DNA of 48,484 nt from Intoshia linei. Taxonomy: Eukaryota; Animalia; Orthonectida. The translations under genes were made by a program, and so were the position numbers. Location of the stretch: contig LWCA01000137.1 of NCBI GenBank assembly GCA_001642005.1, positions 1-48,484 of the forward strand, written 5' to 3'. Below, piece after piece: positions 1 to 48,484 of the stretch (position 1 is its first letter; every line of letters starts with the position of its first letter). The notes beneath the pieces were generated by a model that made no database searches, was not told where the DNA came from, and was given only the letters and a program-made list of their open reading frames with translations.

Positions 1-1980
1 TTGTCAAAAATCAAACTGAAACATCCTTCACATTAGTTTAATAAAATTTAATTTTAATTAATAATGTTTGTGAGAACTACGGCTCAGAATATATCAATAA
101 ATTTCATTTTTTTGAATTAATAATGTTAATAAAACATTTTTTAAAAATTAAATAATTTTTTTCGAGAATAAACCAAAAAGTCAAAAAATTTAAAAAGTTT
201 GAGAACTCCTAATATAAAACATTCAAAAACTCCAATGAGTTGTTAATTCTTAAAAAAAAAAGAGAATAATTTACTTTGAATTTAATCTATATTGATGAAT
301 AATATATTTTAACTATCATTTTACCATTGTTCCCAAAATGGAACATTTGAACCTATCGGACTCGGAGCTCCTAAGAGTGAAATTTTTTGTGGGGGCCTTA
401 GTTATCATATATTCGACAACATATGTAAAGTAAGAGTATCTGCGATCACGACAACCTTGAGCAGCGGGACAAAATTTAATGAAGCAACCACAAGACTTCA
501 CATTTTCATATAAAACAAATTTACTAATATGATTTAAAATTTAAACTGACAGTAAAATTTTTTTAGATTTAGATATAAGTATTTTATAAAAGTATTCCCG
601 ACTTTTTTTGTCTCACGCCCTAAAAATTTTTTCATATGAAAAGTTGGAAATGATGCTAATACACACAAATCAAGTAACAATGCACCACTTTAAACACATT
701 ATATGATGGAACACATCACAGCTAAAAAATAGATTTCTGATAATCAACATTTTTTTAAAAACGGATGCATTGACAAGTACGAATTTATCAGCAATAAAAT
801 TTAGATAAACAGTAGGGATATTACATTTTTCTAATATAAAAATGACATATATAGAAAATAAGCGCCGCTTAATTTGCTGCAGAATGATATTAATATTTTT
901 AATTTTTATCCAAAAAACCCCCAGCATCTTGAAGTTTAAAGTTTTCATTTTATGATTTCTGTTAGTTTACTATTTTAAATTTTAATAATCAGTTTTCGTG
1001 TTAATAAATTTAATTAAAATACAAATTTTAAATCTATCTGAATATATAAAACTTTTAAAAATGTCAAATATTGAAATGATTTGATCATTTTAAAGTTTAC
1101 AAGAAATGTCCGAAATATTTTCATATTTTATTGAATCAAACTGTATAATGATGACTATAGAACCTTGTGAAAGATAATTTTCGACATTAATTAATGTTAA
1201 TAAATAAACAATTAAAGTTGAAAATATATGTTCAAAAATTATAAATAAATTTAATTTAAATTCGTACCAATTTTTTATTTTCTCAAAAATGTTCTTATGT
1301 AAAAAAATATGAATAGTATCTACCATAAAATATTCACAAAAGTGATGAATTGAATTTTATCATTTTTAAATTCGTTTACTCTTAATATTATAAACTTAAC
1401 AAAATTATTTTTTTACAATAATACTTAAAAATTATTTGAGTAGTAACATTTAAAATATTTTGACCCAGTTCATATAAATTCATGTCTTTTTTTAAAAATA
1501 ACGAAAAGTTTTTCCGTGAACTGTGTCTAAAATAAACGATTTTTTACTGATTTTTTTTTAATTAATATGATAAGTGTCACATGATCTATATTATATCTTT
1601 AAATTATAACAAATGCATGACAACAACGGAAAAAAAATGTTAGGAAAACAGAAAAGAGATGCGTGGGTTTTTTTGTAACAAAAATAAAAAAAATTATATC
1701 ATTCTGTAGCCAATAAAATAGAGATTATTATCTATGTCTTTTTTAAATTTCAAAAAAAGTCCAAATTGGAAATTCATATTTGGAATAACCCTAATAAACA
1801 GTATTGTTATTATAGGAATACATTTCAATATTTTCAAAAAAATAAAAATTGGTAGTGACACAATTATCAACCATGCCTTGACAGGTCCACAACTTTAAAT
1901 TATGTCTGGCTAGTAACTTTAAAAATTATTCACACAAATCCGTACCGCCTGAATAAAAAATAAATTTGTTCAAAATATAC

Positions 1981-4410
1981 CATTCCTTCCATTCCGTGAG
2001 GTAACAGCAAAACTAAACCACACTGTCTAATCCATTTAGCTTGACCAGAACTGAGAAATTGATCAATTATACACTGAGCATTATTTACAAAATCACCAAA
2101 CTGGGCTTCCCATATTATCAATGAATTTGGATTATGCATGGAAAATCCCAATTCAAATCCCATCACAGCAAATTCTGAAAGAGAACTATTACACACAGTA
2201 TATTTTTCTTGGTCCAGTGAAATATTATCGAGAGGGACGTACTTTTTACCTAAATTGTCTTGATCCATAATTACATGATGGCGATGACTAAACTGATTTA
2301 TTGAAAAATAAAATCACATAAATCAAAATAAAAAATTTGAAATAACCTAAACGTGCCTCTTTCAACGTCCTGTCCACTTAAACGGACATGAACCTTATCC
2401 AAAAGTAACGACCCAAAAGCAAAAGCTTCGCACATGGCCCAATCAAAAGTTTCAATATCCATCATTTTTTTACGGTTATTTAAGATGCGTAATAAGCCTT
2501 TATAGTAGTTGACTTTGGATTTTGGAATATCGTTGAAAACGTTCCCAATTTTATGAAGAGTGTCTAGAGATATACCAGTTTCTTTAATTTTCATTGGGTC
2601 TTGGTTATCAAAAAAATTATTCCATGGTGAATCTAACCAATCTCGATTGGTATGTATATGTGGGGCGTTTTTGGCGGCATCGTGTCCAGCGTCCAATTGT
2701 TTTTGATAACCTTCAATTTGTTTTTGGTACTCTTCAAGTGTAATTACGTTTTCGTTCAATAGTTTAGTTGAATATTGTTTTAGTAGTTTGGGTAAATTTC
2801 GAATTTTTTGGTACATGCATGGTTGAGTAAATTGCGGTTCATCCGTTTCATTGTGACCATTACGCCGGTAGCACACCAAATCAATCACGATGTCTCTTTT
2901 CTTTTTCATTCTCCATTCAGCAGCCACTTTTGATACGTGCATGACGGCTTCAGGGTCATCAGCATTAACGTGAAGTATTGGAGCATTTATAACTTTTGCA
3001 ACATCAGTACAGTAAATGGAAGACCTGGCATCCCTCGGATCAGTAGTGAATCCAATTTGATTGTTTACAACGATATGAATAACCCCATGCGTTTTATACA
3101 TGTTTAAATCACTTAAATGCAAGGTTTCGTACACTACGCCTTGACCACTGAATGCTGCATCGCCGTGCAGAATAATTCCCATTGTTTTAGATCCATCAGT
3201 GTCATTGTTATAAAATTGGTCAGCTTTGACTTTTCCAAGAACGACTGGCCCAACAGCTTCGAGATGAGAAGGGTTTGCTACCAAAGACATGCTAATGTCT
3301 TTCCCTGAGAATTTATTAACAATTTCATTATGTAACCCCAAATGATATTTTACATCACCACTATTATCACTTGTATCTCCGTGACTTACATCAAATTGAG
3401 CAAATATTTGTTCCAAAGGTTTTCCCAATACATTAGCTATAACATTTAGTCTCCCTCTGTGGGGCATCCCAAAAATATATTTTTCAAGTCCTTGCTCCGA
3501 ACAGACATCCACAATCGTCTTAATAGCTGGTATTAAAACTTCACATCCTTCCAAACCAAACCTTTTTTCCGAAGACCACTTCTTTGCCAAATACTCTTCA
3601 AAATTGGTTGATCTAATTAATCTATTCAGTAATACCTTTTTTTCAACATTGGACATTGTTCTAATATTAGGTGTTTCAAATTTTCTTCTTATCCACTGTA
3701 AACTATCACGATCGGATAAATACGAGTATTCTACTCCAATAGATTTACAATAACTATCTTCCAATCTTTTAATAATTTCTCGCAATGGTAATTCTTTTTC
3801 ATTTGCACCGCCTATAAAAGTTGTTTCAGGCAATTTAAAAACTTTGTCCAAATCAGAGTTTCCTAGATTGAAGGATTCAATCGATAAATTTTTAATATCT
3901 TCAGCAATTTCTGTATTTAATCTGTACGGCATATCCAACGGGTCTAATCGAGATTTTAAATGTCCACGAATTTGAAAACTACGAATAATTCCTTGTACAG
4001 TCAAGTGGTCTCCAATTCTACTATTGATCATGCCATTTTCTAAAATGGGTTTATTTTTGTTTGAAATTTCAAAGTCTTCTTCGGCTTCCATGTTTTTAAA
4101 ATAAGTGTTCCATTCCTAAACAAAAGAATGGAAAAAATAATAAATTAAATACCTTGCTAACTGAATTTGGTTCTTTTTTCCATTCCTCATATAAATTTTC
4201 GAAATAAACGATGGAGGTTCCATTTAACCAGTTGGTTTGGTTGAGCATATCATAATAAGAAAGGTCGACGCCAGATGATCTTTTTCGGTTAGTGAGAATT
4301 TGGTTAAAATTACCTTTATTGGTGGATACAAATTTTGAATAATTTTGAGTTTGAATTTGACTCAACGGAATTTTCCGAAAACACATTTTTAGATTTTTAA
4401 AGGTTAACAT
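1981..4410 (-). CDS. OGDH: 2-oxoglutarate dehydrogenase E1 component, mitochondrial (5' three exons; C-terminal exons not found in window)
   Basis: Exons 4410-4153, 4115-2347 and 2287-1981, joined by a 37-nt and a 59-nt GT-AG intron. Splicing restores ...PNSVSK|EWNTYFKN... and ...ERGTFS|HRHH.... Motifs [34 protein letters not shown] (TPP binding), [12 protein letters not shown] and WEAQFGDF are present. Ends at a donor after LLPHGMEGM. Confidence 0.97.
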
Positions 4411-5914
4411 TTATAAGTATCAATATGTTAATAAAATACTGTCAATAATATTTAGTGGTGTAATTTATTTTATCAAATGTTTATTTATGAGTATGAATAT
4501 ATGATAATAAATACTTGATTAATATTCACTATGATATGATCAAAAATAAAGTTATGACATCAATGAAACTGATTGATGTGAATTTTGTAATTTGCAAACG
4601 GGGATATTATTTGTTGTTTGCAATGTTTTTAATTATTGGAAATATACATATAATAATTTTAAAAATTGAAAATCAAATTTAGTATGCCTACTTTTTCGAC
4701 ACAATTTTGCTGAGAGAGATGTGATAAACTATTCTCCATTAAAAACCAACTACCTAAGTCGAGGCTACCAAAATAAAAAAATTTGAAAATAGACAAATAG
4801 TTTTGGCTTTTTTTTAATATAGTTTCTTTCACGGTTTTAATGCGATTAAGCCATTCAAGTTATCAAAAATAAAGAATTTTTCTAGTTTATCAATACATTC
4901 TAGATATAATGTCATTTTCTATATCGATTTCACTACAGGTAGAATAATCAATGCTGTCTGCTTGATTGATGTTTTCCTCTATGGGCGTTATCAAAGAATC
5001 CATGAATTCATCGTTACTATATTCGTTTTCATCATATACAGGGAATTAATCTTTGACATTTCCATTATTTTTTACATACATTTTTTATTTCAGCTCAGTG
5101 AATCTTTGAAAACGCGGGAAATCTTTTACTCAGTATTAAAACATCCTAAGAATAAGTTTTTTATGAATAAAATACCATTAAAGTTTTAAACATTGTCATA
5201 TATTGCTTCAGATATGATGTAACAGACACATAAATTTTTTTAAAAATAAAACAAGTAGTGAGTCAGTTCAGTGAAACTCTATCTGTATTAATTGAATTAT
5301 ATTAACTAATATACAATTTCAATCTGTCGTAATTACATGAAATACATTGTTACATCGATAATCTTAAAATAATCCAAGGAAATGTGAATCTATTCGATTA
5401 ACATAGTCATTTTGTAAAAATAATTTTTCTAAATTATTTTGGCTTCAAAGATTTAGTCCTGAGTCAGAACTCCTGATGAATCGTTTCTATCGACAAATAC
5501 TTTAGGGTATAAAATACTTTTTTCCTGGTAACATTTTGCTTTAACGGTAGCGCAGGATCGTATTCGTTCTCAAAATAAATAATAACACCATAGGATACCA
5601 TTGAATTTCGAATGCACAGTAGACGCTTGAAAAGTGACCACTTCGTATAGGTAAAAACCTCCCAAAAGTGACCAATTTTTTAGATGCTATAACAAAACTA
5701 TACTAATGTAAATTAATTTTACTTCTAAAAGTAAACTAAATATCAAATAGAAATAAATGTCTGGGTTACCCAGATTGGGTATAGCAATTAGAAAACAATT
5801 GTATCTAAGGATAACATGCTGAGATTGTTTAATTATTAATTTTGGAATGCGCCTTATTCCAGTCTATTTACAAAAATTGTTAATTAAAATTTTATTTAAA
5901 ATAAAGTTAATTTT

Positions 5915-5920
5915 CACGTG
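5915..5920. promoter_or_regulatory. E-box CACGTG (within TCACGTGA) just upstream of the bystin ATG
   Basis: Palindrome 14 nt before the ATG at 5934. Myc-type E-boxes near the start of ribosome-biogenesis genes are established in animals; function here is inferred. Confidence 0.4.
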
Positions 5921-5933
5921 ACAAATTAAAATA

Positions 5934-7935
5934 ATGGTTCGAAAAAGATTACAAAATAAGTTGGCATCTCTTCCTCAAGATAAAAACGAACCATTCATAT
6001 GCGCAGAAGTGCAAATAAAGCAATTTAAACCAGAAAAGAAAGAAGTAAAGCAATAATTTCTATTTTACGTTAAATTTTTATTTTAGTCGAAAGCTAGTGA
6101 TTTTGTTTCTTTCGCTGACCGCCGAAAACTACAAAGTAAATTAAATCAGGATTTTAGTGGTTCCGACGATGCACAAAGCGATAACAAGTAAAATAAAAAT
6201 TTTCCATTTCAAAAATTACATTACAAAATGTAACGTTTAGTTTGAATACTCAACTATTGACCGATACAGAGATGAATATGGATAATGAATTTGTAATTTT
6301 TATGAATTTAAGAAATGAATTAAAATTAACTAGGAATGCGATTCTGAAGATGAAAAACTTTTTGATGAAATTCAAAATGAATTGATAGATAATAATGTGG
6401 ATGAACTCGAGCGGGCTCTTACAGTTAAATTTGATTTGAGTAATGAAGAACAAGGTGTATTGGGTAATTGTATCATTATTTTATTTGGAATTTTTCAAAT
6501 TTAGATGAATTAACTGAAAAAGTCGATCCTCGCGTTCTACAATTATACTTGAAAGTTCGAGATGTTTTGTGTAAATTTAAGAGCGGGAAACTACCAAAAC
6601 CGTTTAAAGTTTTACCACAATTAAAAAATTGGGAACGTGTAATTCGCATTAATATTAAATTTATCGTAACTTTAAATAGCGCTTATAAAATTTTTAGCTT
6701 ATTGTAATAACTCGACCTGATAAATGGACTGCACCAGTGATTTCGGAAGCAACTAAACTTTTTAGTGGAGCTACTACAGATTATATAGCTTATACGTAAT
6801 CAATGTTTTTCTTTGTTTTTTATTTTATTAGGTTTTATAATACCATACTTTTACCAAGATTGCTGGATGATTTACAAGCTTTTAAAAAGCTAAATTTTCA
6901 TCTTTATTCGGTTTTTTTATTTTATTTTAGTCTATTCAAGTTTATGTCTGAATCTTTGGATTCAATTTTTTTAATTTTACTTTATTTAATCATTTTTTAG
7001 GCTTTAAAAAAATCAACCTACAGACCTGCTATGTTTTACAATGCAATTATTATCCCAGTGTGCGAAGTTTATTTTATTATTTACTTTTTTATCCTGTTTT
7101 AGAACGGAGATTGCACATTACGAGACGCTATTACATTCTCAAGTGTCATCACTAAATCATCGGTAATGTTGTTTTTGATTTTTTTAACTTTTAATGTAAT
7201 GGTTTATTGATTTTTTTCTTTTGTTTTTAGTAAAATCTAAATTTTATTTTACATATTGTATGTTATTTTGTTTAGATTCCTGTTATCTATTCGGCTGCAG
7301 CTTTATATAAAATTTCAAAATTGGAATATAATGGGGCAAGTATTGTCATCATGAAAGCCATTGTTGAAAAAAAATATTCTCTTCCTTATAGAGCCGTAGA
7401 TGCAGTTGTCGATCATTTTCTAAAGTAACTTATTGATATATACTACTTTTATGAGTTTTATATTGTGTGGTTCTAAATTTTCAATTTTTAAATTATTTTT
7501 ATTTTTTTGTCATAATACAGGGATTTAACATGTGGGGCAAAATCTTGTACATGCAAAATTTTAATTTTAAAATATGTCTTTCCTTTATGACATAAAATAC
7601 CATTAAATTCCTCCTTTTCGGTGTATTTTTAAGTGATGTAATTGATTGATTTTATTTTTTGTGGTGGTATTTGATGCTAATTATTTTTAATATTTATTCT
7701 ATGCTAATTAATATTTATTAGTTTTATGAACGACAAACAAAAATTACCAGTTTTATGGCATCAATTTTTATTGTCATTTGTAGAAATTTATGGTGATTCA
7801 TTTTCCATTGAACAAAAAAAATTAATAATTGATTTGATAAAATTACACAAACATCAATTAATTTCAACGGAAATTTTAAAAAAATTAAACAATCACGAAT
7901 ATAGACAAAATATTTCGAAAATGAATGTTGATTAA
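5934..7935 (+). CDS. BYSL: Bystin (Enp1 homologue, 40S biogenesis factor), about 11 exons
   Basis: ATG at 5934, chain of short GT-AG introns, TAA at 7933-7935. Bystin motifs KFKSGKLPKPFKVLP, TRPDKWT, FYNTILLPR, KKLNFHLY, KKYSLPYRAVDAVVDHFL and LPVLWHQ. Confidence 0.93.
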
Positions 7936-8169
7936 CTGTTTTGTATTTATTGTATTAAAATTTATTTATTTATAAATTCTATTATAATTATAATTAATGT
8001 AATATTATTATGGAGAAAAAACCACTAAATCCAACTCTAATTAGAGAAAATCTATTTTTTTAAAAAATACAATTTTACTGAATCCAAGTTTACTAATCCT
8101 TAAGTAGAAATCTATTTTTTTTGAAAATTGGCTAATTAAAAATATAAGCAATTACATTAAATTTAATAA

Positions 8170-8580
8170 TCATAAGTAATATAAAACTCTTTTTTTCTGT
8201 CTGTGTGTTATTGTTTATATCAATAACTAAGAGTCCTAAAATTTTAAAAATGCTATATTTCTATATAGTTTTTTGCGGGGGAGAAAGTAAGATACATTTG
8301 AATCTTAGCAATTAGTATCTTACCAGTCAAAATATATATATCTAAACCCCAATTATTTTTTTTTTGAAAATCAAAGGAGTCATAGAATTTAAAAAAATAT
8401 GCACTCTGATGCAGATTTTAAAATCATAAACATTATCATAAATTTAAATTTTAAAAAAATACATCTTCGGGACCAAAAACACAAAAATTACCCATTTTTA
8501 AAAAAATAGACATTTTAAAATTATGAACATTCTCATTGATCCACAGCCGAAACCTCAAATTACCCATCATAACTCCCTTT
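8170..8580 (+). repeat. Degenerate copy of the Helitron-like dispersed repeat family
   Basis: Shares the blocks tgtgtgttattgttta, aagtaagata, aaaccccaatta..ttttttgaaaatcaaa and tttaaaatcataaacattatcataaattt with the copies at 13663, 28680 and 32599. Confidence 0.6.
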
Positions 8581-9164
8581 TATATAAAAAACTTTGTTTA
8601 TGTATGTGGTATTATCGTTATTTTGTGAAATTAATAAAACTATTAGTCCTATAATTTAAAAAAAGATCACATTAAGATTACAGCTCTTTTCAATTAAAAA
8701 TTTTAACTTAAAATACATAAAAAATGTAAATGTTAAGTTACGCCTTAATGTTCCAAATAACAATTTACTGTTTACTTTTTTTTGGAATCATTTCAATTTG
8801 ATATAATGAATGGTTCTAGAATTTAAAATTAAAAAATTGTCTTAACACATCAGAGAAGGATTCCTTTTTCTAGATCCAAAGAAAAAAGTTCACCTGCAGA
8901 AATTAATTCATAAGCAAAATAAGACGTTTAAATTTTGAGTGGTCGAATTTCGAATATTTAATTCATTTAGCATAGTAATAAAATGTAGACTCAGTAATTG
9001 CAACGCCCAAGCTGGACCACAGCCAAAAACACCCGTTCTTTTACTCCATATAGAACAGTGGTTCCCGATTCAAATACTATACTGATCCCCATTTTAAAAT
9101 ATTTATTTTTTTGGACCCATAAAGGAAACATGAAATAAATAACATTAAAAAATTAAAGCTTTTT

Positions 9165-9610
9165 TCTAGTAAGATTTGGTAAATTCGAATTTTTCAAAAA
9201 AATATTGGAAAAAGAGGATATTTCCCTTAAATGGGAGTAAAATTAGATTTTCATTTCGGGGTTTGAAATTCCAACTTGGAATAATAGATTTTTTTTTATA
9301 ACATTTTGTAAAATCGTGTTTTTGAAAAAAATATTGGAAAAAGGTGATTTTTCCTTTAATTTAGTTTGGTAAAATTAAATTTTTTATTTTGTGTTTTGGA
9401 AAATTGTATTTTTGAAAAAAATATAGATACTTTTTTTACATACCAGATCGGTATAAGTCGATTTTTCCATGGTGGTTTTAAATGGTAGTTTTTATTAATT
9501 AATCATTAACGGTATAAAAGTAGGATTTTTTAAATAATAAAGTAGCGGTCGTTTAGGCTTTAGGATAAATTCACAACGTCGGGCAACTCTGTAATAAATA
9601 TTAAAAATTC
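9165..9610 (-). repeat. MULE/foldback-type terminal region with ~30-bp subrepeats; inverted homologue of 13076-13425
   Basis: gtagcggtcgtttaggcttt (~9542) is the near reverse complement of aaagcctagacgaccgctac (~13133). Iterated ttggtaaaa units resemble the TIRs of the element at 25677. Confidence 0.6.
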
Positions 9611-10989
9611 TAAAATTAAACAAAAATTGATAAAATTTTTTTATATTATATTTTATTTTAATCTCACGGGCCACCATCGGGACCACTGATATATACCAAA
9701 CTCCTAGAAACATGCCATAAATGATTAAAATACCAATTAAAAAAATTAGCAACAATGACATGCTCAATACGACTTTTTATTTTCGAAATCTTTATCTAAT
9801 ATTTAAAATAAATAAATACAAAATTAATATTAATTAAATTCCTCTAACCTTACGATACTTCGTCATGCGTCACAAATTGTGACTCACAATGTCTCGCCAA
9901 AATCATTATTGTACAATGAAAGATACTAATGATTCATTCACAGAGTTTATTGTTTCATAAATTAAATTATTTTAAAATTTATCCACCATAAATTTGTGGA
10001 ATAACTGTAATCAATAAATGAGGTTTACTACTACTCGACAATATCAAAATATTTAATAAATGTTATTTAAATTTCTCCAATACTCCAGTACTGTTCCAAA
10101 ATCATTTTCCAAATATTACAAATACATTCATTTAAATTTTTAAAGTATTTTTATGTAACTGCAACTTAACTATGGGTAATTTTTGTTTTATGGTTTATTA
10201 TTTATATTTATTAATGGTCAAATCAATTATTAATCTTACCTGATGTTGAGGATAACATTATATGATTTTTTAAATAAAATGATATATACAAATTTAACCC
10301 ATTGACATATCAAATTTTGAATTCTTAGAAAAACGGTCACAGCATATTTTTACAAGACTGATTTACGAAAATTATATATTTATTTCACCCCATAGTTTAT
10401 GAAAAGTTGATCGATTAAAATTCCTCTTGATTAATCTCGATAAATATTGCAGTCACAAAAGTTTTTCATTTAGTATGTTACTCAAATTTCACATGAATGT
10501 AGTACATTTTACCTAAATCGATACTTATTTTTTTGAAACATTAAAAAAATAGAATACAATTATTCATATAAATCAATTAATGATATAATGGACAAGGAAA
10601 CTCAGTTCAATACAAAAAAAGAAACTACTCTAAATGAGAATCGATATTAAAAAATTAATTATAAAAATATCCCATTTATTCAAGTATATCCTGTAGTAAA
10701 TATATCTTTACTGAAATGGAAACATTGTAAAACAAAAATAAACTATTTAAAGGGTGTTTATTCACCTTTACCTATTACAATTATAAATTATTCAGTGAAT
10801 ATGAGAATATTTCAGTAATGTGCGTATTGATTGATTGCAAATGACTAATTAAATATTTATGCAATCTATTGAACCATTTTACAGTGGCGCCGGGTAATAT
10901 ATGACAATAAACAACTTACACAATAACATTTAAAACAACTATTAAAGTTATAAAAGTGAAAAAAACTAAATTGGAACAACATTCTATAA

Positions 10990-11215
10990 TCATAGCTCAA
11001 AAAAGAACAGGTACATAAATAACTGAAAATTGTCAATAAATCAATGCAATAATGTACAAAATATTATGCAACCATAGATTAAGAAATTGACTGATCAGTC
11101 ATCTGTCAAAAGGCAATATTGTACAGTATGGTTAGAACCAGTGAAATTTAAATTATATTGATTATATCGGAAAATTACACACAAATACAAATGCAATTTC
11201 AAGGTGCACCTGACT
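10990..11215 (+). mobile_element. Decayed Ty3/Gypsy pol fragment (RNase H region)
   Basis: Stop- and frameshift-interrupted peptides in the expected order: KYYATID*E (cf. NY...EKELLA), WLE, GKLHTNTNAISR (cf. GK.N..ADALSR). Confidence 0.45.
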
Positions 11216-11696
11216 TGTCAGTTGAAAATTAAATTGTCTGAGATACACATTGCATATTCAATTAACCTTGAGTTCAATGTTAATTCAGAACAGCATTATG
11301 AACTAAAACTATACAATTTTAATTAAAAAAGTTATTATAGAAATTATCTACTTTAATTTCAATGGTATATAAAATAATATAAAGCTCAGCATTTTAATGG
11401 GTTTTGACCTCAACTAACCTTCAATATCTTGGATACTTGTCTAACATAAATTCGTTCAAAAAACAAAATTAATTTCATATTTTGTCTGTCTGTAACGTAT
11501 TTATCATAGTGCACATTTTTTTGAAGAATACATATTCAAATATTGGTTTTCTTTTAAACCCAAACTTTTATCGTTTGGCGTAATTGTATCTTTTATAAGA
11601 GGTTTAGATGGCCTCTCTACAATGTATGTATACTGGCCTCCTAAATTTCTTATGACGGGTATCAAATTAAATACAAGGTTAAATTTAAAAGTTTAT

Positions 11697-11954
11697 TTAA
11701 AAAAGGAATATTACAATAAATAGAATGCATACATAATTTAGAACTATCAATAATATCGACAAGATGAAGGGTACATCAAGCATGTACTTTATGAAAATTA
11801 TCAATAGACTGAATTTTATCATATTCGAGTATGATGCCAAAAAACGTAGTGATATTCCGTAATATTGTACGTCGTCTATAGGTCGTCTTATGGCCAACAG
11901 TTTTCTATTCATGTAAGAGTGTTGAAATTGTCGATTTTTCAAAAAGCGTTCCAA
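11697..11954 (-). CDS. Probable exon of an unidentified gene (hydrophobic C-terminal half)
   Basis: The open frame starts right after an acceptor-like ttttaatag and has coding-like composition. I could not join it confidently to neighbouring exons and recognise no motif. Confidence 0.3.
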   Translation of the reverse strand: MERFLKNRQFQHSYMNRKLLAIRRPIDDVQYYGISLRFLASYSNMIKFSLLIIFIKYMLDVPFILSILLIVLNYVCILFIVIFLF

Positions 11955-12361
11955 CTATTAAAAGTACAAATATAGATCCATAATCACTTTTATCAACTTG
12001 TATATACATCAGTGGTTCCCGATTGGGGCTCCCTGGACTCCTTGGGTCAAAAACTATATATCTGAGGCAGTATCGAGCCTACCATACCTGAGACCCTCTT
12101 TGGGCCACAATTTTTTGAATATCATAACATTTTGTGTGTTTAATTTAAAATATCAAGTCAAGAGCTTTAGACAGGTCCATAGGACTATAAACACTATGCA
12201 TAGTTTGTAAAAAAAATTTAAAGGCGTATTTTTCATTTTCAAGTGGCCTCGATATAGGTAGGTTCGGCTCTGACCTGGGGTCCGTGAGATCCAATTAAAA
12301 TTCACAAACATTGATAAAACTTTTTTTGTTTAAATTAAAGTGGCCGGAAAAATACGTACTA

Positions 12362-12927
12362 CAGTTGGACCTCGCATTGGGCATCATTTTTTGAAAAGTG
12401 CCCCAAAATCAGGGGTTTTAGTAAGTTATCTAATTTTTCATTGAATATTTAAAATATTACAATACATTATGATATTATGTTTGTTTCTATTAGGGCCAAC
12501 ACTGTTTAGGGTGACATTTTCAAATAAATACCTGATAATCAAAATTTAATAAAAATCTCAAATCAAAGTTATGAATATTTTTGTAATTATATACTTAATT
12601 TTTAGAATTATAGTTACTTTCTAATCTAGAAAAGTAATTAATAATTTATCAGATATTAAAATATAAGCATGATCCATGCATGAATGAAAAATTAATGAAT
12701 TATGATAAATACATATAAAAATGTATGTAAAATATTTCAATAAATATAATTTTAATTTAATGTCATCACTATAGGAATTATACTTATATTTTATATTTAC
12801 ATTTTTGCCCCAAAAGCAAAGTTAATTTCACATATATTGCTATACCATCCATATAAATACTATAATATTAACATAATTCTGAAAAAGTGCCCAAAACACG
12901 AGTATGTCCCAAAGCGGGGTCGAACTG
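12362..12927. mobile_element. Tc1/mariner (pogo-like) MITE
   Basis: TA on both flanks. Imperfect TIRs CAGTTGGACCTCGCATTGGG ... CCCAAAGCGGGGTCGAACTG, with subterminal aaaagtgccc repeats. No ORF. Confidence 0.75.
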
Positions 12928-13075
12928 TACCACTTTTACTTTATTTGGAATAAATTTTAAGCCGAAAAATTTTATTCGTTATCATGGATAAGTAGTTTTG
13001 GCTTCACATTTAACAATAAATAAACTAAAATTGATAGTATGTATTTTTTCTGGTCACTTTATTTTAATAGAAGTT

Positions 13076-13425
13076 TTAATATTTATTACATAGTTGCCAG
13101 ATCATCTGGCCCAGATGTTGCCAATTTATCCCAAAGCCTAGACGACCGCTACATTATTATTTAAAAAATCCCACTTTTATCCCACCATTAATAAAATTTT
13201 ATAAAAAATACCATTTAAAACCCTCAGCGAAAAATTCGACTTTTACCAATCCGTAAAGGAAACATCATCCCAAGATTAATTAATACAAACAATTTTACCA
13301 AATCTTATCAGCCACAATTTCCTAATCCAAAACCCAAAAATATCAAATTTTACCAACACTTAATGTAAAAATTCCATTTTCCAACATTTTTTTAAAAAAC
13401 ATTATTTTTTACCAAATTTTATAAT
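13076..13425 (+). repeat. MULE/foldback-type terminal region with ttttaccaa subrepeats
   Basis: Inverted homologue of 9165-9610, with the same subrepeat as the TIRs of the element at 25677. Confidence 0.6.
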
Positions 13426-13662
13426 CAAGCACTTAATCCTTTCACTGTCCAGTGAAATTTTATGTAATATCACCACACGTCTGGAATTTCTGTTTTAATT
13501 TAAACTTGTATTATTTTAAATGTATTAAAATAAATGTATAATAGTAATTTGATTAATTTTTAGTTCAGTGAATGAAACAAGTCTTAGCCCCTACCAGTAA
13601 CACTAAAAATCACCGTAAAATTAACAAAAACAACTTTAACTAACAATTAAATAATGATATAA

Positions 13663-14064
13663 TCCTTACTTATATAATATGCTACGCAATATTTGTTTGT
13701 GTGTGTGTTTTCCTTTATTTCAATAACTACCAGTCTTAGAATTTTATAAAGTCCACATTTTAATTAACGTTTTTTCCGGGTGTTAGTAAGATAAATTTCA
13801 ACCTCCCAAACTCACATCTTACGGGTTAAAAACCCCAATTGTCCTTTTTTTGAAAATCAAACAAGTTGGAGAATTTAACAAAATATATATGCTGATTATA
13901 TCTTCAAATTCATTATTAGGGTTTAAAACCACAAATTACCCTTTTTTTATGAAAACAGCCCTAGAATTTAAAAAAATTTAAATGTCGTACAGTTGTATCC
14001 TGTTAACACACACAAAAAATTCAATCCGAATAAGTAACAACTTCACGGTTAAAAAAGCATTTAA
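13663..14064 (+). mobile_element. Non-autonomous Helitron-like element
   Basis: Starts A|TCCTTACTTATATAATATGC followed by a (TG/TTTG) microsatellite. No TIR or TSD. Close copies at 28680, 32599 and 22838 (minus). Other copies end ..TTAG|T. Confidence 0.65.
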
Positions 14065-14556
14065 TATAAAAATATTTGAATTATAGAATATACAGACAGT
14101 GAAAGGGTTAAAATGTCTATTTTAGCAAAAAAAAGAAAACAAAAAAATTTTTTTGATAGAAAGGTCGATGCGCAGTTATTTCTGGAAAGTTAAATAAAAA
14201 TATTATCATTAAATTAAAAGTCAACCTTAACAAACAAAACATTTTCTAAATTGAAAAATTCTGTTTATCTCATACTTTATCTATATCATAAATTATTATA
14301 ATACCAAAAATTAGATTAAAAAAAGTACATAATCAATGTTTTTAGGGGGTGATAACCTTGAAAAATTTAAATTTTTTTTTTTGTAGATGGTGATGATACA
14401 AAAAAGGTTTAAGCAGACCTGGTTTAGATTCTTAAACTTTACAATCACTAAAAATTAGTGATTTGTTCACCATCAAAAACATCATTGATTTGATATCAAA
14501 ATTTAATTTAGTTACCACCTTTTACTGGCCCGTAAAAGTAAAAAGATTAGAAAATT

Positions 14557-16155
14557 CTAGTAATTTTGAAGATCACTCTTAAATCCACAAAATCCTTTTT
14601 CAAATGATATAAATTTTGTCTGGGTGGTTGGTAAAAATTAAATAATTAAACTTACATAGCTTTCAATGTATAGAGAAACATAATAAAAGACGTAAACTAA
14701 AACATCAGATTCTCCACTTCGAGTATAATACAAATCGTCGTCCAATTTCGAATAAAGAGATGTCATTGATACGTCACATTGAAACTAAAATAATACATTA
14801 AATTTTAATTGTTAAATTTTAACATTATTAATGTTTAAAACAACAAAAAAAGTATACATTTGTTTTCGAAGAATTCAATTCCAGAGATTGAATGGATGTT
14901 TGTAATAAACTGTTAAAACTTGTTTCATTTTGAGACAGTTTCAATTCAGTTTCAAAATTAAACCCAGATGAAAACTAAAATGGTCACTATTTAAACATAT
15001 TCCAACTGAAACATTACAAACATATTTTTAATTAAATGAATTGAATCGATAATAAAATATTCAAAGTCCGAATCGGTAATTCGAAAAGAAATGTTGCCTA
15101 AATCCAGTTCAGATATAATTCGTTTTATTGAAAGATTTTGCTGTTTAGGGTGCATTGATAAAACATCTTTAGTCAGAACTTGAATTTTCTTGCAGGTTCC
15201 ATACGTTACAATTAGTGACTTGACCGTTCTAGTCAACTAAATTAATAAATTCTTAAAATTATATGTATGGCTACCAGCACCCATTGCAATGTGTCAATCA
15301 AAGCATACATTTTAAACATTAGCAATAGTTTGTATACAATGTTATTACAGTCAGACCGACAGAATACTGAATAAATAGATTTTTATGTAACAGATTAGTG
15401 AGTCAAGGAGTACGATAAATACAGATTAAAACATTCTGGGACTGGTGGGTAATTACACGGTTGAATATTACCGTTTTTAAATGTAAAACATTGCAGGAAT
15501 CTTCTAAGCTGTAATTAGCTGCTAAATAAAATATATATTAATATGATTTACCTTGATTAAAAGCATCAATTTTATTTTTTTCAAAATACTAAAAATTTTT
15601 TTAATTTTAATTTTACAATAAAAAATTCAAGATACCTTCAACAAGTAATTGAGAAAAATCACATTTATTTTAATTCCAAAACCGAGATTTTCAAATAAAT
15701 TTAAAAATTTGAAAAATATTTCAGTTTTTTCGAAATTTACTTTTGGATTTAATGAACAATTCGAAACAATAGAATCAATTTTACGTGATGAAATTGAAGA
15801 TAACCAGAAATGCATTAGCTGTAATATAAATATTAATACAATATACAACAAATTAAAAATAGTTGGATGGATAAATTAAAATTTATAAATACTTTTAATC
15901 GAATTTCCGAATTTTCCATCACTTCTATGAAATGGCAAATAATACTGGACAGGGCTGGCTTGAACATTGATTTGTACATTTCTCTGTTATTGAATTTAAT
16001 AAAACACACATATTAATATACAGTCTATATTTGTTACAAAAATATTGAGAATTTGAAATGTTCATATTCAAATACTTTTGGTCAGATTGATTCAAAATGT
16101 GATTCGAAATTATATTCATTATTATTAGTTGATTTTTAGCTACTGATAATGTAGC
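14557..16155 (-). CDS. Orphan multi-exon protein-coding gene (3' ~10 exons; 5' exons probably further right, e.g. 19336-19670)
   Basis: Nine consecutive short GT-AG introns chain in frame: ATLSVAKNQ..RL|EMYKSMFKPAL..RLK|LMHFWLSS..LLK|YFEKNKIDAFNQ|AANYSLED..|LFCRSDC..WVL|LTRTVKS..|FSSGFNFE..|FQCDVS..ESY|TKFISFEKGFCGFKSDLQNY*. No family recognised. Confidence 0.7.
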
Positions 16156-17039
16156 CTAAATTAGAATTAATATAAACATACGAAAATGATATTAAAAATA
16201 AGTTTCAATCATATCAGGGTTGCAAAGTTTTTTTAGATTCCATGTGAAATTTAGACTCTACGGAAAACTCAAAGAAAATTGCAAATGTAATGCATAGATT
16301 ACATTTTATTTATAATTTGGTCAAAGATTCCATGGTTTATATGAGTTTTAATTTGAGTCATTTTTTGATTTACCTAGGAATGAAGGAATAGAAACTTAAT
16401 TGTGTATTTTTATAAGGTTTAATTTGAGTCATGAAAATAATCTTAATGAATTATTTATGAGGAGTTTAAGTGTTTGAAACTACAATAATTAAAATCAAAA
16501 CCTAAACTTTTCTAAGTTGAGAAAACAAAAAGATAAAAGCGCGCTCGAGACTTATTTTAAAGGTGTCATCTTTTCAATCACATTCTCATTTATATCTCAA
16601 AAATGAACACCTAGCACTATAATCGCTAAACCACTGTTCTTATAACAATATCGCCGGTATACGTTAATTATGAGGCAGCTAATAATTTTGAATAATTAAA
16701 TATACGAAATTTAAGTTGTGTCAATAAACAATACTTGAATAAGTTACTAGGCACAAGCAGATGATTAAACAAAACATTACCATAGATTATTAGAATACTC
16801 AAAATTTTGTCTAAATATAAAATAAAATTATCGATAAAACTGTTAAAATCCCACTTTGCAATAAAAAAGCGATTTCATATACTGTATTGTCATAAAATAC
16901 ACCTATATTAAAACACAATAATCCCCAAATATTAATTTATAATCTAAAATTGTAAAATATTCATCTAAATAAATTATGTTAATTTTTACATGTAAGATAG
17001 AATTATTTATACTTAAATAAAATTTTTAACATTATCTTC

Positions 17040-17190
17040 AATTACCTAAGCGACACTGCGTAGATCATTAAGGATGTGGTGTTAGGGTAAGATCGGCATT
17101 GCACAACGCTTGATTGACCCCTACAACTTTGCACAAGGTGCTTAGTTGAGTTTATAATTTATGTGTGAAGGGATAGCGTTCGCGCATCCC
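17040..17190 (+). ncRNA. U1: U1 snRNA, variant copy (5' end AAUUACCUA)
   Basis: Loop I GATCATTAAG (U1-70K site), loop II ATTGCAC (U1A site), Sm site AATTTATG and terminal GCG-TTCG-CGC hairpin. Collinear with the copy at 21792, stems preserved. Confidence 0.9.
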
Positions 17191-17587
17191 CATTTGGAAT
17201 TAAAAAAGATTAAATTAGCTAATTGAAACTAGAATGTTTTGAATTTGATTAGATCTAATTCTCATAATTCATTCACGTTTCAAAAATTGAAAGCAAAACA
17301 TAACTACGGTATTTTAGCATCAGTGGTTGTCCACATTTTTCAGTGTATCGACCTTTAATTATTTTATAATTAGTGGACTACTTCTATAAAATCTTAATCG
17401 TACGCTATCTTATAAATCGATACTTGTATTTTTTTATAAAATTTTTGACCATAGTTTTTTCAATTAAAAATAGTTATTATACAACTGTTTTAAAGTACAC
17501 TTCTTTTGTACTCCTCTTTACTCTTTCAGCTAAAATTTTGATAATATAATAAAACCAGTGCAAATTTGAATCGAAAAAGGTGTTGAC

Positions 17588-17777
17588 CAATGATGTTCAA
17601 CCGTTTTGTGTTCGCGACCCCCTTATAAACATAAAATTCTATATACTCCAAACAGCTTATCAATTCACATAAATGAAAATATTAAAAAAGCATACTCAGT
17701 TTATTCATATTTTATACTGTGTTCAAATTCTCACGACCCCCCTGATAAATTTCGCGACTCCCAGTTGATAACCACTG
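17588..17777. mobile_element. hAT-type MITE
   Basis: Ends CAATGATGTTCAAC ... GTTGATAACCACTG, subterminal CGACCCC repeats, degenerate 8-bp flanks gtgttgac/gggtagac. Related CAGTGGTT ends occur at ~9056, ~12010 and 17321. Confidence 0.55.
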
Positions 17778-19335
17778 GGGTAGACTGTAAAAATCATTAA
17801 CGTTTTAATTAATGATTGCATGTTAAAAAAAATATAAATAAACATTACGATCACTGATGTAAGAAAACGAAAACGTTAATCAAATGACTATTTCTCAAAT
17901 TGATTCACGATATTATTTTTCTTATAAATTGCATATATGTAATACATATACATTTATAATAATTTTAATTAATAAAATGATATATGAAACAATAAAAATG
18001 GAATAAGTGTAACAATAATGTTAAAATTGTAATAATGAATAAATCATAAAAAATATATGAAAAAACTATAAAATAAAAAATATGTGTAAAAAATTGTTAT
18101 AAAAAATAAAAATTTATATTATAACGCGGGCCGCATAATTGACACCCCTGGTCTTGACACTGATAAGTTACTCAGAGAGATTTGACGAGTAAATTCAATT
18201 GCATTTTTATTCATTAAAGTAGTGTGTCCATAAGTACTCATAGCTACCATAGATAATTTTAGTCAATATTTTACTTGTAATTTTTCACATTCTTATCTTT
18301 ATTGATAACTTAATTATTGAAGATATTGTTCATTTTAATCGATGTAAAATTGTCACGTAGTTTTGTAAAATAGTCTAGTGATGTATTTTTTTCGTTGCCC
18401 CAAATATTTACTGTGTACCACTAAGGGGTCCACATGGATCCCCTTCAGAACCACTGGTATATATTATACAATATATATTTTAATTTTTATCACCTCAACG
18501 TCTCCGCAAATTTTTATCTAAATCTAATGTAAATATTTTTGATTAATTATTATACTTTTTCCGATCCTGCTCTTAATTTTTAAAATTTTGTCAAAATATA
18601 TTTAGTCTTAGTCTACAGATTTTTCATAAAAATCATAAATAAACTACATTGTATTATATATGTATTGAATTTATTTTTTTGGTAGAATAAAAAAATTCCA
18701 CCCTAACCAGAGCTAGGTGTGTTTGTATCAAGTAACAGTCAACGTAGTACAAAATAAAATTACATCATCAGATGCCAACCTTTCCCTAAAGAACATATCT
18801 ATTAGTGCCTAAATTGGAATAAAAATTGTATACAAAAATTATACATAAATAAAGAAAGCACTGTATTCGATGTTTTTGTCCACCGATAAAACATTACTAC
18901 TGACATTCAAGTAACTAAGTGGCCAAATTTTGGTACGGTTGACACTAAATATAATAATAGATTAGCTTCAATGATGAAAGTAGAAATAGATAAAATGTCG
19001 ATACGATTACTGTTTGCAATTTCTCGAGAAATACAAAAAAAATAAAATTTTTTATTTATCAAAAAACTAAAATTAGTGAATAGTAATTTATTCAAAAATT
19101 TAAATATTTTTGTAATAATGAAGGGTTACAATGTGTAATAACAGATTATTTTTATTTATATTAATCATCACAAAAAGGTGAAAACCTCGAAATGATTATT
19201 CAAAAAAAAATGGGATTCCCAAACTTTCCCAACTTGAGAAACACGCACTTTGTCCGCCCATAACCCATACCATTCACAAATTTACCGTACCGATTATAAT
19301 TTCGATAATATTCCATATTCGTTAAAATAAATTAC

Positions 19336-19670
19336 CTTTTATTGGGGAGTATATTAATTGGTCCATTTTGTGGTAAAATAAAATATAAATATTCTTTAAA
19401 TATATGCATGACATTATTTGATATTTTCTAAAATAGATATATAAAAATCATAAATATTATTACCTCAGACGATATTACTGCATTATAAACAAGTAAAAAG
19501 CATTTTAAAACAAAATATTCAATAGAATCTAAAGTAATACAAATAAATAATATAATAATTTGATAATTTTGAAAGGCTTCGTTATAATTATTAATTAATA
19601 TTAATACATTTGTATCTTTTTTAAACATGAAGGTTTTGTTTATCAAGAACATAGTACTCTTTTCTGATTG
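19336..19670 (-). CDS. Probable upstream exons of the orphan gene
   Basis: ...NAVISSE|gtaata..tag|KISNNVMHIFKEYLYFILPQNGPINILPNK..|gtaatt: a short intron joins two open frames. The link to 16155 is not resolved. Confidence 0.4.
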
Positions 19671-21106
19671 GTTATTTAATAACAAAATCGTTTATCATAT
19701 TCTGAATTATATAGTTTGCTTTCCAAAGTGCAGGTACACGGACCACCATACATGTCAGTATGACAAAAATTTGAAAAAAGTAACAAAGTTAATATTGTTA
19801 ACAACAACATTCTAAGTGACCTGCAAAAAAATATTGTCAAATTAACGAATAGTCATATAAAAGTTTGTACACACCTAAAAGAGATTTCGTTAAATATACT
19901 GCTGGAAAACCTATAAGGCCAAAACCGACCGGTTTTCATACGATAAGAGAAACAAAATATTGGCTCATTATCACGAATTAGACAACAATGCTATTTTGGA
20001 GTCATTATAATTTCGAATGAATAAAAATCCGATGTATGCTTCATTAATGTTACAGTTAAACTCTCAAAAATACACAAAAATACTTTATGACATCTTGCTA
20101 CACTATAAACACAAATTTAGTATATTCCAAAAAGATAATCAATTGTGCTTTGTAACACTAATTTTGTAACTAAATAACACTAATTGTAATTGAAAAAAAT
20201 AATATTTCACTTTTGGAATGGCCCGCCTAAACTCTGGACCTAAATCAAAAAAGACTAAATATTTAAGGTGAAATATCTACTCATCATTAAATAGATATTT
20301 GTTTATATTTTTACTTGGATTACCTGTTTTTAGGGAATTCTTATAATTTGATTTAGATTTTTTTTTCTAGATCGTCTTCAAAAGTTATTCCACTTTTAAA
20401 ATTTTTAGATATTTACATGACTACTTTAACCCAAATGAAACTTAAATGAATAAGTTCATTAATTATTTTGTCAGATTTTTTTGTGGTGGATCTCTGAATA
20501 ACATTAATATGTATTTATATCATTACTTAATATAAAATTTTAATAAATTATAACAATATTCCAACAATTTGTTTGTCAATTGAATCGTCCATCATTATTT
20601 TAATTTTTTCAGTTTATTTCTTAATTTTCATGTTAAAATAAAAAATTCTCTATGGCGGTTGATCTGAACAAACCGACCAGTTAAGTGTAAAAAGTAGCTA
20701 ATGAATAAACCCTTCAATATTCTTTAATTTTATTAAGTTATCTCAAAAAATCAATTTAACTAGTCATAAATTTTAATAATTCCTGATGACAGACATAAAA
20801 TTACAAAATCAAAAATCCAACGCAAAATAACCCATAAATTAACAAATTTTTTTTTAAAAATCATATTTTACATATTTATATTAATTTACAGATCCATAAA
20901 ACACTTTTTTTGATCAAAATATACATTTTAATCATTATAATCCTAGTAGTGAGTAGATAAATATTAATTTAAAATTATCCGGTTACCTGGAATTAAAGTT
21001 TCATTTTATCAAACCGTGTAATATATAATATAAAAAAATATACCTAATTTAATATAAACTTGATAAATATCAGAATTTTTATTATTTGAAGATTTATAGG
21101 TAGTTT

Positions 21107-21479
21107 TCATTGAAAATAGATTTGGATTTTTTCTTTTTTCCCAAGATTTCATCCATACAGGAATCTAAACAATATTACTACAACAAACAAAATTGAATAA
21201 CCATCAAATCGCTTATATCAAGAATAAATTCTTGATCAACGTCAAGTTGAGCCATTTTATAAATGTCTGAATTTGGTAACAAATCTTTGATTTTCTTGAC
21301 ACTCGACTGGGAAAAATCAAATATATTGTTATCATCACGCCAAATGCTATTATTCAACGCAAAACTATTGTCGATAATGGATTTCAGTTTATCTGATTCA
21401 TTCTAAAAATAATTAATTTTAATTAATAATTGTTCATTACCTTTGGAACACTTTCTTTGAAGCTATTCATATGCATCAT
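21107..21479 (-). CDS. Small 3-exon orphan ORF (~100 aa), or the 5' end of the orphan gene
   Basis: MMHMNSFKESVPK|gtaatg..tag|NESDKLKSIIDNSF...DISDLM|gttatt..tag|IPVWMKSWEKEKIQIYFQ*. Both introns are typical ~37-nt ones. Confidence 0.45.
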
Positions 21480-21791
21480 TCAAATAATAGCAATTATAAG
21501 TTGAATTTATTGAAATTAAATTTATCACTGTTACTATAGAATAAAATTAACGAAAAAATATTTTGTATTCTGAACTGATATGACTAGTACAAGATGATTT
21601 CCTATTAATTCAACTCAGCGACTAAATTTTATAGTGTAGTTTAGATTATATTCATATAAATTAATTTGAAAGTTATCTTGTTTGTCAATTTTAGTTTTTT
21701 TTCAAAAAATATAATTGTGCATAAATTATGCAGTGTATTTTTTAAAGATGAAAATAAACTTAATTTAACTAGAAATAAATACTTGTTTGTT

Positions 21792-21944
21792 ACTTACCTG
21801 GAGCAGCATTATGCAGATCATTAAGAGTGTGGTGCCAGGGTAAGATCGACATTGCACACCGTCAGATTGACCCCTGCAACTTGGCACAAGGTGCCTTGTT
21901 GGGCTTACAATTTATGTATGATGGGATTGCGTTCGCGCATCCCT
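21792..21944 (+). ncRNA. U1: U1 snRNA, canonical-type copy
   Basis: ACTTACCTGG 5' end, loop I GATCATTAAG, loop II ATTGCAC, Sm site AATTTATG and terminal GGGAT-TGCG-TTCG-CGCA-TCCC stem-loop IV. Confidence 0.96.
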
Positions 21945-22399
21945 ATTTAAAATAATGATAGAGTTTTTTACTATTGTAACTTTTAGTGTACTAGAATGAA
22001 TTTATACTAATAAAATTGTATTATTAAAAAAGTTTATTGAATATTTTTTATGTAACATTAATAATATCTTAAGTCTTGATTTGTTAGATATTTAAAATCA
22101 TAAAACAAAGCTCTTATTTTGATTTTTGATGTGTCTATTATTTTGATCCTTTACTTATACTTATATAAAAACTAGGTTGACTGTTATGTAATACATACAA
22201 ACAGCACCTAGCTTTGTCGGGGCCACATTTTTATTATACCAAAAAAATAAAATCAGCTTAAAAATCCTACTATTAACTATTATCAACCCTTAAAAGGAGT
22301 GGTTCCTAAATTTGTTTCAGGTTGGACCATCATATCACATTACTTTTACTTTAAAGTGAATTATTCCATTTTTATTTTTTGTTTGCGTATTGATGCACT

Positions 22400-22838
22400 T
22401 GAATTGAATACAAAAACAATTGTTGGATTAAAATTTTTTATGTGTGTTAACAAGATACAACTGTACCACCTGTAAATTTTTATACAAATTCTAAGGTTGT
22501 TTTCAAAAAAAAAGGAATATGAATTTGAGGTTTTGGCCCTAAAGATATAATTTTTTTAAATTTATAATAATGTTTATGATTTTAAAATCAGCATAAGCGT
22601 ATATATTTTTTTAAATTTTTCAACTCGTTTGATTTTCAAAAAGAGCAACAACTGGGGTTTTTGACCCGTAAGATGTGAAATTGGGAGGTTCAAATTTATT
22701 TATTAATACGTCCCAGAAAAAAACTGTAATTGAAATGTGGTCTTTAAAAAATTCTATGAGTGGTAGTTATTTGAATAAAGTCACACACATAGATAGACAC
22801 ACAAACAAAAATCGCGTAGCCTTTTATATAAGTTAGGA
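22400..22838 (-). mobile_element. Non-autonomous Helitron-like element, reverse copy
   Basis: Reverse-complement homologue of 13663-14064; 5' end TCCTAACTTATATAAAAGGCTACGC at 22838. Confidence 0.65.
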
Positions 22839-24348
22839 TTAATGTGTGTCATCATTCTGTGTTATCGTTTATTTAAAAAATTGACACTGGTATTATTTAA
22901 AAAACTCAAAATCTAATACTTTTTTTTCCTAGCCGTGTTTATTATAAACTTTATTTTTTTTTAGTTTTTGAATTTAAATCCTTAAGGGTCAAAATCCAAT
23001 TTCCCTTTTTCTTTAAAAAAAATCAGCCCAAAAATTTAATAAAACAAATTCTGGGAGGTGTTTTAAAATCATTAATATTATAGTAAATATCAGCTTTACA
23101 AACGCATATCTTTATGGTCAAAACCACCAATTACATTTTGTTTTAAAAATGTTTTAAAATTCTGGGATAGTTTTTAAAATAATAGGCATTTAAATCAATG
23201 GCAATCTTAAAAAAATGTATTTTTATTACCAAAATTCCAGATTGCCCTTTTTATAAAAATTTAAAATAATCCTAGAATTTTAAATAAATGTCAGCTGATA
23301 CACTGTATCATTGTTTTCACTGTATCATACAGTGAAAATAAATCGACGTATATCGAAAATATCTAACGAATCGCGCTATGAATCTATGTTTAAGCTGTTT
23401 ATTTTCATTTCAAAAATTATCATTTTTGAAATTTTTTTAATCTCCATCTTTAATCAAAAAAGCGCGCTAAAGAATCAAAGGAATAATTATTTTATATAGT
23501 ATACTGTCTATAACTTGTCATTCTTGGGTTTCGAAAAAGTTGGCGAGATAGAGAAAATAAAACTATAGAAACAATACGATGAAGTTAACGATATTAATTA
23601 ATAAATACTTTTAACGGATCACATTTACTAATTATTTCATCGTTTTCAGTATATTCAATGTTTATTCTTCTTTCAAGATGGGGTCATGAATATTTAGCGA
23701 CTTTATGTAACATTTGTAGTCAGGTATTTTTTTATAATTTATATACCTATTCTGATTATTATGTAAATGTTTAAAACGATACAAAATGGTTTATTGCATT
23801 ACTTTTATTTTGGATAGATCCGCAAATATAATGGTATCTCTTAAGGTTAATTTTTTATAAGCATCATATACAGATTCACCTTTTTCAAAATAAATGATAA
23901 TTGTCATTAAAATATTTTTTTTATTAAAAATTAATGGCGAGTTATAGAGAGAATACTGTACTCTCAATATGATTACATATTTTTACCATTCTCCAACAGA
24001 ATTTAAAGTACAAAGAAATCAAAAAAATGAATACTAAATTGTTTTTTTTACAGTAAATGTCAAAATGAAAATTTTTTGCGTGTTATAACTGTATCAATAG
24101 TAATTTTTTTTAAATATTATGGAACAAATAAATAAAAATACATTTTTAACTAAATGTAAATTACTGTATACAAGTAAGGAATCCTACTTATATTATGTTA
24201 AAATCTTATATATCTTGTAAAAAAAACTGTGACATGATATATTTTTGTCGTTTGTTTTAATTTACGTTATTTACTTGGTTTAATAGAAAATGGTTATATA
24301 AAAGCTGAGAAATATCTATGGAATATATAAACAAACAAAACATTGATA

Positions 24349-26559
24349 ATGAGATTGGATTATTACAACATTTTACAAATTAACCAAAGCAGTGTTGATG
24401 CAGACATAAAAAAAGCGTAATATAAAATTTTGATTAAAATTTTGATTAAAATTTTTTTATTATTAATATAATTTTAATCAATTGATACATTCATTCCGTC
24501 AATTAGATTTAAATTGGTTTTTAGTTACAGAAAACTGGCATTAAAATGGCATCCTTATAAAAATGAAGATTATGCTAGTGCAATCGAAACATTTACGAAA
24601 TTGGCTGAAGCATATGAAATTTTAGTGAATCGTATATAAAAATATTACATTTAAAAAATAAATAAAAGCTAAAACGCGTCAAATATATGACTTGTATGGA
24701 GAGGATAGTCTCAAAAATGGAGTTCCATTTCAATCTGAGGAAGGACAAGGATGGTATAAAGGATATGTTTTTCATAATGACCCCTATTTTACATTCAAAC
24801 AATTTTTCGGCGGAGATAATCCATTTCAAGGTACCATTTTTTATAAATATTTTATTATTTTTTGTTAATTATATTATGATTAGAATTTTACAATGTCGTG
24901 GATCGAGAAAAAAATTTCAATTTTGGAAATGTTAAAGCTTTAAAACCGAAAGTACAAGATAGTCCAGTTATTCGAAACATAGAATTGACTTTGGAAGAAC
25001 TATATCATGGTTGTTTAAAAAAAATGAAAATATCAAGAAGAGTAATTTTTATCGCATATGTGATTCTCAGAAATTGAGGCCTTCAGTGCCAAAAATCCAA
25101 ATTACTTTTTTTTTTAAATAAAATTTTCCTAGAATTTAAAAAAATATACTTTCGTGGATAGTGTTTTATATCATGATCATTAAAATCGCAATTTACAAAA
25201 CTTTTTTTGATTTTATCAAAGCCAAACCACAGATTACTCTCTTTTTGTATTCCTATAATTTAAAAAAATTCACATCCAATATAATCATTTTCAGTTAACA
25301 TACACAAAATATTTGAATCTCACAAATTGACGTCTTCAAGTTTAGAAAAAAGCAATTAAAAAAGCAATTTAGATTTTTTTTATTTGAAAACTACTTATTA
25401 CAAATTGTACTGTATTTTAAACCTAACAATATTTAATAACAATTAGAACTATAATTTAAAAAAACATAAAACTATTATTATCATGTTTATTAGGTATTAA
25501 ATGAAGACGGACACACGTCACACGTAAGAGACAAAATATTGAATATTAACGTAGAAAAAGGTTGGCAAGAGGGAACAAAAGTAATTTTCAAAAACGAAAG
25601 CGATCAAGGTCCAAATTCGATTCCGGGTACGGTATATTGTAAATTTTTTTGCACGAAAATACTAATATTAAATAATGAGAATATTCTTAAACCCAACCAT
25701 TTTTACTAAAAATCCACTTTTAGAAACCCCTAAGGAAAAACCCTATTTTTACCAACCCTTATGGGAAAACCCATTTTAACCAACCTTTTATGTGAAAAAG
25801 AAAATGCAAACAGCGTGCTTGAAGGGCTGAATTTTCTAAAAGAGGTAAACAGTGTATAATTCAAACAATTACGACTGACGAAGGCAAGGCATATCAAAAA
25901 ACTATGGAAACCATTGGTAGTTCCACCATATGGGTTAATTGTTGCTTTAACGTAAAAACTTTAATTGAATCTGATGCTTCCGGGATAACTTGTTTATCAC
26001 TAATCTTTCTATTTGAGAATTCCGCAATTCTGTAAAACTGGATTATTCCCTTAAAGGTTGGTAAAACTGGAATTTTTCCTTTAAAGGTTGGTAAAACTGA
26101 ATTTTTCTTTTTAGTGTTGGTAAATTTTGATTTTTAGTAAAAATGGTTGGATTTAAGTAGACAACTTTAAATAATTATTATAATCTAGCTGACGTGATAT
26201 TCAATATTGAAATAATGCATCACCAAACCTTTCAAAGAAGTGAAAATGATTTAATTTATACAGCGAAAATAAAATTGAGTCAAGCTCTATGCGGTTTGAT
26301 TCTTAATATCGAAACACTGGATAAAAGAATTTTATCTATTCCAATTAATCACATTGTGACGTAAAATATAAATCTATTACATGTAAATATAAAAAATAGA
26401 CCATCCTACAAAAAAATTGTGAATGGAGAAGGAATGCCCATTCATGTCAAAAATCAATCAACTAACGAATATGGAAATTTGATTATTGTATTTGATATTG
26501 AATTTCCAAAAAAGCTTTCTCAAGATAAAAAAAATTTAATAACTTTATCTCTCAAATAA
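24349..26559 (+). CDS. DNAJB13: DnaJ homolog subfamily B member 13 (radial-spoke HSP40/RSP16-like), 7 exons
   Basis: MRLDYYNIL..DIKKA|YRKLALKWHPYKN..AEAYEIL J-domain, FFGGDNPF, LTLEELYHGCLKKMKISRR|VLNEDGHTS, GWQEGTK, EGMP and FDIEFP; TAA at 26557-26559. The non-HPD tripeptide and ISRRVLNEDG are typical of DNAJB13. Confidence 0.9.
25677..26166 (+). mobile_element. Mutator-like (MULE/foldback) internal-deletion element in DNAJB13 intron 5
   Basis: Perfect 9-bp TSD TTAAATAAT (25668-25676 and 26167-26175). TIRs of ~120 bp made of 30-bp tandem units. The interior encodes IIQTITTDEGKAYQKTMETIGSSTIWVNCCFN, matching the MULE D-x20-C-x2-H spacing with H changed to N. Confidence 0.8.
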
Positions 26560-27006
26560 TGTCCAATATAAATATTTTAATAAAAATTTAGTTTAAACTT
26601 TTAATAATAATACATAATATAATAATGCATACATGTACTTTTGTACTAATTTACACTTGAATTTCAAAATGCAAGTAATGAATATGGAAATTTGTAATTT
26701 TGGTGAGTTTTTATTGAATCGTTCAACTATGTTTAAATCTTGGTTTTATTAAATTTGTAAAAACAAACAATGACTATCAAATATTTCATGATGAATAATA
26801 ATTTAATCTTCATTTTATATGGATAAATTCAGTTGTTTGGTAGCGATAGGTAAAACTTTGATTCAGTTGGATTCCAGAGTCGTCAAAATTTTACTATAAA
26901 TAAATTTGTAAATATTGTACAATTCTTACAGTATGATTCATGATTCAAACAAATGGTAACCAAGTTCAATTTTGGAAAATTTTAAATTTTGCGTTTTAAT
27001 TTATAA

Positions 27007-30000
27007 ATGGTACTGTTTTATTAAACCACTTTTAATTTACCATCTTAAAAACTGATTAACTGTTTAAATTTAGTTATTATCAAGGTCCAATGTTAAAATT
27101 GGAGAAAGTTTATTGGAAAAGGATAAAGATTTGTTTTCTTTTGAAGATTACGTTGAAAAACGGGACTATTCTGCTGCCATTACTCTACTAAATGTACATT
27201 TTTATTAAAATTATACTATTCAAAATTTAATGATAACGTAGTTTCATGAAAGTTTCAAGCCTTTAATAGGGAATTTGGAGGAATGGTTAGCGTATTGTAA
27301 TTTTCATGCTGGAGACTACAATAATTGCTTACAGGTACAAATTTATGCCATACCATCAAACTAAGACTGATTTTTTAAAAATTTCAACAAAATATATAAA
27401 AATTAGGATTTGCGAATTTAATTTAGTCAGATGATTTTATATCACGTTGATCCGTTCAGAATTAAAAAGTTTGGTGGTCATTATATTAATATAGTGTATT
27501 AATAAAAGCTAAAATTATTAATATAAGATTTATGAAAAGATTCAGAAAAATAAAAAATTTGAATCTAAAAATTATAAAGATTTTTATTTAAATTACGCTT
27601 GTGTATTATTTATGATGGGAGAATACGAAAAAGTTGAAGAAATTATCAAAAAAGGTATTATTTTAATTATAATTAATATTACATGAATTAAGAATTAAGT
27701 AAGAATTTATTTATTTTTGAATTTACATAATTATTAGAAAAAAATTCTCCGTTGAGAAATCGGTTGGCTATACACGTTTACAACAAACTGATTAAAGAAC
27801 GAGAAATGATGGAATATCATGGACACATTGAAAATGTTGTTGAAGACAAATTAACTATGGCCGCTGTACATTATTTGAGAACAAATTTTCAGGATTCTAT
27901 AGATATCTATAAACGTCTTTTGTTAGAAAACAGGTATTAATTTTTATTAAATTTAATGGTTACAGAAAAATTGGTTTGAAGGTATTTTGGGGTTAGTTAA
28001 TTTAGTGGTTTCTAACTGAACAATATCGCCCAGGGGTGATTTTTAAATTTTTGGTACATTAGTAATTCACTAATATTAATATCACAAAATCTCTAAAATC
28101 TACAATGTACATTGTACATTGGGGTATCCACCTTTGATGTGTTTTTTTTATTAGAAAACCCATTTTTCATGTAGATGTCTTTTTAATTTCAGTATTGGTT
28201 TGCCCATGTTTTGTGGACTATTTTGTTTTTTTAAATTAAATTCTAGTTCATTTATTTTGGTTTTTACGAAATTCATTTTGAGTTGATAATATATTAAAAA
28301 TTATTTTCCAACGGGAATGCGCAGATTTCTGGAGTTAAAATTTCGTATTTATATAAAATGGAATAAGTAGTATCAGATTAATCTTTTTTTTAAATTATAG
28401 ACCGTTAATTATTTCACATTTTTTGCTTTAATAAAATAGTTTCGAATTGAAAAAAATGACTATTAAAGTGCTTTTTTGACCATTAAGGTATCACTTTAGT
28501 AGATTGAAAATTTTTATGTGTATTAACTGGATATAACTGCATAATCTGTATTTAATTTAATTTAATCTGTTTTAATTTTTCAAAAAAGAGTAATCTGGGT
28601 TTTTGACTGTAAAAATTATCTTTTTTGAGGTTACCATTTATGATAATGCTTATGAATTTAAAAGCCATCCTAGAATTTATCCTTACTTATATAATATGCT
28701 ATGCTATATTTGTTTGTCTATGTGTTACTGTTTATTTCAATAACTACCAGTCTTAGAATTTTATAAAGTCCACATTTCAATTACAGTTTTTTTCCGGGAC
28801 ATATAATAAGATAAATTTTAACCTCTCAAACTCACATCTTATGAATTAAAAACCGCAATTGTCCTTTTTTTTGAAATTCGAACAAGTTGGAGAATTTAAA
28901 ATAATATATACGCTTTGACGGATTTGAAAATCATAATCATTATCATAAATTTAAATAAATTATATCTTCAGGGCCAAAACCATAAATGACCCTTTTTTTA
29001 TGAAAACAACCCTAGAATTTAAAAAAATAAAATAAAAAAATAATAAATAAAATTTACAAGTGGTACAGTTGTATCTTGTTAACACATAAAAAAAATATTA
29101 ATTCGAACAAGTGACGACTTCATGTTTAAAAAAGCATGTTAGTATTCATATATTTTTTTTCCAAAATATTTTATTAAAACAAAAAATGTGAAATAATTAA
29201 CGGTCCGAAAATTAAAAAAAAAAAATTATTATGATAGAGCTTATTTCAATTGATATAAATACAAAATTTTAACCCCTGAAATCTACGCATTCTCAGTGAA
29301 AAATAATTTTTAATATATTATCAACCAATATTTTTCTAATATTTCGATTAAAATAAAAATTTAAAAGGTAAATATTGATCCTACAATTTCAAAAAAAATG
29401 TGCAGTGAACGTCTACACATTTCCAATTATAATAAAAATCTATATAATTCATTTCTTCGGAATTTTTATATAGGATTTTTAAGTTAGATTTTCAACGTAA
29501 ATTTATCTTTTTGGTATAATAAAAATGCAACCTACACTCTTGTCAATCTTTAAAGGAGTTGACCCAAACTAGTTTCACATGGACCCGTCATTTCACATTA
29601 AATTTGAATTTTAATTTAAAGAGAATTATTTCTATTTTAATTTTTTTAATTTTAGAGAAAATTATGCGATTCATTTTTATGTGGCTCAAAATTACTACAA
29701 AATGGAATATTTTGAATTGTCTCAGGTAATTTGTTTTTGTATTAACATTTGTTAACTAAAATTACAAATTAGGAATGTCTCGCAAATTATTTACGACAAT
29801 ATAGTGACAGTATAATCGCTTTAAATTTAAAAGCGTGTAATCTATACAAACTTTTCAAGGAAAAGGCAGCAGAGGTTTAAATTTGAATTTGTTAATTTAT
29901 AAATTATAATTGTCTACCGATTTATCATTCGATATTTAGAACATTATTTACGAAATTTTTGAAAAATTAAATAGAAACGGAGAACAACAATTTTGTTTTG

Positions 30001-33000
30001 CTCAAGATTTATTAAACCACAATTTGGTAGTTTTCAGAAACGGTGAAGGTGCTCTCAATATTTTGCCAAAACTGATTCATCTTATTCCTGAAGCTAAATT
30101 TAACTTGATAATCTACTATCTAAAAAATAGTATACTATTTATTATAATTATTATTATTAATTAAAATGATTGATACATGTATGCATGTAATGTATTGCAT
30201 AAATTGTAATTGATGTCAATCGTTTTGTCAAATTCTTCAAGTTTTGTACGTTTGTTATCACGCAATACACTTGACAATATACAATTTACTTTTCACCTTT
30301 CCATTTTTATTAGATGTCTTGGATGAAGCTCAAAAATTAGTCAATACAATCAAACCAAAAAAACCAATTGAATACACATTACATGCAATTCTTAATGTCA
30401 TGATTGGACAACAGAATGAATCTGTACATTTTAAAGTGTCTTTTAATGTATAATTTTGTTTAGAGGCAACATTTAAAAATGGCACAACAGTACTTTCAAG
30501 TAGGTAAATGTGCAATATGATTTCTATGAACATTTATATTTAGTGGGTGGATCAAAATCTGAATGTGACACTATTCAAGGCAGGCAAGCAACCGCATCAT
30601 GTTATTTATTGTTGAGACAATTTGACAATGCATTGTTGTATATGACATCTATCAAGGTACAAATTGATGGTTTGAGACAGACATTTAAAAAAAATTTAGA
30701 CGTATTTTACAAATGATGATGTATTCAGTTTTAATATGGCCCAAGCTAAAGCAGGAATTGGCAGATATGATGAAGCGGAAGAAGTAACTTATTCAATTTA
30801 AAATCAATTACCAATTTCATATCTTCAAGTTCTTTTTTTAATATTTCTAATCATTGTACATTATATGATATTTCGTTTTCTTTCATTGTATCTAAAAATG
30901 ACACAAGCAAAAGGCATATTTTATGTAAAGTACTCATCATTGAGCAAGCATCATTAATCTATTTTGAAAATATTTTTTGATAATTTTACTCAGGATTATC
31001 GATCTAAAATTCTTCAAACATTTCTGATACCTGACGTTATGTCACGTTAGTGCAATGCAATGCTACATGACAAACAACGTATACAATGTATACCAGGAGT
31101 TACCAAAGTGGCCGATACAATGTACAATCATTACAAGTTTAAAAATTAAAAAAAAATCTTTTTTTTTATTTTTTATCTTGACAGTCCATATCCAGATGGT
31201 ATTACCCACCTATTAACTTTTAAAAGATATTTGATCACTCCCACCCGTTATAATCATATAATTAAAATGCGTAAATAAAGATCAAACTATCTAATAATCA
31301 GAGCCAAAGCCCAGATTACCCTTTTTTAAAAAATGAAAATAGTCGTCGAATTTTAAAAAAACTTACAGTGTATACAGATATGTCCAGTTAACACACATAA
31401 AAAATTTAAACCTGACAAAGTAACGCCTTCGCGGTAAAATTTTATTATTTAATTTATTTTTTCGGTCCATTTAAAAAAGGTCCGCCTCTGCATAAATAGA
31501 TGCTATTTGTAAGAAGTACATAACAGTCAAATTAGTACATGATAAAAAGATAATTTTTTTATATTTTTGGCCATTGGAGGTGACATGTTATCACAGGTAT
31601 ATTTCCCATATTTGTACTTTTTTAATATAAAACATTTTCTTAAAAATATATATTTAGACATTTTTACTTATACAAGACGAACAAATTAAAAGAGAATACA
31701 CTTTTATTTCATGGCTAGTTAGATGTTGTAATTAATTAATGTACTAATAAATACACTAAATTAACGAAAACTAAAATTTTGATAAAATAACATTAAAATA
31801 AAAAATATTTTAGATATAATGCTGAAAAAACCACGTCTAGCGTGGGAATTATATTTAAAAACCGAAAGTACATTTGATTCCTTTAAACTCTTAGAATTGA
31901 TTGCTAATGATTGTTACAAGGTAAACATTTTATAATCATAATAAATATAATATATATATAAAATAAATATAATTATAATAAATTTTATATTATGATGACC
32001 CATCCATCACTTTCCTATTATTTGAAATTAATAGGTGATGTTAGAAAAAAATTTCGCGCCACATACGAAAATTTTTTCACTCTAGCAAGGTATCGTTAAA
32101 AAAAGTTGTCAATATCATTATTATACATTTTGTCTAATAGACAGTCTATATCGGGTTCACTATTTACATCTACCCGCGCCCACTCTTGACTCTCAATGTT
32201 TCTGATTGTATGTAGGGATGTTTGATATGATTTTAGTACGTTTTGACTGTGAAAACGTTAATTACGAAGATTAAATTTTTTTCTGTATATCTACTAGGAT
32301 TTAATTTTTTTCATTTGATTTGATTTAATTAATTGATGTAGTTTTTTTTAATTTTTCAATGATAAAAAAAATGATGAATAAAAAAAAAATTAAAATGTAA
32401 ATCTTAAAGTAAAATGTATCTTAATTTTTGTACCGGAAAAAATTGATTTACATTTTGTGTTTTTTAAATTTCTGGGACTCATTTTTCTAAATAAATGATT
32501 ACACACGGATAGACATATTTATAGCAACTGTAACTCTATTTTTCATTTTTTAAAAAAATTTATCATACTCATGATATAAAAAACTATTCCAAAATTTATC
32601 CTTACTTAAATAAAATGCTTTGTTTTTCTATGTGTGTGTTATCGTTTATTTCAATAACTATCAGTTTTAGCATTTTATAAAGTTCACATTTCTAATTTAG
32701 TTTTCTCTGGAGGTAAAGTAAGATAAATTTCAACCTCCGAAACTAACATTTTACGGGTAAAAAAGCCCAATATTATTTTTTTTTTGAAAATCAAACGATT
32801 TCGAGAATTTAAAAAAATAAATGCTCTGATAAGGATTTTAAAATCATAAATATTATCATAAATTTAAATTTTAAAAAAAATCTTCAGGTTTAAAAAAGCA
32901 CTTTAGTATTTCATTAGAACTAAAAAAATGGAATAATTAACAGTTCGAAAATTAAAAAAAATCGATTATTCTGATAGAGCTTATTCCAGTTGATATAATT

Positions 33001-34651
33001 ACAAAATTTCAACCCCAGAAATCTACGCATTCCCGGTGAAAAATAATTTTTAATATATTATCAACCAATAAAAATGATCCTACAATTTCAAAAAAAATGT
33101 GCATTGAACGTCTACAGATGTTCAATAAAGAAATATTGGTGAAAATCTATATAATTCATTCCTTCGAATTTTTTTCATTGCTACGCAATTTTTCTTTCTC
33201 AAATACACATTTTTAAAAAATTTACGAAATTTATTTTAAAACTACAGCAACTAAAACTACAACTTTGTTATCATCATTTTTGTATTTATTATAATACTTT
33301 CCAATGTTGGTAAAATTCATCCGAAATATGTTTTTAAACTGCTACTTTAATTAATTATTAACCGTTAATTATTGATGCAAAATTAATATTTTTTACTCGT
33401 CGAAAGAAGATACTGAATATACAGGTTTATTTACAGTTTTATTTTTTATGGAATTTAAGCTCAATATTTATTTTGACAATTTTTAGGATTTACTATTTTG
33501 GCTTTATTTTTAAAATCATACACTCAGTATCTCTAATTAATTGAATTAATGGGATCACAAAATTATTTTTAAAATGCTATACAAAAGTGATAACTAAATA
33601 AAATTAAGTAGGATTATTCATTTTAAATACGGTTAACCGTTTACTGTCCAGCGTTCCATTAATGGAACACTTGTTTTAATTATTCATAGCGGCTCAATTA
33701 TATGATATTTATCAATTAATAAAAATGAATTAGATTTATTAAAATACGAAGGTAATGTTAAATTCAAGTTTAGGAATGACTAAATGATTTTCAATAATGA
33801 GTACCATTTTTAATTAAGATTTTATTATTGAATTTTTTTTTGGTATAATTAGATAAGTCAGGCAGAGCTAGGTGCTGATTGTACGTAGTACAAAACAGCC
33901 AAGCTAGTGTTTTATAAAATTCCGCGATTCTTTTAAATTTTTTTGAAAAGATAGTTTTTAGTTTTGGGCATGAAGATGTTTTGAGATTGAGATTTACGAT
34001 AATGGTAAGATTTTAATAACTGTCCAAGAATGTATTTTTTTTAAATTCTAGGTCTCATTTAATTTTGAAAAAGGGGCTTTGGGTTTTTAACCCTGAAAGA
34101 CCAATTTTTTAAGATGACATTTACGATATAACCTCACTCTCGAAAGACTATTAGAAATTAGTTTTTTTAAAACTCTATACCTCTTACTTTCTTAAATAAA
34201 CTAGAACAAACTAAGATACATACATTTTTAGCTAAATTACTTTATATAAGTTAGACTTTTTCATGGATTTGTGTTTGTTCAAATCAACTTTTCCAAAAAA
34301 TTGATTAAAATGTAGATTGGCGAACTGTGCTGTATTTCGTTTGAATAACTTTATTTAGATGGGACATTTTTTTTATGCAGCAAAAGCATTCGACGAATTG
34401 GATAAAATGGATTCGGACAATGATTTCTGGGTAGCCAAAAGAGGTGCATGTATTGGTGCATTTCAAATGGCTGTTGCGCAAAAGGATAACACTGAAAACC
34501 AGTAATAAATAACTATAAAATGTTGACATTGATTATAAACTTGTGTAGAGAAAATTTAAAGATAATTTTGGACATTCTCAATGAAACAAACACCCCTCAA
34601 AGTGATCATATTTCGTTGATAATAAAAGGGTGGCTGACGAATGAATTATAA
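27007..34651 (+). CDS. TTC26: Intraflagellar transport protein 56 (TPR protein 26), 16 exons
   Basis: ATG-only first coding exon, then LLSRSN... Motifs [100 protein letters not shown] and [21 protein letters not shown]; TAA at 34649-34651. Confidence 0.95.
28680..29142 (+). mobile_element. Non-autonomous Helitron-like element in TTC26 intron 5
   Basis: A|TCCTTACTTATATAATATGC ... AAAAAAGCATGTTAG|T; close copy of 13663. Confidence 0.65.
32599..33170 (+). mobile_element. Helitron-like copy plus the ~270-bp 3' extension also seen at 29170-29460
   Basis: The core ends AAAAAAGCACTTTAG|T at 32906. It is followed by gatagagcttatt..gaaatctacgcatt..gaaaaataatttttaatatattatcaaccaata, as after the 28680 copy. 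Confidence 0.6.
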
Positions 34652-34780
34652 AATACTTTCATTGTCATTGAAAATAAACATTAAAACTACTTGATTATCA
34701 TTTATAACTATAATTGTAATATAAGGAGACTGTTGGAAATAAAAAGATGAAATATAAAAAAATAAATATGTATTAAATAG

Positions 34781-35972
34781 TTAAAAATTGACCATATTAT
34801 TTGTCGTAGAAAGTTGACTAAAAGCTCTATAATCTTGTGTAGAAGTAATTTGAGGTAGTTTGTTTAAATTGTGTGAAGGAGAACGTGTATTTTTGGATAA
34901 ATTTGAATGTGGATCATAAAATTCTGAATAAGTCATGTTTACTTTTTTGTCTTTAGAAAACGCAATATTAATATCATTCAAAGAATTCAATTTGTCTATA
35001 ATGAAAATGAAAACTATAAAAAATATAATATACTATTTAAAGAATCGGTCATAATTGGTTTTCCGTAGTTTTTATCTTCCGCGTGGGATAAGAAATAAGA
35101 GGTATTTGGCATTAAATTTTGATTAGTTGCATGCGGAATTAGAGGAGATGTTGGATTATACATTGATTGATTCGTCATTAAATTAGATTTGTCTATATTC
35201 CTATCGTTTAAGATGGAATTTACAAAATTAGACGATTTGTGAACGTTCATGTACGAATCTAAATGAAAAATTTAAAAAATAAAAATATGTAGTGATAAAT
35301 TTAAATACCATTAAAATTGGTATTATCAAAGGTGGAATACGAATCATGATTTAAATTGAGATCGTACCCACTATACGTTGGATAATCGTATCGAAATTTT
35401 TTTTTACGTTTCATGGAGAGAGGTGATATATTGTTGCTAAAAATGCTGTCACTAATAGGAGGTAGTGCATTTATATTGGAAATTTGCTCTTTGGAATCCA
35501 AACAACTTGGTTTCATTGGATTTTTGCAAATGTTCATTGAGTGTAACACATTATTACCATAATATTGGTTTTCAGGTACAAAGTTTGATTTGTATTGATC
35601 TTCTGGTATAGGAGGCAAATTATAAAAATTATTTCTGGGGCTTGAATTGTCACCAATTGGTGGCATAAAATCGTAACTATCAGTAATACTTCCGTTGTAT
35701 TTTTTACTCAACATTCCTACAATATCTTCATTTGTTCTGTTTTCTTGTGGTTCTTTGCTGTCAGCGTATTTCATCAGTACCTTGTTAATGTTATCATTAG
35801 AAAACTGAAACAATCGACCAGACGAATTGAATATGATTAGAGCCACTTCACAATCGCATAAAATGCTCAATTCGTAGGCTTTCTTCATCAAACCAAACTT
35901 ACGTTTTGTAAATGTAACTTGTCTATTTCTTTCATCGGCAATACGCGAGATTTTGATTTTTTTTCTGCCCAT
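34781..35972 (-). CDS. MEF2: Myocyte enhancer factor 2 (MADS-box/MEF2 transcription factor), 3 coding exons
   Basis: [50 protein letters not shown] followed by the MEF2 domain ([16 protein letters not shown]). Exons 35972-35309, 35258-35034 and 34995-34781 join in frame. Confidence 0.96.
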
Positions 35973-37276
35973 TGTAATAAATTGTCCTAAATTTGGATAT
36001 CAATAAAAAAAATGTAAAAATTTCTAAAATATTAAATGTTTTTAATTTCAACATTGTAGATAACATTGTTGGACCATAAAATGAAACTATTCCTAACAGT
36101 AACAAAATTTCAAATTTTTCAGATAATGTACAAAAATCTATTTATAATTACAGGTAAGAATGCTAATTTTAGAAATCACGTGGGTTATTTTTAACTATCG
36201 GGACACGGATTATATACTGATTATAAATAGATTTACTTGTTGAATCTAAATTTGTAGATTTTTAAATTCCGATAAAATAATATCAACAGGTTATATTGGG
36301 AAATATGAAAAATGACAAAGTATTTACAGTAAGGTGGTTCAATTGTTGCAGAAATATTTTTAGTACTACACAATTAGACACATGATAATATTGTGCTTTA
36401 TTGGACTGTTTAACTATATTGCACAATACCATTACTTTGTAAGCTTTGTTATGCCGTCGCATTGTTTTCTAAAATAATCTTGTCATTCCATTGATGAAAA
36501 TTTCCCATTATATTGTACAATGTACATTACTTTTCATAGTTTTACGCCTACTAATTTACCAATTTATTTTTACCGCTCTATCTATCTATACTTTGTCAAG
36601 TATTGGACAAAATTCTTAAAATAGCATCAGTCTACCGCATTATTGTATTCATTCTTTTCTTTAATCTAAATCATTAATATTTAATTTTACATTTTAAATT
36701 TTGTTAATTGAATATAGCTACAAGTTATTAATTAATATAATCTACATTGGTGGATATTAAACTTTTTGGTATATCATCCCACTTTTTAACCCTAATAAAT
36801 GTAAAGTTCAAAGTTAGTGATTATGTCTTTTGCGTTGTATTCTTAAATCAAAAAGTTGTATTAACGTTTAATTTAAATAGTATGTTTTTAAAAAAAATCA
36901 TAGAAATATATAGTTTATTCATCACGTTTTGTTAAATATTTGAATTTCACAAAATAATAAAAATACAACTATTGCAATTAAAATTGGAACATTGACTAAT
37001 GGGTTTCACATCACACTATATTAGTAGTCAGCAAACTTTTTGAATCTTGGCTCAGATATAAAAAACAACAAATTTAGTCTATTAAAATATTTTTTCTAAA
37101 TAAATTTCTATAATAACACTTTAAAACTATAAATACATTTAAATTTACAGTTTTACTTATAAAAATTAAAGTTCTCCGAAATATTGTCAAGGGAGGGGTT
37201 TCCACATTTTTTTAACGGTGGACCGGTAATAAATTATAAAATTTATCGCAGACCGTTAAAACGAAATTACTAGAAC

Positions 37277-37650
37277 TAGTGATTGTGATTTCCCGGAAAA
37301 TGACAAAAGTCGAGAATCGGGAAAAATAAAAAATTTTAGAGACCTTAATTAATTTTAGAAACAAAAAGAAAGTTAATTAATGAAATAACACGAATCTAGA
37401 TTGAAATTTACAAATTAAATTAGAAAAAAATTTATATATTTTTTTGTTGAAAAAGTGTTTCAAAACACATAATATTGATAGATTCGTCTTTTAAACGCGT
37501 TCTACGTTTTTTAACGAAATTAGAAGCAGTAGAGAAATTTCTTTCATTTTATGTTGACGTAGGTTGAACGATCATCAGGGCTTCCTTTAATTGTAACAAT
37601 CTTGATGGTAGCGTTCCAGTTCGTAACAAATCATAATATTTTTCATAATA
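37277..37650 (-). mobile_element. hAT transposon 3' remnant
   Basis: The minus strand encodes ALMIVQPTST*NERNFSTASNFVKKRRTRLKDESINIMCF (hAT C-terminal dimerisation motif). Probable terminus TAGTGATTG.. with CCCG/CGGG subterminal motifs. Confidence 0.7.
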
Positions 37651-39659
37651 TTGAAAAAAAAGGATTATTCCCTTAAGTGTTAGTAATTTGTGTTTAGAAT
37701 AATAGGTTTTTAAAAAAAGTATTGGAAAAAGAATATTTTTCCATTAAGGACTGGAAAATTAGATTTTTTATTGTGGTTTAATGAAGTGGATTTTTTTCAT
37801 AAGATTTCGTAAAATCGGATTTTTGAAAAGAATATCGGTGTAAGTCAATTTTTCAATAAGTCAACAATCAATAAATAAGATAAATAAAAACTAATAACTT
37901 ACCACTTAAGTAAATACAAAAACATATAATTAATCTACTAAAGACATGTGTGTAGATTTTCCTAGTTTAATTTTTAAAATTTCCAAAAATTATAAAATTG
38001 AAAATAAAAATGATAAACTATACATAAATTTTTACTACAAAAAAATATAAAAATTCAGTTGGATAAATGTATTTTTATACATCTATATTTAAAACAAATT
38101 TGAATTAGCTGATAACCTATAAGCAAAATGAATTCTATAAATATAAGTTGTATACATTCAAGCGATAAATTTTAAAATTTCGTAGGGTTAATATACTATT
38201 TCGACGCTGCATTAATTGTAACTGTAGTTAGTCCCCCAAAAAAATTAAAAATTAAAAGTTACTAATTTACAAATAATAACCGTCAAGTTAACTACTGACC
38301 AACATACTACATTGTAAAGGTTTTAAAATAGTTATAAAAGTCCTATGAATAATAATAATTAATATTTTAGACATTTTTTGTTTTTACCTTGAAATCTAAT
38401 GGATACTAAACTTTGAAAATTTTTATAATTTTCAAATTCTTAAATAATCTATATTTACCAACGATGTCAAAACTGAATATTGAAATAATGGTCATAAATT
38501 TTTTAGGTAATTAAATAAAAACAAATGAATCGATTAGTTATAATTGCCACTTGCCCATACATAATACATGAAATAATTAACTTGAATATGGTCATGTAGA
38601 ATTATGTAATTTCATTCGTTTGTAAACAAAATTAAATAATTATTGGATCGTTCATGCGCACATCAAGTTTCATTTTTAAAGGTGTAAAAAATAGAAAAAT
38701 ATTAAATTCATTATAAAATTAATTTATATTTATGGAAATGAATCTTTAAATCTTACTTAAATGGATATTCACTATATAGGTGACATTATTTACCCTTGAA
38801 TAGTTTCCGTACAATACCGATGTCATAATCTTTAGCGACAATTAAACACGTGGTGGGTGACTGCACATTCATTATCCCAAGTGAACCTTAAATTTAGAAT
38901 AAAATCTACTACTCTAAAATTTCAAATTTGCTATTCTTAACATAAAATATTGGTAAATAGACTTTTGACAACCTTAATTAAAGTGGCACTATTGTAAGAA
39001 GATGGATATGAGAACATTCAAATAAATGATAAATGCTCGACTTGATTTGCCAAACATGGAAAATATTTTCACTATTTATCAATCTATTTTTATCAATGGT
39101 TTTTTAAATTTTGGATCTACTATAGTATTTTGATAATACAGCATTTACATTGTAGTAATGTAACAATTATTAGGAATAAGTATATTCAAAATCAGTACAA
39201 TGTACTGAGTACATACAAGAAATTAGTGTTTTTAATGTTTTTTTATTATTTACTTTAACATGTTATTAGTCACTTTTGCAAGGTAGTTTGAATCAATTAA
39301 AAAAATCATCGAGGAGTATATTTTTCTCTATACATTTTGTTAATGTAACAGTAATTTTTCATCCCGGATAAAAATGACAAGATTTGATTCAAATAGAAAT
39401 ATAATTTTATGGTATAATCATTTTATTCTAGACGCTTTGAATATTTACTCGTGTGACCCGGTGTGGGTAATAAAGAATCACAAATATTTTAATATTACAA
39501 TAAACGGTGACATTTTTCACTATAAAAATTATAAAATCTACATAAAAATTACTGAAAGTGGAAATCAACCCACTGTAATTATACACTGTTTTAATGTTTA
39601 TAATGGAGATTTAAAGGTCCCGAGTCCAAATTTTGGACTCCCAAGTTGGGAGTCCCAAC

Positions 39660-40301
39660 TAGTGTGTTCAACTTTTGTAAAAAGTACTGAGTTTTACTGA
39701 GTACTGAGTTATTTATGAACTACTTAGTTTTACTTTTTCTGAGTTTTGAAACTCAGTACTTTTAAGAATATTTTTTTAAATTATTAATTTTGCCAATCAA
39801 ATTGGTTTTTCAACCAATGCATTGGAAAATTGCATTAAATAAATATTAAAATTATTAATATCTACAACTAGTGCATCAGTTGAAACATTATTTTCTGCGG
39901 TGGGGTTATTCACATCTATTCGTAGAATTAGGATTACGCCAGAATAAATGGAAACTCAATTTTAAAATACAATAAAAACTTCATGTCTAATAAAAGTAAT
40001 TTATAACCAATTTATTGTTAATAACAAATTTAATTATCTATTTTTAATGATACTAGTATCTTATAAAATTTGGATATTATCTTCCTCTATAATTTATTTT
40101 CAATTTCCATCTAAAATCAAGAATATTAATTTCATTTTTTTATGAATTTTTTACGTTTTGTGAAGCAAAATTGATAACTCATCAAGTTTTTTAAAGTACT
40201 TTTACTAAAATTTGAAAAAAAGTAACTTACTGAGTTTAAAAAAAAAATTTTAATGAGTTTTACTGTACTGAATTTCTAAAAAATTCAAGTTGAACACACT
40301 A
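39660..40301 (+). mobile_element. hAT internal-deletion derivative
   Basis: Perfect 15-bp TIR TAGTGTGTTCAACTT / AAGTTGAACACACTA with ACTGAG subterminal repeats. Interior ISTTSASVETLFSAVGLFTSIRRIRITPE* (hAT dimerisation motif). Confidence 0.85.
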
Positions 40302-41003
40302 CTCCGTACCATATACATCGAGCAATTATGTTATTCGCTACATGTCGTGTTGTATTTAAATGGAAAATTTACGTATTAAAGTAAGGTTTATAAACGTTGT
40401 ACATTGTGTATTGAAATATTATGCATTTCAAAAATTTCTAAATGTCTAAAATGGAAGAATATTCAATGTAATTACAAGTTCTGAGTCAGAAGATCAAAAC
40501 AGTCATTATATTGTAATATCTTTACAGTTTTAACACATTGAAAAAATAAATCAGTGTATTATTAATAAATCAATATAATGTATAATTTCACCATTCTTTG
40601 AAACTGTCAAGATAATTTTTACATTTTTATAATTTTATTTTTTAATCCACAAATTTACAAAAAATACTATTTAAATATCCAATAATGATTTAAATATTCA
40701 TATGCTTAATAAGCGTTGATTATTATTATATGTACAATAAAATTTTTATTGATTTTTCCATGTTTTTAGAATATCAACTGATAAACTATTCCGTTATCTA
40801 ATTACAAATGATACAAAAAATGCCATATCTAAATTATAAAATGTGCGTTGGAATTGTACATTTGTACAAGTATTTAAATATTTATAACTAGAAAATGATT
40901 ATCAATTTTAGCATCACCAACCCATATTATTTCACGAAATAACGATTTATCGGAAAAAATAATTTATGGAGTTGTTATCGTTAGGCAAATATACTTTCTA
41001 TAT

Positions 41004-41497
41004 CTGGGATGCACAATATGCGGCCCGCGTAGAAGAGAGTCCAGTTTGCAGACATTTTACTAAATCCTTAATATTATTAATTTTAAATATCTCATAGAAT
41101 TTAGCATTAAAAACATTCTGTATTTTTGGAACTGCATTTCTATGTGAAAAAACATTTTATATTCATTTCAATCTGAACAAAAATAAAATATGATATAATT
41201 TGAGTGATGACCATTTAGAAGGCATCATGAGAAGTGCATCCGAAAAATTGTCTGCTGAAAACAAAAAATTAAATAGTCAAAACGATATAGTATCTAAACG
41301 TTGTATCTCATTAAATTATTTTACATTTTATTTTTGAAATATGGGAAAACTAATCTTATTCTAAATTACGTATGTTATCTTATTTTTTTTTATATTTATA
41401 AAATTTTTATAAAGATTGTCGTAATATAAAAATTATCGATATTTGCGGCCCGTGACCGCGAAATATGATGCGTTCGTATTTTGAGTTAAACACCCTG
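41004..41497 (+). mobile_element. Buster/SPIN-type hAT deletion derivative
   Basis: Ends CTGGGATG ... CACCCTG, subterminal GCGGCCCG, flanks ttcTAtat/ttcTAtca (NNNTANNN). Interior FGTAFLCEKTF ... LSDDHLEGIMR (Buster-type C terminus). Confidence 0.8.
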
Positions 41498-42283
41498 TTC
41501 TATCAGCTAGTTAATTCAGCTAGAGATGATGGAAAGGCGATTTTAAAAAATGATATATTATATATAAAAATTATACAAAAGTAATATATTAATATATCCA
41601 AAATAATTACACATCAATATTTTTTTATATACAATGTTATTTAATTTAAAAGCCTCGAATTGTTCCCAAGCATGTGTTGATGTATTTGAGTACAATATTA
41701 AGTGTATAGTGAAATTAATTTGGAAACTATATTTAAAATATAGTTACACGTCCATGTTAATTGATTTTTTAATTGTTTTAATATAATATTTTTACTTTAT
41801 TGTTAATTACTATTGTCAGTGACGAAATATAATAATTTTAATATATAATAATAATGTTTAATAATTATTAATTAATTATAATTAACGACGTAGACGAAAT
41901 TTTTTTGACGAAGTCGTTGAAATAATATATTGCTAAAAGGGGCGGTAGATAAAAGGAATTTGGATACCCTGGTATAAATTATGAACGTCGTAACAAATTT
42001 GTATCTGTAATACCATACTTATATAATTATGAAATGATAATTTTCTATTTTTTATTATCAATTTAAAAATAGAATCATCGTCTTGAATAAGAAATTAAAT
42101 TCATTAGAGATTAAATGTTTAAAAACTTTTTTATTTTAATTCCGATAATTTGTTAGAAAACAAGGGTTTCATAACCAAGGTCAAATGGTATTTTTACCTA
42201 ATATTAACATGTATTTTCTTATCCAGGAATGTCTAACTCAATTTACTTGGTTGGAAAATAAAAAAAAATTATTACGCGAACAG

Positions 42284-42409
42284 CAGGGATTGTAATTAAT
42301 TGATTCCAACCAATTTAATTGCAATTAATTAATAACAATTATTGAAAATAAAATCAATTAATTGGTTTATACAAATTAATTGATTGGAATCAATTATTTT
42401 CAATCTCTG
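42284..42409. mobile_element. 126-bp hAT MITE
   Basis: TIR CAGGGATTG / CAATCTCTG, 8-bp TSD gcgaacag/gcgaacac, interior built of AATTAATTG repeats. Confidence 0.8.
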
Positions 42410-42761
42410 GCGAACACAACACAAAAATTATCATTCATCTTAAATTTTATGTTAAAAACAAATGATTAAACTACTGTAATAGTTTTGATTAATAAAATCA
42501 CCGATAATGTATTTCTGGCAAAAGCTATAAAACATAAGTTTGTGCTCTTTGATTTTTAAATAGTAATCAAATAATAAAAAATATTTTTATTTCGTTTCAA
42601 GTAGACTACAATATAATCAAACAGATGCGCTATTGAATCTTAAAATTCTGATCTGTCGGATGAGTCATATGACCCTGTGTGTAATATACTCGTATGGTTG
42701 TTTCTTCATGTATACGTTTTTATTAAATTTATCTAATTTTACGGATCAAAATATAAGTAAA

Positions 42762-43223
42762 ATGTAATTATTAATATATTTTAATACCAATGCTCGTAAT
42801 TTTCTCTTAACATACCCAGATTCTGCTATTCTTAACTGGAATATATATTTTTAATTAATTTGATAAAAGGCTATCCACAAATTATTACGAATTGACTTTT
42901 TTTACATAATGATAATTTATTGAATTGAAAATATGTTAATTATTGTTAAAACGTCATCAAGATTAAGATGTTTATTAATTTTACACTAATCACGTAAATT
43001 TCAATAAGAAAAATAATATATTATTTTTTTCCATCCATTCTGATTTTGAGGCATGTGGTATATTAAGGAATGGATAACTGTTATGTTCTGGTGGGTGAAA
43101 TAATTTATTTGTTTCAATTGAGAAATAAATTTTAGTCTTAAAAAGGTATGGCTTCGAAAATATTTTAAAACCCACGACTACCTTATTATGTTTTATTTAA
43201 TATTGCGGCCGTATTATTACCGC
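42762..43223 (+). pseudogene. Candidate decayed CRESS-DNA/HUH Rep endonuclease fragment with adjacent TATTATTAC hairpin
   Basis: ATG-TAA, then in frame ..FNTNARNFLLTYPD (RCR motif I-like). After a frameshift: RHQD..HVNFNKK and IHSDFEAC. GCG-GCCG-TATTATTAC-CGC at 43205-43223. Confidence 0.5.
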
Positions 43224-45239
43224 TTTTATATTCGTATATAGATGAATGAATGGTTGAGAACACTTGAAACAACCAGGAAATAAACCGTGCGTTCAATATC
43301 TAAACAAACTACAATAATTTTTTCATCATTGCAATACATTAAAAAGATATACGTAAACTAAATTAAAGGATTGGCGGCTTTTAATAAACAATTAATTAAT
43401 ACATGAATAAATAAAATTTCTTTTATTAAATTTAAACACTTCAGAAAGACACTTGAAGACGAAAAAGAAATTATAATAATATAATTTTTGGATATATTTT
43501 CACGTATGATTATAATTAAACCAACCATTATCAACGGGTCCATGTGGACCCCCAGTCGTCTACAGCAGTTTTTTGGGTCCATGAAAAATTTTATATTTAA
43601 ATTATATACAAAAATAAAATAAAGAGAAAAATGATATTTCCGCAATGATAGTAACATTAGTATGTATGATTTTTAACAATATCTCAGAATTTATGTTTTA
43701 TAAAATTTTACGACTTTTTTCATTTATAAAAAAATGGTAATTTGTGGTTTTGACTATGAAGTTGTAAGTTTTTGAGGTTGAGATTTACGACAATGGTAAT
43801 GACTTTCAAAATTTTAGAGCTGATTTTATTTTAAAAACAATAAATTTGGGTTTTTAACCCTTAAGAACTCAATTTCGGAAAATGACATTTGCGATGCTGC
43901 ACCACTCTTGAAAACTGTATTTAGGGTTTTTAAATAAACGATCATTCACACAGATTACATTTTATATAAATAAATGGTATAATTTATATAATTTTTTAAA
44001 TTCCACAGTGAAAAATAATTGAGAATGTCTGAATTGAACAGTGATTATGACTATTCAAAATTGAAATGTTCATAAATTGGTAAAAATTTATTGGATTTAA
44101 TATTTTTTTAAATATAATTTATTATAAATGACATTAAAGTTGAAACGTAGCTAACGGAATTTTAGGGGATTAAAATTTTCAAATTCCATTAATTACATAT
44201 AATAAACTAAAATATAATATAAAATTTTTTCACTAAATTAAAATGTTTTAATAATTGTTCATCCTTATCTTTCATGAATGACAAAAAATAGAAACATTAA
44301 TCATTTCACGTCAACACTCTTTCATTGTGCCATACTATTGAAAATTTAATTTATTCATAAAATTATAATTGAAATTGATAAAACTTAAAACCAAAATTTT
44401 AATAAACGAAGAAACTGAAATAGGATATATAATTTGATAAGATTTTTATCATTAGATTTAGTGCAAATAATATAATACAACCCTTTAAATTAACGCTTTC
44501 GGGTCATGGAGCAATATCAATTCTTTGAACTAGAATAAGCCAAAAATAGATTATTAAAATCTAATATTAGAAATTTGATATACCATAAATAGCAAATTAC
44601 ATAATATGTAATTTGTTTCAGAATATTTTAAATGTTTGAATTCTACACTGCATCTAATTTTCAAGATGAAAATATCAATTGCTCATCCAATTCATTAACA
44701 TAATATAATACCTTGAAATCAATTTTGCCATAATTTTTAATTAAAAATTAAGATTCGTGATACTATGAAAAGTTCTGTTTTCTTATCATAATGCTTACGA
44801 ATTATACATAATATCAATTTTGTGACAATTTCATTTCAATAATTTCAATAACTATTACAAATAGTGTACTTGTGTGCCAAATGATTCTTTAATTCTTTGA
44901 TAGTTAATAATTAAGATAATTTTTGAATTAAAACCAAATAGAAATTAAAAAAATATGACAACATAAACAAATGATTAAAATATTACCTGTTATCATTAGG
45001 CGCAAAAATTTAGATAAGAATTCATATTTATTCATTTTGTTTCAACTATTCAATACTGAAATCGTTGTAAATTATTAAATTATACAAATTAATATTCAAC
45101 GACAATTACTATATAGTTAGTAATTATGCATTTAAAAAGACGATATAATGGAACTTAAATTTATGATCAAAACAATACTTAAAAGTCAATATTATTAACC
45201 TTATCTTATTTATAAAACGGACATTTAATTAGTTTTAAA

Positions 45240-45830
45240 CGCAATGGGAGTAATTGGATTAAATATGATGGACTCTGTCCACTTTTATACCCTCAGGAAA
45301 CAAAAATTTGTTGAAAGATAAACACTCCATTTAATGTCAAATTAACTGGACATGAGTCCAATTATACAGCCACAGGTAAAATTAAATTTACATAAACAAT
45401 TGTACAATTTTTGTCAAGGATGACTGAGTTGGTAAAATATAATATAAATATTTTAAAAAACTCAATTATAATTCAATCATAAGCCGCAACGCAAAGGTCG
45501 ACCGGATTTGTTCTCATGTATCACAGTTTATCCAATGTATCAATATTTGTGACTCAAAAGTGGATATGAAGCATTTTAAATGATATTCAGCATTGTCTGG
45601 TTTGATCTTTGGCACTAGGATATCTAAAGTGCTTGGGAACAATACGCATTTCAGACAGTCACCATCAATCAACAAAAATTTTCCAGACAGTGATAATTGA
45701 AAATTGTCACATCAAACAATTTAACCAACATAAACAATTTTCATTGCATACCAATGTTTGCAAGGTTAGCCGACAAAAGAGTGCTTTTAACAAGTTACTT
45801 TGCGTGTAAATGTTTTCTTATTCAAGTATC
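45240..45830 (+). mobile_element. Possible heavily decayed Ty3/Gypsy pol remnant
   Basis: Coding-like composition with weak motifs FDL/ALGY, KCLG..IS and FNQHKQFSLHTNVCK (cf. F...KPF.L.TDAS). Confidence 0.3.
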
Positions 45831-46477
45831 CAGAGATTAGTGTTATATTCTTCTTAAACATCAAACGAATAGAAACACTGAATAAATCACTAATTTGACA
45901 TTAAATAACATTACACTTTTCGGTTTTATTTCATCTCTATAAAGCAGGACAAGGTTAGCTTTTTCCTTTCTTGTACTATTCATTTTAAAAACTTGTAAGG
46001 ATATAAAAGCGTGAAATATTTGACAAATTATCAATTACAAATTATGGTATAAAACTGCATATTACTTTACATTTACATCTGAAATGTTTCACGGAAATAA
46101 ATTTTGCCTAAAAAAAGAAATGATTACTTATTTTATTTTAATTCATTTTGCCTACCTTATCCTTTATTAATATATAAATGGATGTCTGTCTGTTACCATT
46201 TATTGAAAAAATTGAAAGTCGTAGAATTTAAAAAACCACAATATCTAATACAGTTTTTCCTAGACCGTATATCTATTTTTCAGTTTTGCGAATTTAAGTC
46301 CTTCACGGTCAAAAACACAATTTTCCTTTTTGTTTAAAAAATTAATAAGCCTAAAAATTTAATGAAATTATATTACTATCTGAATATGAATAATTTTCTT
46401 TATAAATTTACATATATGTATATTCAAACTCAATGACTAATTTCAATCTAAATGACGATTTTCGGTATATGCAAGTA

Positions 46478-46662
46478 CAGTAATACCTCGCTTAACGAAC
46501 TCCCGCGTTAACAAACAAATTAAAAAACACCAAAAAATAAAAAAATGGGCGAAAATTAGCTATATTTACCCTTCAAATATACCAAAACGAATGGAGAATA
46601 ATACTCCCGCTTAACAAACAAGATCTTGGAACGAATTAGTTCGTTATAGTGAAATATTACTG
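46478..46662. mobile_element. Tc1/mariner (pogo/Tigger-like) MITE
   Basis: TA flanks; TIR CAGTAATACCTCGCTTAACGAACT / AGTTCGTTATAGTGAAATATTACTG; repeated CGCTTAAC subterminal motif. Confidence 0.8.
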
Positions 46663-48484
46663 TACTATCAACTTTTTTGAAGATTTTAAAAATTTCTGTA
46701 ATTTTTAAAAAAATATTTTCTGTTCTGGAGGATTTTTGGAATACATTGTAGTTATTATTCCAGTTAATTTTATAAGATTTTATCATTAAATCCCCATTTC
46801 CTGGTTGTATAAATGGTTAAGCATAAATCACACTTTTATCTTCGAAAGAAGATTGAATTTGTTATAATTGTTAAGTAGACCAGACATATACATGTACATG
46901 TAAAATTGTGACATTTCTACAGTAAACATTCAAACTTTTAGTTTTTTATTAATCTAAATGTTTAAATTATTCTTCAAGGTCAAAACACCAAATTACTTTT
47001 TTTTTAGAAAAAATTAAAAAAATTCTAATGATTTATTTATACATAATAAATTTATATAATGAATAATTCGTGAAGTAGAATTAAAAAACCCTATTTCTAA
47101 TACAGTTTTTCGCGGGTGATGTTTATATTAAAGTTTCATTTTCCGAAATTGAGTCTTTCAGGGTTAAACACACAATTTGTTTTGTTTTTTTTTAAAATCA
47201 AACATGTCCTAGAACTTGAAAAATATACATTCTGATACAGATTTACATTATCACACATTTCAATTTCAAAAAGGTCAAAATTTAGGATCAATATGACTAA
47301 AGAAATGGATTTCTAAATTACTTTCCAATCGATCGCCTCCAATCTCGGTCTTGTTTTACATTAACATCATTTTAAACTATATTCGAAGATAAAATTGTTT
47401 AACTTATACATTTACTTATATAAAATTAATATTATCGTTTTTTTTTAATTTTGTCTAGTAGTTTGGTTTTAGAGAAGTTTTATGGTAAATTTCCGGTCAA
47501 CGGTGAAAAAAATGTGGTAAATGTTGATTAAAACGTAGCACATAACAGTCAACCTAGTGTTTAATAAATTGTAAAGAATTAATCATAATTATTAGTATGG
47601 TTACATATGACACAAATCAAATATGTTTGCAAATGTTGTAAAAATGCAGATTATCACAATAATCTAGGACCTAGATTCTAGGTCAAAAATTTTGACAAAA
47701 TTTGTTAGTTACTTTAAAATGAAACAAAAATTCCTAGTGGAGAATAAAAGCAACTGTGTTTTCATAGTTTTAAATTGTATTGGAATAATTTTAATTTATA
47801 CTATTTTAAGAAGAAAATTAAAAAATCTTTCAATAGTACTTATTTAAAAATTAAAAAAATGGTATTATTTTATTTAATAAATGAGAGGGGACATAAAATA
47901 TATTTATTTAATTGCGCATTTTTAGAATTGTTATTTTTCGGTAAAATCGGAAAATTTTTTTAATATTTATGGTCAAAAAAAGATCAAAAATAGTAATAAA
48001 AATAAAAAGAATAATAAAGCAAGATTTAATCAAAATCCTATCGGTGACGTGCATGCGTTTGTCACCGACAAAGGTATACAAGAAGCAATAACCAAATATA
48101 AAATTAAATTAAAAACTCAAAAATCAAAAAAACTCAAAAGTATTCTAAAAAATAAACAAAATTTTTAAATAAATGCTAATTAATTAAGTTATACAATACA
48201 ATATAAAATACAAGCAAAAAATAATAAAATAAAACAAAATAAAATAAAATGGTATACAATATAATAAATAAATAAAGGTATGCAAAATTAAATAAAAAAG
48301 TATATAATATAATAAATAATTAGAATAGTATATAAATCCATAATTTAAAATAATTTATCAGTAGTATAAAAATAATCTCAACTTCAAGAGTCAATGAATT
48401 TCGAAAATATCGATAGGTATAACATCAATGTTATTTTTAGTTTGAAATGTTATAATTTCATTATTTAGAACTGAAACAACGAAA

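What the first reader, a model, noticed from the sequence alone, without database searches (positions are those of the whole stretch)
17040..17190. Variant U1 snRNA re-tuned to GUAAUU donors: a possible two-U1 splice-site recognition system
Seen: the 5' end reads AATTACCTA instead of ACTTACCTG. C4 has become A, which would pair with +5U (UAG|GUAAUU) rather than +5G. The body differs at many positions from the 21792 copy, yet the changes keep pairing: helix H GAGC/GCTT to AAGC/GTTT, stem I GCATTATGC/GTGTGGTGC to ACACTGCGT/ATGTGGTGT, upper stem II GAC/GTC to GGC/GCT. The U1-70K loop, U1A loop, Sm site and UUCG hairpin are intact. That pattern suggests purifying selection rather than decay. Local donors are mostly +5T/A with GTAATT recurrent. 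Inference: a specialised U1 paralogue co-evolved with the shifted donor consensus. Variant U1s are known in other animals; a matched donor shift would be the novelty.
Basis: partly seen in the sequence, partly recalled or inferred. Interest (0 to 1): 0.9.

Follow-up and report, generated by a model that had tools for sequence, protein, structure and literature searches.

The report
Variant U1 snRNA matching shifted donors
This is an intact, evolutionarily maintained extra copy of the U1 splicing RNA in the tiny parasite Intoshia linei. Its intron-recognition end has changed to match the GUAAUU intron starts that this genome uses instead of the usual GUAAGU, and it is one of at least 13 U1-like genes with several different recognition ends, but whether it is expressed is untested.

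Summary
Window 17038-17194 (+) matches Rfam U1 above its gathering score (74.3 against 69.5 bits). The 5' end reads AAUUACCU-A where the copy at 21790-21947 reads ACUUACCUG.

The two copies are 81.5% identical, while their flanks are at shuffle level. Of 9 changed base pairs, 8 still pair (P=0.0016). No substitution hits the U1-70K loop, U1A loop, Sm site or UUCG loop (P=0.003). The variant has not evolved faster than its neighbour (14 against 10 changes). It keeps the upstream ATAAATTATG motif at exactly the shared distance and a shared downstream AGA motif. It is therefore a maintained gene, not a decaying copy.

The genome is Intoshia linei. In 26 evidence-based introns (median 38 nt) the donor is AAG|GUAAUU, with +5 U 62%, A 31% and G 8%, the last equal to background. 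Genome-wide, GGTAATT and GGTAAAT intron-shaped matches exceed their controls (1.7x) and GGTAAGT does not (0.62x).

"Two-U1 system" is too narrow. At least 13 U1-like genes carry four different intron-pairing ends, and most have AAUUUAC. The predicted pairing gain is small (about -0.7 kcal/mol on +5U donors). Expression could not be tested. Other first-stage notes flagged U1 variants elsewhere in this genome.

The parts
16969..16978 (+). Upstream motif ATAAATTATG, a candidate proximal sequence element of the snRNA promoter. It starts 69 nt before model position 1 and 71 nt before the presumed first nucleotide A17040.
   Evidence: The same 10-mer starts at exactly -69 in five diverged U1 loci whose flanks are otherwise at shuffle-level identity. 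The distance from this motif to helix H is constant (78-80 nt) in all classes read. That it acts as a promoter is an inference.
17040..17194 (+). Variant U1 snRNA, presumed mature RNA of about 155 nt. The model match is 17038-17194. The start at A17040 is inferred from the Y-A context shared by all copies.
   Evidence: Rfam RF00003 scores 74.3 bits (gathering score 69.5), E 1.2e-16. The lineage model R1 scores 166 bits. The minimum-energy fold is the U1 cloverleaf plus a 3' hairpin.
17040..17048 (+). 5' splice-site recognition arm AAUUACCUA, where the canonical copy has ACUUACCUG.
   Evidence: Read directly and aligned. It is complementary to UAG|GUAAUU. It forms at least 5 contiguous intronic Watson-Crick pairs with 9 of 26 donors, against 1 of 26 for the canonical arm.
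17053..17082 (+). Stem-loop I, with the U1-70K-type loop AGAUCAUUAAGG at 17062-17073.
   Evidence: All nine stem pairs are kept, although 7 stem nucleotides differ from the 21790 copy. The loop is identical.
17098..17104 (+). Stem-loop II loop AUUGCAC, the U1A-type binding loop.
   Evidence: Invariant across the six aligned U1 loci.
17124..17148 (+). Stem-loop III.
   Evidence: Consensus fold of the alignment. It holds the only pair lost in the variant (G-C becomes U.U).
17156..17163 (+). Sm site AAUUUAUG, single-stranded between helix H and the 3' hairpin.
   Evidence: Identical to the canonical copy. Unpaired in the Rfam alignment and in the consensus fold; in the single-sequence fold its first five nucleotides are unpaired and the last three enter an alternative 3' helix.
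17170..17190 (+). 3' terminal hairpin with a UUCG loop at 17179-17182.
   Evidence: The loop and inner stem are invariant across classes.
17198..17209 (+). Downstream AATTAAAAAAGA, a candidate 3' box. Its AGA lies 13-15 nt past the RNA end.
   Evidence: AGA aligns at the same place downstream of all six aligned loci. The function is inferred.
21721..21730 (+). The same upstream motif, ATAAATTATG, in front of the canonical-arm paralogue.
21792..21947 (+). Canonical-arm U1 paralogue (ACUUACCUG). It lies 4.6 kb downstream in the same orientation and serves as the comparison copy.
   Evidence: Rfam 88.7 bits. It is 81.5% identical to the variant.

Best explanation
The feature is a maintained U1 snRNA gene of the orthonectid Intoshia linei and an old tandem paralogue of the U1 gene 4.6 kb downstream.

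Shown:
- It keeps the full U1 architecture, the loops that bind U1-70K and U1A, the Sm site, and the family's upstream and downstream signals.
- Its body has been conserved while its flanks have randomised.
- Its 5' arm, AAUUACCU, is the exact complement of the genome's modal donor AG|GUAAUU.

Inferred:
- It is transcribed from the shared upstream element, starting at A17040.
- It is assembled into a U1 snRNP.
- It pairs with donors that carry +5U (about 60% of introns), adding the +5 and +6 pairs that the canonical arm cannot form.

It would act as one member of a family of at least 13 U1 genes whose arms (ACUUAC, AAUUAC, AAUUUAC, AAUAUAC) together cover the degenerate donors GUA(A/U)(U/A)U of this genome's 33-60 nt introns.
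For: Family membership and structure.

Selection:
- The body is 81.5% identical while the flanks are 48-51%, which is the shuffle level.
- 8 of 9 changed pairs still pair, P=0.0016.
- There are 0 changes in 29 loop and Sm positions, P=0.0027.
- Polarised by class B, 14 changes fall on the variant lineage and 10 on the canonical one, so there is no acceleration.

Transcription signals: ATAAATTATG lies at exactly -69 in five diverged loci, and a shared AGA motif lies downstream. A U1-70K N-terminal domain gene is present in the genome.

Donors in 26 introns from spliced contigs, an annotated protein and kinase-domain homology: -3A, -2A, -1G | G U A(81%) A(62%) U(62%) U(58%). +5G is 8%, against 6.8% G inside introns.

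Genome-wide intron-shaped counts against reversed-pattern controls:
- GGTAAT 1.39, GGTAAA 0.90, GGTAAC 0.73, GGTAAG 0.56.
- GGTAATT 1.70, GGTAAAT 1.67, GGTATAT 1.44, GGTAAGT 0.62.

Pairing in register: 6.15 Watson-Crick pairs per donor for the variant arm against 5.54 for the canonical arm. Runs of at least 5 intronic pairs occur in 9 of 26 donors against 1 of 26.
Against: - There is no expression evidence. In the one public run found, no contig covers 16810-17142, which holds the promoter and the first 105 nt. One contig starts inside the gene at 17143 and runs 340 nt past its end.
- The energy advantage is small and not significant: means of -4.35 against -4.15 kcal/mol, p=0.19.
- In the 26-intron sample, +5U is not significantly above intron composition (p=0.07). 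The match could follow from a C-to-A change that is simply the direction of AT mutation pressure (8 GC-to-AT against 1 AT-to-GC change on this lineage).
- It is a single copy. Three genes keep the canonical arm, and at least 7 carry AAUUUAC.
- The variant's upstream element differs from the others just 5' of the core (CTA in place of GTG).
- The start site is inferred, not mapped.
Confidence: 0.45

Rival explanations
1. It is a working but unspecialised U1 paralogue. Donors in this genome no longer use +5G, so the nucleotide that pairs with +5 is free to drift. AT mutation pressure turned C into A here, and into U in other classes. The RNA works like any U1 by pairing with AG|GUA, and the match to GUAAUU has little functional consequence.
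For: - In the sample, +5 composition (U 62%, A 31%, G 8%) is statistically indistinguishable from intron interior composition.
- The mean duplex energy of the two arms does not differ.
- The arm changes at about the gene's average rate (2 of 9 positions), while the loops and Sm site show none.
- Changes on this lineage are AT-biased.
- Several other classes also vary at this position.
Against: - Two long-diverged classes (A and B, 79% identical) both keep C at this position despite the AT pressure, which suggests the position is still under selection.
- Genome-wide counts favour +5U over +5A beyond composition (1.39 against 0.90).
- The three non-canonical intron-pairing ends each complement an over-represented donor heptamer.
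Confidence: 0.35
2. It is a silent or recently inactivated gene copy that merely looks intact.
For: - No contig of the public run covers its first 105 nt, whereas the canonical copy's region is covered.
- It is a single copy.
- Its Rfam score is lower than that of the canonical copies (74 against 84-89 bits).
- One stem III pair is lost.
- The upstream element differs 5' of its core.
Against: - The flanks are saturated while the body is 81.5% conserved.
- The substitutions avoid every protein-binding motif and preserve pairing.
- The lineage shows no rate acceleration.
- The upstream core and the downstream motif are retained at the exact spacing.
- The public run looks poly(A)-biased and shows no snRNA-shaped coverage on the canonical copy either, so it is uninformative.
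Confidence: 0.12
3. It is a U1-like RNA with a role other than constitutive donor recognition. Examples are stage-specific regulation, suppression of premature polyadenylation at AT-rich sites, or a competitor that blocks particular donors, as has been proposed for variant U1s in human cells and planarian stem cells.
For: Published precedents exist: human variant U1s (PMC3561869) and planarian U1C1/U1C2 with a changed arm base and stem-cell enrichment (PMC6312358). The orthonectid life cycle has distinct stages.
Against: Nothing in the sequence points to it. The arm complements the commonest donor rather than a rare or special site.
Confidence: 0.06

Closest known systems
Co-evolved U1 arms in Entamoeba (ACAAAC with GUUUGU donors), Mastigamoeba (ACGUAC) and Physarum polycephalum (ACAUAC with GUAUGU, with standard and modified U1 variants coexisting), as described in bioRxiv 10.1101/2022.06.08.495308
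   Same: The genome's donor consensus departs from GUAAGU, and a U1 gene carries the complementary change in its arm. As reported for Physarum, modified and standard arms coexist.
   Different: - The organism here is an animal with intron-rich genes and ultra-short introns, not an intron-poor protist.
- The donor is degenerate (GUAWWU) rather than a strict new consensus.
- There are several arm types in at least 13 genes, not one replaced U1.
- The change is at the +5 partner, not the +3/+4 partners.
Variant U1 snRNAs of animals: human vU1 genes (PMC3561869; splicing capacity tested in PMC10870369) and planarian U1C1/U1C2 (PMC6312358)
   Same: [quoted passage not shown] They have been proposed to recognise particular donors.
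   Different: In those cases expression is shown but no matching shift of the genome's donors is known. Here the donor shift is measured and the arm matches the modal donor, but expression is not shown. The planarian change is at the -1 partner (C to U), not the +5 partner.
Stage- or tissue-specific U1 isoforms (for example the five Drosophila U1 genes, PMC10645366)
   Same: Clustered or tandem multi-copy U1 genes with sequence variants.
   Different: From my own knowledge, not checked here: those isoforms differ at a few body positions and keep the canonical arm. Here the copies are 56-82% identical across classes and the arm itself differs.

Membership tests
U1 spliceosomal snRNA (Rfam RF00003) | Covariance-model score at or above the curated gathering score | tested here: met
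   74.3 bits against 69.5, E 1.2e-16, full-length match to model positions 1-166.
U1 spliceosomal snRNA (Rfam RF00003) | Four-way junction (helix H, SL1, SL2, SL3), a single-stranded Sm site and a 3' hairpin | tested here: met
   The minimum-energy fold gives this architecture. The consensus fold of six loci has 38 pairs, 14 of them with double compensatory changes.
U1 spliceosomal snRNA (Rfam RF00003) | SL1 loop of the U1-70K-binding type, SL2 loop AUUGCAC, and an Sm site | tested here: met
   GAUCAUUAAG, AUUGCAC and AAUUUAUG are identical to the canonical-arm copy and align to the Rfam consensus. A U1-70K N-terminal domain is encoded in the genome. Binding itself was not tested.
U1 spliceosomal snRNA (Rfam RF00003) | Single-stranded 5' arm complementary to the organism's 5' splice sites | tested here: met
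   AAUUACCU is complementary to the measured consensus AG|GUAAUU and averages 6.15 Watson-Crick pairs per donor. It differs from the near-universal ACUUACCUG at two places.
U1 spliceosomal snRNA (Rfam RF00003) | Expressed, trimethylguanosine-capped and Sm-bound RNA | not testable with these tools
   Only one public run was found, it is kept as contigs, and it is uninformative for snRNAs.
Pol II snRNA gene | Proximal sequence element at a fixed distance upstream, and a 3' box downstream | tested here: inconclusive
   A shared ATAAATTATG at -69 and a shared downstream AGA motif are present in all U1 classes. Pattern searches linking the same motif to U2 and U5 core sequences found nothing, so its generality is unproven.
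Co-evolved U1 and 5' splice-site systems (Entamoeba type) | Genome-wide donor consensus departs from GUAAGU | tested here: met
   +5G occurs in 2 of 26 introns, which equals background. GGTAAGT is 0.62x its control, while GGTAATT is 1.70x and GGTAAAT 1.67x.
Co-evolved U1 and 5' splice-site systems (Entamoeba type) | The modified-arm U1 is the organism's only or main U1 | tested here: not met
   This gene is a single copy. Three genes keep ACUUACCUG and at least 7 carry AAUUUAC. Which class is most abundant as RNA is unknown.
snRNA pseudogene | Loss of promoter, substitutions spread without regard to structure or binding sites, and faster evolution | tested here: not met
   See the observation check.

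The most novel reading that the evidence does not exclude
Intoshia linei splices with a repertoire of U1 snRNAs whose recognition arms have diversified (ACUUAC, AAUUAC, AAUUUAC, AAUAUAC) in step with an eroded donor code, GUA(A/U)(U/A)U. The most numerous class carries a non-canonical arm, and this single-copy gene covers the modal GUAAUU donors. That would be the first animal in which U1 arms and donor sites have co-evolved, and the first multi-arm U1 system matched to measured donor classes.
Probability: 0.3. Interest if true: 0.85.

Novelty: new variant of a known kind. Interest (0 to 1): 0.66.

Why it matters
The U1 arm ACUUACCUG is among the most conserved RNA sequences in eukaryotes. Most lineages with unusual donors have not changed it. 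An animal genome that has lost +5G, and that carries maintained U1 paralogues whose arms complement the new donor classes, would make an open question testable. The question is whether splice-site drift and the recognition RNA co-evolve, and whether several U1 species can share the work.

The result also has practical weight. Standard Rfam thresholds miss most of this family: the scores are 58 and 36 bits for two classes. Gene predictors trained on GTAAGT donors will also perform poorly on this genome.

Tried and rejected
- A de novo intron finder that joined open reading frames through GT..AG gave as many hits with decoy dinucleotides as with the real ones. Adding codon-usage scores gave only about 12 extra introns at about 25% false discovery. 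Both were dropped in favour of introns defined by homology and by spliced contigs.
Other U1 loci were therefore read only through the 80-nt strings that pattern searches print. The arm of the locus at C3240:34803-34957 remains unread.
- The look-up of encoding contigs holds no record for this genome.
- The public run X1 is kept as contigs. It gave six introns but cannot show snRNA expression, ends or strand.
- A metagenome scan with a U1 arm-plus-loop pattern returned 61 loci. None is preceded by the AC or AA that completes a U1 arm, so they are chance matches and were not used.
- Patterns linking the upstream motif to U2 and U5 core sequences found nothing. This is a blank, not evidence against the motif.
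- The idea that the window might use a ciliate genetic code was dropped. Long standard-code reading frames exist and the OGDH protein matches a GenBank entry.
- Exons were joined only inside scripts, from session files, to score candidate junctions offline.

Full report
WHAT IS THERE

Rfam finds two U1 genes in the window, both above the gathering score of 69.5 bits. One is at 21790-21947 (+), 88.7 bits. The other is the reported one at 17038-17194 (+), 74.3 bits, E 1.2e-16. Read directly, the reported copy begins TC-AATTACCT-AAGC where the other begins TT-ACTTACCTGGAGC. The nucleotide that pairs with donor position +5 is A instead of C. One G before helix H is missing, and the next G is A. 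Each RNA on its own folds into the U1 cloverleaf with a free 5' arm. The Sm site is unpaired in the canonical copy's fold and in the consensus fold, and mostly unpaired in the variant's own fold.

THE ORGANISM

The long reading frame at 2298-4091 (-) is 100% identical to a GenBank protein named "Alpha-ketoglutarate dehydrogenase, partial [Intoshia linei]" on a contig of 48,484 bases. The assembly has 41.6 Mb in 3,520 contigs, and the window is 25% G+C. This is an orthonectid, a highly reduced spiralian parasite.

IS THE VARIANT MAINTAINED OR DECAYING?

The two window copies are 81.5% identical over the RNA. Their 200-nt upstream and 80-nt downstream flanks are 48-51% identical, which is the level of shuffled sequence. 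The duplication is therefore old, and the body has been held by selection.

There are 30 differences.
- Nine base pairs are changed. Three changed on both sides, five changed on one side through G.U, and one pair in stem III was lost.
- Random placement of the same substitutions breaks 6.3 pairs on average (P=0.0016).
- None of the 29 positions of the SL1 loop, the SL2 loop, the Sm site and the UUCG loop is changed (P=0.0027).
- Using the second canonical-arm class as outgroup, 14 changes fall on the variant lineage and 10 on its neighbour. The variant has not sped up.

Across six U1 loci of the genome, 14 of 38 consensus pairs show double compensatory changes.

TRANSCRIPTION SIGNALS

ATAAATTATG starts exactly 69 nt before model position 1 in five diverged loci. 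The sixth has ATATATTATG at -74 and a correspondingly shifted alignment. In every copy read, the distance from this motif to helix H is 78-80 nt, and the arm is preceded by TTA or TCA. This points to a start at that A. The RNA would then begin AAUUACCU, two nucleotides shorter than human U1 at the 5' end.

Downstream, an AGA inside an A-rich motif aligns 13-15 nt past the 3' end in all six loci. These are probably the promoter element and the 3' box, but that is an inference. I could not link the upstream motif to U2 or U5 genes by pattern. A U1-70K N-terminal domain is encoded in the genome.

THE DONORS

I assembled 26 introns that do not depend on a splice-site model.
- Six come from spliced contigs of the only public run found.
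- Two come from mapping the GenBank OGDH protein onto the window.
- Eighteen come from kinase-domain loci. There, candidate GT/GC..AG junctions were scored offline against an HMM built from the genome's own intronless kinase domains, and a junction was kept only when it won by at least 4 bits.

The median intron length is 38 nt, and 25 of 26 introns end in TAG. The donor profile is as follows.

| Position | Commonest base | Count of 26 |
|---|---|---|
| -3 | A | 16 |
| -2 | A | 18 |
| -1 | G | 17 |
| +3 | A | 21 |
| +4 | A | 16 |
| +5 | U | 16 (A 8, G 2, C 0) |
| +6 | U | 15 |

Intron interiors are A 40%, C 7.5%, G 6.8% and T 45%. So +5G sits at background level, and +5U is only weakly above it (p=0.07).

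To reach the whole genome I counted intron-shaped patterns: G, then the donor, then 22-38 free bases, then TTTAG. Each count was compared with the tool's reversed-pattern control.

| Donor pattern | Observed | Control | Ratio |
|---|---|---|---|
| GGTAAT | 1605 | 1156 | 1.39 |
| GGTAAA | 1850 | 2049 | 0.90 |
| GGTAAC | 382 | 526 | 0.73 |
| GGTAAG | 248 | 446 | 0.56 |
| GGTAATT | 784 | 461 | 1.70 |
| GGTAAAT | 725 | 435 | 1.67 |
| GGTATAT | 406 | 282 | 1.44 |
| GGTAAGT | 111 | 180 | 0.62 |

The control is imperfect because dinucleotide effects and a dispersed repeat inflate some counts. The ranking is still clear and agrees with the sample. GUAAUU and GUAAAU are the common donors, and the classical GUAAGU is not used above chance. 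Two other first-stage notes on other contigs had reported that +5G is nearly absent. My counts agree.

DOES THE VARIANT ARM FIT BETTER?

In the standard register the variant arm forms 6.15 Watson-Crick pairs per donor, against 5.54 for the canonical arm. It forms at least five contiguous intronic pairs with 9 of 26 donors, against 1 of 26. It is the exact complement of the consensus from -2 to +6.

In nearest-neighbour energy the gain is small. With 9-nt arms the means are -4.35 and -4.15 kcal/mol (p=0.19). The difference is -0.72 on +5U donors, +0.10 on +5A and +2.5 on the two +5G donors. The fit is real but modest. C to A is also what AT mutation pressure would produce (8 GC-to-AT against 1 AT-to-GC change on this lineage).

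THE WIDER FAMILY

Rfam's model finds six U1-like loci in the genome. A model built from them finds twelve, and a pattern search adds a thirteenth on contig C429. The arms were read from pattern-search output.

| Arm | Loci |
|---|---|
| ACUUACCUGGAGC | window 21790, C1710, C504 |
| AAUUACCU-AAGC | window 17038 only |
| AAUUUACUUUUGC | C2162:33056 |
| AAUUUACGACUGC | C429, C1887, C2191, C3240:53224 |
| AAUUUACGAUUGC | C3240:32712 |
| AAUUUACAAAUGC | C2162:31323 |
| AAUAUACGACUGC | C2162:35002 |
| not read | C3240:34803 |

All keep UAC, the partner of GUA. They differ in the partners of +4 and +5 and in the exon-side bases.
- AAUUUAC complements GUAAAUU.
- The C2162:33056 arm complements AAG|GUAAAUU over ten positions, counting one G.U pair.
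- AAUAUAC complements GUAUAUU.

The AAUUUAC copies share about 70 nt of upstream flank, as multi-copy major snRNA genes do, so this class may be the main U1. The variant is one member of a diversified family. Other first-stage notes had flagged the C2162 cluster, a divergent U1 with a changed SL1 loop, and shared upstream motifs. I confirmed these in part.

EXPRESSION

Only one public run holds this DNA. It is kept as contigs and shows spliced mRNA. No contig covers 16810-17142. One contig covers 17143-17531, so it starts inside the variant and runs well past its end. Another covers 21723-21926, so it starts upstream of the canonical copy's start site. Neither looks like a mature snRNA, so the run says nothing reliable about snRNA expression. 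The lack of any contig over the variant's first 105 nt is a weak point against it.

COMPARISON WITH WHAT IS KNOWN

Changed U1 arms that complement changed donors are described for Entamoeba and Mastigamoeba. For Physarum, standard and modified variants are said to coexist. Many other lineages with odd donors keep the standard arm (bioRxiv 10.1101/2022.06.08.495308). Variant U1s with altered arms are expressed in human cells (PMC3561869) and in planarian stem cells (PMC6312358). The paper library holds nothing on Intoshia snRNAs. This finding is therefore a new variant of a known kind: an animal case, with several arm types, tied to a measured loss of +5G.

VERDICT

- Observation: confirmed.
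- A maintained U1 gene: about 0.8.
- Specialised for +5U donors rather than merely tolerated: about 0.45.
- Main rival: neutral drift of an unconstrained arm position in a working U1, about 0.35.
- Silent copy: about 0.12.

Expression and donor preference are the missing tests.

PROCEDURE NOTE

Exons were joined only inside offline scripts, from session files. 

Noticed in passing
L006:1498-1652 (-), L005:1500-1657 (-); genome places C429 about 35600 (+), C1887:44033-44187 (+), C2191:22112-22266 (+), C3240:53224-53378 (-), C3240:32712-32865 (-), C3240:34803-34957 (+), C2162:31323-31475 (-): A numerous class of U1-like genes carries the arm AAUUUAC, the complement of GUAAAUU. Their Rfam scores are below threshold (58 and 36 bits for the two that were scored), so standard annotation would miss them. 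Several copies share about 70 nt of upstream flank. Some have altered SL2 loops (AUUACAC, AUUGCUU). One has a fully compensated SL1 stem.
   Followed up: partly
L002:1501-1658 (-) and L003:1501-1658 (-): Two 97%-identical U1 genes have the canonical arm but an SL1 loop reading GGACAAGAGG instead of GAUCAUUAAG. The U1-70K-binding loop is remodelled even though their Rfam scores are the highest after the 21790 copy.
   Followed up: no
window 18600-21700 (-): A spliced transcript lies between the two U1 genes. It has four introns of 36-38 nt and two unusually long ones for this genome: 391 nt (18945-19335) and 1,515 nt (19529-21043). Its exon translations show no obvious conserved protein. Its 5' part lies about 190 nt from the canonical U1's upstream motif, in divergent orientation.
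   Followed up: partly
window 1981-4410 (-): This is the 2-oxoglutarate dehydrogenase E1 gene, annotated in GenBank as partial. It has introns of 37 nt (donor GTATTT) and 59 nt (donor GTTATT). The C-terminal quarter expected from homologues was not found in the first 1.9 kb of the window.
   Followed up: partly
window 35301-35972 (-): An intronless 223-aa reading frame carries an SRF-type MADS-box domain (Pfam PF00319, E 3e-25).
   Followed up: no
many contigs, for example C30:21340-21387, C65:13264-13311, C111:6622-6669, C161:7999-8047: A dispersed repeat of about 48 nt has the form GGTAAAAC.GGAATTTT.CC.TAAAGGGTTGGTAAATTTTGATTTTTAG. It turned up repeatedly among GGTAAA pattern matches and inflates those counts. 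It looks like part of a common interspersed element.
   Followed up: no
window 17212-17510: The public run's contig differs from the assembly just downstream of the variant U1 by three substitutions and by deletions of 19 and 11 nt (at 17451 and 17499). This indicates allelic or strain variation. The 52 nt of the U1 3' end that the contig covers show no difference.
   Followed up: no
genome place C1687:28540-28674 (-): The genome holds a single match to the U1-70K N-terminal domain (PF12220, 45 bits), so the U1-70K protein is retained in this reduced genome.
   Followed up: no
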